A stretch of DNA of 64,000 nucleotides from an uncultured Candidatus Saccharibacteria bacterium. Lineage in GTDB: Bacteria; Patescibacteriota; Doudnabacteria; UBA920. Below are positions 1 through 64,000 of this stretch, piece after piece. Below the pieces are notes generated by a model. That model was not told the DNA's origin and did not search any database. It saw only the letters and a list, made by a program, of their open reading frames with translations. Both the position numbers and the translations under genes were made by a program. Position 1 is the stretch's first letter. Each line of letters opens with the position of its first letter. The stretch covers positions 68,493-132,492 of the forward strand of contig CAYYQK010000004.1 of assembly GCA_964473815.1 (NCBI GenBank). Reading direction: 5' to 3'.

Positions 1-195
1 ACCGACATTCCTATCCCCCAAGATTTTTTGACCAACATCAAAATGGCAGCGCCGCAGCCGCCGCCTGAAACTCCCAAAATCAAAAACGATGCAGGAAAAT
101 CATACAAAGATCCAATCCCCACACCCGCAATGAAGCAACACAAAAAAACCGCAATGATTTTCGGCCCATTAATATTCATGGTGCCTACATCATAA
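1..195 (+). CDS. 3' end of a gene continuing from upstream of the window (Pro-rich region plus C-terminal hydrophobic segment); partial
   Basis: Frame 1 is open from position 1 to TAA at 193-195 (…MAAPQPPPETPKIKND…AMIFGPLIFMVPTS*). No start codon in window. Convergent with hisS. Confidence 0.3.
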   Translation, partial: TDIPIPQDFLTNIKMAAPQPPPETPKIKNDAGKSYKDPIPTPAMKQHKKTAMIFGPLIFMVPTS

Positions 196-227
196 CGGTT
201 CCTAGTTCAATTCTACGTAAAGTTTTT

Positions 228-1466
228 CTAAAGTTTTGATAAAGATTCCGCCACTTCTTTTAAACTCAACTCATTCTGCTCCCGAGTTTCCAAATTCTTC
301 AGTTGTGCCTTGCCAGATTTCGCTTCTTCCTCACCAATAATCACCGCAAATGGAATACCTTTGCTCTCAGCATATTTAAATTGCTTATCTAGTTTTGTAG
401 TTTCGTAATAGAACTCAACGTTCACGCCTTGCGCACGTAACTCACTGGCAAACTTTAGATATTCTTTTTGCAAATTTTCATTCTGATTTAAAATCAGAGC
501 CTTAATTGGTTGTACTAAACTCAACGCGCCCATTTCTTCCAAAGCTTGGAGCAAACGATCTACGCCGATACTGCCACCAACTGCTGGTAAAGGTTTATCA
601 CTAAACTGATCCACCAAACCATCATAACGGCCGCCACTACAAACACTGCCAAAATCTTTGGCATCATCTAAGAAAATTTCAAACACGGTGCCCGTGTAAT
701 AATCGAGACCACGCGCGATGCTGGCATCAAATTCAACTTTGCCTTGCAAACCATAATTGCTAAGCAGTTCAATTATTTTTTTCACATTTTCTGGAGCCGC
801 GCCGTTACCACCAACCAATTCTTTTGCACGCGCGATTTCATCATCAGAAATACCTGCATCTTGCATCTCTTTTACAATCCCATCCAAACCAATCTTGTCG
901 ATTTTGTCGATCGCGCGAATTGTATCTACAGAAAAATCTTTAAACACGCTGCGGTCATTCAAACGCACCCGATAATTTTTCACGCCAACTGCTTCCAGCG
1001 CAGAACACAAACATGCGATCACATCAACGTCTGACAAAATTGAATCTGTACCAACAGCATCCACGTCACACTGGTAGAACTCGCGGAGTCTCCCCTTCTG
1101 CGGGTTGTCTGCGCGCCATACTGGCGCAATTTGGTAGCGCTTAAAAGGCAAGGTCAATTGCCCCTGATTCTGCGCAACGTAACGAGCCAAAGGCACAGTT
1201 AAATCGTAACGCATCGCTACCTCACGATCACCTTTATCTTTAAAACTGTAAACTAATTTTTCATCTTCACCGTACTTGCCCATCAAAATATCTTTGTATT
1301 CCAAAACCGGAGTCGACAACGGCAAAAAACCAAACCGTTCAAAAACGCTCTGGATCTTTGTAAACACTTGCTGACGAGTGAGTTGTTCCATCGGACCGTA
1401 GTCACGAAAACCCTTCAACAAGCGCGGTTCAATTTTGTTATTCAGTTTGTCATTATTTTCAGACAT
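228..1466 (-). CDS. hisS: histidyl-tRNA synthetase (class II)
   Basis: Motif 2 FKRYQIAPVWRADNPQKGRLREFYQCDVDAVG, motif 3 GGRYDGL, C-terminal anticodon-binding domain. Start chosen at MSENNDKL (ATG at 1464-1466) rather than the upstream extension in the ORF track. Stop TAG at 228-230. Confidence 0.9.
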   Translation of the reverse strand: MSENNDKLNNKIEPRLLKGFRDYGPMEQLTRQQVFTKIQSVFERFGFLPLSTPVLEYKDILMGKYGEDEKLVYSFKDKGDREVAMRYDLTVPLARYVAQNQGQLTLPFKRYQIAPVWRADNPQKGRLREFYQCDVDAVGTDSILSDVDVIACLCSALEAVGVKNYRVRLNDRSVFKDFSVDTIRAIDKIDKIGLDGIVKEMQDAGISDDEIARAKELVGGNGAAPENVKKIIELLSNYGLQGKVEFDASIARGLDYYTGTVFEIFLDDAKDFGSVCSGGRYDGLVDQFSDKPLPAVGGSIGVDRLLQALEEMGALSLVQPIKALILNQNENLQKEYLKFASELRAQGVNVEFYYETTKLDKQFKYAESKGIPFAVIIGEEEAKSGKAQLKNLETREQNELSLKEVAESLSKL

Positions 1467-1527
1467 GGCTAAATTATACCGTTTTTTGGGCAAAAAGAAA
1501 AGGAGCCTGCGGGCGCTCCGAGTTTGC

Positions 1528-2283
1528 CTAATTGATGAATAAGCCATCATCGGTTTTATTTCTCCATGGGACATCACAGAAAGGATAAACCAAATGACTA
1601 AGACATATATCGTATCGTAGTACCCGATTAAAAAACCATGCCGCGGCACCGCTCAGGCTCACAGGTTCCACCACACTCTCTTCGGCCAAATACGACTGCT
1701 CAACTTCGCGTCGTATATCTGAAACCTCCTCTCGCCGGAGTCCGTGACCTGGAGTAGATAAATACATTTCCCATTGAACCCGCGAATGGAGTACGTGGAA
1801 ATCCACCTCGTTAGAACTTCGAGGGTATGTGAGAATTCCATTGAGGACTTCGCTTATTTCGTGCCTTGGTTCCGAAAACATATATGGCTGAGGCATATAG
1901 GTGATGAAAGGATACTTTGGAATCTTTCCGGTCTCGGGCCAAGATTTAAATGGCTTATAGCGTTCAGCGAAGGCATATAAATACCGGTCTATCGCATAGG
2001 CCAAACAACGACCCGCATAGAATGGTATTACGATCTGCTCATAACCGAAATTGTCGACTTCGGGTAGTTGAGATTGTTGCAAATGACCTGAAATTTTCTT
2101 CAAAAAATGTTCACCCAAATTTTCTTTCATGGAATCTGCCGCTGTCCAGAGTGTTTGTTTGTCGTAAGCAAGCACAACAAACCACGCTGAAGGATTTGCT
2201 ACTGCCATGACTCCGATCCTCACTCCGTCTTCACCGACAGTCGTAAGAATCCGATTTACAATCGGATCGGGAATGTCCAACAT
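1528..2283 (-). CDS. hypothetical protein
   Basis: ORF 1528..2343. Internal start MLDIPDPIV at 2283 is preceded by GGAGGAACATTT-ATG (strong SD), so the shorter CDS is preferred. No recognisable family. Confidence 0.5.
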   Translation of the reverse strand: MLDIPDPIVNRILTTVGEDGVRIGVMAVANPSAWFVVLAYDKQTLWTAADSMKENLGEHFLKKISGHLQQSQLPEVDNFGYEQIVIPFYAGRCLAYAIDRYLYAFAERYKPFKSWPETGKIPKYPFITYMPQPYMFSEPRHEISEVLNGILTYPRSSNEVDFHVLHSRVQWEMYLSTPGHGLRREEVSDIRREVEQSYLAEESVVEPVSLSGAAAWFFNRVLRYDICLSHLVYPFCDVPWRNKTDDGLFIN

Positions 2284-2356
2284 AAATGTTCCTCCGTGGT
2301 TTATTTCTGAGCAGATTGTACCTATTCTAAAATTTTGAGTCAAACAAAAAACAGGC

Positions 2357-2728
2357 TTATGCCTGTTTGCGTCCTAGAATGAAGCGTAATGTAGCGCCAA
2401 TCTTGGATTTTTTTAGTTTTTTAGCGCGATGCATAGTTTCGCCTTTTACTCGATGCAAAATTTCTTCAGTCTGCTTGAAACGCATGTAGCCATGCAAAGC
2501 AAGCCAGCCGCCTATCAAAATGAACGCACCACCCAAAACCATCATCCCTAAACCAGTTCCGAAAAATTTAATTATAGTCGCGCCTGCAGCAATTAGAGTT
2601 AATGAGGTTCGAATGTATGACATGAACGAAGTTTCGTTAGTCATAATAGTGCGATCAACCGCCAGATAATCACGCAGGATCATTTGCTCGTGATCTTTTT
2701 CATAGGGAATGTAAGGGTCGCCAGACAT
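2357..2728 (-). CDS. DUF202/YidH-like small membrane protein
   Basis: LRDYLAVDRTIMTNETSFMSYIRTSLTLIAAG resembles the DUF202 signature (ER..LAxERT.LAWxRT.L) followed by TM helices. Confidence 0.45.
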   Translation of the reverse strand: MSGDPYIPYEKDHEQMILRDYLAVDRTIMTNETSFMSYIRTSLTLIAAGATIIKFFGTGLGMMVLGGAFILIGGWLALHGYMRFKQTEEILHRVKGETMHRAKKLKKSKIGATLRFILGRKQA

Positions 2729-2833
2729 AGTTTCCGGGAATTGTTATTTTGTTTCAAGTTTCGTAACCGTTAAATGTATTATATCATAAATTTTTCGGTT
2801 TTGCAAATTGATTTTAGTTGATACAATTTAAAG

Positions 2834-4615
2834 ATGGCGAAAAGATACTTAGCTCCTAACGAGAAAATTGAAAATTACTCCACACTGGCTCTGTTAAGAG
2901 ATATTTTGCGTTGCATAAAACCTTATAAGGGTAAATTTGCGTTCGGAACTATTCTTAGACTAAGTGGTGATGTGATTGCTCTCTACTCTTATATTGCTTT
3001 AGCCAATTTGGTTAACATTTTTAGTAGTGGGCATGCCCAATCCCAGATAAACAGAATATGGCAGATTATAATTTTCTACGGCCTGTCTGTTATGACTAAT
3101 CACCTATTCCGTTATTTTGCAAAAATAAAGATAGGGATGGTTGCCGAGCAAGTTTACAATGACGTAGAAAGGCAATCTATGAATCATTTGTTTCAACTCG
3201 ATATCGCCTGGCATGAAAAAGAGAATAGTGGGAACAAATTGAAGCGGATTCAAACCGCTGCCAATGGGTTTTCCAAAATTATTTATATTTGGGTTAATAA
3301 TATTATTGAAATCATTGTCAATTTAATTGGCGTGGTTTTTATAGTTGCTCATTTTGATAGTTCGATTACCTTTTTAATCATTGGGTTCTTGTCTATTTAC
3401 TTCTTAATTTCCAAAGTCATGCTCAAAAAAGTGGCTGTTGCTAACTACAACTATAATGTCTCTACAGAAGAATTGACTGGGCTAGAATTTGAGTCAATAA
3501 ACAATATACGCACGGTTAAAGTCATGTCCATGGTTGAAAGTTTAACTAAACGGCTAAAACAACGTTTTGATAACGTATTTTTCCGAGCGGGTCATAAAGT
3601 TACAAAAGGGCAGAACCGAAATCTAGCTACTAACACCTTTGGCCATGCATCAAGAGTAATTGCGATGATATTAATAATTCAAAAAATTCTAGCTGGTAAA
3701 TTAGAATTGGGCTTTTTGGTTTTGTTTAATAGTTATTTTGGAAAAATTTGGGAATCCATCGATGAACTATCCACTGTCAGTGAGGATATTTTAGTAGCTC
3801 GCTACTCCATTTCGCGTCTTAATCTGATACTCGCTGAACCGATTACCATTGATAGCGAAAAGGGTAAGAAAAAAATCCCTGAGAATTGGCAGCGAATCGA
3901 GTTTAAAAATGTGTCATTTGCATATGGGGAAAATGAAGTCTTGAATGATTTATCTTTTACAATAAACCGTGGTGAAAAAATTGGTGTAGTAGGTTTGTCG
4001 GGTGCAGGTAAATCAACTTTATTTAAATTACTATTAAAAGAATATGAAAACTTCTCAGGACAAATTTTAATCAATGACGTTCCTATTGAAAAAATTAGCA
4101 AGAAAGATTATTTCCGGCATACAGCTGTTGTTTTGCAGGATACGGAAGTTTTTAATTTATCTTTAAAAGAAAATATATATTTATCTGGTGGTGAGAATAA
4201 AACCTCCGAGCAACAATTAAAAAAATCTATTGCCATAGCTCACGTAAACGACTTCCTCCCTAAACTCCCGCAAGGAATTGATACCGAAATCGGCGAAAAA
4301 GGTGTGCGCCTAAGTGGTGGCGAGCGCCAGCGCTTAGGCCTAGCTCGTGCGGTTTACAAAAATCCTGAAATCCTCCTCTTAGACGAAGCCACCTCACACC
4401 TCGACCTCGAGTCGGAAGAAAAAATTCAGGACTCACTCCATAAATTCTTCCGCAATGTCACTGCAGTGGTTATTGCTCACCGCCTCACCACCATTAAAGA
4501 AATGGATAAAATTCTTGTGCTCGAAAACGGACGCATCTTAGAGTCAGGCAACTTCGCCGAACTCTACGCTCAAAAAGGCCGCTTCTACGAACTCTGGGAA
4601 AAGCAGAGACTCTAG
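2834..4615 (+). CDS. ABC transporter, fused permease/ATP-binding protein (MsbA/MdlB-like exporter)
   Basis: N-terminal 6-TM domain. Walker A GLSGAGKST, signature LSGGERQRLGLARAV, Walker B ILLLDEATSHLD. TACAAT lies 6 nt before the ATG. Confidence 0.85.
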   Translation: MAKRYLAPNEKIENYSTLALLRDILRCIKPYKGKFAFGTILRLSGDVIALYSYIALANLVNIFSSGHAQSQINRIWQIIIFYGLSVMTNHLFRYFAKIKIGMVAEQVYNDVERQSMNHLFQLDIAWHEKENSGNKLKRIQTAANGFSKIIYIWVNNIIEIIVNLIGVVFIVAHFDSSITFLIIGFLSIYFLISKVMLKKVAVANYNYNVSTEELTGLEFESINNIRTVKVMSMVESLTKRLKQRFDNVFFRAGHKVTKGQNRNLATNTFGHASRVIAMILIIQKILAGKLELGFLVLFNSYFGKIWESIDELSTVSEDILVARYSISRLNLILAEPITIDSEKGKKKIPENWQRIEFKNVSFAYGENEVLNDLSFTINRGEKIGVVGLSGAGKSTLFKLLLKEYENFSGQILINDVPIEKISKKDYFRHTAVVLQDTEVFNLSLKENIYLSGGENKTSEQQLKKSIAIAHVNDFLPKLPQGIDTEIGEKGVRLSGGERQRLGLARAVYKNPEILLLDEATSHLDLESEEKIQDSLHKFFRNVTAVVIAHRLTTIKEMDKILVLENGRILESGNFAELYAQKGRFYELWEKQRL

Positions 4616-4616
4616 G

Positions 4617-4730
4617 TAAAACAAAATAGGTATTCTCTAAGAACTCTCCTGAGCACAGTGTGCCGATCCTGGAAAGGATCGGAGCACACGTAGCGAAGCT
4701 GAGTTTGTGAGAATACCTATTTTTGTTTTA
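4617..4730. terminator. Long compound inverted repeat between convergent genes; likely bidirectional intrinsic terminator
   Basis: Outer ~19-bp stem aaacaaaataggtattctc / gagaatacctatttttgttt, inner hairpin ccgatcc-tggaaa-ggatcgg. A-tract 5' and T-tract 3', giving U-tracts in both orientations. Confidence 0.55.
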
Positions 4731-4732
4731 TG

Positions 4733-5950
4733 CTATTTCATCTTCTTCCGGATGAACGCTGGGATGTCGAGTTCATCTTCTTCTTCCTCTGCTTGCTGCA
4801 TTGGCACTGGTTCAACTGGTTTTGGACTAAAGATTGGTTTGCGAATTTCTGGACGGGCTGGCTCAATATCATCCATTGAAGGGTTTACAGGGGCTACAGG
4901 AGCAGAAACTGGTCGAGGTATCATGTCGTCATTCCCAATCGGCGCAAAATTAATGCTGCTGGGACGACGATTGTGTTCATCAAATCCAGTAGCAATAACG
5001 GTGATGCGAATTTCATCACCCATGCTTTCGTCAATAACTGTACCGAACTTCACGCGAGCATCTGGATCAACATTCTTGGTAATAACCTTAGCGGCTTCGT
5101 CGATTTCAAACATACCCAAGTCAGTACCACCAGTGATGTTGAACAACACGCCCTGCGCACCGTCGATAGTCATGTCGAGCAATGGCGAATTAACCGCAGC
5201 CTTAGCAGCAAGTTCAGCGCGGTTTTCACCAGCAGCCTTACCAATACCCATCATCGCGGTACCAGCGTCTTGCATAATTGTGCGGATGTCAGCAAAGTCA
5301 GCGTTAACTACACCGTGAGTAGTAATCAAATCAGAAATGCCGGCAATCCCCTGACGCAACACTTCATCAACAGTTGTGAACGCTTCAATTAATGAAGTCT
5401 TCTTGTCGATGATTTGCAAAATGCGATCGTTCTGAATAGAAATAATTGCATCAACTTTGTCTTTCAAATTTTCGTATCCAGCTTCGGCAATTTCTTTACG
5501 CTTGCTGCCTTCAAAAGTGAACGGCTTGGTTACAACTGCAATGGTTAAAATGTCGCGGTTCTTGGCAAGCTCTGCCACAATCGGCGCTGCACCAGTTCCA
5601 GTTCCCCCGCCAAGACCACAAGTGATGAATACCATGTCAGCATTAGAAATAACTTCTTCGATTTCTTCTTGTGATTCTTCAGCGGCCTGACGACCAAGCT
5701 CCGGATTCATTCCACTACCAAGACCTTTGGTAATAGATTTACCAATGTGGACTTTTTTATCAGCTTGATTGTTGTGCAAAGCCTGAGCATCGGTGTTCAC
5801 AGAAATAAATTCCACACCTTTAATGCCAAGCTGAGCCATCCGGCTTACTGCAGTGGTTCCGGAGCCACCAATACCCATAACTTTAATGCGGGCAAATGTT
5901 TCGATTTTAGGTTTCACTTCCATAGGTTTTTTCATGCTTTTGCTTTTCAC
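4733..5950 (-). CDS. ftsZ: cell division protein FtsZ
   Basis: GIGGSGTTAVSRM and GGGTGTGAAPIVAE tubulin signatures. The ORF-track start at 5950 is GTG; in-frame ATGs at 5935 and 5923 are alternatives. Confidence 0.9.
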   Translation of the reverse strand: MKSKSMKKPMEVKPKIETFARIKVMGIGGSGTTAVSRMAQLGIKGVEFISVNTDAQALHNNQADKKVHIGKSITKGLGSGMNPELGRQAAEESQEEIEEVISNADMVFITCGLGGGTGTGAAPIVAELAKNRDILTIAVVTKPFTFEGSKRKEIAEAGYENLKDKVDAIISIQNDRILQIIDKKTSLIEAFTTVDEVLRQGIAGISDLITTHGVVNADFADIRTIMQDAGTAMMGIGKAAGENRAELAAKAAVNSPLLDMTIDGAQGVLFNITGGTDLGMFEIDEAAKVITKNVDPDARVKFGTVIDESMGDEIRITVIATGFDEHNRRPSSINFAPIGNDDMIPRPVSAPVAPVNPSMDDIEPARPEIRKPIFSPKPVEPVPMQQAEEEEDELDIPAFIRKKMK

Positions 5951-6054
5951 TTACTAAGATTAAAGAAAAAAACGCAAAATAACAACTCAAATTTGAGGGG
6001 GTTTAAATTGTTGTTTTGCGTTTTTTGTTTGATTTTTCAGCCGCTAAGTAGCTT

Positions 6055-7302
6055 TTAGGGCATAATGGCCTTGAACCATTTCTTTAATTTTACCACATTC
6101 TGATTTTCCAACAACCCTTTAATCGGACTGGTAAAATTAAACCCGCCAAAGCCACTTGTGAAGTTTCCACCCCACAAAGCCAACCCCACTACGGTTGCGA
6201 ACGATGGGTCTACCACTTGGTCAATAATGGTATCAGTTTCAGTAGGTACTCCAATTGATACAGGCAAGCGCAAGTAGTGTTTTGCGAATTCAACTATTCC
6301 TGGGAGCGCTGCTCCCCCACCGGTGATAACAATTCCAGCCGGGAGCTTGCCGTCGCGGTCGATGCGTTTTAATTCTGCAGTGATGCGATCAAAAATTTCT
6401 TCTAAACGTGCTTCGATAATTTCTGCAACAAGTTGTTGTGGAATGCGAGATTCTTCTTGCGGATCAATTCTCGACATATCAATTTCTGCAAGCTTGTCGA
6501 CAAGTGCTGGTGCTGCCTGACCATATTGCAACTTCACTTTTTCTGCAGTGTCGATTGTACAACGAAGCCCGATGGCAATGTCATTAGTCATGTGCATGCT
6601 ACCGATTGGAATAATTGCTGTATGTAATAAATTATTTTCTTCGTAAACAGCCAAACTTGTTGTTCCAGCACCAAGGTCAATTAACGCAACGCCCAATTCT
6701 TTTTGGCGCTTGTTCAAAACGGACTGACCAGCAGCCAACGGTGACAATACCAACTGATCAACTTCCAAACCTGCCTGAGTAATAGCTTTGTTCAAGTTCT
6801 TCAAGAACGGCAACGCGCCATGAATAATAATCGTTTCAACCTCAAGACGAATACCAGTCATGCCGATCGGGTCTTTAATCCCGGCCTGGCCATCCAAAGT
6901 AAATGTTTTTGGAATAACGTGAATGACTTCGCGGTTCGGCGGAATGGACACAGCTTGTGAAGCATCAATAACGCGAATAACATCATTTTCAGAAATTTCG
7001 CCATCCGCACGCGACACAGCAATCACGCCCTTACTGTCCATGCAAGCGATGTGATTACCACCAACCGAAACATTGGCATGTGTAACCGGTACGCCGGTCA
7101 TGCGCTCAACTTTTTCCAACACTGCTGAAATAGAAGATACTGCTTCATCAATATCAACTATAACTCCTTTACGAAGTCCGTTAGCAGGAACACTCGCCGC
7201 ACCAATAATATTGATGCGCCCAGTTTCTTCGAGCTTCCCCTGGACTACGCGAATTGTGTGAGTGCCGACATCGAGGCCAACAATGTATTGTTCTTTTGCC
7301 AT
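6055..7302 (-). CDS. ftsA: cell division protein FtsA
   Basis: Actin-like ATPase fold (DVGTHTIRVV…, DLGAGTTSLAVY). Located immediately upstream of ftsZ. Confidence 0.85.
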   Translation of the reverse strand: MAKEQYIVGLDVGTHTIRVVQGKLEETGRINIIGAASVPANGLRKGVIVDIDEAVSSISAVLEKVERMTGVPVTHANVSVGGNHIACMDSKGVIAVSRADGEISENDVIRVIDASQAVSIPPNREVIHVIPKTFTLDGQAGIKDPIGMTGIRLEVETIIIHGALPFLKNLNKAITQAGLEVDQLVLSPLAAGQSVLNKRQKELGVALIDLGAGTTSLAVYEENNLLHTAIIPIGSMHMTNDIAIGLRCTIDTAEKVKLQYGQAAPALVDKLAEIDMSRIDPQEESRIPQQLVAEIIEARLEEIFDRITAELKRIDRDGKLPAGIVITGGGAALPGIVEFAKHYLRLPVSIGVPTETDTIIDQVVDPSFATVVGLALWGGNFTSGFGGFNFTSPIKGLLENQNVVKLKKWFKAIMP

Positions 7303-7335
7303 GCTTTTGTTTTCTGTTCTTAACTTTGTCTGATG

Positions 7336-7776
7336 CTAGTTCAATTTTTCTTTTAAGATTTTCGCAATTAAGGCACCGTCTGCAGTGTTACCAAAGTGCC
7401 CTTTTAACTGACCCATGGCTGCACCAAAATCTGCTTTACCCCAAGAATTGGCAGCAATTTTTTCGTCTATAACTTTTGTAATTTCTTCTTCACTAACCTG
7501 CTCTGGTAAAAACTGTTCTAAAATTTTCAATTCTGCTTCTTCTTTGTCGGCTTGCTCTTGGCGGCCACCGTCACGGAATGCTGTAGCGGCTTCTTTGCGG
7601 CGTTTAGCCTCAGACTGGACCAATAACAAAACATCAGCCTCAGTTAATTCTGAGCCCTTTGCAATTTGATCATTTTGAATTCGAGTTTTTAAGGCCCTGA
7701 GTGTATCCGCTGCGATTTGATCACGAGCTTTTACAGCTGTTTGCAATGCAGTTTCCACTGCAGTGAGATTGACCAT
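7336..7776 (-). CDS. yqeY: GatB/YqeY domain protein
   Basis: Sequence typical of the YqeY family (…LLVQSEAKRRKEAATAFRDGGRQE…ALIAKILKEKL). Adjacent to rpsU, as is common. Confidence 0.7.
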   Translation of the reverse strand: MVNLTAVETALQTAVKARDQIAADTLRALKTRIQNDQIAKGSELTEADVLLLVQSEAKRRKEAATAFRDGGRQEQADKEEAELKILEQFLPEQVSEEEITKVIDEKIAANSWGKADFGAAMGQLKGHFGNTADGALIAKILKEKLN

Positions 7777-7817
7777 GAGTTTTGTTTAAGGATGAGGTGG
7801 CTTCGCTAATTTAGAAT

Positions 7818-8051
7818 TTAGCGACCGCGGCCAGTTTTGAGAGGTTTGCCAAGGCGTTTGGCTTCTTCACGGACGACGCGCATTTCAGAGCGACGTTGCG
7901 CTGCACTGCGCTGCAAGTTGCGGGACTTGGTTGGAGCGAAAAAACGAGTCTTGCGGGCACGCACTAAAACACCGCTTTGTTGAATTTTGCGGTTAAAACG
8001 GCGCAATAAACTATCAAAATTTTCGTTATCTTTACGTTTTACTTCTACCAA
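7818..8051 (-). CDS. rpsU: 30S ribosomal protein S21
   Basis: MVEVKRKDNENFDSLLRRFNRK… matches the S21 N-terminus. TTG start at 8049-8051 preceded by GAGGTGA. Confidence 0.8.
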   Translation of the reverse strand: MVEVKRKDNENFDSLLRRFNRKIQQSGVLVRARKTRFFAPTKSRNLQRSAAQRRSEMRVVREEAKRLGKPLKTGRGR

Positions 8052-8167
8052 TTATGTTCACCTCACTTCAAATGTTTAAGCCAGCGCTCTGTTTCGCCTA
8101 TTGCGAAAAGCCGGCGCTGCGCTTTAGTCATTTACTATTATACAATTTTTCTTAATAAATAGTCAAA

Positions 8168-8201
8168 TAACAAAAAAAATCACCCTCATAAGTAAGGGTG
8201 A
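8168..8201 (-). terminator. intrinsic terminator after the HIT gene
   Basis: tcaccct…agggtga hairpin, followed on the minus strand by U8. Confidence 0.6.
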
Positions 8202-8215
8202 TTCAATTCTGCTTT

Positions 8216-8560
8216 TTAAACTTCTAATTGCTTCCCGCCAAGTAAGTGCAAATGCAAATGCGGGATAATCTGACCACCTTCTTTTCCATTATTGAAGATG
8301 AGTTTGTAACCAGACTCAGAGACCCCGGCCTCAGCCGCGTAATTTTTAGCAGCGAAGATTATCTCGGCGATTAAATTTTTATCAGACTCAGCAAGCCCAT
8401 TTACCGAAACAATGTGACGCTTTGGCATCACCAAAACATGCACAGGTGCTTTAGGCATAATGTCCTTAATGATAATCACATCATCATTTTCAAACAAAAT
8501 ATTCGAAGGTGTTTGCTTGTTAACAATACTGCAAAACAAACAATCGTGGTTTGATTCCAT
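8216..8560 (-). CDS. HIT-family (histidine triad) nucleotide hydrolase
   Basis: C-terminal HLHLHLLGG triad. Start placed at MESNHDCLFCSIV (ATG 8558-8560), which matches HIT N-termini. The ORF track extends to a TTG at 8602, which would overlap the upstream gene by 32 nt. Confidence 0.75.
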   Translation of the reverse strand: MESNHDCLFCSIVNKQTPSNILFENDDVIIIKDIMPKAPVHVLVMPKRHIVSVNGLAESDKNLIAEIIFAAKNYAAEAGVSESGYKLIFNNGKEGGQIIPHLHLHLLGGKQLEV

Positions 8561-8570
8561 ATCTTTATAT

Positions 8571-9875
8571 TTAGCGTTCAAGTCGTTTTCGGACTTCTGC
8601 AATTATCTTATCATATGAAAAGACTTCTTGCATGCCACTTTTTACGTCTCGTAAAATAACCATATCATCCATGGCTTCCTTTTGCCCCATAATCAGGGCA
8701 ATTGGAGCCTTGCTTTCCTCGGCTTGTTTAAGCTGATTTTTTACACCAACAGTTCCAAAGTGGTCGTGGACGCGAATATTCTCCCCTATTAGGTCGCGGA
8801 ACAATCGCAAAGAACGCTTCGCCGCCAATTCTCCCAGAGGAACTAAAAATACTTCGCTATGATTTTCAATCTTCGTATCGATTTCAGAAAGTTCCATGGC
8901 GCGAGCAAGCGCTGCAAGATTGCCATTGAATCCAAAAGCAGGACTTGACTTGCCATCAATATTTTTTAAAAGCATATCGTGATGCGCAGCTTCACCTAAC
9001 ACAACCGAATTGTTACCCTTCTTGTACTTTACACTCAAGTTTGTGCCAGTGCTGCCTTCGGGGCCAATATATAATTGATTCAGCTGGTAAGGCAGTCCGA
9101 GTTCGTCGAGAGCTTCTAAAATATCTGTAAATTGTTTGCGGGCTTCATTGTCTAAAAAGTCGACTATAGCTGGCGCCTCAGCTGCAATTAACTGACAATC
9201 TAAATTTTCGCAGCGCAAAATATTTAACACGCGGCCACGCATGTGCGCATTACAGTTATCACACAATTCAAACTCTTTACCTTTCAAATAATCTTTCAGT
9301 ACATTTTGGTAAGCATTCTGTACTTGCATATCGCCGGCGGTATTTATTTCCAACTGCAAATCTTCTGCTGCCAAACCAAGTCGCTGAGTTAAATCCCACA
9401 CCGCACTAACAACCTGCGCTTCAGTTAAGTGATTAAAGCTCCCGAACACTTCAAATCCAAATTGGTAATTAAAATGCAAAGCCTGCTTGGCATCAGTTTC
9501 AACAACGTTCCCTAAATATAACCACTTCGAAAGTGGTTGGACTTCAGCAACTTTATTCTGTACATAGTGACGCAACACCGAAGGTAACAAAGCTGCGCGA
9601 ACGCCCATTGGTTTACCGCTTTGCTGGGCGAAAACTATTTTTTCTAAAACTTCTGGCTGATTTTTATAGTAATCAGCGTAAACCCTTTGCTCTTCTAAAA
9701 TGGCGGTTTCCACTGTTAAAAAGCCGTAAAGTTGGGCTACAGTGCGAACCTGTTCCATTATTAAGTTCCATTGCGGCGAAGTTTGGGTAGTAATATCCCG
9801 CAAACCGCTGATTGTTCCAGCTTTAGGTACTCGAACAGGAGCCGCAATAACGGTTTTTTTGGCAGTCTTTTGCAT
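8571..9875 (-). CDS. HisRS-like paralog with degenerate catalytic motifs (HisZ-like / pseudo-synthetase) retaining the anticodon-binding domain
   Basis: Aligns block by block with hisS in this window. N-terminus PKAGTISGLRD vs GFRDYGP. Motif 2 [25 protein letters not shown] corresponds to SKWLYLGNVVETDAKQALHFNYQ. Motif 3 GGRYDGL corresponds to GEAAHHDML. Extra CxxC…C…C insertion (LCDNCNAHMRGRVLNILRCENLDC). Class-II anticodon-binding-domain-like C-terminus. Confidence 0.6.
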   Translation of the reverse strand: MQKTAKKTVIAAPVRVPKAGTISGLRDITTQTSPQWNLIMEQVRTVAQLYGFLTVETAILEEQRVYADYYKNQPEVLEKIVFAQQSGKPMGVRAALLPSVLRHYVQNKVAEVQPLSKWLYLGNVVETDAKQALHFNYQFGFEVFGSFNHLTEAQVVSAVWDLTQRLGLAAEDLQLEINTAGDMQVQNAYQNVLKDYLKGKEFELCDNCNAHMRGRVLNILRCENLDCQLIAAEAPAIVDFLDNEARKQFTDILEALDELGLPYQLNQLYIGPEGSTGTNLSVKYKKGNNSVVLGEAAHHDMLLKNIDGKSSPAFGFNGNLAALARAMELSEIDTKIENHSEVFLVPLGELAAKRSLRLFRDLIGENIRVHDHFGTVGVKNQLKQAEESKAPIALIMGQKEAMDDMVILRDVKSGMQEVFSYDKIIAEVRKRLER

Positions 9876-9899
9876 TTATTAAATTAATTTAATCTAGAG

Positions 9900-10490
9900 T
9901 TAATTAAAAATCGCTGCTGGGAAATGAGGGAATCCAAGAGTACTTAAAGGGAAAACGCGTAGCCAAGCTGTTCCGACAATATCATGCTTTGGCAGTATCC
10001 CCCACACCCGAGAATCACTGGAGGCAAGACGGTTATCACCCAAAACAAAATATTCATCACTGCCAAGTTCTACAACTTGATCGCTACCAAACGTAATATC
10101 CTGATTAGAAAGATAGTTTTCGGTCAAAGCAGAACCATCCGGATGCTCTTTATTGTAAATATAAACTTTGCCATTCGCCACTTTTACTTTTTCACCTGGC
10201 AAACCAACTACACGCTTGATGAAATACTGCGATGTATCTTTTGGATAATGGAAAACAATCACATCACCACGTTGCGGATCATGCAAACGATAAGAAATTT
10301 TGTTTACAACTAAGTATTCCCGGTTATGAAAATTCGGCACCATCGAATTTCCCGAGACAATGAAAGGTTCGGCAATAAAAAAACGAAACACCAACATCAC
10401 AATGAAGGCGACTATAATAATTCGGGCGACTTCCCACAGAAATGATCCGACGGTCGGGGTTTTTTCAGTTAAAATTTCTTCGTCAGACAT
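9900..10490 (-). CDS. lepB: signal peptidase I
   Basis: S26 boxes SGNSMVPNF and GDNRLASSDSR, N-terminal TM anchor. Confidence 0.85.
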   Translation of the reverse strand: MSDEEILTEKTPTVGSFLWEVARIIIVAFIVMLVFRFFIAEPFIVSGNSMVPNFHNREYLVVNKISYRLHDPQRGDVIVFHYPKDTSQYFIKRVVGLPGEKVKVANGKVYIYNKEHPDGSALTENYLSNQDITFGSDQVVELGSDEYFVLGDNRLASSDSRVWGILPKHDIVGTAWLRVFPLSTLGFPHFPAAIFN

Positions 10491-10580
10491 GTTTTATTTC
10501 ACTAAATGATTTTGATAGATAACATTGAAACTATACCACTGGCGTAAAGGCAATGCAAGAGGTATAATATTGTGGTATTT

Positions 10581-12017
10581 ATGCCTCAACCAATCTTTTC
10601 TACAAAAAACATCGGTGACAATCAGATTGTCCTGCCGGACAATGAACCAACCCCTCCGCGTAAGCCTAAAGGCAAGCGGATTTTAAAGTGGATTTTGGCC
10701 ATTGTGATTTTCTTGGCGCTCGCCCTGGGTATTTTTATCGCGGTTAGGGCTACTGGTTTGGCTAATAAAATTTTCGTTGGTAAAAACACTAGTGTGTTTG
10801 GCCGAATCAGCGATTTAATTTCCTCGCAAACTGGTGGCAGCAAACTTAAGGGTGAAAGCGATGGTCAGGTGAATGTATTGCTGCTTGGAATTGGCGGGCC
10901 TGGTCACGATGGGCCATATTTGTCCGACACTATTATTCTGGCTGAGCTTCGTCCGGGTGAGAAAAAAGCTACATTAATTTCAATTCCACGTGACTATTTA
11001 GTGAATACTAAAGAGCTGGGGCAAAGAAAAATTAATGCGGTGTTTTCTGAAAGTTATACCAAGAAACAAAATTGGGATGATGCAGGCGCCAGCATCCGCG
11101 ACGTGGTTTCAAAAATGTCTGGTCTGGATATTCCCTACTTTGCAGTCTTAGACTTTAAGGGTTTTGAAAAAACTATCGATTTGCTTGGGGGTGTTGATGT
11201 TACCATCGACCGCACTTTTACAGATTATACTTTCCCAGACAGTGGTGTGGGCTTTTTGCCACCAGTCACTTTCAAGGAAGGCCCTGAGCATATGGATGGC
11301 GAACGCGCATTGATTTTCGCACGTTCTCGTCATGCTCCTGGTGAAGAAGGTACGGACTTTGCGCGCAGTGTGCGCCAACAAAAAATCATTACCGCCGCTA
11401 AACAAAAGGTTGAATCTCTAAATCTGGTTGCTGATGCGGGCAAGATTAATCAGTTATTTACAATTATAGGTGATCATTTCCATACTAATATGTCACCAGG
11501 TCAAATGATTCGGGTGTATCAGTTGGGACACGAGCTTGGACCGGACAATATTGCCAACTTGAGCATGGATGAAAAGAGCGGCTTAGTTTGTCCGCAGACT
11601 TTGCAAGGTAGCGGTGCATTTGTGTTAACTGTTTGTCCTGGCAAAAATAGTGAAGACATTCGTAACTTCTTTAATAACAGTTTTAGTGTTAGCAAAGTGC
11701 AGTCCGAAAAAGCAGTTGTGTGGCTTGCAGACAGCAGCACGACTGGCCAGCTCTATAAAAAGGCTGAGAGCGAACTGACCAACGCGGGCCTCACGGTTTA
11801 CAAAGTTGTTTATAGCGGCAAGCCGCTGCCACAGAGTGTTGTATACAGTGTTAATCACAAACAAGCTTCCGTTGATTTTGTAAAATCGAGTTTAAATGCT
11901 TCGCCAGTTTCATTGCCACCACCAGGGATCAAAATAGACCAAAGCAAAGTAGATATTATTGTCATTCTGGGAAGCCCGCAAGCCAGTGACTCAACTAGCG
12001 GCAACTCAAATCAATAA
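10581..12017 (+). CDS. LCP-family (LytR-CpsA-Psr) cell-envelope polymer transferase
   Basis: VLLLGIGGPGHDGPYLSDTIILAELRP…ISIPRDYLV LCP core. The ORF-track start at 10572 is GTG. ATG at 10581 is preferred. TATAAT at 10562-10567. Confidence 0.75.
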   Translation: MPQPIFSTKNIGDNQIVLPDNEPTPPRKPKGKRILKWILAIVIFLALALGIFIAVRATGLANKIFVGKNTSVFGRISDLISSQTGGSKLKGESDGQVNVLLLGIGGPGHDGPYLSDTIILAELRPGEKKATLISIPRDYLVNTKELGQRKINAVFSESYTKKQNWDDAGASIRDVVSKMSGLDIPYFAVLDFKGFEKTIDLLGGVDVTIDRTFTDYTFPDSGVGFLPPVTFKEGPEHMDGERALIFARSRHAPGEEGTDFARSVRQQKIITAAKQKVESLNLVADAGKINQLFTIIGDHFHTNMSPGQMIRVYQLGHELGPDNIANLSMDEKSGLVCPQTLQGSGAFVLTVCPGKNSEDIRNFFNNSFSVSKVQSEKAVVWLADSSTTGQLYKKAESELTNAGLTVYKVVYSGKPLPQSVVYSVNHKQASVDFVKSSLNASPVSLPPPGIKIDQSKVDIIVILGSPQASDSTSGNSNQ

Positions 12018-12018
12018 A

Positions 12019-12052
12019 AAAGGCATGCCGGGTTAAAGCATGTCTTTTTTGT
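12019..12052 (+). terminator. intrinsic terminator after the LCP gene
   Basis: aggcatgc…gcatgtct hairpin + T6. Confidence 0.5.
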
Positions 12053-12066
12053 GCAGAAGTTTGAAT

Positions 12067-12474
12067 TTAATTTGGTAGTTGCCAAAAGCGCAGGTAAGGC
12101 TTTAATAAATACCGCGCCGATAACGGCATGGTGATGAGGGAAAACACCAAGATCACCACAAGCCAATTGGTAGAAAGGTTGTGGATGCGCAACAACTGAT
12201 TGGTTGCTAGCATCAAACCAAAACTCATACCAACACTCAGTTGTCGGTATTCTTTCGCGCAAGCTTCTTGGAAATGCATTCGCGAAAACGCATCGTGTAA
12301 ATAAGCGATCGTAAACGATCCGTACACGGCAAAACCTGCTAAAGCAAGATATGGTCCAGTACTTGCTAAGACTGCGAGTGATTCTCGGTGTGTGTAGGTA
12401 ATGAAAACCAAGCTCACACCACAGACCAAAAGAGGCATCACAAAACCAAACGTTATCCTAATAAACTTTTTCAT
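12067..12474 (-). CDS. hypothetical polytopic membrane protein
   Basis: Four predicted TM helices; no recognisable family. Confidence 0.45.
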   Translation of the reverse strand: MKKFIRITFGFVMPLLVCGVSLVFITYTHRESLAVLASTGPYLALAGFAVYGSFTIAYLHDAFSRMHFQEACAKEYRQLSVGMSFGLMLATNQLLRIHNLSTNWLVVILVFSLITMPLSARYLLKPYLRFWQLPN

Positions 12475-12542
12475 CTGACCTCCTTCTGAGCAATTTTCTT
12501 GTATAGTGGCATAAAATCGCCAGAAAGTCTATAATATAGGCT

Positions 12543-13904
12543 ATGAATCAGCTTCCATTACTTGCCATTGTTGGGGAACCAAATGTTGGCAAGTCTACAT
12601 TGATGAATAAGATTGCTGGTCGTCGGATTGCCGTAACCTCTGTGGTTGCCGGCACCACCCGCGATCGCCAGTACGTAGACACCGTTTGGAACGGTGTTGA
12701 TTTTACTATGATCGATACGGCCGGAGTGACTTTTGGCGGATTAGGAAATACAGAGCAAGAACTTGAAGCGGCTTTGAATGAACAAGTTGATGTTGCAGCC
12801 GAAGAAGCAAATATGTTGATGCTAGTTGTCGACGGGAAAAACGCCGTAGAAACAATTGACCGCAAGGCTTTGCTGAAATTCCGGAAAATGAAGAAGCCAA
12901 TTGTGGTTGCTGTAAATAAACTTGATTCACCAAAAAACCTGGAAGCCTTTACTGCGCCGTTTTTGAAATTGGGAATAAAAAATATTTTTCCTGTTTCGAG
13001 TTTAACTGGGCGCGGAATTGGTGATTTGCTCGACTGCATTGCGACCGAACTAGGCAAAGTTAAAGTTGAAAAAGAAGAAGTACCTGTAGGTATTGCCGTG
13101 AGTATTGTGGGCAAACCAAATGTTGGCAAGTCGAGTTTACTGAATGCAATTCTGGGACAGAAGCGCGTGGTAGTATCTTCTATTCCCGGCACAACCCGCA
13201 CTTCTATCGATACTCATACTGTTATAGACGGGCAAGATTACACTTTCATCGACACCGCCGGGCTAAAACGCAAAGACCATAGACAAAAACAGCCAGATAT
13301 TTATTCAGGCTTTCAAACTTTCAAATCTATTCGCCGTAGCGACATTGTAATTTTGGTAATTGACTCGATTGAACGAATTACTAAACAAGATCAAGTCATT
13401 GCAGGTGAAATTTTAGACTTTGCAAAGGGTGCAATTATTGTAGCTAACAAGATGGACTTATTTGACGGCAGTGAACAGGAGCTACAAGATTATATTTCTT
13501 TGCACTTCCCTTTCCTGTGGTTCTCGCCTGTGTTCTTGGTGTCTGCGGAAACTGGTGAAGGTGTGAACGAAGCATTGGCTGCGATCAAACCAATTTACGA
13601 AAATCGTCTTAAAGAAATTGCGCAAGAAGATTTGGATAAAGTTTTACAGCAGACTATTAAGACAAATCCACCCAAGCGTTTGCGCGACCAACGCGATCCA
13701 AAAATTTACGCAATTTCCCAAACCGAAACCAATCCGCCGATTTTCTCTTTGCTCGTAAACAAGTCTGGTGCAATTTCTACGCAATATCGCCGCTTCCTTT
13801 TGAAGCACTTAATCAAACGCCTCGACTTGTGGGGCACGCCAATTAAATTGCAGTTGCGCGAAAAATCGCAAATCTCAGGCAAAGTCGAAAAATCTTTAAA
13901 TTAA
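12543..13904 (+). CDS. der: ribosome-biogenesis GTPase Der (EngA)
   Basis: Two tandem G-domains (GEPNVGKSTL and GKPNVGKSSL) plus KH-like C-terminus. TATAAT lies 7 nt before the ATG. Confidence 0.9.
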   Translation: MNQLPLLAIVGEPNVGKSTLMNKIAGRRIAVTSVVAGTTRDRQYVDTVWNGVDFTMIDTAGVTFGGLGNTEQELEAALNEQVDVAAEEANMLMLVVDGKNAVETIDRKALLKFRKMKKPIVVAVNKLDSPKNLEAFTAPFLKLGIKNIFPVSSLTGRGIGDLLDCIATELGKVKVEKEEVPVGIAVSIVGKPNVGKSSLLNAILGQKRVVVSSIPGTTRTSIDTHTVIDGQDYTFIDTAGLKRKDHRQKQPDIYSGFQTFKSIRRSDIVILVIDSIERITKQDQVIAGEILDFAKGAIIVANKMDLFDGSEQELQDYISLHFPFLWFSPVFLVSAETGEGVNEALAAIKPIYENRLKEIAQEDLDKVLQQTIKTNPPKRLRDQRDPKIYAISQTETNPPIFSLLVNKSGAISTQYRRFLLKHLIKRLDLWGTPIKLQLREKSQISGKVEKSLN

Positions 13905-13923
13905 ATTTGTTATAATAACCCAG

Positions 13924-14463
13924 ATGAAACTAATAGCCGGACTAGGAAATCCAGGAAAGCAATACGAACACACCCGACATAATGCCGGGTTTTTAGCTAT
14001 CGATCATTTTTTAAAGACTCATGATGCAATTACTTGCGCGAGTAAATTTAATGCGCAGATTTGTGAGTATCATGAAGGTGGTGAGAAGGTATTTTTGGTA
14101 AAGCCGCAGTCTTTTATGAATTTGTCCGGTGAAGTAATTCGTGATTTAGTAAATTTTTACAAACTTGATGCAAAAAAAGATTTACTGGTTTTACACGATG
14201 AAGTTGATTTACCTCTTGGCACTGTGCGCGATGGCTTGGGCTCGGGCCATGCGGGTCACAACGGCGTACGCAATATAATAGATGAACTTGGTACCAAAGA
14301 TTTTGCACGCGTGCGGATTGGGGTAGAAACACGCGTTGAAGGCGACGACCTCCCTACCGACGCATTCGTTCTCCAAAAATTTACAGACGAAGAATTGAAA
14401 GGATTAGAAATGGTTTTCCCTGGTGTGAACGAAGCAGTTGAAAAGTTTATAGCAGCAAAATAA
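13924..14463 (+). CDS. pth: peptidyl-tRNA hydrolase
   Basis: MKLIAGLGNPGKQYEHTRHNAGF… Pth signature. TATAAT lies 7 nt before the ATG. Confidence 0.9.
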   Translation: MKLIAGLGNPGKQYEHTRHNAGFLAIDHFLKTHDAITCASKFNAQICEYHEGGEKVFLVKPQSFMNLSGEVIRDLVNFYKLDAKKDLLVLHDEVDLPLGTVRDGLGSGHAGHNGVRNIIDELGTKDFARVRIGVETRVEGDDLPTDAFVLQKFTDEELKGLEMVFPGVNEAVEKFIAAK

Positions 14464-14492
14464 ACTGCAAAGTAAATATAGAAAAAAAAGAA

Positions 14493-14526
14493 AGGCCGCT
14501 CTGCGATATACAGGGCGGTCTTTTTA
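14493..14526. terminator. bidirectional intrinsic terminator
   Basis: ggccgctctg…cagggcggtc hairpin (two G·U pairs) flanked by an A-tract and a T-tract. Confidence 0.6.
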
Positions 14527-14549
14527 AAAAAGCGTGACACAAACTGTGC

Positions 14550-14837
14550 CTATGAGAGCCGTAAGTCTTTGAGCTTCATCATACAAAGGCCGCCACGGCG
14601 ACCGAAGTCGACATCAACGATATCTGAGGTACGGCCGTTTGTAGACGGAGCGTGAATTTCAACTATTTTGCCGGCGACCCCCTCAGAAGCACCGAAGCGT
14701 CCGTTGCTGATAACGGTCTGGCCTACTTCAAGCCAATTTTTTGGCTCAGATATATCCTGGGTGATTTTGACTATCTTGTCACTTTGATCATATCCCAAGG
14801 TTAGGCCACCAACTTCTACTTCTCGAATTTCTGACAT
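14550..14837 (-). CDS. hypothetical small protein (SH3-like/DUF1918-like pattern)
   Basis: Start MSEIREV preceded by CAGGAGGAGTGT-ATG. Pattern G-x-x-V-x-x-G…GKIVEIH…D-x-DFG loosely recalls DUF1918. The ORF-track N-terminal extension is rejected. Confidence 0.5.
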   Translation of the reverse strand: MSEIREVEVGGLTLGYDQSDKIVKITQDISEPKNWLEVGQTVISNGRFGASEGVAGKIVEIHAPSTNGRTSDIVDVDFGRRGGLCMMKLKDLRLS

Positions 14838-14867
14838 ACACTCCTCCTGATCTTTCAATACGTATGC

Positions 14868-14905
14868 AAAATAAAACCGCCACAACTTTTGTTTTGGCGG
14901 TGCTT
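14868..14905 (-). terminator. intrinsic terminator / attenuator hairpin immediately upstream of the 14550..14837 gene
   Basis: On the minus strand, accgccaaaacaaaagttgtggcggt followed by UUUUAUUUUG, about 30 nt before the SD of the downstream gene. Confidence 0.55.
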
Positions 14906-15046
14906 ATCTGCACCACCCCACCTACAAGTGAGAACCACCAGACAAACGCCTAGAAAGCTCTGCTTAACCGCTAGAAACATTGAATAGGAGGGATGATCAA
15001 TGTCTTCGCGACTTGCAAGTAGGATACTGCAGACAATCGTGAAGGC

Positions 15047-15075
15047 AGTATACACTAATTTGGAGGTTTTGTCAA
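15047..15075 (-). promoter_or_regulatory. sigma70-like promoter on the minus strand (TTGACA-17-TATACT)
   Basis: Reverse complement reads cTTGACAaaacctccaaattagtgTATACT. It drives a ~170-nt transcript ending at the 14868..14905 hairpin. Confidence 0.6.
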
Positions 15076-15101
15076 GGTAGGCTGAAAAACAAAATTCAGT
15101 A

Positions 15102-15158
15102 AAATTTGAGTAAATCTTTATCTAAACTTGAGAAAAACTTTATGTGTTCTTGAGGATG
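15102..15158 (+). repeat. copy 1 of a ~45-55 bp A-tract-phased repeat element upstream of dprA
   Basis: aaatttgagtaaatctttatctaaacttgagaaaaactttatgtgttcttgagg. Related copies at 21385..21430 (+), 56913..56967 (+), 196..250 (-) and a partial copy at 49205..49245 (-). Confidence 0.7.
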
Positions 15159-15177
15159 GCTTTGCTAGTCTGAAAGT

Positions 15178-16278
15178 ATGTATTTAAATAATCCTGACCT
15201 AGAGCCTTTCTATCTATATATACTCTCTCGCCTGCCGGTTCGGCGATTAGATATTTTTGAACATTGGCGCGCCCAGGCCGGAACATTTGAAGCCGTTTAT
15301 CTATCTAGCGAGAGACAACTTAAGGAATTAGGTTGGGGCTATGAACTAGTCTTAAAATTTCGGGAAATAAAAAATGAGTGGTCTGTGGAAAAATTGGTAA
15401 ATGTCGTAGAGAAAACCAATGTGAGCATGGTGACATATTTAGATACGGACTATCCTGCAATGCTTCGAGAAATTACTGACCCGCCGCCCGTGCTATTTTT
15501 TCGGGGGCAGTTAAATAAAAGTGAGGCATGCATTGCGATTGTTGGATCCAGAAAAATGTCTAATTATGGCTTAGGCATGATCCCAAAAATTGCTGGCCCT
15601 TTGGTCAATGCTGGAGTGACAATTGTATCAGGTCTTGCTTATGGCATTGATAGCGCAGCACATACAGAAAGCGTTAATCGACAAGCGCGAACAATAGCAG
15701 TGCTTGGAACAGGGGTAGACGAAAAAAGTATCTATCCGCGTGGGCATTTAAAACTGGCTCATCAAATTTTAGAAACAGGCGGATTACTAATTTCCGAGCA
15801 ACCACCCGGGACACCTGGGCTACCGCATCATTTTGTAGCGCGCAACCGAATTATTGCCGGTCTTTCACTGGGCGTAATTATAGTAGAATGCAAAGTCAAA
15901 AGCGGCGCGTTAATTACTGCGGACTACGCAGCGGATTTTAACAGAAATTTGTACGCTGTACCTGGCCCAGCGTATTCAGCACTCAGCGCTGGTCCTCATG
16001 AATTAATTCGTAACGGCGCAATGTTAATCACTTGCGGTGAAGATGTGTTGCAAGATATCAAACTTGATCTGGCGCAGCTTCCGGAAACTGCAAAGCCAAA
16101 ACCAAAATTCTCGGAATTAGAACAACGTGTGTTAGAATGTATGCAAGACGAGCCTCAAAGTGCTACGGAAATCATTGTTGCAACAAACGCATCAACAGAA
16201 ATTGTGATGCAAACAATTACATTGCTTGAACTACGCGGCGCGATCAAAGAAATAAATAATAAATATTATAAGACGTGA
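15178..16278 (+). CDS. dprA: DNA-processing protein DprA (Smf)
   Basis: Rossmann-like DprA core LGMIPKIAGPLVNAGVTIVSGLAYGIDSAAHTESV. Confidence 0.85.
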   Translation: MYLNNPDLEPFYLYILSRLPVRRLDIFEHWRAQAGTFEAVYLSSERQLKELGWGYELVLKFREIKNEWSVEKLVNVVEKTNVSMVTYLDTDYPAMLREITDPPPVLFFRGQLNKSEACIAIVGSRKMSNYGLGMIPKIAGPLVNAGVTIVSGLAYGIDSAAHTESVNRQARTIAVLGTGVDEKSIYPRGHLKLAHQILETGGLLISEQPPGTPGLPHHFVARNRIIAGLSLGVIIVECKVKSGALITADYAADFNRNLYAVPGPAYSALSAGPHELIRNGAMLITCGEDVLQDIKLDLAQLPETAKPKPKFSELEQRVLECMQDEPQSATEIIVATNASTEIVMQTITLLELRGAIKEINNKYYKT

Positions 16279-16613
16279 ACTATCCTTTATCTTTCCGCGA
16301 AGTCGATAAGCCTACCTTTGATCGAATAGAACGCGGCGAAAAAACTATAGAAACCCGGGCTGGAATGCCAGAATACCTAAAGTTTAAAGTCGGTGATGTT
16401 CTAGACATAAGCTGTGGGGAAAATCACATTAGCAAAACAATTGAAGAAGTCTTACGTTTTGATTCACCTGAACAACTTTTAGAAAAATTTTCTCCCGACG
16501 AAATCATGCCTGAAGGTACTACTAAGGAAGAGGCAATCGCCAAATGGAATAGCTTTCCAAATTATCCGGAACGGATTAAACATTATGGGATAATTGCGTG
16601 GCGTTTAAAGTAA
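16275..16613 (+). CDS. ASCH/PUA-like domain protein
   Basis: Small β-barrel pattern (ERGEKTIETRAG…KVGDVLDI). 4-nt overlap with dprA. Confidence 0.45.
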   Translation: MNYPLSFREVDKPTFDRIERGEKTIETRAGMPEYLKFKVGDVLDISCGENHISKTIEEVLRFDSPEQLLEKFSPDEIMPEGTTKEEAIAKWNSFPNYPERIKHYGIIAWRLK

Positions 16614-16684
16614 CGCAATTTGACAAGGCTGTGAATATTCAGCTAAACTCCATTTTGTACTCATTCAAACTTTTATAATTTTTC

Positions 16685-19012
16685 ATGCCCAAGCAACTTA
16701 TTATAGTAGAGTCGCCGACTAAGGCGAAAACAATTTCCAGATTTTTAGGGCCTGACTATGAAGTCGAGGCCAGTTTTGGTCATGTCCGCGATTTACCAAA
16801 AAGTAAGTTGTCGATCGATGTGGATCATAATTTTGAACCAGTTTACACGATCCCCCCAAAAGCTAAAGAGGTCATAACTAAGCTCAAAAAAATGGCTAAG
16901 TCAGCCTCCTCTATTATATTAGCAACTGATGAGGACCGCGAAGGTGAAGCTATCTCCTGGCACTTAGTGCAGGCTTTGGGTTTGGGTAAAGAAGCCGACA
17001 TTGCTAAAGGCAATGAAGATAAACGCATCAAGCGCATTGTTTTCCACGAAATTACTAAGGGTGCGATTGAGCATGCGTTAGAAAACCCTCGCGATATTGA
17101 TTTAAATTTAGTGGATGCTCAGCAAGCCCGCCGTGTTTTGGATCGCTTAGTTGGTTATGAACTCTCCCCTTTCCTTTGGCGCAAGATTCGCTATGGCCTA
17201 AGTGCTGGTCGCGTGCAATCTGTTGCTGTGCGTTTGGTTGTTGAACGCGAACGTGAAATTCAAAAATTCAAAGCTGAAGAATATTGGACAATCGAATCGC
17301 AACTTTCCAAAAAAGACAATGGAAAAGTTATCTTCACTGCGAAGCTTGCCAAAGTTGATGACAAGGCCGTTGGCAAAATGGGTATTTCTTCTGAGAAGCA
17401 GGCCAAAGAAATTACTACAGACCTTGAAGGTAGTGATTACAAAGTTATCGACATTACAAAAAAAGAAGTTAAGCGTAATCCATCCCCTCCATTTACAACT
17501 TCGACCTTGCAACAAGAAGCAGCACGCAAGCTTGGTTTTAGTGCGAAACAAACAATGGCCGTGGCGCAGAATTTGTATGAAAACGGTTTTATCACTTACA
17601 TGCGTACTGATAGTTTAAACTTGGCAAAGTCGGCTTTGGAGCAGGCTCAAGAAATTATTGCTCAGGAATTTGGGAAGCAATATGGTTTAAGTCAGCCGCG
17701 TTTTTATGCGAACAAGAGCAAAGGCGCGCAAGAAGCGCACGAAGCCATTCGTCCAACTGACCTTTCGCTGCTGCCGCAGAACATGAAATCTAAAACAGAA
17801 CCACGCGCCATTAAACTTTACGATCTCATTTGGAAGCGTACTTTGGCTAGTCAAATGCAACAAGCTGTGTTCGACCAAACCGCAGTTGATATTGCTGCTG
17901 GTCCAAGCAATGCGCCAACAAAATACACTTTCCGAGCAAACGGACAAGTTGTTAAATTTGATGGATTCATCCGCGCTTACACCGAAGGTACGGACGAAGT
18001 TAGCGAAGACGAAATTGAAGGCGCGTTGCCAGAGTTAAACAACGACGAACTTTTGAGGCTGCATGAGCTTTCACCATTACAACACTTCACCGAACCGCCA
18101 GCTCGCTACACTGACGCGACACTGGTAAAAGCACTCGAAGCGCACGGGGTGGGTCGTCCTTCTACATACGCACCAACCTTAACGACAATTCAGGAACGTG
18201 GTTATGTTACCAAAGAAGACAAAAAGTACGCCCCAACCGACGAAGGTTTCTTGACCACAGACATGTTGGTTGAACATTTCCCAGAGATTGTGGACATTAA
18301 CTTCACTTCGAAAATTGAAGAAAACTTTGACGACATCGCAGACGGAAAATTAAAATGGGTGCCGGTTATTGCTGACTTCTATGGTCCGTTCAAAACTCAC
18401 TTAAAAGAGAAAGAAAAGGAAGTTGAAAAGCAAATCGAAGTTTCCGACACACCTTGCCCACACTGCGGCAAACCAATGCTAATTAAGTACGGCCGCATGG
18501 GTAAATTCTTAGCCTGCCCTGAAGAAGGCAGCAAAGTCACTCAACCAATGCCAGAAGAGGCCGCGCAAATCCGCGCGTTGGAAGAAAAAACTAAGGGCGA
18601 AATGTGCCCGATTTGCGGGAAGCAAATGAATGTGCGGCGCGGCCGCTTTGGATTCTTCCTTGGCTGTGCAGACTATCCAAAGTGCAAAGGCATTTCCAAA
18701 ATTTGGAACAAAACTGGATTTAAATGTCCACTATGTTTGGAAAGTGAAGACCGCCGCGAAAAACCAGGCGATGTTGTCGAAAAGAAAGGCCGTGGCCGTG
18801 GCAAACCATTTTACGCTTGTACTCGTTGGCCAGACTGTACTTTAATCTTAAATGTTAAACCAGAAAGCGAAGCGCAGCTCGCTGAACTGTTCTTAGAATT
18901 CAAAACTAAACCTAAAGACGGCAAGAAAAAATCTGCCGGCCGAGGCGCGCGCAAAGTTGCCCGCAAAACAGCACGCAAAGCTACGAAGAAATCAACCGCA
19001 ACAGAAGAATAA
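16685..19012 (+). CDS. topA: DNA topoisomerase I with C-terminal zinc-ribbon repeats and a Lys-rich tail
   Basis: TOPRIM (IIVESPTKAKTIS), active-site region, multiple C4 zinc ribbons (CPHCGKPM…CPICGK…CPLC…), KKSAGRGARKVARK tail. TATAAT lies 5 nt before the ATG. Confidence 0.9.
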   Translation: MPKQLIIVESPTKAKTISRFLGPDYEVEASFGHVRDLPKSKLSIDVDHNFEPVYTIPPKAKEVITKLKKMAKSASSIILATDEDREGEAISWHLVQALGLGKEADIAKGNEDKRIKRIVFHEITKGAIEHALENPRDIDLNLVDAQQARRVLDRLVGYELSPFLWRKIRYGLSAGRVQSVAVRLVVEREREIQKFKAEEYWTIESQLSKKDNGKVIFTAKLAKVDDKAVGKMGISSEKQAKEITTDLEGSDYKVIDITKKEVKRNPSPPFTTSTLQQEAARKLGFSAKQTMAVAQNLYENGFITYMRTDSLNLAKSALEQAQEIIAQEFGKQYGLSQPRFYANKSKGAQEAHEAIRPTDLSLLPQNMKSKTEPRAIKLYDLIWKRTLASQMQQAVFDQTAVDIAAGPSNAPTKYTFRANGQVVKFDGFIRAYTEGTDEVSEDEIEGALPELNNDELLRLHELSPLQHFTEPPARYTDATLVKALEAHGVGRPSTYAPTLTTIQERGYVTKEDKKYAPTDEGFLTTDMLVEHFPEIVDINFTSKIEENFDDIADGKLKWVPVIADFYGPFKTHLKEKEKEVEKQIEVSDTPCPHCGKPMLIKYGRMGKFLACPEEGSKVTQPMPEEAAQIRALEEKTKGEMCPICGKQMNVRRGRFGFFLGCADYPKCKGISKIWNKTGFKCPLCLESEDRREKPGDVVEKKGRGRGKPFYACTRWPDCTLILNVKPESEAQLAELFLEFKTKPKDGKKKSAGRGARKVARKTARKATKKSTATEE

Positions 19013-19953
19013 TGAACCAAATACAGAAATATTATTTTCTTGGATTAGCAGCAATTGTCATAGCTCTTACTGCTGGTTTTGGTTTGAATCACTTTCTTAA
19101 GAAAAACCAGATTGAAATCCATTCCAACCGCAAAAGCGCTGAAGCAAAAACTCCTGACAATAACAACATCAAACAACAGGAACAAACTCCCCCGGCCAAC
19201 GAAGTCACTGAAGTAGTGCCAAAAGAAACTGTTCAAAGCTTAATCGCGAGCGGCAAAGCGCTACATATTCCAATTTTGATGTATCATCATGTTGGAGTCG
19301 CCCCTGAAAATGCAGACGCCACACACAAAGGCCTCACAGTTAGCCCAGAAGAATTTACGGCGCAAGTGCAGTGGTTAAAAAATAACGGTTACACAGCAAT
19401 TAGTTTTGAAGATCTCTACAAACATCTCACTAAGCAGTCGCTTGCCTGGCCAAGCAAGCCTGTAATCTTTACCTTTGACGATGGTTACGCCGACGTATTT
19501 CAAAACGCCATTCCAATTTTAGATAAATATGGGTACAAGGGCACATTCGCAATCATCACTTCTTTTCCTGGTCAAACCCAGGGTGATAATGTATATGCAA
19601 CCAGGGAAGACATTATGGCTGCCAGTAAAAATAGAGAAGAAATTGTTTGTCATTCTCGGAATCATTTTGATGCATTCAGTCCCAAATTTGACGACGCATA
19701 TATGTTGCAAAACTTTTCCGGTTGCCAGCAAGATATCCATGCGTTTATCGGCACCTCACTTCCCTACTTAGTCTACCCATATGGACATTTTACAGATGTC
19801 GAAGTGGAGCAAGCCAAAAAAGCCGGCTTTGTGATGGCCTTTACGACGCGCGAGAGCAGCTACTTAAACACAGAAGACCTGATGCACGTGCCGCGCGTAC
19901 GCGTAAACCCAAATGAAAGCATTGAAAAATTTGCTGAGAAGCTCAAGGAATAA
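19012..19953 (+). CDS. polysaccharide deacetylase (NodB homology) family protein, secreted/membrane-anchored
   Basis: N-terminal TM, then FTFDDGYADVFQNAIPILDKYGYKGTFAI NodB motif. Its start overlaps the topA stop. Confidence 0.7.
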   Translation: MNQIQKYYFLGLAAIVIALTAGFGLNHFLKKNQIEIHSNRKSAEAKTPDNNNIKQQEQTPPANEVTEVVPKETVQSLIASGKALHIPILMYHHVGVAPENADATHKGLTVSPEEFTAQVQWLKNNGYTAISFEDLYKHLTKQSLAWPSKPVIFTFDDGYADVFQNAIPILDKYGYKGTFAIITSFPGQTQGDNVYATREDIMAASKNREEIVCHSRNHFDAFSPKFDDAYMLQNFSGCQQDIHAFIGTSLPYLVYPYGHFTDVEVEQAKKAGFVMAFTTRESSYLNTEDLMHVPRVRVNPNESIEKFAEKLKE

Positions 19954-20028
19954 TTTCATAACTCTAGTGTATAATATATCTGAAAGGTCGAGTTAAATCC
20001 GGAATTATCTAATTTTCAAAAATTTACT

Positions 20029-20466
20029 ATGACTCAAAAAATTATCACTTTTTTGGTATCTGCTGTCATGATTGGATCTATTGCGACACCAGCTCTAGCG
20101 ACTACCCAAACTTCACACGTAACCAATCCTAATCTAAACACAGCTTGTATCGGTACAGCGGTTACTGCAAGAGAAACTGCTATCAGCGCGGCTTATACCA
20201 CTTACAGCAAAGCCATTGCTGATGCTTACAAGGCTCGCGGTACTGCCCTTACCAGTGCTTGGTCATTGACCAACTGGCAGGAAATTAACAATGCAGTGAA
20301 AGCAGCATGGAAAGCTTTCAAAACCAGCAGTAAGACTGCCACAAAAAACTGGCAAACTGGCCGCCGCACAGCTTGGACGCAATTCAATAAAGACCTTCAA
20401 GGCTGCCATGCCTCATCAAGTGTACAAAACTCCGAATCTGTTAATGATGAGCCGGTCGGGCAATAA
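20029..20466 (+). CDS. hypothetical secreted protein
   Basis: Signal peptide MTQKIITFLVSAVMIGSIATPALA. Extended -10 TGTATAAT at 19968-19975. Confidence 0.5.
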   Translation: MTQKIITFLVSAVMIGSIATPALATTQTSHVTNPNLNTACIGTAVTARETAISAAYTTYSKAIADAYKARGTALTSAWSLTNWQEINNAVKAAWKAFKTSSKTATKNWQTGRRTAWTQFNKDLQGCHASSSVQNSESVNDEPVGQ

Positions 20467-20473
20467 CCTATAT

Positions 20474-20516
20474 TCAAAAAAAATCGCCACTCTTCACTGA
20501 GCGGCGATTTTTTATT
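20474..20516. terminator. bidirectional intrinsic terminator
   Basis: aaatcgccactc…gagcggcgattt hairpin between A8 and T6 tracts; convergent genes on both sides. Confidence 0.6.
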
Positions 20517-20518
20517 TT

Positions 20519-21133
20519 TTATAAAGGACAAACTTCTGTGCAAGGCGTTGGTGAGAATAAAGTTCCCAAATCCCCTTCCAACCTGTATCCAGAATTTAAT
20601 AACGTTTGCATTTCATAAGTACTAGTAGTGTAGAAGTGTTTATTTTGCGAAAAATTATACAGTCTATACAAAGTGTATTCTGGTCTCACTCTTAAAGCAG
20701 GATTAGCAGCGTCACCATTTGTTGTTGTTGAAGGTGGCGTATCCACCTGTATGTATCCCATGATTCCTTCCAACACAAAACCAGCATGTTGTTGTACATA
20801 CTGTGCTTCGGAATTATCAGTAGTGTAGAAATGTTTTTGGCCTTTTGGATCCCACATTCGAATTACACTTTTAGTTCCGTTTTGTTGTGATGATTCTAAA
20901 TACCCTAAAACTCCCTCTAAGATGTAACCGGACTTTTCCGCGCTTACAGTCTCTGCATAACTAGTAGTATAAAAATGATCATTAATTTTCTGATTATACA
21001 TTCGGTAAAAAACTAACTGCGAAGGGCTTGAAGGATCAGCTACAACAACAGCCTGGGCAGTTGAGGCAAAAGTTGGTGTCATTAAAGTGACTAGTGAGGC
21101 AATAGTAATTAATATCGATTTTATATTTCGCAT
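20519..21133 (-). CDS. secreted protein with three ~40-aa HFYTT repeats (DUF5648-like)
   Basis: Signal peptide, then three repeats: YRMYNQKINDHFYTTSYAE…GYILEGVLGY, IRMWDPKGQKHFYTTDNSE…GFVLEGIMGY, YRLYNFSQNKHFYTTSTYE…GYRLEGDLG. Confidence 0.55.
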   Translation of the reverse strand: MRNIKSILITIASLVTLMTPTFASTAQAVVVADPSSPSQLVFYRMYNQKINDHFYTTSYAETVSAEKSGYILEGVLGYLESSQQNGTKSVIRMWDPKGQKHFYTTDNSEAQYVQQHAGFVLEGIMGYIQVDTPPSTTTNGDAANPALRVRPEYTLYRLYNFSQNKHFYTTSTYEMQTLLNSGYRLEGDLGTLFSPTPCTEVCPL

Positions 21134-21206
21134 AGTTGTGGCTTAATGGTTAGTAATTAAGACGCCATTTAGTGATGGTTGTTACATTAATCCTACCACG
21201 CAGGAC

Positions 21207-21235
21207 TTGAAAAAATCTACCAAATACGCTAGAAT
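21207..21235 (+). promoter_or_regulatory. sigma70-like promoter for tRNA-Lys (TTGAAA-17-TAGAAT)
   Basis: cTTGAAAaaatctaccaaatacgcTAGAAT, about 40 nt upstream of the tRNA 5' end. Confidence 0.55.
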
Positions 21236-21276
21236 GCCATAGTATTTACCACTGATTCAGTTTTGAATTACCGTTT

Positions 21277-21352
21277 GGGTCGGTAGCTCAGTTGGTAGAG
21301 CAGTGGCCTTTTAAGCCATTTGTCGCGGGTTCGAGCCCCGCCCGACCCACCA
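21277..21352 (+). tRNA. tRNA-Lys (anticodon UUU), CCA encoded
   Basis: gggtcgg acceptor stem, D-loop agctcagttggtagagc, anticodon loop cuUUUaa, T-arm ggttcgagccc, 3' end …ccgaccc-a-cca (76 nt). Confidence 0.9.
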
Positions 21353-21365
21353 TTAGCGAATCGTT

Positions 21366-21391
21366 TAAACCGCCGCGTGGCGGTTTTTTTA
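21366..21391 (+). terminator. intrinsic terminator after tRNA-Lys
   Basis: accgccgcgtggcggt + T7. Confidence 0.8.
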
Positions 21392-21430
21392 TCTAAACTT
21401 TAGAAAAACTTTATGTGGAATTGAGGTAGT
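21385..21430 (+). repeat. copy 2 of the A-tract-phased repeat element
   Basis: cggtttttttatctaaactttagaaaaactttatgtggaattgagg; 44/50 identical to the minus-strand copy at 196..250. Confidence 0.7.
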
Positions 21431-21440
21431 GTATGTTATG

Positions 21441-21470
21441 TTGACAAAGCGTCCTAGTGAGCGTTAAAAT
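21441..21470 (+). promoter_or_regulatory. sigma70-like promoter (TTGACA-18-TAAAAT) for the 21492 gene
   Basis: TTGACAaagcgtcctagtgagcgtTAAAAT. Confidence 0.5.
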
Positions 21471-21491
21471 AATTAAACGAAAGGCAAAAGT

Positions 21492-21734
21492 ATGGACAAA
21501 GACCTCAAACAACATCTTGAAAAGATGGAAAAATCAATTGTGAACAAAGTCGAAATAAAAATCGACAGTGCAGTAGATCAACTTGCCCAAATAATTGCCG
21601 AAACAGTCGCCAATCCTCTTCAAAAACACATGGAAGAAACCCGCGATCATGCCAGCATTAGGCAAGATGTCGCATTATTGAAGCACGACATGAGCATCGT
21701 CAAGAAAAAGCTCAATATTCCTGCAACAACATAA
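21492..21734 (+). CDS. hypothetical small coiled-coil protein
   Basis: MDKDLKQHLEKMEK…; N- and C-terminal resemblance to the 48837..49178 protein; followed by a terminator. Confidence 0.45.
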   Translation: MDKDLKQHLEKMEKSIVNKVEIKIDSAVDQLAQIIAETVANPLQKHMEETRDHASIRQDVALLKHDMSIVKKKLNIPATT

Positions 21735-21744
21735 TTTAAAATTT

Positions 21745-21770
21745 AAACCGCGCATCAGTGCGGTTTTGTG
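21745..21770 (+). terminator. intrinsic terminator
   Basis: accgcgcatcagtgcggt + TTTTGTG. Confidence 0.55.
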
Positions 21771-21783
21771 ATAATATAAACTT

Positions 21784-22707
21784 ATGATTTTAGAAACTTT
21801 TGATCAATTTCTAGATTACGAATTACTCGACACTGGTGATGGTGCGCGTTTGGAGCAATGGGGTTCGGTTCGATTAAAGCGACCTGATCCACAAATAATT
21901 TGGCAGCAAAGTTTATCTGGCCGCGAATGGTCTTTGGCGAACGCAGAGTTTATTGGTAGCAGTGAGCGCGGTAAATGGTCACGGAAGTCTTCGGTCCCAG
22001 AAAAATGGGATGTTTATTTTCGACCAGATATAAAACTCGTTGCAAAATTAACGCCGTTCAAACACACTGGAATTTTTGCAGAACAAGCAGCCAATTGGGA
22101 ATGGATGATGAATTTAGTCGGTCAGGCTAATGCTTCCGCTTCAGGGCCGCTGAAAATTTTAAATTTGTTTGCTTACACGGGCGGCGCAACTATGGTGCTT
22201 ACCCGCCTTGGACATTTTGTTACTCATGTTGATGCCAGCAAGCCTGCTATAGCATGGGCAAAAGAAAATCAGGCAGCGAACAAGTTTGAGCCTGATTCTA
22301 TCCGCTGGATTTTAGATGATGCTGCAAAATTTGTAACACGCGAACTTAACCGCGGGGAAACTTACGATGGCATAATCATGGATCCACCAGCATTCGGCCA
22401 CTCCCCTTCTGGCAAGACTTGGAAATTCAACCGCGACCTGCCTGAACTTTTGAAACAAAGTGTAGCGCTACTTTCTGAAAATGCAAAATTTTTACTGATT
22501 AATGGCTACGCAACCAATTCTTCCTCCCTCGCACTTGGTAATGTTTTAGAAGATGCCATGACAACGCGCACAGATTTAAAAGGCCAGATCGAATTTGGCG
22601 AACTGTGCTTAAAACATAAATTTGGACAAAAAAAATTGCCCGTTTCTGAAGAACCGGGCAGTCGAAAGATATCGACAGGGATTTTCGCACGTTGGAAAGC
22701 AGAGTGA
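21784..22707 (+). CDS. class I SAM-dependent (likely rRNA) methyltransferase, RlmI/YccW-like
   Basis: LNLFAYTGGATMVL (SAM-binding motif I), DVDASKPAIAWAKEN, IIMDPPAFGHS (motif IV DPP). Confidence 0.6.
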   Translation: MILETFDQFLDYELLDTGDGARLEQWGSVRLKRPDPQIIWQQSLSGREWSLANAEFIGSSERGKWSRKSSVPEKWDVYFRPDIKLVAKLTPFKHTGIFAEQAANWEWMMNLVGQANASASGPLKILNLFAYTGGATMVLTRLGHFVTHVDASKPAIAWAKENQAANKFEPDSIRWILDDAAKFVTRELNRGETYDGIIMDPPAFGHSPSGKTWKFNRDLPELLKQSVALLSENAKFLLINGYATNSSSLALGNVLEDAMTTRTDLKGQIEFGELCLKHKFGQKKLPVSEEPGSRKISTGIFARWKAE

Positions 22708-22708
22708 A

Positions 22709-23209
22709 CTACAACTGTTCCTCAGCCTTTTCATCCAACATCAATGCTTGAGGCGGCTTGACGAAGTTCTTGACCTTTTTCAACAATTCTTCGGGTACGG
22801 GTTCTCCGGGCATGAATGAAAAGAGATCCTTATAGCCGCTAGCGTGTATTGTTATTACAACAGGAGTGCTAGTTAAATTGACGAGCAATTTACAAGCTAA
22901 GTTAGGGTCGCCGCCGATCGTTTGATCCAATAAAGATATGTTGTATACCTGGTTCTGAGCCTCAACTCCTACAAAGGAAAGATAAGGAGACCAGCTGGTA
23001 AAACCTTCTTCATTGGTATTGACGTCGATGGTCTTAACCTTAAACGTGCAGTATAGACAAACTGCTTGTAGAATCTCATCAAATATTACTTTTGATTGAA
23101 GAGATTTAATTCTCTGCTGATATGTCGCAATCTTAGAATTGCGAACTAAATACATTGAACCAGCGCCGATCACCAGCCCTACCAACCAAACTACCACATA
23201 ACCAACCAT
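22709..23209 (-). CDS. hypothetical membrane-anchored protein
   Basis: N-terminal TM (VVVWLVGLVIGAGSMYLV). SD GGAGGAAAAACT-ATG. Confidence 0.45.
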   Translation of the reverse strand: MVGYVVVWLVGLVIGAGSMYLVRNSKIATYQQRIKSLQSKVIFDEILQAVCLYCTFKVKTIDVNTNEEGFTSWSPYLSFVGVEAQNQVYNISLLDQTIGGDPNLACKLLVNLTSTPVVITIHASGYKDLFSFMPGEPVPEELLKKVKNFVKPPQALMLDEKAEEQL

Positions 23210-23290
23210 AGTTTTTCCTCCAATTTAATATCGAGATTTTGGCACACAAGCTGTAAAAAGCTTGCGCGCTTTTATCTAGATACTAAAATT

Positions 23291-26200
23291 TTATATCGAC
23301 AATTCCTGTTGTGGGTTTCGAACTTTCTTACGACGAGTTAACCAACTATACAAAACCGGTGTGGTGAACAAAGACAAAATACCTGAACTTAAAATACCGA
23401 AGATTACTACCAAAGACAAGCCACGCCAGAAAGGTGAGAATACAGCCAATGGCAACAACCCAGCCAAGGCTGTAACCTTGGTCAAAATAATTGGACGGAA
23501 CCGAATACCAGACGCAATGGCAATGGCTTCTTTTTTATCCATGCCTTGTTTTACTTTGCGGTTCGCATAGTCAATTAAGAAGATACCCACATTTTCAGCA
23601 ATACCGATTACCATCAAAATACCGATTGTTTCCAAGAAACCAAACTGGCCGCCAGCAAAGAACGCTAATGCAGGAAATACGCCAATCAAAATTAACGGAA
23701 CTGCGAATAAAATAATTAACGGTTGCACAAACGACTTAAAGAAGATTACAAACACAACGTAAGTCGCAATCAAGGATAGCAAAATCGCAAGGAACAATTC
23801 TTGGAATGATTTTTCAAATTCATTTACACCAACACGGTCATCAAAAGCGTGGTCAGATACACCCAAATCGCCAGTATGTGATTTAGCCCAATCAGTAATT
23901 TTACGTTGTACATTAATCGCATCGCGGCTGTCTTTAACGCGCGCGCTCACCTGCTGGTAACGCTCGCCTTCCGCACGACGAATTGATGAAGGCACAATAG
24001 AATCATTTACATCTGCAATATCTCCAAGCTTAACACCGCCACGAGGACCGTAAACTGTCAGAGCGCGCAAAGCATCAACACTGCTTGGTTTTGTATCTGC
24101 AGGCAAACGCACCACGGCATCAAGTTCACCTACACGGAACAAAGTTTTCTCACCAAGCAAACCATTGACCTGACCATAAACTGCTGCCGGGCTTAACCCA
24201 AATTCCGCTAATTTGTCCTGATGCACAGAAACCAGCAATTCGTTATTACTAATATCGTTATCAGTTAGGACACCTGCGACCTCGCTATAAGAACGCAATT
24301 GGTCGGCAATTTTTTGGCTGGCTACTTTTAATTTTTCTGGGTCATTTTCAAAAATTTTAACTATAACTGGATAGGCTTCTTCCGGTGGGCCAGCACCAAA
24401 TTCTGTTGCCAGTGCACGGTCGCCATACTTTGCCTGAATTTCATCTTGTAATTTCTTTGCAATTTCAGAGCTCTTCACATCACGCTGATCAGTTGGCTTC
24501 AAAGAAATGAACACAGTCAAAGAATCTTGACTGCCTTGACCATTCAGATCCTGATAAAAGAAATTCTTTAACTGATCTACATGATTCTTCAAAATATCTT
24601 CAACATCTTTAGTTTGGGCAGCAAGTTGATCAGGAGTTTGGTTAGCAGGGCGCGGTACAGAAATTTGCAAGTACTCTACATCATTAGGTTTGGCAAATTG
24701 TACTTGGCGAACTTTTCCACTTGTAAACAACGAAGCAGAAATGGCAATCGGAACTGCGAGACCCAAAACAATTACCACGACCTGCAACCAAGTGTGTTTT
24801 AAAATATAACGATTAGTGCGAATAAACCAGCGCGCTACTCCCCACAAAGTGTGAATATCATCTTCGTCGTGGAGATGCTCAGTTGGTTTGGCTTTCAACA
24901 ACTTAGCAGCTAGCCACGTCAAAAAGATGAACGGCACAAAGTATGACGCCACTAATGCTGGGAATACGGTGATTGGAATATATTTGATAATTTCGCCAAA
25001 CGTTCCTGAAACAACACTAAAAGGAATGAATACGATTAATGAGGTTAGAACAGCGACAAATAAACCTAAGCCGATTACATCTATGGAACGAAGTACAGCG
25101 TTTTGGCCTTTGAAGCCAATTTCCATATAACGCTTAATCGACTCAAGCACAACGATGGCTGGATCCACAATCAATCCCAAAACTAAAATGAATGAGAATA
25201 ACACCAATGTGTTCAGTTGTACCCCGGCAATCTTTAAGTAGATAAATGTGAATAGCAATGACAACGGAATAGACACGGCGGAAATTAAAGCGCTGCGCCA
25301 GTCTAAGAATAGCAACATTCCAATAATCAACAGCCAAATACTGCCGAAAACAAAGCCTAATACGCCAATTGGATTATCTCCCCATTTTTCACCTACGGCG
25401 GCGCCAATAATTTCATCTACTTGTCGCTGTGACTCCTTTGCCTGGTCAAACACAAGTGCGTAACTAACATTGCTATTTTCTGCCTTTGTATCATTAACAA
25501 CTTTTTCTACATCTTTTCCAACTTTTAAGATGTCAGCATTGCTATCAACTTTAATTTGATACAACACTGCTGGTTGAATTTTAAATTTGTTTTGCGATTC
25601 GTCTAAGTATCCAACGCGGTTTACTTTTCCTGCGTCGTCATAGCCTAAATAGACATTTGCAATAGTTGAAAGTTTTACAGTTTGACCTCCATTTGGCGCA
25701 GTCAAAGGCAAGACAATATTAATATTACGGATGTCTTCCAACGACTTTACTGGTGCTTCTCCGGAGATAGGAATTTTTTTGCCATCAATAACACTGTCAC
25801 CTAAAGGAAAGCCAACATCGGCAGCGGTAATCTGCGCGATAATTTCCGGATACTGATACTGTGGCGGTAAATCAATGTACAATTTATTCTTAATACCACT
25901 GATATCTTCGAAACTTTTTACACCTTTCACTTCTAAAACTTTGTCATGCAAAGTCTGAGCCTGTTCTTTTAAATCTAAAACAGAAAGTGGTCCGGTCACA
26001 GCTACGAAAAATGGTGCACCGCCAGTTTCCGGAACAATAACATCGGGTTCTTTAACTCCTTCCGGTAAAGTTACTGAGGCAAGTTTAGTTCGCGCATCTT
26101 GTACTGCTGTGTTTGTATCAACTCCTTCATTAAAAGTCAGTAGCACAACAGAAACATTAGCTTGCGAAGTAGAGGTAATTTCTTTAATGCCTTTTAAATC

Positions 26201-26449
26201 ACGCAGGGCATTTTCTTCTGGAACGGTCACGGTATCATTTACAGTTTCTGGTCCTGCTCCAGGAACTACAGTGGTAACAATAGCGATAGGAACTTTAACT
26301 TCGGGAAAACCTTCCACATGTAAATACCAGAAACTACCGGCTCCCACGACAACAATAATTGCCAACAGAAGTGCTGTAAGCTGTTTTTGTTCTAAGAAGA
26401 ACTTTACAATACGTGCATTTAAGCCAAATTTCGGTTGATTGGAATCCAT
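23291..26449 (-). CDS. RND-superfamily efflux permease (AcrB/MMPL-like)
   Basis: 1052 aa with 12-TM topology and two large loops. LVLGLIVDPAIVVLESIKR matches the AcrB TM4 region. N-terminus typical of RND pumps. Confidence 0.8.
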   Translation of the reverse strand: MDSNQPKFGLNARIVKFFLEQKQLTALLLAIIVVVGAGSFWYLHVEGFPEVKVPIAIVTTVVPGAGPETVNDTVTVPEENALRDLKGIKEITSTSQANVSVVLLTFNEGVDTNTAVQDARTKLASVTLPEGVKEPDVIVPETGGAPFFVAVTGPLSVLDLKEQAQTLHDKVLEVKGVKSFEDISGIKNKLYIDLPPQYQYPEIIAQITAADVGFPLGDSVIDGKKIPISGEAPVKSLEDIRNINIVLPLTAPNGGQTVKLSTIANVYLGYDDAGKVNRVGYLDESQNKFKIQPAVLYQIKVDSNADILKVGKDVEKVVNDTKAENSNVSYALVFDQAKESQRQVDEIIGAAVGEKWGDNPIGVLGFVFGSIWLLIIGMLLFLDWRSALISAVSIPLSLLFTFIYLKIAGVQLNTLVLFSFILVLGLIVDPAIVVLESIKRYMEIGFKGQNAVLRSIDVIGLGLFVAVLTSLIVFIPFSVVSGTFGEIIKYIPITVFPALVASYFVPFIFLTWLAAKLLKAKPTEHLHDEDDIHTLWGVARWFIRTNRYILKHTWLQVVVIVLGLAVPIAISASLFTSGKVRQVQFAKPNDVEYLQISVPRPANQTPDQLAAQTKDVEDILKNHVDQLKNFFYQDLNGQGSQDSLTVFISLKPTDQRDVKSSEIAKKLQDEIQAKYGDRALATEFGAGPPEEAYPVIVKIFENDPEKLKVASQKIADQLRSYSEVAGVLTDNDISNNELLVSVHQDKLAEFGLSPAAVYGQVNGLLGEKTLFRVGELDAVVRLPADTKPSSVDALRALTVYGPRGGVKLGDIADVNDSIVPSSIRRAEGERYQQVSARVKDSRDAINVQRKITDWAKSHTGDLGVSDHAFDDRVGVNEFEKSFQELFLAILLSLIATYVVFVIFFKSFVQPLIILFAVPLILIGVFPALAFFAGGQFGFLETIGILMVIGIAENVGIFLIDYANRKVKQGMDKKEAIAIASGIRFRPIILTKVTALAGLLPLAVFSPFWRGLSLVVIFGILSSGILSLFTTPVLYSWLTRRKKVRNPQQELSI

Positions 26450-26464
26450 AAAAACTTAAGATAG

Positions 26465-26505
26465 ATAATTAAAAAGACCCTTAAATATACCGAATTTAAG
26501 GGTCT
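26465..26505 (-). terminator. intrinsic terminator (perfect 12-bp stem) after the 26518 gene
   Basis: agacccttaaat-ataccga-atttaagggtct, followed on the minus strand by UUUUAAUU. Confidence 0.6.
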
Positions 26506-26517
26506 TTGTCAAGAAAT

Positions 26518-26820
26518 TTAAGCAGTCATTTTCCAACTATTAAACTCGCTCTGGCAGCTATCACGGATTTCAATTAAATCCAAAAAGGTATTCATTTGCC
26601 GCTGGGAAATAGTCCCACCACCTCTAATAATGCCAATGAGATGATCTCTATAAGCATTCACATCATTATTTTCATTCATGCAGCCGCCAAACGCGCTGGA
26701 TTTGAGAGAATAGATTTTATGACCATAAGTTCCTGCTAACGCTCCGATGATCAAAATTATAAAGCCGCCTATCACTAATTTGTTTAATGATAAATTAAAT
26801 TGCGTTGGTGAGCTTTTCAT
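26518..26820 (-). CDS. hypothetical membrane-anchored small protein
   Basis: Start placed at MKSSPTQF to avoid overlap with the upstream gene; single TM; the ORF track gives 26518..26883. Confidence 0.35.
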   Translation of the reverse strand: MKSSPTQFNLSLNKLVIGGFIILIIGALAGTYGHKIYSLKSSAFGGCMNENNDVNAYRDHLIGIIRGGGTISQRQMNTFLDLIEIRDSCQSEFNSWKMTA

Positions 26821-26848
26821 ATCCCGGTTTAAATTAATTGTTAAATTT

Positions 26849-27388
26849 TTATTCAGCGGTGCGATCCGAAACGAACCGACCAATTAGAATCAAAAAGATG
26901 ACGGGTAGCACCAACCAAACAAATCCCGCGTTGGGATGCAAGAACAGAAACTGAATTAAAGGAGTAAAAGTATTTTTGATCTGGTCAGGTAAATAATTCA
27001 AGACGATGTTAATAAGCAAACCAACTTGCATTATGGTAAAAATTAAGACAAAGGGTAATGACAAAAGCTGTCTTCCATCAATTGAACTTTTGAATGCATA
27101 ACGACCTAGGAAAACAAAAAATATTAAAAACAAAATAACGAACGCTGCCAAGTCAGCCAAAGTAGCAGTGCCAAAATTTACACGCTCCGAAATTAGTTTT
27201 GTAAAAAATGGAGCCTGGATAACGAGTAACTGCGCCATATATGTGCTAACCAAAATTGTTAGCATGCGCCCGCGTCCGGCCGCAAAAGCAAACAATACGC
27301 TGGCCACGAGCCAGAATCCCAAAATAAAAATATCCCAAGATGGAGAGTGCCAGTTAAAAGTCTTTATTAAAAATTCAATTTGTGCCAT
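26849..27388 (-). CDS. hypothetical polytopic membrane protein
   Basis: Five or six hydrophobic helices. TATAAT promoter directly downstream of the preceding terminator. Confidence 0.45.
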   Translation of the reverse strand: MAQIEFLIKTFNWHSPSWDIFILGFWLVASVLFAFAAGRGRMLTILVSTYMAQLLVIQAPFFTKLISERVNFGTATLADLAAFVILFLIFFVFLGRYAFKSSIDGRQLLSLPFVLIFTIMQVGLLINIVLNYLPDQIKNTFTPLIQFLFLHPNAGFVWLVLPVIFLILIGRFVSDRTAE

Positions 27389-27505
27389 TTTGTTTCAATA
27401 CGTATCGATTTTCTATATTATACCACAAAAAAGAGGCTGTCACGATTGAGGTCGTGCACAGCCTGCTAGTTGTTCAGTTGCTTGTTCTATTTTTTGGTCA
27501 TCGGC

Positions 27506-27730
27506 TCAGCTTAGCCGGTTTTGGTGACGGGCTACATACTTTTTGAGCATGGCCCTTGAGATCTTCGATTTGGCATTATTTCGCTCGTTATCCCCTCCTT
27601 TTAGCCGTTGAGAATTTTCCATAGCGAGATCTATAACCTCGTTGATCAGTGATCGAATAACTTCGACACCATGATCATACAACACTATACGAGTGGGCGG
27701 GTTTTTGAACGCGCCGTTTATTTTTTTCAT
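27506..27730 (-). CDS. small protein with MerR-like HTH resemblance (possible HspR/CbpM-like), last gene of the dnaK-dnaJ unit
   Basis: GTGGAGGAAAC-ATG SD. KINGAFKNPPTRIVLYDHGVEV loosely matches the MerR HTH core (…RTLRYYE..GL). Weak call. Confidence 0.3.
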   Translation of the reverse strand: MKKINGAFKNPPTRIVLYDHGVEVIRSLINEVIDLAMENSQRLKGGDNERNNAKSKISRAMLKKYVARHQNRLS

Positions 27731-27752
27731 GTTTCCTCCACATGTTACAAAA

Positions 27753-28916
27753 CTAGAAATTATCTTTTATGGAATCCCAAAAAGTTTTATTTACCTCGAC
27801 GGTTTCACCTTTTATGTCTGCGAGCTCTTTCAAAAGTTCGGCTTCTTTCTTGGTGAGCTTGTTTGGGATAACCACGCGCGCAGTGATTAATAAATCTCCA
27901 CGCCGTCCCCCGCGGCCGGCGCCCACTTCTGGAACGCCTTTACCGCCAACCTTAAAAACTTTTCCCGGCTGAGTACCGGCAGGAATTTTTAATTCAATGT
28001 CGCCATCCAAGGTTGCGACTTTAACTTTTGTTCCCAGCGCAGCCTGCGTAAAGCTCACCGGAATTTCTTTTAACAAAGTTTGCCCATCCCGCACGAATTC
28101 TTTTGACGGGCGAACTCGAATCAATAAATATAAATCACCAGGGTCGGAATTACGATACCCCAATTCTCCTTCGCCATTAATGCGAATGCGTTGGTTACTA
28201 TCTATGCCGGCAGGAATTGAAACTTCCAAAGTTTTTTCCTGACGCAGAATGCCCTCGCCCTTACAAGTTTTACAAGGAACTTCCGGAACTTTGCCATCAC
28301 CGCCGCAGCGATCACAAGTTTTACTAGAAGCAACTGCGCCAAAAATTGTATTACGCTGAGTCCGGATTTGCCCTTGTCCATGACAAACTGGACACGTATC
28401 AATTTTAGTGCCTGGTTCGCCACCACTACCATTACAAGTTTTACACTTATCTTTTTTCTCAAGTGTGATGGTTTTCTTCACGCCAAAAACAGCCTCTTCA
28501 AATTCAATTGTGAGAGGCATTTCTAAATCGATACCACGGCGGTTAGCTTGGCGCGAATCCCGCGAGCCAAACAAATCACCAAAGATATCCCCAAGATCAA
28601 ATTCAACACCACCCTGGCCAAAGCCACCAAAGCCGCCGCCAAAAGGGTTGCCGCCAGCACCGCCAAAACCACCAAAACCAGGACCACCGCCCTGGCGTTG
28701 TGCTTGCTCAAAAGTTTGGCCGTATTGGTCGTACTGACCGCGCTTTTCAGCATCTGATAAGACCTGATAAGCTTCGTTTACTTCCTTGAATTTAGCGTCA
28801 TTTCCCTCGCCTTTATCGGGATGGTACTTATGAGCCAATTTACGGTAAGCTTTTTTGATGTCATCTGCAGAAGCCGATTTTTCGACTCCTAAAATTTTAT
28901 AATAATCGTCTGCCAT
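27753..28916 (-). CDS. dnaJ: molecular chaperone DnaJ
   Basis: J-domain (YYKILGV…HPDK), G/F-rich linker, four CxxCxGxG zinc-finger repeats, C-terminal domains. Confidence 0.95.
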
Positions 28917-28927
28917 TGACTGAAATT

Positions 28928-29168
28928 TTGAATTTTGAACTTAAGGGTTTATAATTTTAATGGGTCTAATAGTTGAGGGCTCGCAACCAAATTTGGTCAT
29001 TCGGCTAACGCACTATCAGGAGGACACCTATGAAACCACCCAAGCGTCGATAGACGCACGAGTGCCAAAAATTGATACGATCATCAATCAAAGGTAGAAT
29101 TTGTTTTTTCCACTGAACTACCCTCCTCCTACGGCGACCAGCCCCCGACTGGCCGCCCCTCTTTTTTT
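28928..29168 (+). ncRNA. candidate small RNA / regulatory unit antisense within the dnaK-dnaJ spacer (promoter to terminator)
   Basis: TTGAAT-16-TATAAT promoter (28928-28955). 8-codon ORF MKPPKRR* at 29030..29053 behind a perfect AGGAGG SD. ccctcctcct anti-SD-like tract at 29121-29130. GC-rich hairpin + T7 at 29133..29168. Confidence 0.35.
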
Positions 29169-29176
29169 ATAATTTG

Positions 29177-31084
29177 TTATTTAGTTTCGTCTTTACCGTC
29201 TTCGTCTTTAGGAACTTCTGTGTATTCTGCATCTACGGGTTTTTCGTCACCTGGAATTTCTTTTTCTTGTGGATCTACTGTACCAGCATCGCCTGGTTGC
29301 TGGCCGCCTGCTTCGTACATAGCTGCACCAACTTTTTGGATTGCATCTGAGAGTGCTTGCAACTTAGTTTGAATTGCTTCCACATCTTCCTTGTCTTTAA
29401 CTTCTTTCAATTCTGTGATCGCAGTTTCAACTGCGGTTTTATCTTCTGCTTTTACTTTATCGCCGGCATCTTTAAGAGTTTTCTCTGATACAGCAATGAG
29501 TGTGTCAGCTTCGTTGCGCTTGTCTACCAATTCACGACGCTTACGGTCGTCAGAAGCGTGCGCTTCCGCTTCCTGCTTCATGCGTTCAACATCTTCTTTT
29601 GAAAGAGAAGATGAACCCTGAATAGTAATGTGCGCATCTTTGCCTGAAGCTTTGTCCTTGGCAGTAACTTTTAGAATACCGTTGGCGTCAATGTCGAAAG
29701 TAACTTCCACTTGCGGAACACCACGAGGCGCTGGTGGAATACCGTCCAAGTTAAATGTCCCGAGCGATTTGTTGTCAGCAGCAAATTCGCGTTCCCCTTG
29801 CAAGACATGTACTTGCACAGATGGTTGATTGTCAGCAGCTGTGGAGAAAACCTGCGACTTTGAAGTTGGGATAGTTGTATTGCGGTCGATCAATGGAGTA
29901 CGAACACCACCCAAAGTTTCAATACCGAGAGTAAGAGGAGTTACATCGAGCAACAAAATTTCTTTGCCTTGTACTTCCCCGCCGAGTACGCCGGCTTGTA
30001 CAGCTGCGCCCTTAGCTACTGCTTCCATTGGATCGACACCGCGTTCCACTTGCTTGCCAATGTAGTCTTCTACGAATTTTTGAACAGCAGGCATGCGGGT
30101 TGGACCACCGATCAAAATAATTTTATCGATAGCTTGTGGAGTTAAGCCAGCGTCTTTAATTGCTTGTTCAACAGGAGCGCGCATCTTAGAAATAATTGGT
30201 TTTACCAAATCTTCTAATTTTGCACGAGTAATCTTCATTTCTAAGTTTTGAGAACCAGATTCATTTTGTGCAATAAAAGGCAGAATAATATCAGTTTCCA
30301 AAGTTGTGGAAAGTTCAATCTTCGCTTTTTCAGCTGCTTCGCGGACACGATTCATAGCCATTTTGTCTGCGGTCACATCAATTCCAGATTGATTTTTAAA
30401 TTCACCGGTAATGTAATCAATCAAAGCAGCGTCCATGTCTTTACCACCGAGAGCAGTATCACCAGACGTAGACTTTACTTCAAAAGTAGCCTGAGTCTTA
30501 CCGTCTTCTTCCATTTCGGAAAATTCCATGATAGTCACATCCAAAGTTCCGCCACCAAGGTCGAACACTAAAATCTTTTGGTCAGCCTGGCCAGTTTTGT
30601 CGATACCATACGCAAACGCAGCCGCGGTTGGTTCGTTAATTACACGAACGACCTCAAGACCTGCGATTTCACCGGCTTGCTTAGTTGCCTGACGTTGAGC
30701 GTCGTCGAAATAGGCCGGTACAGTAATAACGGCTTTCTCTACTTTATCGCCCAGGTAGGCTTCTGCGTCACGCTTAATTTTTTGCAAAATGAACGCGCTG
30801 ATTTGTTCAGGACTGTATTCCTTACCAGCAATGTTGTATCGAAAATTCGTACCCATTTTGCGCTTGGCTTCGAATACTGTCCCTTCCGGGTTAGTTACGG
30901 CCTGACGGCGTGCTGGTTCACCAACAAGGAGTTGGCCATCTTTTGTGAATGCAACGTACGATGGGAAGGCTTTACCGCCTATGCTATTCCCTTCTGCTGC
31001 AGGGATGATCACTGGCTTGCCGCCTTCAATTGCAGCTGCAGCCGAGTTGCTAGTCCCTAAGTCTATTCCTATAATTTTTGGCAT
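29177..31084 (-). CDS. dnaK: molecular chaperone DnaK (Hsp70)
   Basis: [29 protein letters not shown]-type motifs, full Hsp70 architecture, acidic C-terminal tail. Confidence 0.95.
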
Positions 31085-31111
31085 ATGTTTAGTTCTGATT
31101 AATTATCTTGA

Positions 31112-31396
31112 TTATTCTTCTGTTTGGAAACCCATTGGTTTCTGTTGAGTTTGATTCGGTTGTGCTTTTGGTAATTCGGTTTTTAATTCACCATACTGCT
31201 TTTCGTAAGCTTCGATGGCGTTGTTGAGCACCATAGCGAATCGCTTGGCATGTTTCGGCGCGAGTGAATACTGACGCGCGTTGTTGCCGGACATCAGCAG
31301 CATTATGAATTCTTCTTCACCGGCATTTAAATTGATGTTGCTGATTGTAAATACATTTGGCTCCAAATTAATTTGGATTTGTTGTTGTTCTGGCAT
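31112..31396 (-). CDS. DUF3467-like small protein
   Basis: INLEPNVFTISNINLNAGEEEFIMLLM pattern resembles DUF3467. Embedded in the dnaK operon. Confidence 0.35.
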   Translation of the reverse strand: MPEQQQIQINLEPNVFTISNINLNAGEEEFIMLLMSGNNARQYSLAPKHAKRFAMVLNNAIEAYEKQYGELKTELPKAQPNQTQQKPMGFQTEE

Positions 31397-31406
31397 TGTT
31401 TTAAAG

Positions 31407-31619
31407 TTATTTTGTTACTAAGACTGCGAGGATGATTAGCAAGACAATTGCTACCGCTCCAAAAATTAATCTTAGCTTGATACCTTTGAGGCCTGCATGT
31501 TTAAATTCGAATGGTAATTTACTTCCTACAAATTTATATGGTGCATATTGATTCCGCTGCCAATCTTCCAAGTCGCCCATATATTCTTTTGCTTCTTTAG
31601 CTTTTTGATCTTTTGCCAT
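31407..31619 (-). CDS. hypothetical small membrane protein
   Basis: Start at MAKDQKAK (GGGAAGGA SD), C-terminal TM helix. Confidence 0.4.
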   Translation of the reverse strand: MAKDQKAKEAKEYMGDLEDWQRNQYAPYKFVGSKLPFEFKHAGLKGIKLRLIFGAVAIVLLIILAVLVTK

Positions 31620-31621
31620 TT

Positions 31622-31846
31622 TTATCCTTCCCACCCATAAGTTTTTCCGTTGAGTTCACACTCTCCCACCAGTGGATTTGTGGAGACTGACTTACCACCT
31701 TTAGCGAAACAGTCTTGGTATTGCTGACGCATTTCGTCAATTGTTTTCGGTGGATTTGGATTGACATAAGTCATGTAGCCAACAAATATTCCGTATATAC
31801 TTAGTGCGATGGCAATGGTAACTAGAGAAATTCTTAAAAGTCTCAT
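31622..31846 (-). CDS. hypothetical small secreted/membrane protein
   Basis: N-terminal TM/signal (LVTIAIALSIYGIFVGY), two Cys. Confidence 0.4.
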   Translation of the reverse strand: MRLLRISLVTIAIALSIYGIFVGYMTYVNPNPPKTIDEMRQQYQDCFAKGGKSVSTNPLVGECELNGKTYGWEG

Positions 31847-31847
31847 A

Positions 31848-32357
31848 TTATTGCTGTTTACTAATTACCACTTGGCTCGGTCGGATGACTTTGCCATTTA
31901 TCTCATATCCTGTAAGTAAAACCTCAGTAATTAGACCATCTTCCTCCCCTACAACCTCACGAATAGCTTCATGAAGATGAGGATCAAATTTTTGTCCCAC
32001 ATCAGCTTGCACCGGTTTTATACCCATCTCTCCTAAAGTTTGTCCCAATTGATTCATTGTATGTTGGATTCCTTTTAACCAATTTGGATCAACGTCTTGT
32101 GGAACATGTTTAAGACCTTGCAATAAAGTATCTAGCGTTGGTAATAGTTTTACAATCGTTACTTCTTTTGCAAAATCGAGAATGTCTTTCTGCTTTTCTT
32201 CTTCGCGCTTCTGATAGTTTGCAAAGTCAGCTTGCGCACGCTGCCATCCGGCTAAGTTCGTCGCGGCTTCTTCCTGTGCTTCCGCAAGTTGGCGTTCGAG
32301 ATCACTCGACTGAACATCATCTTGCAATTCTTGTTCGTCTAAATTATTTTCGTCCAT
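31848..32357 (-). CDS. grpE: nucleotide exchange factor GrpE
   Basis: Coiled-coil N-terminus and GrpE C-terminal β-domain (…LTGYEINGKVIRPSQVVISK). Confidence 0.85.
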   Translation of the reverse strand: MDENNLDEQELQDDVQSSDLERQLAEAQEEAATNLAGWQRAQADFANYQKREEEKQKDILDFAKEVTIVKLLPTLDTLLQGLKHVPQDVDPNWLKGIQHTMNQLGQTLGEMGIKPVQADVGQKFDPHLHEAIREVVGEEDGLITEVLLTGYEINGKVIRPSQVVISKQQ

Positions 32358-33104
32358 CTATTTCAAAATTAAGAATAAGAGAAATACGGCGGCGCCTCCA
32401 CCAATTAACTTAGTAATGTATTCCATCAACGAAATATTTTTCTGGTACTGCATAGCCTTCGGACCGATCAAACCAATCACACCTTTCTTACCAGATGGCA
32501 ATTGCAATCCAGAAACAATCATGGTGTAGTCAGAATTTTTGGAAAGCGTTAATTCTTTCCCGATAAATGTCGTAGGCTGTTCGTCACGGTAGTTAGTTAG
32601 CATTTCGTCTGCGTATTCATCGATGTTGTCAAAAAACTCTGCGATCTCACGGGCATCTTCGGGAAGCAACGAGTGATTGTCCATTATATTAGACAAACCA
32701 ACTGTAGAAATTTCTTCCGGGAAAACTGCAAAGCTGGCTTGCGCTGTATGCGCGGATAAAACTTTCGCAATGCGGCGACCGATTTCAGCATTTGCTGCTT
32801 GGAGTTTTAGAATCTCAGTGCGTAATGTTTCCTGCTCGCGCATCGAAAGTTTTACCCGGTCCATCAGTTGGTTAACAAAATAGCGGAAACCTTCATCAGT
32901 TGGCACGCGTCCAGCGCTAGTATGCGGCTGACGGATGTAGCCCATCGACTCGAGGGCGGCCATTTCGTTACGGATCGTTGCTGAGCTAAGACCGAAGTCA
33001 AATTTTTCCACTAAGTCCCGACTAGCTACTGGCTGGCCTTCTTCACAGTTTAGTTTTACGATTGCAGCCAAAATTTTGGCTTGTCTTTGCGATAATTCGT
33101 CCAT
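32358..33104 (-). CDS. hrcA: heat-inducible transcription repressor HrcA (short, 248 aa)
   Basis: N-terminal winged helix (RQAKILAAIV…GQPVASRDL…SSATIRNEMAALESMGYIRQPHTSAGRVPTDEGFRYFV). CIRCE operator directly upstream. Confidence 0.8.
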   Translation of the reverse strand: MDELSQRQAKILAAIVKLNCEEGQPVASRDLVEKFDFGLSSATIRNEMAALESMGYIRQPHTSAGRVPTDEGFRYFVNQLMDRVKLSMREQETLRTEILKLQAANAEIGRRIAKVLSAHTAQASFAVFPEEISTVGLSNIMDNHSLLPEDAREIAEFFDNIDEYADEMLTNYRDEQPTTFIGKELTLSKNSDYTMIVSGLQLPSGKKGVIGLIGPKAMQYQKNISLMEYITKLIGGGAAVFLLFLILK

Positions 33105-33143
33105 TTGTAAGAAGCGAATTTAATAATTTTTGACACTAAAATC

Positions 33144-33173
33144 AGTATAAAACTGAATTAGCACTCTGTCAAG
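33144..33173 (-). promoter_or_regulatory. hrcA-operon promoter (TTGACA-17-TATACT) whose -35 lies in the CIRCE spacer
   Basis: Reverse complement: TTGACAgagtgctaattcagtttTATACT. The -35 equals the complement of the CIRCE spacer tgtcaa. Confidence 0.6.
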
Positions 33174-33184
33174 TAGAGTGCTAA
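33158..33184. promoter_or_regulatory. CIRCE element (HrcA operator)
   Basis: TTAGCACTC-tgtcaagta-GAGTGCTAA, a perfect match to the consensus TTAGCACTC-N9-GAGTGCTAA. It sits 54-80 nt upstream of the hrcA start. Confidence 0.9.
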
Positions 33185-33223
33185 CTTTCCTGCTAATTTT
33201 GCCAGGCGTGCTAAAATGATTCT

Positions 33224-34291
33224 ATGACTAAATCGAGGCAGCTATGGCGCTGGGCTCTAATTATCCTGCTAATGGTACTAATTTTGGCAGGTGGTGGAGT
33301 CTGGTACGCTAAAGCTGGCAACAAATCTGTCCCGGTTATTTCCCAAGCACTGGATCGCCTCTCGGATAACAAAGACGAACCTGCGCAACCGCAGCAGCAA
33401 ATAGAATTTAAAAACTATGGCCCGGCGCCAGAGTTTCCCAAAAACACCAAGTGGCTTTCGGGCGATGCCCAAAGTATGGCCAGCCTGAAAGGCAAAGTTG
33501 TAATGGTGAGTTTTTGGACTTACGCGTCTATGAATAGTTCGAGCACTAATCCGACTTTGAACAATTGGCAAAATAAATACCGTGACAACGGTTTACAAAT
33601 TATTGGTGTGCATACGCCGCAGTACGCGTTTGAAAAAATTAGTGACAACGTAACTAATGCTATCAAAACTCAGGGCATTAATTTTCCAGTTGTCCAAGAC
33701 AACGACTACAAAATTTGGTCAGCGTATCATAATCAGTTTTGGCCAGCGATTTACTTAGTAGATCCGAACGGGAATATTGTTTATACTCATTACGGTGAAA
33801 GTGATTATGACACAATTGAAAAAGCCACTCGTAAAGTGTTAGGGTTGGATGGAAATTACACTCCCCCACCAGCAGCAGCACAGGACCAATCGCACACTCC
33901 GCAAATATATTTAGGTCTCGCCAAGTTAACACAATTTGGCAACAGTGAAAAAGCTGCGACCACTGAACAAATTTTTTCTTATCCCAAAAAACTTGGTGAC
34001 AGTAAATTTGCCCTAGAAGGACAATGGGTATTCAACCAAGAAGCCGCTATCCATACCAATGGCTTTGCCCGCTTAAAATTAAATTTTGATGCCGCCAAAG
34101 TTTTCATGGTAGCCCAATCTGCAGAGCCAACTACAATCAGAGTATATGTAGATGGTGTTTTAGTTAAAGGAGTTGTGGTTTCAGATTCGCAGTTGTATCA
34201 ACTATATGATTCATTGGCAGGAGGCAAACATACTCTTGAATTAGAAATTCCCGATAAAGGTTTTCAGGTTACCACATTTACTTTTAGCTAA
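33224..34291 (+). CDS. membrane-anchored thioredoxin-fold (TlpA/redoxin-like) protein lacking the CxxC motif, with a C-terminal β-rich domain
   Basis: KGKVVMVSFWTYASMNSSS aligns with the redoxin pattern VNFWASWCxPC, but both Cys are replaced (ASMN). N-terminal TM. TAAAAT lies 6 nt before the ATG. Confidence 0.5.
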   Translation: MTKSRQLWRWALIILLMVLILAGGGVWYAKAGNKSVPVISQALDRLSDNKDEPAQPQQQIEFKNYGPAPEFPKNTKWLSGDAQSMASLKGKVVMVSFWTYASMNSSSTNPTLNNWQNKYRDNGLQIIGVHTPQYAFEKISDNVTNAIKTQGINFPVVQDNDYKIWSAYHNQFWPAIYLVDPNGNIVYTHYGESDYDTIEKATRKVLGLDGNYTPPPAAAQDQSHTPQIYLGLAKLTQFGNSEKAATTEQIFSYPKKLGDSKFALEGQWVFNQEAAIHTNGFARLKLNFDAAKVFMVAQSAEPTTIRVYVDGVLVKGVVVSDSQLYQLYDSLAGGKHTLELEIPDKGFQVTTFTFS

Positions 34292-34351
34292 GAGGAAAAC
34301 TTTAGTCTATTCATATTTTTTTAAGATCTTACAATTAGACTTTAAATGTAA

Positions 34352-34390
34352 AAACTCGAGTAGGTATTGCCGTGGCTCGAGTTTTTGTGT
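34352..34390 (+). terminator. intrinsic terminator
   Basis: actcgag…ctcgagt hairpin + TTTTTGTGTG. Confidence 0.55.
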
Positions 34391-34425
34391 GTAATTTTAT
34401 CTTTTCAAAAATCAAGGGGGTTTAA

Positions 34426-35607
34426 ATGACAAAACCAAGAACATGGTATTTAACTGCATCATTCGATACGGCGTTTGCTTATCGCAAGGATGGCAGTATC
34501 TTGGATGAAAGTGTATTTGCTAAACATCATTTACATCGGGCGCAACACTATCACATTGCGCGTGAGGAATTTGGCTTTCAGCAATTTCGTGATGGCATTA
34601 TTTGGTCACAGTTTATAACTGGGTCATGTCAGGCAGATTGGAGCAAGTTTGAACATCATTTGGAAGAACTTGCGAAGCTGAGCTGTCTGAATGGTCAACC
34701 AGAAATCGATTTGGTGTTGTTACACTATGGCATGCCGCATTTGCAAGCTACGGATATGCTCAACGGGCGCTTCGCAGACTTCCTGGAACTAATCGCTTAT
34801 TTAGTTACGACTAAATGGCGGGAATGTTTCAGTAGTTATGTGGTGTCCGTAGAAAACGGCTATGCGACTGCCATGCAAACCGATTTGCAACAATGGCGCT
34901 ATAGCGAAACGGTTGCAGAGAAAAAACTATCCTGGTGGGAATTATTTGAGATGCGCATGAAGGCGGTCATCCGCATGGCAAAAGCTCTCAAGCAATTCGA
35001 TCCGAAAACACCCAGGCTGGCATGTGAGCCGTTTTACAAAAGCGATGTCAGTTTTCGTGACCAGGTTCGGTCTTTGCGCACCATGCTCGGATATCCGGAC
35101 AAGGTTGCTCAAAAATTTTCTCCCAGCCAGGCAACAACTTTTGGAGGTGAACCTGATTTGCTGACCGACATCGGAGTAAATTACTACGGCAATCAGGCGG
35201 ATGATTTTGATAATCCGCAATGGCCACTCTCGAAGTTGTTGCTGCGGGCATGGAAACGATTTCCAAATTACAATCTGCGCATTGCCGAAACCGGTAATTG
35301 CCAGGTTGAAAACCTGGGGATCAGCACTGAACGTTGGCTGGAAATGCTCGATCACGAACTTAACCTGGCTAACAGCCAAGGTGCGAACGTGCAAAACGTT
35401 ACCTGGGCACCGTTTCTTACCATCGAAGACTTTACCGAACCGGGGATACTATCACCGGGATCGTTAATGGATTCGCAAACATTACGCCCAGATCCACAAC
35501 TCGTAAAAGTGGTAAGGCAATACACAGACAAAGCAGCTGCTCTCCTACAACAGGGCAGCTTTTTTTATCTAGAGTTTATTTTAATTCAATTAAATCTGCT
35601 AAATTAG
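34426..35607 (+). CDS. TIM-barrel glycoside-hydrolase-like protein (GH1-like, divergent)
   Basis: LRIAETGN resembles the GH1 nucleophile motif I-T-E-N-G. SD AAGGGGG. Weak. Confidence 0.3.
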   Translation: MTKPRTWYLTASFDTAFAYRKDGSILDESVFAKHHLHRAQHYHIAREEFGFQQFRDGIIWSQFITGSCQADWSKFEHHLEELAKLSCLNGQPEIDLVLLHYGMPHLQATDMLNGRFADFLELIAYLVTTKWRECFSSYVVSVENGYATAMQTDLQQWRYSETVAEKKLSWWELFEMRMKAVIRMAKALKQFDPKTPRLACEPFYKSDVSFRDQVRSLRTMLGYPDKVAQKFSPSQATTFGGEPDLLTDIGVNYYGNQADDFDNPQWPLSKLLLRAWKRFPNYNLRIAETGNCQVENLGISTERWLEMLDHELNLANSQGANVQNVTWAPFLTIEDFTEPGILSPGSLMDSQTLRPDPQLVKVVRQYTDKAAALLQQGSFFYLEFILIQLNLLN

Positions 35608-36868
35608 CGATTCCGAAAGGTACAATCATTTCTTCCTGGGAAAGCCCACCATGCAAACCGCGTTGCTTATATTCTCGCTTCCCTTCCGGGGCAAACCACA
35701 CCTGATAGTGCGGGAATGGCAAAATTAAAACATTGCCGGCCCGATTCCAAAAGCGTCTGGTGGGATGATATAATCCAAACAATCCCCGCTTCACCGCTTC
35801 TTCCGTTGTTAACACTTCAGCAATATCAGCTAACTCTTCCTGTAAATAATCAATTACTTTATGAATACGGTCAGGACGAATGTAAAGCAACACATCGTTG
35901 GGACTGCCGGTAGGAACAATTAGTTCGCCATCCTGATTGCGTTGCAAGTTATCCCAAACAATTGGAAAGTCATCCAGATAAATAAGATTGTCATGAGTCA
36001 CTGAAATCTGGCCGTGGTCTGCGCTGAGAATTACTGTGATGTCGCGCGCGGCTTCTTTATCAAAATCTTGAAGTAAACCGTTGTACATCAGTTGAGAAAA
36101 AGATTGAATAGCCTGACGATGCTCTAAACTGTTCGGCCCGTACATATGAGCTGGTTTATCAATTTCGTCAGTATAGACATGATAAAAACCCCGCCCTTGT
36201 TCAGATAACAAAGATTGTTTCAGAAGTGCAACCAACTCACGACCGTCATCATAACCAATCATTCTGCTACCGCGCTGCACAGCATCGCGATAGACAGAAG
36301 GTAAATAACCTTTAAACAAAAAAGCGTACGGGGTAATACCGTTCTCACCCAAGATCTCATATAAACTTTCGCGTTCATACAACATTTGCGGAGTGCCGCC
36401 AAGAGTGCTGAGGTGATTTATCTCTTCGAATTTGTTCGATCGGAACTGCATTGGCATAATTACTTTTTGAAATTCTTCGAAGTATGTAAACCACTCAACC
36501 AAACCATGCTCCTGAGGGGTATAGCCTGTATGAATTGTTGTCAGTGCAGCAGGTGTAGTCGACGGGAAAACAGAAGTAATTGGATAGACATCACCTCGCT
36601 TCATGAAGGCATCAAAAAAAGGCGTGCCGGTTCCATGTTCCAGCAAGTGACTAAACCCGAGACCATCAATAATTAATAATATAGTTTGTCGGCGCTCTTT
36701 GCCGTGAAAAAAATCCGTTGGGAAAGTGTGGCGCGCTGTTGGTATGTTGTAGATCGTACGAATTGTGGGTTCAATTTCTGCGATAGAATACCTGCCGTAA
36801 TATGGATATACAAATGGGCCGTGTTTTTTCTCTTCTAAAATTTGATGCAATAAATCATGATGTACCAT
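35576..36868 (-). CDS. alkaline-phosphatase-superfamily phosphodiesterase / nucleotide pyrophosphatase-like protein
   Basis: LLIIDGLGFS… and ITSVFPSTTPAALTTIHTGYTPQEHGLVEW match the NPP/AlkP core (PSxTxPNH…TG..P..HG). Confidence 0.55.
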   Translation of the reverse strand: MVHHDLLHQILEEKKHGPFVYPYYGRYSIAEIEPTIRTIYNIPTARHTFPTDFFHGKERRQTILLIIDGLGFSHLLEHGTGTPFFDAFMKRGDVYPITSVFPSTTPAALTTIHTGYTPQEHGLVEWFTYFEEFQKVIMPMQFRSNKFEEINHLSTLGGTPQMLYERESLYEILGENGITPYAFLFKGYLPSVYRDAVQRGSRMIGYDDGRELVALLKQSLLSEQGRGFYHVYTDEIDKPAHMYGPNSLEHRQAIQSFSQLMYNGLLQDFDKEAARDITVILSADHGQISVTHDNLIYLDDFPIVWDNLQRNQDGELIVPTGSPNDVLLYIRPDRIHKVIDYLQEELADIAEVLTTEEAVKRGLFGLYHPTRRFWNRAGNVLILPFPHYQVWFAPEGKREYKQRGLHGGLSQEEMIVPFGIANLADLIELK

Positions 36869-36935
36869 TACGAATCAATGGTACTGCTGATAGATAAATA
36901 TAAAATGAATATGGGGTTTAGCTGTTGTGGAGCCG

Positions 36936-38324
36936 CTATAGCGGGCGTTTTTTGCTCACTTGGAGACCCTTGCTAGCCATCTCGTTAAATAACGCAGCCA
37001 CTGGTTGGAGCTCGCCTTTGTAGTAAAGACCCACGGGATATTCGTCGCGACCCGCCTCACCTATTAACACGTTTTGCCAACCAACTTGATATTCATCACC
37101 ATACCAACCCATTCCACAGATGGGATAACCTTCCTCGCGCAACTGCACCAAAACGTCGTAAGTTTTCTGGCAGATTGCTACAGCCAATTCTGGCACGCCA
37201 TTAATTTCGGTATGCAACATGGGCAGTTGATACCGTTGATAATATAATTTGCTTAACTCATAGAGCTGATAGCGCTCTAGAGGGTCGAGTTGCTGGCCAT
37301 TTTCCTCCAAATAAATTACACACCACGGATAATGATCGATCCCTAGAATTGTTTTAGAACTACTCCCCTGTTGCATAAACCATTCGTAGGATTGTTCTGG
37401 TAATCCTTGCTCGATTACAAACTGCTTCATAACTGGATCACGATGGCCAAAAATTAAATCCAGCAAAGCAAAACGGCGCAAATTAAATCGGAAGCTTTCT
37501 GCTTCACGCTGTGAGCCCGGCGTAGCGATTGCTGCTTCGAAACTTTCGTTTTGGACAAAAAGTAATTCTTGAGTTCGATTTTCTTCTTTCCAAACTTGCT
37601 CAATTTTTTGACGGGCTAAAATTGCGGCTTTGGCAATGTTGGTCGCAGCTCTCACAAAACTTTCATCATCACGCCAGTCAGAAGCTGTTTTAGTTTCATT
37701 CCACAAACCCATTTTCGCAGAGATGTTTGCGGTTACATAGGGTTCGTTGATGATGGTGTAAAAAGTAATTTCTGGAAAACGCTTTGCGAATGCTGCCGCG
37801 TACTGTGAAAATGCATCAGGAAAAAACTGATTTTGAAAATAAGGCTCATCACTATTTTGTTCATGGATCCAATCCGGCAAACCAAAATGGAGAAGATCGG
37901 CAATGATTGTGATTCCTAATTGGTTGCATTTGTGCAGAACTTTATCAAAAAATTCAAAATCATATTGGTTGTGTGCCAAGTACGCAGTAGAATACGGAAT
38001 TCCAAAACGCAGCCATTTAATTCCAAGCGCAGCGATGCGCTCTAAGCGCCGCTCGTAATTTGTGTAAAAGTCGTGCGCTTCTTTTAATTGATTACGTCTA
38101 ACACCGTCAGCAACTGGATCACTACTTTCAATGCCGGTATGGAAAATTCCGTCTTCGGGAAGTAACTTCATGATGCGAACGGTTTCTGGTGTCCATGACA
38201 TTTTCACGCCGCGGTCCAGTAAGTCAGAGATGGCTCCTAACTTTGGTAATTTTATTTCTATAGAAAAAACTTGCGGCAACTTATCTTTTAACTGGCGCAG
38301 CGGGTACAAATAATCTTTAATCAT
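36936..38324 (-). CDS. TIM-barrel glycoside-hydrolase-like protein (GH1-like)
   Basis: TIINEPYV (acid/base NEP-like) and LHTEINGV (nucleophile ENG-like). Confidence 0.35.
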   Translation of the reverse strand: MIKDYLYPLRQLKDKLPQVFSIEIKLPKLGAISDLLDRGVKMSWTPETVRIMKLLPEDGIFHTGIESSDPVADGVRRNQLKEAHDFYTNYERRLERIAALGIKWLRFGIPYSTAYLAHNQYDFEFFDKVLHKCNQLGITIIADLLHFGLPDWIHEQNSDEPYFQNQFFPDAFSQYAAAFAKRFPEITFYTIINEPYVTANISAKMGLWNETKTASDWRDDESFVRAATNIAKAAILARQKIEQVWKEENRTQELLFVQNESFEAAIATPGSQREAESFRFNLRRFALLDLIFGHRDPVMKQFVIEQGLPEQSYEWFMQQGSSSKTILGIDHYPWCVIYLEENGQQLDPLERYQLYELSKLYYQRYQLPMLHTEINGVPELAVAICQKTYDVLVQLREEGYPICGMGWYGDEYQVGWQNVLIGEAGRDEYPVGLYYKGELQPVAALFNEMASKGLQVSKKRPL

Positions 38325-38351
38325 TACTTATTCGTAACTTACCCAGATAAA

Positions 38352-38394
38352 TTTAAAATGAAAAAGGATGCATGCTTGTTAGACACACATCCTC
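38352..38394 (-). terminator. intrinsic terminator after the 481-aa gene
   Basis: aggatg…catcct hairpin, followed on the minus strand by UUUUUCAUUUU. Confidence 0.55.
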
Positions 38395-38431
38395 GTAGAC
38401 GATCAACTGTTCGGACAGAAGATCGTTAAGT

Positions 38432-39877
38432 TCAGAATGAGAAAGTTTCGATGAGCCGGAATCGTAACACTCCTGCCCCTGACTGATTCCACAGATACCC
38501 AATTCCCACGCGCGGCCAGTTTTTACGAGGGAATTTGTATTCGAGCAAAGGACCTGTGGTCCAAGCTAGTGGCTTGGTCGCCGTTTTGCTTAAAACAGTT
38601 TCCCAGCCAGGAAAGAGCCCTCCAAGTCGGTCTTTCAGTTTCGCTTTCGCAAAAGTCTGATTCACGACGGTAATGTTTAAGTGGCGATTTCCCGGACTAC
38701 CTCGAACAGTTCTTTCGAAATTGATAACCGGAGTGTTTGTAGCGATTGCACTAAACCCCGGAAATCGTTTCGGCAAGCTAAACGCATTAAAGACTTGCAG
38801 CCCTCCGACAACTGATGTGCTGTCTGTGCCGCGAACCTTGTCGTGCGTTTGCCGAAAACCAGCCACGCCGATTAAAGTCGTATGCTTAGTTTTCAGGAAC
38901 CGTTTTCCACCCGTGACTAGAGCATTCCACGACAAGTTATTTGAACCGAAGATATTTTCGGACATCCAACCAGTCGGAGATGTAATAGTCACCCGCAACT
39001 GTCGCTGGGGGTTTGGTCCGGCGCCAGCAACGATTTCGCCATACCGAGCATCTGTCTGAATGGTCCAATCAGCAGTTGCCTTACCTTTTCCGTTTTGCTT
39101 GGATCCACTCTGGCCGAATGCTTTCGCACCGCCGGCTGCGCCGACTGACAAAACCAATGCCAAAGTGTAACCTGCAAACTCCAAGGCTTTCTGCAACGAC
39201 CTCACTGGTGTACCAAATGGATACCTCCACGCCGTGAAAAGCCACGTCGGAGTAGCCAATGGCAACCGAGTCAAAGATAAAGCTTCGCCGATCAAGTTGT
39301 AACCTTTCTTCTTTGCCTTGTAACACATCATGAGTAGCATGAGTGCGCAGGAAATGAGATAGGCCACGGCAAGTGATTGCCATATCGGCGTACGATCAAT
39401 CGGGACTTTGGCTGCACTAATCGCTGGAGAAAAAAATTGTTCTTGAGCTAAAGAAGTTGTTTCCATACTGAATCGGGAAATCTCAGCAGCCTTACCACCT
39501 CTTTTCTCAATATCCTGCATGCGCTCTGAAAGGCTGGCAGCTGTTTCGGTCGGCATAAGGCCGTAACGCGAAAAGCTTTCGATGGCATCCTCGGCGATCC
39601 TCATCTGGGCCAACCAAGTGTAGAACTGCTCAGGCTCGGCTTTCACCGGCATTGCCGCTTCGAGTTCCTTGATCTTAAGCACTAGTTGCGAAGTGTCTTT
39701 ATAAGGATACAACGCCAGTTGTTTCTCACCTGTGGGATCGTTTTTGTTCTGCGCCCCAAACCAGAGGCACACGAAAAACACCAACATGATCAGTCCGCCG
39801 AAAACCATATGGAGCGTACTCCATTCTGATTTTTGTTCAGCCTGATCATAACGATAGTCAAAATGATTATTTCTCAC
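38432..39877 (-). CDS. hypothetical membrane protein with a C-terminal β-rich domain ending …LRFRLIETFSF
   Basis: GTG start with AGGAGG SD. TM helices near residues 25-42 and 175-195. C-terminal half Gly/Thr/Asn-rich with alternating hydrophobic residues and a terminal Phe. Confidence 0.45.
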   Translation of the reverse strand: MRNNHFDYRYDQAEQKSEWSTLHMVFGGLIMLVFFVCLWFGAQNKNDPTGEKQLALYPYKDTSQLVLKIKELEAAMPVKAEPEQFYTWLAQMRIAEDAIESFSRYGLMPTETAASLSERMQDIEKRGGKAAEISRFSMETTSLAQEQFFSPAISAAKVPIDRTPIWQSLAVAYLISCALMLLMMCYKAKKKGYNLIGEALSLTRLPLATPTWLFTAWRYPFGTPVRSLQKALEFAGYTLALVLSVGAAGGAKAFGQSGSKQNGKGKATADWTIQTDARYGEIVAGAGPNPQRQLRVTITSPTGWMSENIFGSNNLSWNALVTGGKRFLKTKHTTLIGVAGFRQTHDKVRGTDSTSVVGGLQVFNAFSLPKRFPGFSAIATNTPVINFERTVRGSPGNRHLNITVVNQTFAKAKLKDRLGGLFPGWETVLSKTATKPLAWTTGPLLEYKFPRKNWPRVGIGYLWNQSGAGVLRFRLIETFSF

Positions 39878-40080
39878 TTCGACCTCCTGCTATTTGTGAA
39901 ATTTTAAGCACTAGAATTCACTAACGCCGAGTCAAAAAGACTTATGAAAATAACACATTTTTAGCATTTGGTCAATTCGTTAAACGTTTATAAAATTATA
40001 TCCGGCATGTTTATAAGTTTGCTGGATATCTCATAAATTTTTTTCTTAAGATTTTAGAAAAGTTTTAGTTTTTCTTGATC

Positions 40081-40300
40081 AGGACTTTATCGGGCTTATG
40101 TAATGATGAGGGTCATGGGCGGTTCGTCTAAGTAATTAAGACTCATCTCTACGAAAGGTGGAATTCGGGTGCAAGTCCCGAGCTGTCCACCACCTTGTGT
40201 AGAGTTTCCAAATATGATATCCTATAGCTACTTTCGTAGAGATGTGGGTCTTGCACCCAATTAGACGAGAAAGCCGCGCCAAATGGCGCGGCTTTTAATT
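40081..40300 (+). ncRNA. candidate structured RNA with pseudoknot-type long-range pairings and its own intrinsic terminator
   Basis: Pairing segments: A 40144-40157 with A' 40231-40244 (14 nt perfect); B 40167-40175 with B' 40250-40258 (9 nt); C 40124-40131 with C' 40261-40267. Order C-A-B-A'-B'-C'. Terminator aagccgcgcc-aa-ggcgcggctt + TTTTAATTTT at 40270-40300. Confidence 0.4.
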
Positions 40301-40316
40301 TTGCTTTATAAATCTT

Positions 40317-43193
40317 TTACAAAATCTTTTTTAAATATTGGCCTGTGTAAGAGCCTTTGATTTTGGCCACTTCTTCAGGCGTCCCAGCAGCAATTAGTTT
40401 ACCACCTTTGTCGCCACCTTCTGGACCCAGATCAATAATCCAGTCAGCAGTTTTAATCATATCTAAGTTGTGTTCTATGACTACAACTGTGTTGCCTTTT
40501 TCTACCAATTGATTCAAGACGTAAATTAAACGTTTTACATCGGCAAAGTGCAAACCTGTTGTAGGTTCGTCAAGAATATAGAGAGTGCGGCCAGTTGATG
40601 CACGAGAAAGTTCGGTGGCAAGTTTAATACGCTGCGCTTCCCCACCAGAAAGCGTCGTTGCGTTTTGACCAAGATGCATGTAACCCAAACCAACTTCGGA
40701 AAGCGTGTCGAGTTTGCGCTTTACTGGTGGTACATTGGCGTAGAAAATTTTCGCTTCATCAACAGTCATTTCTAACACGTCCGAAATAGTCTTGCCATTG
40801 TAGTGAATTTCCAAAGCCTCGCGGTTGTAACGCTTACCATGACACTCTTCACAAGTAATATACACATCTGGCAAGAAATTCATTTCCACTTTAATCACAC
40901 CATCGCCCTGACATTTTTCACAACGACCACCTTTAACGTTAAAGCTAAAACGCCCAGCTTTGTAGCCCTTCATTTTGGCTTCGCGGGTATCAGCAAACAA
41001 GTCACGAATATAAGTGAAGATACCAGTGTAAGTTGCTGGGTTGCTGCGCGGCGTGCGACCGATTGGCGACTGGTCGATGTTGATCATTTTGTCGATATGG
41101 TCGATGCCTAACAATTTTTTGTGAGCGCCCGGCTCATCTTTGCTATTCCAAAAATACTTCGACAAAGCTTTAGCCACAATGTCATTCAACAAAGTCGACT
41201 TCCCGCTACCGGACACACCGGTTAAACAAACAAACTTAGCTAAAGGAATATCAACGTTAACATCTTTGAGATTAAATTCTGATGCACCCACGACCGAAAT
41301 CTTTTTGCCATTACCGGCGCGGCGACGTTTTGGAACTTCGATCGTTTCTTTGCCCGATAAAAACTGACCAGTCACCGAATCTTTATTTTTCTCAACTTGT
41401 GCCGGGGTGCCTTCAGCCACCAGCTTGCCGCCGTGCTTACCCGCACCTGGTCCAATGTCTACCACCCAGTCAGACTCCCGAATGGTTTCTTCATCATGTT
41501 CAACAACAATTACGGTATTACCAAGATCGCGCAACTCTTTTAGTGTCTCAAGTAGGCGCGTGTTGTCACGTTGGTGCAAACCAATGGAAGGTTCATCTAA
41601 TATATAGAGTACGCCGGTAAGTCCACTTCCAATTTGAGTAGCCAAACGAATGCGTTGCGCTTCCCCGCCAGACAAAGTGTCAGCACCACGATCCAAAGAC
41701 AAATACGACAAACCCACGTTCAACAAAAACGAAATACGTGCAGTGATTTCTTTCAAAATTAAATTAGCAATCGCCATTTCTTTGGCGTTCAACTTCTTTG
41801 GCAGTTGCTCAAAAAACTTGGCAGCATCCTCTATAGACAAGGTAGACACATCCACAATGCTTTGGTCATCTATAGTAACAGCCAACACTTCTGGCTTCAA
41901 ACGCTTACCATCACAAGTTGGACATTTGCGAATGCGCATGTAGTTTTCAATCTCACTGCGCATGTATTCAGAATCTGTTTCTTTGTACTTGCGTTCCAAA
42001 TTTGGGATCACACCTTCGAAAGGTGCGTCGTATCCATTACCGCCAAAACGCGAGTCGCTAGGCATGCGAATTTTTTTGCCGTCAGTGCCATACAAAATTA
42101 TATCTATATATTTCTTTGGCAAATCCGCCACTTTCGTTGACACAGAAAAACCGAATTCACGACCCAAACTTTCCAAAACTTTTGAGTACCAAGATAAGCG
42201 AGAAGTAGTTTTGCTCCAAGGCCGAATCGCACCTTCAGCCAATGTTAAACGAGGGTTTGGAATTACCAAATCTGGTTCAATTGTTAGCTTTGTACCAAGC
42301 CCTTTACATTCCGGACAAGCTCCGTGCGGTGAGTTAAAGGAAAATTCGCGCGGATCAAGTTCAGTCAAAGCAACAGCGTGACCATTCGGACATGCAAACT
42401 TTTGGGAAAAAGGAATCTCTTCTTTAATTTTGTCGCCATCCATAACAACAACGGTTGCCGTTTGATCACCATACTCCAAAGCTTTTTCTAAACTTTCGGA
42501 AATGCGGCCGCGGTCTTCATGGGCAATGGCAATACGATCAACAATTACATCTATACTGTGCTTTTTTTGCTTGTCTAAATTCAAACCTTGCGCTTCGTCA
42601 ATGTCCATAATGGTGCCATCAACACGAACGCGGGCAAAACCGCTCTTCTTAACTTGTTCAAAAATTAATTTGTGCTCACCTTTTTGATCTTTGATAAACG
42701 GCGCCAACAACATAACGCGCTGACCTTCCGGCATGGTAAGTAATTGATCAACCATGGCTTGCAAAGTTTGACCAGTTACGCGCGCATTACATGTCGGACA
42801 GTGTGGAATCCCCGCCCGCGCGTAGAGCAAACGCAAATAATCGTAAATTTCAGTGACAGTTCCCACTGTTGAACGCGGGTTATGGCTAGCACTCTTCTGG
42901 TCGATCGAAATTGCCGGGCTTAAACCCTCGATTTTATCAACATCTGGTTTGTCCATTAAACCAATGAACTGTCGCGCGTAAGCCGAAAGTGACTCAACAT
43001 AGCGACGCTGACCTTCGGCGTAAATCGTATCAAAAGCTAAAGATGACTTCCCGCTGCCGGAAAGTCCAGTAATAGTTATAAGTTTGCAACGCGGCAAGTC
43101 TAAATCGACATTTTTTAAATTGTGCTGGCGAGCGCCACGAATCACAATTTTTTCAGAATTGCCGAGTGAGTTAGTTTGTTTTTTAGGCATCAA
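40317..43193 (-). CDS. uvrA: excinuclease ABC subunit A
   Basis: Two ABC ATPase modules ([10 protein letters not shown]; [10 protein letters not shown]; LSGGEAQR twice) and zinc fingers. Confidence 0.95.
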
Positions 43194-43246
43194 ATTTAGA
43201 TAAATAAAAGATAAATTTCAACTTTATTAACCCTAGCAGATATTTT

Positions 43247-43287
43247 GACAAAAAACAAGAGCCAAGACCTCAATATGGGTCCTGGCT
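43247..43287 (-). terminator. intrinsic terminator after the 43313 gene
   Basis: gccaagacc…ggtcctggc hairpin, followed on the minus strand by UUGUUUUUUGU. Confidence 0.5.
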
Positions 43288-43312
43288 TGGAATTCCCGGA
43301 AACCAACCTTAG

Positions 43313-43561
43313 CTATTGTGCTTTTTTAAACACGAAATCCAAAACTTCGTTTAAAATCACGAGCAACAATGAGCAGCCTATGGCTGTGGTTAAAAAATCA
43401 TCCGGAAATGAACTGAACAACACCGAATAATGCGGATTGAAACTGATGTACCAATTGACCGCAATATTGACTAACTCGGCGATACTGACACCGGTGAAGA
43501 AAATACAATAGCAACAAACTATCAAGAATAGTATTGCTCTCACTTCGAACCTCCTTACCAC
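43313..43561 (-). CDS. hypothetical small membrane protein
   Basis: Two hydrophobic helices; between uvrA and uvrC. Confidence 0.4.
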   Translation of the reverse strand: MVRRFEVRAILFLIVCCYCIFFTGVSIAELVNIAVNWYISFNPHYSVLFSSFPDDFLTTAIGCSLLLVILNEVLDFVFKKAQ

Positions 43562-43588
43562 AGATTTCTAACTTGCTATAATACGAAT

Positions 43589-45436
43589 ATGACTGAATTG
43601 AAAGACAAAGTCAAAGAAATTCCGCATAAGCCAGGTGTGTACAAGTTCCTCGGCAAAGAGGGAGCTGTTTTGTATGTGGGCAAAGCCAAGGACTTGCGAA
43701 GTCGTGTAGTACAATACTTTGGCAAACACGACAATCGTGCCCAACTTCCATTCCTGATGGCTGAGGCTGTGGACTTAGAATATATAGTGGTGAACTCGGA
43801 GCTGGAAAGTTTGTTTTTGGAAAACACCATCATCAAGCAGTACATGCCGCCGTACAACATCATGCTGCGGGATGATAAAAATTATGCGTTCATTAAAATT
43901 GATTACTCCACTGAGATTCCACAAATAACTTATGCACGTAAAATTTTTACTGACTCGAGCGAAGGTCCAGGCCGCAGCACAAAAAAAGATAAGTACTTTG
44001 GACCATATTCTTCGACTGCAAAAATCCGTAAAACCTTAGATTTCATCCGCAAAGTTTTTCCATATTGTGCTAATAAAGAAATTGGCAAACGGCCATGCTT
44101 CTATTATTACCTGCACCGCTGCCCAGGAATTTGCGTAGGCGCGATTACCATGCAGGAATATGAGCAACAACTCGATCGTATTTGTTTGTTTTTGTCTGGT
44201 CGGAATTCTGAAATAAAAAAACAGTTGATGCGCGACATGAAGGGCGCTTCCAAATGGAAACATTTCGAAACTGCCGCACGTCTGCGCGACCAGCTGCAAG
44301 CCATTGAAGTTCTCGATGAACGCCAAATCGCCTTATTCCCCCAAAAAGTATCCTGGGATTTTGTATCCGTATATATAGATGCGATTTCTGCCTGCGTTAA
44401 CGTGTTCAAGGTACGCGAAGGAAAATTAATCGACAAAGAGAATTTTATTTACGACAACATTTTGGGTGTACAGGAAGATAACCGCGGCCCATTGGTGCAG
44501 CAAGCCTTCCTGGAAATGTACTATTCCCAAACTACCAACCTCCCCCAAGAAATTTATACCCAGTTTAAACTTGATAACGATCCGTTAATTAAAATTTTAC
44601 TTGCTTCGCGTGTTAAAGAAACCAAAGCTAAGCGCAAAATTAAACTTTGCGTGCCGACTCGCAGCCAGAAACTTAAACTGATTAAACTCGGTGTGACTAA
44701 TGCCGAAGAATATTTGCGCAAATGGCAGCGCAGTCAAGCTAGTAATCTCGATCAGATCAAAGAAATTTTAGAAAACCTAAAACAACTTTTGAATTTACCT
44801 CACACACCGCGCCGCATTGAAGGCTATGACATCAGCAACACGCAGGGAACAAATCCGGTTGGTAGCATGGTTGTGGTAAAAGATGGCTTGGCGACAAAAT
44901 CTGAATACCGAAAATTCAAGATTAATGTGAAGTCCACGCCGGACGACTTTATGATGATGCGCGAAATGTTAACGCGCCGCCTTTCTCGCGTGAATCCGGA
45001 AAACGAAAAAGATAAATGGCCACTCCCTGACTTGTTAGTAATCGATGGCGGCAAAGGACAACTTGGCGTTGCAGTGGAAGTGTTAGAAAAATTAAAATTA
45101 AATATTCCTGTCATCGGTCTTGCAAAACGAATTGAAGAAATTTTCTTACCTCACAATCCCGAACCAATTGTGTTGCCACACGAAGATCCAACCTTGCAAC
45201 TATTACAAAGACTCCGCGACGAAGCGCACAGATTTGGAATCACGTTCCATCGCAACCTCCGCAGCAAACAAGCAGTGAAATCCGCCCTCGACACCATTCC
45301 TGGCATTGGACCGAAAACAAAAAAACTGCTCAAACAAAAAATCGGGTCTGTTGATAAAATCAGACAGACACCGATTTCTAAACTCTCCGAGCTGGTGGGT
45401 CCGGCCAAAGCCGAACAGATTTTGAAGCATTTATAG
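43589..45436 (+). CDS. uvrC: excinuclease ABC subunit C
   Basis: GIY-YIG N-terminus (PGVYKFLGKEGAVLYVGKAKDLRSRV), UvrBC-interaction region, RNase H-like endonuclease domain, HhH. TATAAT lies 6 nt before the ATG. Confidence 0.9.
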   Translation: MTELKDKVKEIPHKPGVYKFLGKEGAVLYVGKAKDLRSRVVQYFGKHDNRAQLPFLMAEAVDLEYIVVNSELESLFLENTIIKQYMPPYNIMLRDDKNYAFIKIDYSTEIPQITYARKIFTDSSEGPGRSTKKDKYFGPYSSTAKIRKTLDFIRKVFPYCANKEIGKRPCFYYYLHRCPGICVGAITMQEYEQQLDRICLFLSGRNSEIKKQLMRDMKGASKWKHFETAARLRDQLQAIEVLDERQIALFPQKVSWDFVSVYIDAISACVNVFKVREGKLIDKENFIYDNILGVQEDNRGPLVQQAFLEMYYSQTTNLPQEIYTQFKLDNDPLIKILLASRVKETKAKRKIKLCVPTRSQKLKLIKLGVTNAEEYLRKWQRSQASNLDQIKEILENLKQLLNLPHTPRRIEGYDISNTQGTNPVGSMVVVKDGLATKSEYRKFKINVKSTPDDFMMMREMLTRRLSRVNPENEKDKWPLPDLLVIDGGKGQLGVAVEVLEKLKLNIPVIGLAKRIEEIFLPHNPEPIVLPHEDPTLQLLQRLRDEAHRFGITFHRNLRSKQAVKSALDTIPGIGPKTKKLLKQKIGSVDKIRQTPISKLSELVGPAKAEQILKHL

Positions 45437-45451
45437 GATATTTGAGGGGTA

Positions 45452-45480
45452 TTGACAATACCTCTCCTTTATGGTAAAAT
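45452..45480 (+). promoter_or_regulatory. sigma70-like promoter (TTGACA-17-TAAAAT)
   Basis: TTGACAatacctctcctttatggTAAAAT. Confidence 0.6.
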
Positions 45481-45562
45481 GCTTTCAACAATCGTTTTGG
45501 TCTATTTTAAGACTGATTTATGCGGTTGTGATAATGCAGAAAAAACCAAGGAGACAACGAAA

Positions 45563-45727
45563 ATGAAAAAGAATTTTCTGATCAACTCGCCTCCGGGCAC
45601 TATGACGACGGCATGGCCGCCGGTCCAGAAAACCGGCAAAGCTGAGATAAATTATGGATCGATATTCGGCGACGGCAACGGCAGATCAACGCGCGGCAAT
45701 TTCGGCGGCAAGATCGGCGGACCGTAA
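45563..45727 (+). CDS. small Gly-rich peptide (54 aa) in a GC-rich islet
   Basis: AAGGAG-9-ATG. MKKNFLINSPPGTMTTAWPPVQKTGKAEINYGSIFGDGNGRSTRGNFGGKIGGP. Own promoter and terminator. Local GC well above the window average. Confidence 0.4.
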   Translation: MKKNFLINSPPGTMTTAWPPVQKTGKAEINYGSIFGDGNGRSTRGNFGGKIGGP

Positions 45728-45795
45728 CGCGGGGCCGGCGTAGCGACGTCGTAGTCGCATCGCCAGCAATGGTTAGTCAGATTTTCTCCTTACGG

Positions 45796-45836
45796 GGCCG
45801 AAGAGTAGCAATTTTGCTCTTCGGTCTTTTCTTTTG
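45796..45836 (+). terminator. intrinsic terminator
   Basis: ccgaagag-tagcaattttg-ctcttcgg + TCTTTTCTTTTG. Confidence 0.6.
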
Positions 45837-45963
45837 TCTAAATTTTCTATGAGTAAGCCAAGTCTTTGACTTTCTGGCAAAGATATGATAAAGTTTTATT
45901 TATCAACCTACGTGCGTTCTGAGGTTGAGATTTGTCACAGAAAACTTCAAGGAGAAAAAACGG

Positions 45964-46539
45964 ATGAGAACAATCAAGGCGTTGTTGTTTGTTGTCAGTT
46001 TAGCCATCGCATTGGTCGCCGGCCTGTATGCCAATCCGCCGACCGTTACGAAAAACGAAGTAGGGAATCCTTCCCAAAGCTCACCACCAGCCGCCGTCAC
46101 CGCGACTTTTACAAAGACGGCAGCAGGGGCGATGAATGTTACCGAGATCAATCCAACCGTGGAAGTCAGACAGACATCCCCGCCGGTCGCGAACTCTTTC
46201 GCGAATACGACGATCTCGAGCTTGGTCAATGTCGACTATTCATTAACGGCAACGGCGTTCAATACGGTAAATGCTTCGCCGATCGACCGTACAATTAATG
46301 TACTTGTGGGATTCAGGATACGGCCGCCCATTGTGCTGATCTCGACGACAATGGCAGGCCGATCCGCCGCGACGCCACACTATGCAGGGCACTTCGCTCT
46401 GCCGGCGAATACAGACGTAGGAAAAGGAGAAACGGCTGACGCCAACAAAATTGTGGCGAGCTCGTCATTCAATTCCTTTGCCGAGGACACACCGACCGCC
46501 GTCCGCGTCGATGACGTACGGTTCGTCAAACGTGAATAA
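45964..46539 (+). CDS. hypothetical secreted Ser/Thr/Ala/Pro-rich protein
   Basis: AAGGAG-9-ATG at MRTIKALLFVVSLAIALVAG (signal peptide). TTGACT-17-TAAAGT upstream. GC-rich relative to neighbours. Confidence 0.5.
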   Translation: MRTIKALLFVVSLAIALVAGLYANPPTVTKNEVGNPSQSSPPAAVTATFTKTAAGAMNVTEINPTVEVRQTSPPVANSFANTTISSLVNVDYSLTATAFNTVNASPIDRTINVLVGFRIRPPIVLISTTMAGRSAATPHYAGHFALPANTDVGKGETADANKIVASSSFNSFAEDTPTAVRVDDVRFVKRE

Positions 46540-46637
46540 CACCAATTCGTGTTCCTCCGGAACACAAACCGCTGGATTTCCCTCACAAGAAATTCGGCGG
46601 CTTTTTTTATAAATTTTTATCTCTCCCATTCCGTACC

Positions 46638-46666
46638 TTGACACCAACTGCCTAAATTTCTATAAT
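46638..46666 (+). promoter_or_regulatory. consensus sigma70 promoter TTGACA-17-TATAAT
   Basis: ccTTGACAccaactgcctaaatttcTATAATaaatg, upstream of secG. Confidence 0.7.
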
Positions 46667-46700
46667 AAATGAGCTTTTTGGAGAACCCAAATTTAACTTT

Positions 46701-46937
46701 ATGAAAAATCTTAGCCTTAGTTACATCTTAACAATCGTAGATATGGTGGTAATGGTGGTACTCATTATCGTTATTTCTTTGCAAAATAAATCTTCCGGAC
46801 TATCTAATGTATTCGGTGGTGGTGGCAATGTGGTTGCTACTCGCCGGGGCAGTGACAAGTGGCTATTCTACGCTACAATTGTTTTGGGTGTCTTATTCGC
46901 GGGCCTGAGCCTGACCGTGGTTCTGCTGACCAAATAG
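46701..46937 (+). CDS. secG: preprotein translocase subunit SecG
   Basis: Two TM helices flanking the G-rich loop SGLSNVFGGGGNVVATRRG. Confidence 0.7.
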   Translation: MKNLSLSYILTIVDMVVMVVLIIVISLQNKSSGLSNVFGGGGNVVATRRGSDKWLFYATIVLGVLFAGLSLTVVLLTK

Positions 46938-47008
46938 CAGCCGCGCCTGATCAGTAAATTTTTTCCGTGAACTCAATTTTTTATCATCTTAAATTCGTCC
47001 CTCGCATC

Positions 47009-47037
47009 CGCCTTTCCGTCCTACGGAAGGTTTTTTC
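47009..47037 (+). terminator. intrinsic terminator
   Basis: cctttccgt-cct-acggaagg + T6. Confidence 0.55.
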
Positions 47038-47041
47038 ATTA

Positions 47042-48685
47042 ATGGGCCGACGCGAGAAAATGACGCTATTAGTGTTGTTGATTCTTACTGCAACCAGCGG
47101 TTTATTCACTGGCCGCCAAGTTTTGGCAAAGTATACAACTACAGTCGCTGCTAATGGTGGCACTTACCGCGAAGGATTAATTGGTCAGCCGCGGTTTATC
47201 AATCCCCTCCTCGCGACTACTGATACCGATCAGGCGATTGTAAAACTTGTTTACTCCGGGCTATATCGGTTAGATGCAGGGGGTGACGTAATTCCCGACT
47301 TGGCTGATGGTATGCCGCAAGTTTCGGAAGATGGTCAGGACTACACTGTGAAAATGAAAAGCAATGCCCAATGGCACGATGGCACGCCCGTCACAGCAGA
47401 CGACGTAGTTTTTACAATTCAGACCTTGCAGAATCCAGCTTTTAATAGTCCGCACCGAAGTGAGTGGGAGTCGACTACAGTTGAAAAAATCGACAACAAT
47501 ACGGTGAAGTTTCATTTGAAAGTTTCGTCTGCACCTTTTTTGAATAACCTAACCTTGCCTATTATTAGCAAAAAATATTGGGGCAATGTCTCCCCTGCTG
47601 ATTTTGTGTTGTCACAAGGCAATATTGAAGCAGTTGGCAATGGCCCTTATGTAATTAAAGAAGTGCGCAAGTTGGCGAAAGGAACAATTCAGGCTATAGA
47701 CTTGGAATCATTTCCAAATTGGCATAACCGCCGGGCGTACATCGACACAGTGAAGTTGAATTTTTATGATGACATCGAAGGTGTATTAACGGCCATTCAT
47801 GGTAAGCAAATTGATGGATTTGGTTTTAGTCCGTTCGACCAAAGCGTACGCTTGGATGAGTCAAACAATGAGTTGAATGTGACCCAGTTGCCGTTGCCAC
47901 AGTATCAGGCCGTATTTTTTAATACCAGTAAGCCGATTTTCGCAGATGTGAAAGTGCGTCAGGCTTTGCAAATGGGCACGGATATTAAAACTATTATCGA
48001 TACCGTTTACAACGGCCAGGGCCAACCTTTGAATGGGCCTATTTTGAGACAACATGTTGATGGTTTGCCTGATCCAGTGGTTCTATATAATGTCGATCAA
48101 GCTAAACAGAAACTGGAAGAAGCGGGTTGGAAGTTAGAGAATGGTGCTAGTGTCCGCAAAAAGAATGGAACTGAATTGAGTTTTACATTGTCAACAAATA
48201 ATTTTCCCTTGAACACCAAGACTGCAGAGTTGCTGGCCAACGAATGGTCGCAGCTCGGGGTAAAGGTGTCGTTGAATATTCAGCCAACGCGCGAGCTCAC
48301 CGACGGAGTTATCCGCCCTCGTAATTATGACGCCCTATTGTTCGCGCAAAAACTTGGTGTAGACCCTGATCCATTTTTATTCTGGCATTCTAGCCAGGTT
48401 AAAAATCCAGGATTGAATTTGTCTTTGTATCAAAATACTGCTGCTGACAAATTAATTTCTGAAGCGCGCGCCACAACTGATAAAACTCAACGCGATGAAA
48501 AATATCGCGAGTTTCAAAACTTAATTCAACTCGATGTTCCGGCAATCTTCCTAGTACAAAACGTATTCTCTTATGCGCAAATGGACAACATTAAAGGTTT
48601 GAGCATAAATAATCTGACTGACTCGACTGTGCGTTTCTATGATTTGCCGAATTGGTATTTGGATACGAAGCGCATTTTGAAATAA
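47042..48685 (+). CDS. ABC transporter substrate-binding protein, family 5 (Opp/Dpp-like)
   Basis: Signal peptide MTLLVLLILTATSG. SBP family-5 length and pattern (…LVYSGLYRLDAGGDVIPDLA…). The start between 46967, 47042 and 47060 is uncertain. Confidence 0.65.
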   Translation: MGRREKMTLLVLLILTATSGLFTGRQVLAKYTTTVAANGGTYREGLIGQPRFINPLLATTDTDQAIVKLVYSGLYRLDAGGDVIPDLADGMPQVSEDGQDYTVKMKSNAQWHDGTPVTADDVVFTIQTLQNPAFNSPHRSEWESTTVEKIDNNTVKFHLKVSSAPFLNNLTLPIISKKYWGNVSPADFVLSQGNIEAVGNGPYVIKEVRKLAKGTIQAIDLESFPNWHNRRAYIDTVKLNFYDDIEGVLTAIHGKQIDGFGFSPFDQSVRLDESNNELNVTQLPLPQYQAVFFNTSKPIFADVKVRQALQMGTDIKTIIDTVYNGQGQPLNGPILRQHVDGLPDPVVLYNVDQAKQKLEEAGWKLENGASVRKKNGTELSFTLSTNNFPLNTKTAELLANEWSQLGVKVSLNIQPTRELTDGVIRPRNYDALLFAQKLGVDPDPFLFWHSSQVKNPGLNLSLYQNTAADKLISEARATTDKTQRDEKYREFQNLIQLDVPAIFLVQNVFSYAQMDNIKGLSINNLTDSTVRFYDLPNWYLDTKRILK

Positions 48686-48715
48686 TTGCGGCCGGCTATT
48701 GGCCGTGCACAACTT

Positions 48716-48802
48716 GCCGCGGTGGTGAAATTGGCATACACGTACGCTTCAGGTGCGTATGACCGCAAGGTCGTGAGGGTTCAAGTCCCTCCCGCGGCAC
48801 CA
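48716..48802 (+). tRNA. tRNA-Leu (anticodon CAG), long variable arm, CCA encoded
   Basis: Acceptor gccgcgg/ccgcggc, anticodon stem tacgc/gcgta with loop uuCAGgu, variable arm atgaccgcaaggtcgtg, T-arm agggttcaagtccct, then a-cca. Confidence 0.85.
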
Positions 48803-48814
48803 TCTAAATAAATC

Positions 48815-48848
48815 AAAAACCGCCGGTGTGGCGGTTTTATATTTTTAC
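48815..48848. terminator. bidirectional intrinsic terminator
   Basis: accgccggtgtggcggt + TTTTATATTTTT; A-tract upstream serves the convergent minus-strand gene. Confidence 0.7.
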
Positions 48849-49178
48849 TCCCTGACTTTTCAGATGTAGCTTTATTTTTTCTACGTCTTTCATGGTTGCT
48901 CGGATATCTTCGTCTGATCGTTTATCTAATTTAGTGACCTTATCTTTCACATCTTTCAAATCGATTTTGATTTCAGCTATCTCACCATCAACACGTGCGA
49001 ACCTAAAGTTCATTTCACTGCGCAATTCCGCAAGTTCTGCCTTGGTAGCGAGACCCTTCAAGTCGTCCTTTGTGGCCAGGCCCTTCAAGTCTTTTTTAGT
49101 GGCAAGACTTTTGAGTTCATCTTTGGTCGCGAGGGTCGCGAATTGCTCTATTAAAAATTCGGTAAGTTCTTTGTCCAT
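48837..49178 (-). CDS. coiled-coil protein with tandem 9-aa (27-bp) repeats LATK(D/K)(D/E)LKG
   Basis: …LATKDELKSLATKKDLKGLATKDDLKGLATKAELAEL… Extended -10 TGaTATAAT lies 6 nt before the ATG. Confidence 0.5.
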   Translation of the reverse strand: MDKELTEFLIEQFATLATKDELKSLATKKDLKGLATKDDLKGLATKAELAELRSEMNFRFARVDGEIAEIKIDLKDVKDKVTKLDKRSDEDIRATMKDVEKIKLHLKSQGVKI

Positions 49179-49281
49179 AAATTAATTATATCATGGTGTC
49201 TAGTGAGGTCTGAGATAAAGTTTTACTGAATTTTTAAAGTCGAATTTATGGCTTATTTATAAGAGATTTGGTAATTTTTAT

Positions 49282-49311
49282 TTGACAAACTTCCCTGCCT
49301 CGTGCTATAAT
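49282..49311 (+). promoter_or_regulatory. consensus sigma70 promoter TTGACA-18-TATAAT upstream of rnj
   Basis: TTGACAaacttccctgcctcgtgcTATAAT. About 170-nt leader before the annotated rnj start. Confidence 0.65.
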
Positions 49312-49482
49312 CAATTTACAGTTTTCAAATGGCTGTTTATGTGCCGACAACAAGTCGGTTCAAACGTAAGCTCACATTTGGCAATTGTGACCAGAAAGGC
49401 GGCCCCGGAAGCCACTTTCCTCACAGAAATAAATATCAATTAAATAGGTTTTTGTATTGCCGCAAATTCCTGAACAAGAAAT

Positions 49483-51303
49483 ATGATAAGAAAACCTCTC
49501 GGGTCGAGTACCCGACCGGCGCGCCGAGTACCAACTTCAGGCTCTCGCCCCGCGCCCCGCTCAGTTGCTGACCGCGGCACAGATCGCGCTAATAGCCGTA
49601 TCACCGCTCCAACTGGCAACTCCAAAGCGACTTTGTCGCGCAACGTTCTTCGCGTAATCCCGCTCGGCGGTCTTGAAGAAGTCGGTGCCAACATGATGGC
49701 TTATGAATACGGCGATGACATTATCATCGTTGATGCTGGTTTTGCGTTTCCAGACGAAACCACTCCTGGTATTGACTACATCATCCCGGAAACAAAATAT
49801 TTGGAAGATCGCAAGAAAAATATTCGCGCGATGTTCATCACTCATGGACACATGGACCACATTGGTGCTATTCCCTACTTGCTTGCTAAGCTAGGTGATC
49901 CTCCAATTTACACCATGACTTTGTCTGCGGGTATGATCAAAAAGCGTTTGGAAGAATTTAACTTGCAAGGCCGCGTAAAGTTAAACGCGTTAAGCGTTGA
50001 TGACATGGTTCCTGCTGGAAATTTCCAAGTACGATTTTTCTCTGTGAACCACAACATTCCAGATTCTGTAGGTCTATCTATTAATACACCGATTGGTCAG
50101 ATCATTCACACTGGTGACTGGAAATTTGACCACACTCCAATTAACGAACGCGTCACCGACTTCCACCGCATTGCTACTTTTGGTAGCCAAGGTGTGCTGG
50201 CTTTGATGTCAGACTCTACCAACGCAACCAAACCTGGTTACTGTTTGTCTGAGCGTGAAATTGGAACTAGCATCGAACGAATTTTCTCCGAAAGCAAAGG
50301 CCGCATTATTTTTGCGAGCTTCTCTTCGTTGATTTCACGTATGCAACAAGTTATGGACTTTGCTGCCCAGCACAATCGTAAAGTGATTGTTACTGGTCGC
50401 TCTATGGTTAATACTCTAGAAACTGCGCTATCACTTGGATACCTCAAAATTCAGCCAAAAATTATTATCAAATCTGAACAAGCGAGTAAATATCCTGATA
50501 ACCAAATTCTGGTGTTAACCACAGGTGCGCAAGGTGAAGAAGCCTCACAGCTGGCCCGCATGTCGCGTGGCGAACATCGCTCTATTAAAATCAAAAAGGG
50601 TGATACAGTAGTGATTTCTTCATCCCCTATTCCTGGTAATGAACGCTCGATTGTGGCGGTTTTAGACAACTTAACTCGCCAAGGCGCAACTGTTATTTAC
50701 AACAAAGTTTTGGACATTCACACCTCTGGGCACGCTCAGCAGGAAGAATTAAAGATGATGATGCAGTTAACCAAGCCAAAATATTTTGTTCCGATTCATG
50801 GTGAGCACCACATGTTGGCTGCGCACTCGAAGTTGGCGCAAAGCATTGGTCTTGCCGAAAATAACTGTTTTGTTTTGGAAAATGGCTCGGTATTAGAATT
50901 TAATGCTAATGGCGAAGCTAAAGTCTTAAATGAAAAAGTTGAATCCGGTTACGTCTTCGTTGACGGTTTGGGTGTTGGTGATGTTGGTGAAGTTGTAATT
51001 CGCGATCGTCAGGTAATGGCACAAGATGGAATGTTTGTAATTATTTCTACGGTTGATCGTAGCAATGGTAAGCTAACTTCCCCACCAGAAATTCTGTCGC
51101 GTGGATTCGTGTATATGAAAAACAATGATGATCTCATTCGTGAAGTTAAACACGAAATTCGCAAGATGATCGAAAATACTGGGGGCAAAGGTGAAGCGAA
51201 CTATGCGGACATTCGTCAGCAGATTCGCGACAGCGTTGGCGAATATCTTTTCCAAAAGACTCAGCGTCGTCCAATGATCCTGCCAGTTATTATTGAAGTT
51301 TAA
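49483..51303 (+). CDS. rnj: ribonuclease J (metallo-β-lactamase / β-CASP) with an Arg/Pro/Ser-rich N-terminal extension
   Basis: IPLGGLEEVGANMMAYEYGDD N-terminus, HGHMDHIGAIPYL zinc motif, β-CASP and C-terminal domains. About 60-aa low-complexity GC-rich N-terminal region; true start uncertain. Confidence 0.8.
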   Translation: MIRKPLGSSTRPARRVPTSGSRPAPRSVADRGTDRANSRITAPTGNSKATLSRNVLRVIPLGGLEEVGANMMAYEYGDDIIIVDAGFAFPDETTPGIDYIIPETKYLEDRKKNIRAMFITHGHMDHIGAIPYLLAKLGDPPIYTMTLSAGMIKKRLEEFNLQGRVKLNALSVDDMVPAGNFQVRFFSVNHNIPDSVGLSINTPIGQIIHTGDWKFDHTPINERVTDFHRIATFGSQGVLALMSDSTNATKPGYCLSEREIGTSIERIFSESKGRIIFASFSSLISRMQQVMDFAAQHNRKVIVTGRSMVNTLETALSLGYLKIQPKIIIKSEQASKYPDNQILVLTTGAQGEEASQLARMSRGEHRSIKIKKGDTVVISSSPIPGNERSIVAVLDNLTRQGATVIYNKVLDIHTSGHAQQEELKMMMQLTKPKYFVPIHGEHHMLAAHSKLAQSIGLAENNCFVLENGSVLEFNANGEAKVLNEKVESGYVFVDGLGVGDVGEVVIRDRQVMAQDGMFVIISTVDRSNGKLTSPPEILSRGFVYMKNNDDLIREVKHEIRKMIENTGGKGEANYADIRQQIRDSVGEYLFQKTQRRPMILPVIIEV

Positions 51304-51419
51304 TTGATAGGCGGAAAAGTTTTCCGCCCTTCAAGTGCACATCAAGAAAGTTTATTGTACTTACTAGTTCGCAAAATTATTGATAGAGACTGAAGTAAAA
51401 CAAAGGCTTTCACAAAAAG

Positions 51420-51470
51420 AAGAGCGGCGGACAACATTTGCAAATTGCAATTGTTGCCGCCGCTTTTTTG
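51420..51470. terminator. bidirectional intrinsic terminator (long GC-clamped hairpin)
   Basis: gcggcggacaacatttgcaaattgcaattgttgccgccgc flanked by an A-tract and a T-tract, giving U-tracts in both orientations. Confidence 0.7.
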
Positions 51471-51473
51471 TTA

Positions 51474-51671
51474 TTAGCGATCGAAGCCATGACGGTGTTC
51501 GAATCCGTAACTATCCTCCTGAAGATCCGGGACAGAACCTGCGCCGGCGTATGCATTCCCAGACATGGGGCAAACCTCAGACGAGGTGGAACTGACATCG
51601 TGGTTCTCGACTGTGTCGTCCGGTCTCAAGGAAGTTCGATTACCGCATTGCGGACATGTAACATTTCTCAT
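51474..51671 (-). CDS. small Cys-motif protein, paralog C (65 aa)
   Basis: ACGGAG-5-ATG. MRNVTCPQCGNRTSLRPDDTVENH… shares the CxxCG-x5/6-RPDxTVExH block with paralog A; the codon differences are synonymous (AGG/AGA, CCT/CCG, GAT/GAC, ACC/ACA, GTG/GTC, GAA/GAG, CAT/CAC). 14 nt after the stop of paralog B. Confidence 0.6.
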   Translation of the reverse strand: MRNVTCPQCGNRTSLRPDDTVENHDVSSTSSEVCPMSGNAYAGAGSVPDLQEDSYGFEHRHGFDR

Positions 51672-51685
51672 ATGCACTCCGTTGT

Positions 51686-51868
51686 TTAATGGTTTTCATC
51701 AAGGATGCGCAAGGCGAAAAAATCTTCGCCACCCAAGCAACACGGTTTGTTATCACTTGGTTGCGGATGCGGTGGAATGGTTGCGGATTTTTTATCATCC
51801 TCAACGTGAATATCGAGATTCAAGATCTCGGTACAAAACAGGCTCGGACAATCTCTTTGTTCAATCAT
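51686..51868 (-). CDS. small Cys-motif protein, paralog B (60 aa)
   Basis: GAGAGGGGAT-aaat-ATG. MIEQRDCPSLFCTEILNLDIHVEDD…NKPCCLGGE… shares NKPC with paralog A. Internal start chosen (the ORF track extends to 51931). Confidence 0.5.
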   Translation of the reverse strand: MIEQRDCPSLFCTEILNLDIHVEDDKKSATIPPHPQPSDNKPCCLGGEDFFALRILDENH

Positions 51869-51893
51869 ATTTATCCCCTCTCTAAATGTAGAA

Positions 51894-52106
51894 CTAGAAT
51901 GGCTCGCCACCAGGTGACGGCTGTGCGTCACACGGAGGCATTGAATTGACCCCTTGTATTGCTAACTCGGCTGAGTTCGCCGGATTTTTCTTTCGACCAT
52001 CACACGGTTTGTTGTTACGCTGATCGAGATGCTCTTCCACGGTTTGATCAGGCCTAACACTCAACCCGTTCTTACCGCACACTGCACAGACTCCTAAATA
52101 GGCCAT
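51894..52106 (-). CDS. small Cys-motif protein, paralog A (70 aa)
   Basis: AAGGGGGT-7-ATG. MAYLGVCAVCGKNGLSVRPDQTVEEHLDQRNNKPCDGRKK…PPCDAQP. First gene of a three-gene operon. Confidence 0.6.
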   Translation of the reverse strand: MAYLGVCAVCGKNGLSVRPDQTVEEHLDQRNNKPCDGRKKNPANSAELAIQGVNSMPPCDAQPSPGGEPF

Positions 52107-52121
52107 GGTGTCTACCCCCTT

Positions 52122-52139
52122 TGGTGAATTTATTCACCA
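52122..52139. promoter_or_regulatory. 18-bp perfect palindrome TGGTGAAT-TT-ATTCACCA (candidate operator) at the TSS of the small-protein operon and over the -35 of trpS
   Basis: Minus-strand promoter: TTGACA is the reverse complement of 52163-52168, then an 18-nt spacer, then TAAACT as the reverse complement of 52139-52144. The palindrome starts at the -10 and covers the predicted TSS. Confidence 0.5.
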
Positions 52140-52169
52140 GTTTAGCTGATTTTATGCTAAAATGTCAAC

Positions 52170-53123
52170 ATGGAAACAATACTTTCAGGCGTTCAGGCCA
52201 CAGGCCGAATGCATATCGGTAACTATTTGGGGGCGCTGAAGCAATTCGTAGACATTCAAAATGAAGGCAAATTGCAATGCTATTTTTTCGTCGCTGATTT
52301 ACACGCCTTAACTGTGCCGCGCGAACCAAAAAAACTTCGCCAGGATACTTTAGAAGTGGTGGCAGAATATATTGCTGCTGGTCTCGACCCAAAAAAGTCA
52401 GTAATTTTTATCCAAAATCATGTTTTAGAACATGCTGAACTGGCTTGGATTTTTGATTGTCTCATTTCGGTTGGGGAACTCGAACGAATGACTCAGTTTA
52501 AAGACAAGGGCGGCGGCAATGCTGGCTTACTCACCTATCCGGTTCTTATGGCAGCTGACATTTTATTATACAAACCAAACTTTGTGCCAGTTGGTGAAGA
52601 CCAGGTGCAACATATTGAACTCACTCGCATCATTGCGCGTAAGTTTAACAATCAATTTGGAAAAGTTTTCCCAGAACCAAAACCTTTTGTCCGCAAACCT
52701 CTGCGCTTAATGAGCCTGAAAAATCCATCAAAGAAGATGAGCAAGACTGGCGATGATCCCATTTACATGGACGACACGCCAAGCGATGTTGAAGCAAAGT
52801 TAAAAAAAGCCGTGACTGCAAGCGGCGGTGAAGGTGGCGCAGGTGTAGAAAATTTGATGTTCCTTCTCGAACAATTCGGCAGCAAAGAAAATGTTGGCCA
52901 ATTCCGCGGAGCAATTAAGGACGGTTCAATTCGCTATAGCGATTTAAAGATGGAACTCGCCCACTCAATTGCTGATTACTTTGCAGACTTCCGTAAGCGC
53001 AAAAAAGAATTGCTCAATGATAAAGCTGGGTTGGCAGAAATTCTGGCAGATGGCGCAGAGCGAGCCCGGGAGATCGCCCACGAAACAATGCTTGAAGTCA
53101 AACAAAAAACCGGCCTGCTATAA
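52170..53123 (+). CDS. trpS: tryptophanyl-tRNA synthetase
   Basis: TGRMHIGNYLGAL (HIGH-type) and KMSKTGDD (KMSKS). TGcTAAAAT lies 6 nt before the ATG. Confidence 0.9.
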   Translation: METILSGVQATGRMHIGNYLGALKQFVDIQNEGKLQCYFFVADLHALTVPREPKKLRQDTLEVVAEYIAAGLDPKKSVIFIQNHVLEHAELAWIFDCLISVGELERMTQFKDKGGGNAGLLTYPVLMAADILLYKPNFVPVGEDQVQHIELTRIIARKFNNQFGKVFPEPKPFVRKPLRLMSLKNPSKKMSKTGDDPIYMDDTPSDVEAKLKKAVTASGGEGGAGVENLMFLLEQFGSKENVGQFRGAIKDGSIRYSDLKMELAHSIADYFADFRKRKKELLNDKAGLAEILADGAERAREIAHETMLEVKQKTGLL

Positions 53124-53149
53124 GCAAGTCGGTTTTTCAATATCTATAA

Positions 53150-53608
53150 TTAAATTGCTGTTGCCGGAGGAGTCGGAGTGCTGATTGGAGCTACTGGTGT
53201 TCCCACTTCTTTAAATGCCAGGAAGTAAAGCATTATCAAATTGATCGGACTGATCAGCATGAGAAGTGCCCACCACCATGGACGATTGCGAACTTCAGCA
53301 ATTTTCATCCAGATCCAGAAAATTACACCAATATTAACCAGTGGCACGAACATGGCTAGGATCCACCAGTACGACTGACGGATAATGTTTAGCATTAAGA
53401 AAATATTAGCAATCGGAATCCAAGCGAGCCAAGGGTTTGGTGTATTGGTTTTCTTGGCGATTTCTTGCAGGCAGTAAGCCGAGTATAAATAAATGGCTAA
53501 AATTATTACTACAAATACTAGTACCGCTACAGGGCTCATGGGTGTAGAAGTAGTTGTTGATACATTTGGACTAACTACACTAGAATAGTCGATTGAATTA
53601 TCCGGCAT
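53150..53608 (-). CDS. hypothetical membrane protein (DUF5684-like pattern)
   Basis: Ser/Thr/Pro-rich N-terminus, then helices with NPWLAWIPIANIF…WWIL…NRPWWWALL. Confidence 0.4.
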   Translation of the reverse strand: MPDNSIDYSSVVSPNVSTTTSTPMSPVAVLVFVVIILAIYLYSAYCLQEIAKKTNTPNPWLAWIPIANIFLMLNIIRQSYWWILAMFVPLVNIGVIFWIWMKIAEVRNRPWWWALLMLISPINLIMLYFLAFKEVGTPVAPISTPTPPATAI

Positions 53609-53660
53609 GATTTTTTATTGATTTAATTAATTACCTCTTAATTATAGCAGATTTTAAATA

Positions 53661-55031
53661 TTAGTTGCGAATGATTGCCAAAATTTCATCACGCTTGGAT
53701 TCCATAATAGAAGGATCTTTGGCTTCCACAATCAGACGAATCAACGGCTCAGTGTTTGAGGCTCGGACTGAAAACCAATAATCTGGATATGAAACCTTAA
53801 CGCCATCGATAGTGACCTGATGACCATCGCTATATTTCTCTTTGATCTCTTCAACTTTTGCATCAACTTCTTCACAACTAGCGACTTTAGTATTCACTTC
53901 CCCGCTCGATACATAACGTTTGTAGTGTGCGACTATTTCTGAAAGCGGTTTATCTTGCTGTGACAACCAGGCCAACAATTTGATTACCAATAAAGTAGGA
54001 GCTTCGTAAGTTCCCCATGGCAAACGGAAAAAATAATGGCCGGAAATTTCGCCACCAAATACAGCATTGTGCTTTACCATGTAACTTTTGATAATCGAGT
54101 GGCCAACCGGTGTTTCTACAAGAGTTGAATTTGGAAATTCTTCGGGAATTAAATTGCCCAAACGGATTTCGTACGCCAACGGGTCGCTTGGATTTTCTTC
54201 TGCTTCAATATGTGCAATGATTGTATACAAAATTGGTGAAGGAACTGTTTCCCCTTTTTCATCAATGACGAATACACGATCACTGTCGCCATCGCTGGCA
54301 ATACCTAGGTTCGCCTGTTCGACGACTACACGCTTACGGAGGTCTTCGGTATTTTCAGGCTTGAGCGGGTCAGCTTCATGAGCAGGAAAAGTACCATCAA
54401 GTTCAAAATTCATTTTTATAAACTCGCCAGGAATATGATTAAATAATGCGCCGTAGTCAGTCACGCCCATCGCGTTAGCAGTGTCGATGACAATCTTGAA
54501 CGGTTTAATTTCCGGATTCTTGGCAAACTTCAAAAATTCTGGGATAGCAATTTCTTCCACTTGGTTTTTAACTTCCAAAGTCCCTTGGGTTTCTGCGAGA
54601 GGTTCAAAATCTTCTTCTAAAATTTGTCGGCGCATCTCATAAATACCGCTATCCCCGCCTACGGCAATTCCTTTTTGCCGAACCATTTTAAAACCATTGT
54701 ATTCAGCCGGGTTGTGCGATGCAGAAACTTGCACACCGCCATCTAAATTAAAATAACCAATTGCAAAATAGTAAGTCGGCGTAGAAATTGTGCCAACATC
54801 AACAACATTAATACCACTATCACGCAAACCTTTAATAATTTGCTCCTTGAGCGCTGGAGTGGAAATGCGCATATCCCCACCAACACCAATGGTTAGTTGG
54901 CGACCGGGATTTTCGCGGATCATTAAAGTGGCGAAAGAGCGGCCAATTGCGTAAGCGCCGGTTTCATCAATTTGAGTCGGATAAACAGCGCGAATATCGT
55001 AAGCTTTGAAAATACTTGGTTCTATCTGCAT
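53661..55031 (-). CDS. phosphohexomutase (phosphoglucomutase/phosphomannomutase)
   Basis: Active-site SASHNPAEYNGFK, metal loop ASDGDSDR, sugar-binding GGEISGH. Confidence 0.85.
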   Translation of the reverse strand: MQIEPSIFKAYDIRAVYPTQIDETGAYAIGRSFATLMIRENPGRQLTIGVGGDMRISTPALKEQIIKGLRDSGINVVDVGTISTPTYYFAIGYFNLDGGVQVSASHNPAEYNGFKMVRQKGIAVGGDSGIYEMRRQILEEDFEPLAETQGTLEVKNQVEEIAIPEFLKFAKNPEIKPFKIVIDTANAMGVTDYGALFNHIPGEFIKMNFELDGTFPAHEADPLKPENTEDLRKRVVVEQANLGIASDGDSDRVFVIDEKGETVPSPILYTIIAHIEAEENPSDPLAYEIRLGNLIPEEFPNSTLVETPVGHSIIKSYMVKHNAVFGGEISGHYFFRLPWGTYEAPTLLVIKLLAWLSQQDKPLSEIVAHYKRYVSSGEVNTKVASCEEVDAKVEEIKEKYSDGHQVTIDGVKVSYPDYWFSVRASNTEPLIRLIVEAKDPSIMESKRDEILAIIRN

Positions 55032-55055
55032 AAATTCCTTTCTGTAAAAAGTATA

Positions 55056-55095
55056 GCAAAAATAAAATCGGCTGGCACAAGGGCGGCCAGCCGAT
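55056..55095 (-). terminator. intrinsic terminator after the 55119 gene
   Basis: atcggctggc…gccagccgat 10-bp stem, followed on the minus strand by UUUAUUUUUG. A TATACT -10 for pgm follows. Confidence 0.55.
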
Positions 55096-55118
55096 CGGAA
55101 AAACTTTGAAACTTTGTA

Positions 55119-55346
55119 TTACTGCGCGACGAGCGCACGGACCTCAGGCACTGTGAAGGCCTGACTAAAGCCGGTGTCGGTTTTGAGCACAATGCTCTCC
55201 CGATCGGCGCCCAGATGCGATGCCCGGAAAAATCGGGACGCTCGTATATTTGGGAGGAGTTGCTTTGCTGATACTTCCCCGTCGGGAATTTGCCGACCGA
55301 GATCTATCATGTGGAGGTTAGTTAACTGCGCGAGATTTGATCCCAT
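55119..55346 (-). CDS. hypothetical protein (GC-rich islet)
   Basis: AGAGGAAAA SD region, own terminator, GC above local background; no family recognised. Confidence 0.35.
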   Translation of the reverse strand: MGSNLAQLTNLHMIDLGRQIPDGEVSAKQLLPNIRASRFFRASHLGADRESIVLKTDTGFSQAFTVPEVRALVAQ

Positions 55347-55479
55347 ACAAAAGTTTTCCTCTTTATTTATATAGATTCAGCTCCAAAATTGAGCTGCAGA
55401 TCTCACTATACAATAAATTTGGATAAATGTAAAGGCCCTCCACGTAAATCATGTGGAAGGCCTTCCTGCTAAACGCGTC

Positions 55480-55644
55480 TCAACGACGCTTATTAAAACC
55501 TGCTGTTGGGGTAGAATGAATGTCTCGTTCGGCCATGAACCTTAGCTGTCGCTGCTTCCATTTATTGCGTGGTTTTTGCGGCATGTTTGTATAGGGCTGT
55601 TTTGGTTCGCGTTCATCCTTTTCTACCACAGGTCTCTTTGGCAT
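55480..55644 (-). CDS. small basic protein (54 aa)
   Basis: AAGGAG-7-ATG at MPKRPVVEKDEREPKQ…; Lys/Arg/Pro-rich. The ORF-track N-terminal extension is rejected. Confidence 0.45.
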   Translation of the reverse strand: MPKRPVVEKDEREPKQPYTNMPQKPRNKWKQRQLRFMAERDIHSTPTAGFNKRR

Positions 55645-55760
55645 ATACTTCTCCTTCAGTTTGGGTTGGGATTCAATCAGTGTCTGATTGCCAGGGCGAC
55701 AATCAGAACCAAATATATCAAATCTAGCCAAAAACGTCCAGTTCGGCTACAATAAAGGCT

Positions 55761-56876
55761 ATGTCATTTCAAATTGGGATTGTGGGTTTGCCGAATGTAG
55801 GTAAATCAACACTATTTAACGCTATTACTAAGTCGTCTGTGGAGGCGGCCAATTATCCGTTTGCGACCATTGATCCGAACGTGGGGGTGGTTGCTGTACC
55901 AGATGAACGTCTGGCAAAGTTGGCTATACAAGAAAAGTCAGCTAAGATTGTGCCGACAACTATTGAGTTTGTAGATATAGCTGGGTTGGTTAGTGGCGCG
56001 CATAAGGGCGAAGGTTTGGGAAATCAGTTTTTGTCGCACATCCGAGAGGTTGATGCGATTTTAGAAGTCGCTCGCCTATTTACCGATGATGATATTATTC
56101 ACGTTAATGGCAGTGTTGATGCGCGCCGCGACATCGACACAATTGGCATTGAACTGCAGTTGGCCGATTTGCAGAATGTTGAAAAACGGTTGCAATCTAA
56201 CGAAAAGTTGATGAAGTCCGGTGACCGCGATGCAAAAATCCGCCAAGGTGTTTTGGAAAAATATAAAGTTGCTCTTGAGGCTGGTAATATGGCAAATTCA
56301 GTTGAGTTAAGTGATGAAGAGCGCGCGGCGAGCAAAGACGTACAGTTGCTCACAACCAAGCCGTTCATCTTGGCTGCGAATTCGACTTACAATATTTCCA
56401 CCAAAAAATATGAGGATGCGAATGGTAAAGATATTGATACATCAAATTTGAAAGCCAATGCTGGTAGCAATTTTGGTGATGTAATTTTAGTTGATGCAAA
56501 ATTGGAAACTGAATTGGCGCAGTTGGACGACGCTGATCGTGATGAATATTTAAAAGATTTAGGATTGAGCGAAAGCGGTTTGGATCGAATTATTACTGCG
56601 GCATACAAAACTTTGGGATTAGTGACTTTTATCACTGCTGGTGAAATGGAGAGTAAAGCTTGGACATGTCCGGCCGGTACTAAGGCTCCGCAAGCCGCCG
56701 GCGTGATACACACAGACTTTGAACAAGGCTTTATTCGCGCGGAAGTAATTCAGTGGGACAAGCTCCTCGAAGCCGGCGGCTACGTTGCAGCCAAAGAAAA
56801 GGGCTGGCTTCGAGTGGAAGGTAAAGAGTACGTCGTTCAAGACGGCGACGTGGTGCACTTTCGATTCGCGAACTAA
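55761..56876 (+). CDS. ychF: redox-regulated ATPase YchF (Obg-family GTPase/ATPase)
   Basis: GIVGLPNVGKSTLFNAIT P-loop; C-terminal TGS domain (VIHTDFEQGFIRAEVI). TACAAT lies 7 nt before the ATG. Confidence 0.9.
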   Translation: MSFQIGIVGLPNVGKSTLFNAITKSSVEAANYPFATIDPNVGVVAVPDERLAKLAIQEKSAKIVPTTIEFVDIAGLVSGAHKGEGLGNQFLSHIREVDAILEVARLFTDDDIIHVNGSVDARRDIDTIGIELQLADLQNVEKRLQSNEKLMKSGDRDAKIRQGVLEKYKVALEAGNMANSVELSDEERAASKDVQLLTTKPFILAANSTYNISTKKYEDANGKDIDTSNLKANAGSNFGDVILVDAKLETELAQLDDADRDEYLKDLGLSESGLDRIITAAYKTLGLVTFITAGEMESKAWTCPAGTKAPQAAGVIHTDFEQGFIRAEVIQWDKLLEAGGYVAAKEKGWLRVEGKEYVVQDGDVVHFRFAN

Positions 56877-56912
56877 CACTGGACAAAATCCCCTATATTT
56901 GCTAGAATTTAG

Positions 56913-56967
56913 GAAATTTGGAGAAATCTTTAGCGAAACTTGAGAAAAACTTTAAGTTTTCTTGAGT
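56913..56967 (+). repeat. copy 3 of the A-tract-phased repeat element upstream of the rpsF operon
   Basis: ggaaatttggagaaatctttagcgaaacttgagaaaaactttaagttttcttgagtacc; the terminal TTGAGT may act as a -35 (then a 15-16 nt spacer and TATAGT). Confidence 0.7.
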
Positions 56968-57113
56968 ACCATTCAGGCACAATATAGTTAAGGCCTTTAT
57001 CAAGACTATTAACTAAACTGCCTATGGAGCACCTCAGCTAAGAGTTTCTGCAAACATCAAATAATTAATATTCTCTGCAACAATTGGGTTGTAGAGATAA
57101 GGAGCAATTCCTT

Positions 57114-57647
57114 ATGCCGAGATATGAATTGATGTACATTCTCGCATCGAGTGTATCTGATGATCAGGTACCTCAAACCGCTCAAAATATTGAGCAGTTC
57201 GTCAGTGACAATGGCGGCACTGACATTTCCCACGAACAGTTGGGAAAAAAGAAACTCGCCTACCCTATCAAAAAAACTCGTAACGGTCACTACGGCGTGA
57301 TTAATTTCACCGCCGAAGGCAATGCTGCGAACGCTCTTGATGCAAAGTTGCGCACCCAAAAGGCAACGGTTATTCGTCATATCATTGTGAACATGGACGA
57401 ACACTTGGAACGCTTAGAAAAAGATAAAGAAGCTCAAGCCAAGATGAATCGTAATCGCCCACCAGAACGCATCGCTCAAGACAAACTTGAAGCTGAAGGC
57501 AAACTCGCACCACAAACTCCTGCAGTACCGGAACGCAAAGTTGCCCCAGCTAAAGAAGCTCGTGAAGCTAAACCAAAAACTGTAGTAACTGAAGAAGTGC
57601 TTGATGAAGAAATCGAAAAAGCACTCAACGAGGATATTACAAAATAA
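57114..57647 (+). CDS. rpsF: 30S ribosomal protein S6 with a C-terminal Lys/Glu-rich extension
   Basis: AAGGAG-9-ATG at MPRYELMYIL (S6 N-terminus). The ORF track starts 30 nt upstream. Confidence 0.85.
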   Translation: MPRYELMYILASSVSDDQVPQTAQNIEQFVSDNGGTDISHEQLGKKKLAYPIKKTRNGHYGVINFTAEGNAANALDAKLRTQKATVIRHIIVNMDEHLERLEKDKEAQAKMNRNRPPERIAQDKLEAEGKLAPQTPAVPERKVAPAKEAREAKPKTVVTEEVLDEEIEKALNEDITK

Positions 57648-57668
57648 TCAATCCTTAAACTTACAACC

Positions 57669-58151
57669 ATGGATTTAAACAAAGTGATGATCATCGGCCG
57701 CTTAACTCGCGACCCAGAACTGCGCCAAACACCAAACGGTGCCAGCGTTTGCCAAATCGGCCTTGCTACGAACTATGTTTACACCAATCAGCAGACTGGC
57801 CAAAAAGTTGAGCAAGTCGAATACCACAATGTTGTGTTGTGGCGCAAGCTCGCTGAAATTGCTAATCAGTATTTGAAGAAAGGCCGTCGCGTTTACGTTG
57901 AAGGTCGCTTGGCAACCCGCTCTTGGGATGGCCAAGATGGCAAGAAAAACTACAAAACCGAAATCGTTGTCGATAACATGATCATGTTGGATGGCGGTCA
58001 AGGCGGACCTGGCGCTGGCAACGGCGGCTCTCCTGCGAGTAACAACTCGTTCGACAATAACAACTCTAATCAATCTTTCCCTGACGAAGAACTGCCAACC
58101 ATTCAACAAGGCGGCGGCGAAGACATCAGTGTAGAAGATATCCCATTTTAA
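57669..58151 (+). CDS. ssb: single-stranded DNA-binding protein
   Basis: OB-fold (MIIGRLTRDPELRQTPNG…), Gly-rich tail ending DIPF. Confidence 0.9.
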   Translation: MDLNKVMIIGRLTRDPELRQTPNGASVCQIGLATNYVYTNQQTGQKVEQVEYHNVVLWRKLAEIANQYLKKGRRVYVEGRLATRSWDGQDGKKNYKTEIVVDNMIMLDGGQGGPGAGNGGSPASNNSFDNNNSNQSFPDEELPTIQQGGGEDISVEDIPF

Positions 58152-58165
58152 TCTCTTAAATAATT

Positions 58166-58408
58166 ATGGCTTACAACAAGAACAATAATAATAACCAACC
58201 AGTGGTGAAGAAAGTTTGCTACTTCTGCAGCAACAAGATCTCCACTGTAGACTACAAAGATACGCAGACTTTGCGCCGCTTTATGTCACCCCACGCCAAG
58301 ATCCTTGGCCATGCACGTACTGGCACCTGCCCAAAGCACCAGCGTATGGTGACATCTGCTCTCAAACGTGCGCGCCACATGGCTTTATTGCCTTTCGTGG
58401 CTCCTTAA
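58166..58408 (+). CDS. rpsR: 30S ribosomal protein S18
   Basis: …[48 protein letters not shown]. Confidence 0.9.
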
Positions 58409-58431
58409 ACTTCCCTTAACGAAAACCAAAC

Positions 58432-58992
58432 ATGGATTTAAACGATGTAAAACTCGGCGCGATCGTGCTGATGAACGGCGAGCCTTTTCAGGTGATCTGG
58501 TCAAACCGAATGCGCACAGCTCAGCGCAAACCAGTAATGCAAGCCAAATTGCGCAATGTAATCACTGGAAAAGTGTTGGAATACAGCTTCAAGTTCGGTG
58601 AAAAAGTGGAAGGTGCGAACGTAACTCGTGAAAACGCTAATTTCCTTTACGCTGATGAAGGCGGTACGCACTTTATGAACAACGAAACTTTTGAAACCAT
58701 CGACTTTCCAAAAGAAGTCACTGCGGAACAGGAACCTTTTTTGAAAGAAGAGACTAAGGTTCAAGTATTACGATTTAACGGCAAGCCTGTTTCGATTGAA
58801 CTGCCGATTAAAGTAGATTTAAAAGTTGTCGAGGCACCTCCGGGGATCACTGGCAACAGCGGTGGTAACGTTACCAAGCCTGTGAAATTAGAAACTGGGT
58901 TGGTAGTGAACGCACCAATGTTCATCAAAGAAGGTGAAGTTGTACGCATCGACACCCGCGACGGAGTTTACGTCGAACGCGTAAATAACTAA
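58432..58992 (+). CDS. efp: elongation factor P
   Basis: …GEPFQVIWSNRMRTAQRKPVMQAKLRNVITGKVLEYSFKFGEKVE, three OB/KOW-like domains. Confidence 0.9.
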   Translation: MDLNDVKLGAIVLMNGEPFQVIWSNRMRTAQRKPVMQAKLRNVITGKVLEYSFKFGEKVEGANVTRENANFLYADEGGTHFMNNETFETIDFPKEVTAEQEPFLKEETKVQVLRFNGKPVSIELPIKVDLKVVEAPPGITGNSGGNVTKPVKLETGLVVNAPMFIKEGEVVRIDTRDGVYVERVNN

Positions 58993-59012
58993 AGCTGACA
59001 GTCATTTAAATT

Positions 59013-59040
59013 AAAAAGACCCGCGACGGGTCTTTTTTTA
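59013..59040. terminator. bidirectional intrinsic terminator
   Basis: aaagacccgcgacgggtcttttttta. Confidence 0.8.
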
Positions 59041-59045
59041 AATTG

Positions 59046-59438
59046 CTAGGCGGCTTTTTTCATACCTTTACCCAGAGTGCTTCTTACGGAACCTAATTTT
59101 CTATTAAGTTCATTGTATTGTTTTTCAAGCTCTGTATATTTTTGGGAGGAGTCGCCCCCCTTTAACCAACGCCCTAAGAAATTCTGGCTTTTAAATTCCT
59201 CCAAAGCCTGATTCTTCTGTGCTCCTAAATCGATTAAGGCTTGTTCAGCATCTTCGAGGGTATCAAAGCCTAAATCTTCAGTTAAAATTTTGACGGCTTG
59301 CTCTTTAGCATCGTATCTTTTCTCTGGAAATTCAACTACGTTATTGCTGAATTTTTCTTTTAATTCATTATATAAAGCTGGGTTATGTTCGGGCTGGTTT
59401 AGTTCTGGCTGAAATGCCGGCATTTCTCCGTGAGGCAT
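59046..59438 (-). CDS. hypothetical protein
   Basis: 130 aa, acidic, helical; no family recognised. Confidence 0.4.
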   Translation of the reverse strand: MPHGEMPAFQPELNQPEHNPALYNELKEKFSNNVVEFPEKRYDAKEQAVKILTEDLGFDTLEDAEQALIDLGAQKNQALEEFKSQNFLGRWLKGGDSSQKYTELEKQYNELNRKLGSVRSTLGKGMKKAA

Positions 59439-59442
59439 AAAA

Positions 59443-60357
59443 TTATTTTAATTTTGTTAAATAGTTTGCAGCGGCCATGGCAGCTTTAGCGCCTTCGCCT
59501 GCGCCAATAATAATTTGATCGCCCCAGGCATCATTAATGTCACCGGCTGCAAAAATCCCCGGGACTGAGGTTTGCAAATTGTTATCTACCATAATTTCTC
59601 CGAGATGATTCTTCTCAACCAAATTGGCGAAGTCCGCGCTTGGCACATAACCGATTTCCACAAACACACCCTGAACCGCTAAATCTTCGGCGGCTTTACC
59701 CAGCGGTTGAATCGAAATTCCTTCCACACTATCTTTGCCAGAAATTTTCGTCACCCTGGTCTGTGAATAGATTTTGATGTTTGACAAATGCATAATTTTA
59801 TCTTTCACGACTGCCTCACCATTAAAATCTGTTCCTATGTTAATCACATAAACCTGCTTGGCAACTTTGGACAGCGAACAAATGGCGTCCATGGCGCTGT
59901 TCCCTGCGCCAACCACGGCAACTGTTTTGTTTTTATATAGTGGAGCGTCACAGGTTGGACAAACCGCAACTCCGCGACCAAACAATTCTTTTTCGCCAGG
60001 TACACCGAGGTGTCGCGGCACTTTCCCTGACGCTATGATAACCGTTTTCGAATAATACACATTCCCCGTGCTATCCTCCACTGCCAAACTGGTAATATTT
60101 TTTTCTATCTTAGAAACAGTCACATCGAGTTTAACCTGCAAATCTTCTTTTAAAGAAGTCATATGCTCCTGAAATTTAAGTGCTAAATCTGCGCCGGAAA
60201 TCATTGAATAACCCGTGTAGTTTTCCACGTCTGCGCTCCAGATCATTTGGCCACCCAATTCTTTAGCCAACACTAGGGTATTCATTTTGCGACGAGCCGC
60301 GTAAATTGCGGCGGTCATGCCAGCTGGTCCTGCTCCAACAATTATGCAATCGTACAT
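59443..60357 (-). CDS. thioredoxin-reductase-like flavoprotein (CPTC active site, no HRRxxxR NADPH motif)
   Basis: FAD motif IIVGAGPAGMTAAIYAAR; redox dithiol AVCPTCDAPLY; second dinucleotide site VVGAGNSAMD…VYVINIGTDF instead of the canonical …HRRDxFRA. Confidence 0.7.
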   Translation of the reverse strand: MYDCIIVGAGPAGMTAAIYAARRKMNTLVLAKELGGQMIWSADVENYTGYSMISGADLALKFQEHMTSLKEDLQVKLDVTVSKIEKNITSLAVEDSTGNVYYSKTVIIASGKVPRHLGVPGEKELFGRGVAVCPTCDAPLYKNKTVAVVGAGNSAMDAICSLSKVAKQVYVINIGTDFNGEAVVKDKIMHLSNIKIYSQTRVTKISGKDSVEGISIQPLGKAAEDLAVQGVFVEIGYVPSADFANLVEKNHLGEIMVDNNLQTSVPGIFAAGDINDAWGDQIIIGAGEGAKAAMAAANYLTKLK

Positions 60358-60364
60358 GCACTAA

Positions 60365-61588
60365 TTATACCATCTTCTCGCTGATTCTTTGCAGTGCCAC
60401 GATGTACGCTGCGGTACGAAGTGTTGTGTTGTATTTCTTTGCAGCGTCGTGCACTGCAGCAAAGGCGGCAACCATGTGTTCATCAAGTTTTTTAAGCACA
60501 TCTTCCTTGCTCCACTTTTCATTATTCTGATTCTGATACCATTCAAAATAACTCACACACACTCCTCCGCTGTTTGCCAAAATGTCTGGCACAACTGTGA
60601 CGCTATTTTGGGCGAAAATGGCATCAGCTTCTGGAGTAGTCGGCCCATTGGCCATTTCTAAAATAAATTTGGCTTTGATTTTGCTAGCATTGTCGCCAGT
60701 CAAAACATTCTCTAACGCTGCCGGCACTAACACATCAACATCGAGTTCCAGTAATGCTTCATTGGTAATTTCTGTTGTTCCTTCCAGTCCTTTAAGTGCC
60801 CCAGTTTCTTTTTTATGCGCTTCAGCCGCAGCAACATCAATTCCATTTTCGTTAAATACACCGCCCTTACTGTCGGACAAAGCAACAATTTTAAAACCCT
60901 TTTCTTTAACATGTTCGGCTAAATATGTGGCAACATTTCCAAAGCCCTGAATGGCAATAGTTTTGCGATCACCTGAAACAAGGCCAGCGTTAATAGCTTC
61001 TCTCAAAACATAAGCCCCACCAAAACCAGTCGCCTCAGTACGGCCTTCGCTGCCGCCGTCATCGAGTGACTTACCGGTAATCACACCCGGCGCAGTAGTG
61101 CCGGAAAGTTTTTCGTATTCTTGGCGCATCCAACCCATGATTTGCCCATTAGTGTTTACATCTGGCGCTGGTACATCAATTTCAGGACCAAAGTTCCGCC
61201 ACATTTGCCGCATGTATCCACGACTAAGTCGTTCAAGTTCGCCTTCTGAAAGTTCTTTTGGATTAACGATGATCCCACCCTTACCGCCGCCAAAAGGAAC
61301 ATCAACCACTGCATTTTTAAAAGTCATCCAAAAACTTAATGCTCGCACTTCGTCCAAATTTACATCCTGATGATAACGAATTCCGCCTTTGTAAGGCCCA
61401 CGCGCGTTATTGTGTTGCGACCGAAATCCAGTGAAAATCTTTTGCTGGCCATTATCCAACAACACCGGTATAGAAACTTCGATATAGCGATCAGGATTCT
61501 TGAGTCGTTCTACTATATTAGCGTCCGCGCCCATTACTTTCGCGGCTGCGTCGAGCTGCGACTTCGCTGATTCAAATGGATTATTCAT
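60365..61588 (-). CDS. Glu/Leu/Phe/Val-family dehydrogenase (glutamate dehydrogenase-like)
   Basis: Substrate-site VPFGGGKGGI, Rossmann GFGNVATYLA. Confidence 0.85.
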   Translation of the reverse strand: MNNPFESAKSQLDAAAKVMGADANIVERLKNPDRYIEVSIPVLLDNGQQKIFTGFRSQHNNARGPYKGGIRYHQDVNLDEVRALSFWMTFKNAVVDVPFGGGKGGIIVNPKELSEGELERLSRGYMRQMWRNFGPEIDVPAPDVNTNGQIMGWMRQEYEKLSGTTAPGVITGKSLDDGGSEGRTEATGFGGAYVLREAINAGLVSGDRKTIAIQGFGNVATYLAEHVKEKGFKIVALSDSKGGVFNENGIDVAAAEAHKKETGALKGLEGTTEITNEALLELDVDVLVPAALENVLTGDNASKIKAKFILEMANGPTTPEADAIFAQNSVTVVPDILANSGGVCVSYFEWYQNQNNEKWSKEDVLKKLDEHMVAAFAAVHDAAKKYNTTLRTAAYIVALQRISEKMV

Positions 61589-61610
61589 AAATTTATATTA
61601 AATTTATTTC

Positions 61611-62540
61611 TTAAATCTTTGCCTGTTCGGATAAATATTTTTCCGCATCAAGTGCGGCCTTGCATCCTTCGCCCGCAGAAGTTACAGCCTGTCGATAGCG
61701 GTGGTCATGCACATCCCCTGCTACAAACACCCCTTCAATGTTGGTTTGGGTAAATTCTTTGCTCAAAATATAGCCCATCGAGTCGACTTCCACGCCAGCT
61801 TCTTGGAAAATCTTTGATGCCGGTGAATGACCAATGGCCACGAAGTATCCTTGCGCTGCAATCTCTCGCTCTTCACCAGTTTCGTTGTCACGCACGCGCA
61901 AACCGCTAAACGAGTCTTCTCCTAATATGTCTACTACTGTAACATTAGTCACAAATGAAATCTTTGGATTGTCCTGTGCCCGCTTCAACATAATTTTCGA
62001 TGCCTTAAAATTGTTGCTGCGATTTACAATCGTTACTGTCTTGCCAAACTTTGTTAAGAAAGTAGCTTCTTCCATGGCACTATCACCACCACCAATTACC
62101 ACAATATCTAAATCTTTAAAAAAGAAGCCATCACATGTTGCGCAAGCAGTCACGCCACGGCCTCGCAAACGAGTTTCGTTTTCTAAGCCCAACCATTTAA
62201 CCTCGGCACCAGTCGCAATAATTACAGATTCGGCTTGGTATTCGTTGCTATCTGTTTTTACTTTGAATGGCTTGCTAGAAAAATCCGCACTAACCACACT
62301 TTCCTGCACAATTTTTGCGCCAAAACGTTCAGCCTGCTTAGTCATGTTCTGCATCAATTCCGGGCCTTGAATGGCTTCAGGGAATCCAGGAAAATTTTCT
62401 ACGTCAGTGGTAATTGTTAACTGGCCGCCGGGTTGTATTCCGGAAATTACTAATGGCTCCATTTCCGCGCGTGCGGCATATAACGCGGCAGTTAGTCCTG
62501 CTGGTCCACTCCCAATTATTAATACTTTATTTGTGTCCAT
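61611..62540 (-). CDS. trxB: thioredoxin-reductase-like flavoprotein (CATC active site)
   Basis: IIGSGPAGLTAALYAAR, CATCDGFF, GGGDSAMEEATFLTKFG…NRSNNF (HRR replaced by NRS). Start at MDTNKV (62540), 13 nt after the regulator stop. The ORF track extends to 62642. Confidence 0.75.
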   Translation of the reverse strand: MDTNKVLIIGSGPAGLTAALYAARAEMEPLVISGIQPGGQLTITTDVENFPGFPEAIQGPELMQNMTKQAERFGAKIVQESVVSADFSSKPFKVKTDSNEYQAESVIIATGAEVKWLGLENETRLRGRGVTACATCDGFFFKDLDIVVIGGGDSAMEEATFLTKFGKTVTIVNRSNNFKASKIMLKRAQDNPKISFVTNVTVVDILGEDSFSGLRVRDNETGEEREIAAQGYFVAIGHSPASKIFQEAGVEVDSMGYILSKEFTQTNIEGVFVAGDVHDHRYRQAVTSAGEGCKAALDAEKYLSEQAKI

Positions 62541-62553
62541 ATATTTCGTCTTT

Positions 62554-62823
62554 CTATTTCTTTGAATAAATCTTGATAATTTCCTGAACTGCTTCTTTGC
62601 GTTTACTTGGGCTTGAGCTTTTTGCATCGAGTACACATTCACCCAGATATCCTTCCAGAACCAGAGTGTTAACTTTCTTCATCGCCTCTATTACCGCGTG
62701 TCCCTGGTTTAGGATATCCATGCAGTAAGCGCCCTTGTCGACCATGTCGGCCACGGCTCGTACATGCCCTTCAATGTAGCGTAACCGCTTCACTAAATCG
62801 GCTTTATTTTCTATTTTCGACAT
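62554..62823 (-). CDS. CsoR/RcnR/FrmR-family repressor with a CstR-like Cys-Tyr-Cys fingerprint
   Basis: LRYIEGHVRAVADMV…AYCMDILNQ…LEGYLGECVLD aligns with CsoR RxEGQ…YCxDxL…H-x-x-x-C. The His ligand is replaced by Tyr; two Cys are retained (C34, C63). Confidence 0.65.
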   Translation of the reverse strand: MSKIENKADLVKRLRYIEGHVRAVADMVDKGAYCMDILNQGHAVIEAMKKVNTLVLEGYLGECVLDAKSSSPSKRKEAVQEIIKIYSKK

Positions 62824-62863
62824 AAATTATTGATAAATTCTTAAAATTTCAATTTCTCTTCGT

Positions 62864-62880
62864 ACCCCCCACAGGGGGGT
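62864..62880. promoter_or_regulatory. G/C-tract palindrome ACCCCCC-ACA-GGGGGGT (CsoR/RcnR-type operator)
   Basis: Located 41-57 nt upstream of the regulator gene, in the divergent intergenic region. Confidence 0.55.
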
Positions 62881-62905
62881 CTATATTTGTATATTACTCT
62901 CCCCT

Positions 62906-62934
62906 CTTGACTTCTGTCAAATTAAGGAGTATAC
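62906..62934 (+). promoter_or_regulatory. sigma70-like promoter TTGACT-17-TATACT
   Basis: TTGACTtctgtcaaattaaggagTATACT, facing the 62991 gene. Confidence 0.55.
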
Positions 62935-62990
62935 TCTAGCGTCCGGTGCGTTTCCAGTGCCGGAAATTAACGGAGGGCGGAAAGGACTCT

Positions 62991-63200
62991 ATGACAGTTC
63001 ACAAAGCTATGCGGACTGTAGCCGCAGCCACCAAAGCTGCGCACGTCCATCAGATGCTGGGCGTAGTAATTATAGTGGCGCACGCATCTGAAATCGCCCG
63101 AGTGGTGATGGAAATCAACATCTGGCATCTGGCCACAGCGCTGACACTATTCAGCATCTGGATGGCCACCACCAAAGGAGGATTGTCCGAACTGGCATAG
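62991..63200 (+). CDS. hypothetical small hydrophobic His-containing protein
   Basis: GGAAAGGA SD then ATG at MTVHKAMR…; divergent from the CsoR-like regulator. The ORF track starts at 62946. Confidence 0.35.
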   Translation: MTVHKAMRTVAAATKAAHVHQMLGVVIIVAHASEIARVVMEINIWHLATALTLFSIWMATTKGGLSELA

Positions 63201-63207
63201 AGCCAAG

Positions 63208-63245
63208 CTAAGCCGCTACATTTTGTAGCCGGCTTTTCTTTTTAT
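63208..63245 (+). terminator. intrinsic terminator
   Basis: aagccgctaca-tttt-gtagccggctt + TTTCTTTTT. Confidence 0.6.
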
Positions 63246-63279
63246 CGTGATATAATAAACACATCATTAATTTTTACAA

Positions 63280-63762
63280 ATGGAACAAACACCTCCTGCT
63301 GGGCAAACCAGCAATTTGCCAGGACTCGAAGGAATCTTTGATACTTACCTGCGCATCAAATCGCCAGTCCAACTGCCTGAAAAAGCTCGGGAATGGATCG
63401 TGAAATACGGTCCGTGGATTAGTTTAGTTTTGTTAATTATTAGCGGATTAGTACTTATACCTCTTCTGATAATCGCCTTGGGTATGACTGCGGTCACGTT
63501 ACCTTTTGCTGCCCTAGCCGGTGCCACAGCAACAACGATGTGGGGTTGGGTTCATATCGCACTCTCACTTGTTGTGATTGTGATGGAAGCCATTGCCATC
63601 CCTGCATTACTAAAACGCAAGCTATCTGGTTGGAAAATGATTTACTACGCTTCCCTACTTTCGTTTGTTTCTTCAGTTTTGGGAATGGCTTGGGTTAGCG
63701 CGATCGTTGGTTTAATAATCGGCATGTTCATCTTGTTCCAAATCCGTTCGAAATATCAATAA
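63280..63762 (+). CDS. hypothetical polytopic membrane protein
   Basis: Four hydrophobic helices; followed by a gccggc…gccggt + T6 terminator (63776..63803). Confidence 0.45.
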   Translation: MEQTPPAGQTSNLPGLEGIFDTYLRIKSPVQLPEKAREWIVKYGPWISLVLLIISGLVLIPLLIIALGMTAVTLPFAALAGATATTMWGWVHIALSLVVIVMEAIAIPALLKRKLSGWKMIYYASLLSFVSSVLGMAWVSAIVGLIIGMFILFQIRSKYQ

Positions 63763-63846
63763 CTCAAATTTTTAAAAAGCCGGCTAACCATGCCGGTTTT
63801 TTGTTAAAAGTAGTATAATATAGACAAGAATCAATAATACAAAAAC

Positions 63847-64000
63847 AATGAAAAAAGTTTCTATAGTTTGGATTATTTTAATCCAATGGGTATTGGCTTT
63901 CGAATGGCTTCACTCGGGGTGGGGCAAATGGATCAAGCCTGATTTTATGGCAGGGATCTCCGGGACTCTGAGTACCTTTGCTTCTAAAACTCCCCACTTG
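63847..64000 (+). CDS. membrane protein, 5' partial (possibly DoxX-like)
   Basis: MKKVSIVWIILIQWVLAFEWLHSGWGKW… runs off the window end. Confidence 0.3.

Follow-up and report, generated by a model that had tools for sequence, protein, structure and literature searches.

The window analysed here, a stretch of 64,000 nucleotides, carries a tight operon on the minus strand, in which the gene of a CsoR-family repressor (62554..62823; 89 aa) is followed by those of a low-Mr thioredoxin reductase (TrxR), TRX1 (61611..62540; 309 aa from ATG, with CATC), a glutamate dehydrogenase (GDH) of the hexameric ELFV family (60365..61588), a TrxR/AhpF-like flavoprotein disulfide reductase, TRX2 (59443..60357; 304 aa, with CPTC), and a last small ORF of unknown function (59046..59438; 130 aa), with intergenic gaps of 13, 22, 7 and 4 nt from 5' to 3'. 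This gene order and both CxxC motifs are as an earlier sequence-only reading had given them, and the Pfam and NCBIfam matches agree with its gene names. The listed 343-aa GTG ORF of TRX1 overlaps the regulator, and gene prediction made independently for the source contig also uses the 309-aa start. The last ORF had no Pfam or NCBIfam match, and its homologues were found only in three related loci (L003, L005 and L007). A bidirectional terminator-like hairpin, AAAAAGACCCG-CGA-CGGGTCTTTTTTT (59013..59039), separates the operon from the convergent efp; it was read directly from the sequence and was not listed by the terminator scan. At the other end, a divergent gene on the plus strand (62991..63200) encodes a small hydrophobic protein of 69 aa, in agreement with the independent gene call, and has its own promoter (TTGACT-17-TATACT, 62907-62935) back-to-back with that of the regulator. 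Homologues lie in this divergent arrangement at 13 loci, and the gene is at most a candidate member of the regulon.

TRX1 scored 395.9 against TIGR01292 (cutoff 343.45) and matched mycobacterial TrxRs with E-values of 1e-101 to 1e-102. Its sequence contains CATC, GGGDSAMEE and the thioredoxin contacts GRG...DGFFF, so that, by the motif definitions for low-Mr thioredoxin reductases (PMC5627308), the profile, CxxC, GGGxxAxE and G(R/K)G/Phe are those of an NADPH-dependent enzyme and only the 2'-phosphate motif departs. There, VTIVNRSNNFK replaces VxxxHRRDxxR, and the segment of M. tuberculosis TrxR aligned with NRSNNFK is HRRDEFR. The loss of the NADPH motif, earlier claimed for both reductases, therefore holds for TRX2 and is only partly true for TRX1, since one Arg and one Lys of the motif are kept. 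HRRxxF[KR] is retained in 22 of the 28 TRX1 orthologues, and the NRSNNFK of this genome is, as judged from this comparison, a recent quirk specific to its lineage.

TRX2 scored 282 against TIGR01292, below the cutoff, and 273.6 against the AhpF model, and its closest solved relatives are the M. mazei TrxR and the C-terminal half of AhpF. It was rejected as a full AhpF, as it lacks the N-terminal double thioredoxin-fold domain and its alignment to AhpF is confined to residues 213-518. Within VYVINIGTDFN, the segment NIGTDFN aligns to HRRDHLK of the M. mazei enzyme and to EFAPEMK of AhpF; HRR is absent in all 16 TRX2 orthologues scored. The CPTC motif is unique to this genome, and the 18 orthologues with a readable site carry CATC (17) or CAAC (1). 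Ferredoxin-linked enzymes (FFTRs) lack both GxGxxA and HRRxxxR (PMC10880999). Since every scored TRX2 orthologue lacks HRR but keeps GxGxxA (GAGNSA in TRX2), a ferredoxin-type enzyme is unlikely, and TRX2 was also rejected as an FFTR on account of its much weaker matches to the FFTR structures 6gna, 6gnc and 6gnd (E-values of 1e-26 to 1e-31, against 1e-57 for NTR and AhpF). The earlier suggestion of NADH or ferredoxin as reductant is thus weak, as the change in TRX1 is lineage-specific, CPTC is confined to one genome and the GxGxxA motif is in place.

For the two enzymes, we give about an even chance to a plainer account, in which TRX1 would be an ordinary NADPH-dependent TrxR with a slightly degraded 2'-phosphate site, TRX2 an NADH-preferring disulfide reductase of the AhpF/Nox type, and neither would use ferredoxin. 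The TIGR01292 score of TRX1, its similarity to the NADPH-dependent mycobacterial enzymes, its GGGDSA with the retained Arg and Lys, and the orthologues with an intact motif all favour this account, as do the GAGNSA of TRX2, its equal scores to the AhpF half and the far weaker FFTR matches. However, an acidic residue, expected to favour NADH, is missing from TRX2 at the position of the AhpF Glu, and enzymes with a one-basic-residue motif, such as DvTRi, use no NAD(P)H at all (PMC5627308).

GDH carries both ELFV_dehydrog domains (PF00208 and PF02812; Pfam) and matches the Thermococcus and Pyrococcus enzymes at E-values of ~1e-130. Thermococcales GDHs, to which it is closest and whose VA(V/L)SDSKGG nucleotide loop it keeps, are NADP-linked. 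This loop and the TRX1 motif do not vary together, which also weakens the earlier inference on the cofactors.

In all 28 related Patescibacteria loci, and also in L034-L036, a TRX1 orthologue lies directly after the regulator, with GDH downstream of TRX1 in 24 of the 28; the operons of relatives also contain inserted genes for flavokinase, EamA and riboflavin synthesis. These data support the regulator, TrxR and GDH as a conserved thiol-redox unit. A compact unit of this kind had been proposed from the single locus, and the synteny (28/28) together with a single operator in 26 of the 28 loci is much stronger evidence for it than was then at hand.

The regulator matched PF02583 with 81.6 bits (cutoff 22.8), covering positions 2-76 of the 78 in the profile. 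In HMMER alignments to solved CsoRs, the two ligand cysteines coincide with Cys34 and Cys63, and the copper-binding His with Tyr59; solved InrS was also among the structure-sequence alignments. This confirms the earlier observation of a CsoR-family protein with the copper His changed to Tyr. Cys34, Tyr59 and Cys63 were invariant in a 29-sequence alignment, and among 120 homologues the pattern was Cys-Tyr-Cys in 114 and Cys-His-Cys in 6, with both Cys kept in every one. The AlphaFold model (pLDDT 89.6) has helices at 3-29, 34-67 and 72-87, and the 21 top-ranked Foldseek matches were all CsoR, InrS, FrmR or CstR; the model shows the three-helix protomer from which the family's dimer-of-dimers fold, with its four-helix bundles, is built. 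RcnR/InrS sensors (H-C-H-H or H-C-H-C, with an N-terminal His ligand) were rejected, as the N-terminus MSKIENK has no His, the Y position is Tyr and the RcnR model gave 28.9 against a cutoff of 138. FrmR (Pro2-C-H-x) was rejected as well, as Pro2 is missing and its model gave 34.8 against a cutoff of 133. Family members with the x-C-x-C pattern are known sensors of thiol chemistry (PMC8643695, PMC11672702). On its residues and neighbours, the regulator is probably an undescribed thiol-redox switch and not a metal sensor.

The earlier assignment to the CstR type would make the regulator a persulfide sensor, in which di-, tri- or tetrasulfide bridges form between Cys34 and Cys63' and the induced TrxR reduces protein and low-molecular-weight persulfides. 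This is improbable in our estimate. The formal x-C-x-C fingerprint is shared with the CstRs compared (S. aureus, E. faecalis and S. pneumoniae), Cys34 and Cys63 occupying the X and Z positions, and Tyr59 aligns on what is presumably Asn56 of a CstR sequence, which we take as a lead only. The spacing of 25 and 4 residues is identical to that of C30/N55/C59 in SpCstR (PMC8643695), the operator type is similar (ATACCC-N4-GGGGTAT for CstR), and an intersubunit dithiol switch chemistry is plausibly common to both by analogy. However, the wedge Asn (x-C-N-C) that defines the characterised Firmicute CstR clusters (PMC11672702) is replaced at the Y position by Tyr59, or by His in six homologues, although actinomycete candidate CstR clusters also lack it (PMC11672702). 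Identity to SpCstR (7mq1; E-value of 2e-4) is 22-23%, and 22-26% to CstRs overall, against 33-37% to the Cu(I)-sensing CsoRs. No gene for a sulfurtransferase/rhodanese, persulfide dioxygenase, SQR, CoA-persulfide reductase or TauE was present in any of the 28 neighbourhoods, and the actual neighbours across the loci are TrxR, GDH, flavokinase, EamA, riboflavin genes and a protease, a regulon of general thiol-reducing machinery without the cst-type sulfur-oxidation genes. The CstR assignment was rejected on these grounds, and it is further unsupported because the nearest outside relatives (L029-L032) are Cys-His-Cys proteins adjoining CopA and because His and Tyr are swapped between near-identical members (P0092, P0112) that head the same operon.

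A sensor of Cu(I) or another thiophilic metal is rated just as low. In that case, metal bound by Cys34/Cys63', together with His in the Cys-His-Cys branch, would free the repressor, and TrxR would be induced because thiophilic metals deplete and oxidise thiols. The closest match in both sequence and fold is indeed the Cu(I) CsoR of S. lividans (4adz; E-value of 4e-11, 35-37% identity) and Geobacillus (4m1p), with TM ~0.8, and the nearest outside homologues are copper CsoRs as well. Cu(I)-sensing CsoRs are SSN cluster 1 (PMC8643695), and the affinity benchmark for Cu(I)-sensing CsoRs in the cited review is ~10^-18 M. The second-shell Tyr33 and Glu81 are conserved, and a thiophilic metal signal is possible since the Cys-His-Cys members have all the copper ligands, and the three with examined loci lie at the head of an operon of this kind. 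Against this, the ligand His, which CsoR needs for allosteric switching, is Tyr in 114 of the 120 members and interchanges with Tyr between near-identical proteins. In addition, copA, copZ and other metal efflux genes were not adjacent in any of the 28 loci, and neither copA nor copZ was found among the scanned neighbouring genes of the window or by a CxxC-motif search of all its ORFs.

The thiol-redox reading also draws on the promoter region. The operon has a sigma-70-like promoter on the minus strand (62891..62920; 10/12 matches), with -35 TTGACA (62920-62915), a spacer of 18 nt and -10 TAATAT (62896-62891). The palindrome noted earlier upstream of the regulator is present as the predicted operator ACCCCCCACAGGGGGGT (62864..62880), a perfect 7+3+7 repeat ACCCCCC-ACA-GGGGGGT; it begins 11 bp downstream of the -10 hexamer and therefore covers the predicted transcription start. 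It is the sole match in the window with 2 mismatches tolerated, where 0.01 were expected. Most of 30 related loci have the same layout of -35, ~17-18 nt, -10 and then 7-11 nt to the operator. A site of the form A-C5-7-N2-5-G5-7-T occurs exactly once per locus in 26 of 28 loci (up to ~10 kb each, 257 kb in total), always just upstream of the regulator. Across 29 aligned sites, A(-8), C(-7..-3), G(+4..+7) and T(+8) are conserved at 100%, and the spacer and flanks at ~59% at most. The site resembles the cst operator ATATACCCTTATGGGGTATAT (PMC8643695) and, as a G/C-tract inverted repeat with A/T flanks in the regulator's own promoter, is of the CsoR/RcnR type. From this pattern, the palindrome is very probably the operator of the regulator.

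As the palindrome is also transcribed and is predicted to form a 7-bp G/C hairpin at the 5' end of the mRNA (63-nt leader, MFE of -15.4 kcal/mol, z = -2.4), which the terminator scan scored as terminator-like, its conservation could in part reflect a function in the mRNA, and the two roles are not mutually exclusive; that it is mainly an RNA element stabilising the message or gating translation, with the regulator binding elsewhere or nowhere, is the least probable of the alternatives, since the 29 sites show 0 compensatory changes and always a C-run followed by a G-run, and A and T are fixed 17 bp apart while the loop varies, the pattern predicted by sequence-specific protein recognition of a CsoR-family operator type (PMC8643695).

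The best explanation, to which we give somewhat better than even odds, is that a CsoR-family repressor, encoded first in the operon, controls its own expression and that of the genes behind it in answer to thiol-oxidising stress. The reduced repressor, tetrameric by family analogy, would bind the A-C6-N3-G6-T operator over its own transcription start and block the regulator, TRX1, GDH, TRX2 and the small ORF. The intersubunit pair Cys34/Cys63' would form the sensor site, and Tyr59, in whose place a few relatives have His, would serve in packing or hydrogen bonding and not in binding metal. Peroxide, disulfide or reactive sulfur species would oxidise or cross-link both cysteines and release the repressor from DNA, an inducer proposed because of the sensor residues and the content of the regulon. 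The induced products would be thioredoxin reductase and a GDH regenerating NAD(P)H from glutamate, joined in relatives by flavokinase and the EamA transporter for flavin supply, and the reduced thioredoxin would return the repressor to its reduced state, completing a feedback loop. Against this explanation, the 64 kb window yielded no thioredoxin or peroxiredoxin gene carrying the operator, and where relatives have TRX2 apart from the operon, it carries no operator.

Compared with known systems, the regulator shares with CsoR the three-helix protomer, a Cys opening helix 2 and another near its end, the Tyr-Cys and Glu second-shell residues, the A/T-flanked G/C-tract operator and its place as the first, probably autoregulated, gene of its operon. 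Unlike CsoR, it does not have the x-C-H-C ligand set, its operator tracts are longer (C6-N3-G6) and its regulon comprises thioredoxin reductase, GDH and flavin genes. The picture is one of a copper-type CsoR lineage that was apparently redirected to the thioredoxin system, with a strictly conserved operator heading a TrxR/GDH operon across many candidate-phyla-radiation (Patescibacteria) genomes. We tentatively suggest, at somewhat less than even odds, a fifth CsoR-family class after those for copper, nickel/cobalt, formaldehyde and persulfide, namely a general thiol-oxidation switch, responding to disulfide or peroxide stress and dedicated to the thioredoxin system in a large Patescibacteria lineage. 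If this is true, the regulator co-ordinates thioredoxin reductase with the supply of its flavin and with a GDH that generates NAD(P)H, and the class arose from a copper sensor by regulon capture, with the His ligand lost afterwards.

The reductases can be compared with atypical TrxRs without HRRxxxR, namely DvTRi (TQ/NGK), D. vulgaris TR3 (NADH), T. acidophilum TR, clostridial FFTR and Gloeobacter DDOR. As in these, TRX2 (and, in this genome, TRX1) has lost the Arg-rich motif and kept the FAD motifs and CxxC. FFTR and TRi lack the GxGxxA that TRX2 retains. The motif of TRX2, IN-x3-(D/E)-x2-G-(D/E), fits none of the described signatures, and the proteins that match TRX2 best are NTRs and AhpF rather than FFTR or DDOR.

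Among regulators of trxB, sigmaR-RsrA of Streptomyces, Spx of Bacillus and OxyR each rely on a cysteine switch that responds to disulfide or oxidative stress by raising TrxR, and TrxR in turn resets the switch. RsrA is an anti-sigma factor, Spx an RNAP-binding protein and OxyR a LysR activator. The logic proposed for the CsoR-fold repressor would be alike, although the folds and mechanisms are unrelated.

The comparative evidence strongly reinforced the view, first proposed by the sequence-only reading, that a G/C-tract operator wires a non-copper sensor with a CsoR fold to the thioredoxin system. In the window, the palindrome ACCCCCCACAGGGGGGT at 62864-62880 was the sole match with two or fewer mismatches (0.01 expected), and no further operator copies were found in the 64 kb. 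In the regulator promoter (TTGACA-18-TAATAT at 62920-62891), 11 bp separate the -10 hexamer from the start of the palindrome, which lies downstream and therefore covers the predicted transcription start. Thirty-three related loci were fetched, with a Patescibacteria subset of 28 loci (257 kb in total); the MAGs of the close relatives carry the labels Saccharibacteria, Doudnabacteria or Patescibacteria. A C5-7-N2-5-G5-7 site occurred in exactly one copy per locus in 26 of the 28, always just upstream of the regulator gene, and the remaining two carried degenerate versions. The promoter layout, namely a -35 hexamer, a spacer of about 17-18 nt, a -10 hexamer and then 7-11 nt to the site, was repeated in most loci.

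When 29 sites were aligned by their centers, A(-8), C(-7 to -3), G(+4 to +7) and T(+8) were 100% conserved, the spacer and outer flanks reached at most about 59%, except for A(-10) (86%) and A(+9) (76%), and the C-run, spacer and G-run together spanned 15 bp in nearly all sites. The conservation pattern thus reads as the phylogenetic footprint of a site bound by a protein, similar in type to the cst operator ATATACCCTTATGGGGTATAT described earlier (PMC8643695). A terminator was rejected, since no gene of either strand ends there. The transcribed palindrome would fold as a 7-bp hairpin at the mRNA 5' end; the complete lack of compensatory changes among the sites argues for selection on the sequence, beyond pairing alone. 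The regulator is very probably an autoregulated repressor acting at the 62864-62880 operator on its own operon.

Divergent from the regulator, we observed a 69-aa hydrophobic ORF (62991-63200, plus strand; promoter at 62907-62935, plus strand) with no Pfam match, whose homologues share an AHASE(I/L)-like motif and are found, likewise divergent from the regulator, at this position in 13 related loci. Its -35 hexamer lies back-to-back with that of the regulator, which produces a TTGACA-N2-TGTCAA palindrome seen again in many loci.

The operon consists of five minus-strand ORFs (59046-62823) with intergenic gaps of 13, 22, 7 and 4 nt: the regulator (62554-62823, 89 aa), the thioredoxin reductase TRX1 (61611-62540), glutamate dehydrogenase (GDH, 60365-61588), the second TrxR-like flavoprotein TRX2 (59443-60357) and a terminal ORF (59046-59438, 130 aa, C-terminus ...KKAA). 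TRX1 is 309 aa from its ATG, the start also chosen by an independent gene call on the source, a 135-kb metagenome scaffold (ENA ERZ28615168), whereas the longer form listed, 343 aa from a GTG, runs into the regulator. Both ELFV dehydrogenase domains were matched in GDH by the profile scan. The terminal ORF gave no family match in the profile scans, and its homologues were confined to L003, L005 and L007, which are among the closest relatives. A perfect hairpin with a T-run after it, read from the sequence at 59013-59039, lies between the operon and the convergent efp.

Across the relatives, a TRX1 orthologue directly followed the regulator in 28 of 28 loci, with GDH further downstream in most of them. 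In about 10 relatives, flavin genes lay between TRX1 and GDH, either a stand-alone flavokinase with an EamA-family transporter (L009 2828-4152; L035 7680-9174; also L012, L013, L016, L025, L026 and L027) or, in L014 (2309-3776), flavokinase, riboflavin synthase and lumazine synthase. Riboflavin import is a function of some members of the EamA family. These inserted genes tie the regulon to flavin supply. Only the window and its closest relatives (L003-L008) had TRX2 directly within the operon; in other loci, opposite-strand genes set it apart, and no operator was found before it where it forms a separate unit. The synteny therefore indicates a conserved core of regulator and TrxR, frequent GDH and flavin-supply genes, and a lineage-dependent TRX2. 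No thioredoxin-like CxxC proteins were found in the window, and no redox motif in the small ORFs flanking TRX2 in the relatives.

Several other arrangements were observed around TRX2. Half-length TRX2-like ORFs (170-176 aa) lay at the TRX2 position in L022 (9507-10034), L027 (8080-8607), L034 (8836-9348) and L035 (9195-9719); in the last two, the next gene encodes a protein of 718-734 aa that gave no confident family match. These short ORFs may be truncated genes or else a separate short form. In five loci (L001 2667-4229, L010, L015, L017 and L019), a gene for a trypsin-like serine protease (about 520 aa) lay between GDH and TRX2, and in four of the five its strand was the opposite one.

TRX1 scored 395.9 against the thioredoxin-disulfide reductase profile TIGR01292 (cutoff 343.45), carries CATC, GGGDSAMEE and the GRG/FFF thioredoxin contacts, and matched mycobacterial TrxRs at E values of 1e-101 to 1e-102. 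These features are those of a canonical low-Mr TrxR, and the one exception is the 2'-phosphate motif, where VTIVNRSNNFK is aligned to the mycobacterial VTLVHRRDEFR. HRRxxF[K/R] was present in 22 of the 28 orthologues, HRS in L006, L008, L012 and L016, and NRS in L013 and the window; in L028, the split gene left the motif unreadable. The loss is therefore recent, and also partial, since one Arg and a Lys are left, and it is a lineage quirk rather than a system-wide feature.

TRX2 scored 282 against TIGR01292, below the cutoff, and about equally (273.6) against the C-terminal half of AhpF, and it lacks the Glu found in AhpF at the end of strand 2. HRR was absent in all 16 orthologues scored, which share the pattern IN-x3-(D/E)-x2-G-(D/E) and keep GxGNSA. 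The absence of the NADPH motif from both TrxRs, as originally read, thus holds for TRX2 throughout and for TRX1 only as a recent, partial change. CPTC in TRX2 was confined to this genome; CATC was found in 17 of the 18 orthologues with a readable site and CAAC in one. Ferredoxin-dependent FFTRs lack both GxGxxA and HRRxxxR (PMC10880999), and FFTR structures were much weaker matches to TRX2 than NTRs or AhpF. From motifs and similarity, an identity of TRX2 as FFTR, DDOR or TRi was rejected as unlikely (PMC10880999; PMC5627308).

The earlier suggestion of NADH- or ferredoxin-type reductant use is not well borne out for these enzymes. A joint NADPH-to-NADH switch would predict co-variation of the GDH cofactor loop with the TRX1 motif, but no GDH cofactor-loop column segregated with the HRR, HRS or NRS state, and VALSDSKGG was nearly invariant. 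The strongest similarity of GDH was to its counterparts in Thermococcus and Pyrococcus (E about 1e-130), with the VA(V/L)SDSKGG nucleotide loop in common. These GDHs are NADP-linked, and a role of GDH as the NADPH source for TrxR would fit this linkage.

The regulator matched PF02583 at 81.6 bits (cutoff 22.8). Using HMMER, it was aligned to solved proteins (S. lividans 4adz, E 4e-11; Geobacillus 4m1p; InrS; M. tuberculosis CsoR), and Cys34, Tyr59 and Cys63 fell on the first ligand Cys, the ligand His and the second Cys of the copper site, which confirmed the fingerprint. Three helices (3-29, 34-67 and 72-87) make up the AlphaFold model (pLDDT 89.6), which places Cys34 at the start of helix 2 and both Tyr59 and Cys63 towards the end of that helix, the arrangement usual in the CsoR family. 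All 21 top-ranked Foldseek matches were CsoR, InrS, FrmR or CstR, with identities of 33-37% for the copper CsoRs and InrS against 22-23% for the CstR of S. pneumoniae. An identity as RcnR, InrS or FrmR was rejected, as their fingerprints are absent. Among 120 homologues, Tyr33 and both Cys were invariant, and the ligand position was Tyr in 114 and His in six. The His-to-Tyr replacement was thus borne out as a property of the clade, with a sequencing oddity ruled out.

Outside the clade, the closest proteins (39-45% identity; from Anaerolineae, a Gammaproteobacteria-labelled MAG and Butyricicoccus) carry the canonical Cys-His-Cys and adjoin P-type ATPases whose GMTCxxC and CPC motifs mark them as CopA. 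The six His-bearing clade members clustered in a neighbor-joining tree. The operons headed by the three whose loci were examined (P0092 in L014, P0111 and P0119) contain TrxR, flavokinase, EamA or GDH genes with the same operator in front, and TRX1 directly follows P0111 and P0119. P0092 (His) is otherwise nearly identical to P0112 (Tyr). Therefore, the trxB link is independent of Tyr, and at this position His and Tyr can replace one another. Such interchange is hard to reconcile with an essential copper ligand, and easy to reconcile with a packing or hydrogen-bonding role comparable to the one played in CstR by the wedge Asn (PMC8643695, PMC11672702). Most parsimoniously, a copper-type CsoR would have been captured by the trxB operon and have lost its His afterwards. 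A third cysteine in helix 1 (AVC[K/R]M, at Ala25 of the window protein) was observed in a sub-branch (P0092, P0105, P0111, P0112 and P0118-P0120) that takes in five of the six His-type members.

The genomes of Patescibacteria are tiny and hold few recognizable regulators, and their coping with oxygen and oxidants is poorly understood. Conservation of the regulator extends over a large uncultured lineage, and a conserved single-operator switch before thioredoxin reductase would, if true, offer a concrete handle on the oxidant response; testing it in vitro takes no more than one short protein and one 17-bp site. The HRR, HRS and NRS variants of close TrxR orthologues form a ready series for NADPH/NADH specificity. 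For the CsoR field, this would be a natural copper-type scaffold re-wired to a thiol-redox regulon, in which a His/Tyr exchange at a key ligand position bears on metal versus thiol-chemistry specificity. Full-text literature searches found no report of this regulon type for the CsoR family, and nothing relevant on a CsoR-family regulator of trxB or on such a system in Saccharibacteria or Patescibacteria.

Members of the CsoR family are known to respond to Cu(I), Ni/Co, formaldehyde or persulfide as inducers (PMC11672702). We give even chances to thiol oxidation, rather than a metal, being the signal here. The regulator may plausibly work like CstR, as a dithiol switch. The CstR-like label itself, however, fits poorly, since the regulator has neither the wedge Asn of CstR nor the sulfurtransferase, persulfide dioxygenase or CoA-persulfide reductase neighbors that define cst operons, and by similarity it stands closer to the copper CsoRs than to the CstRs.
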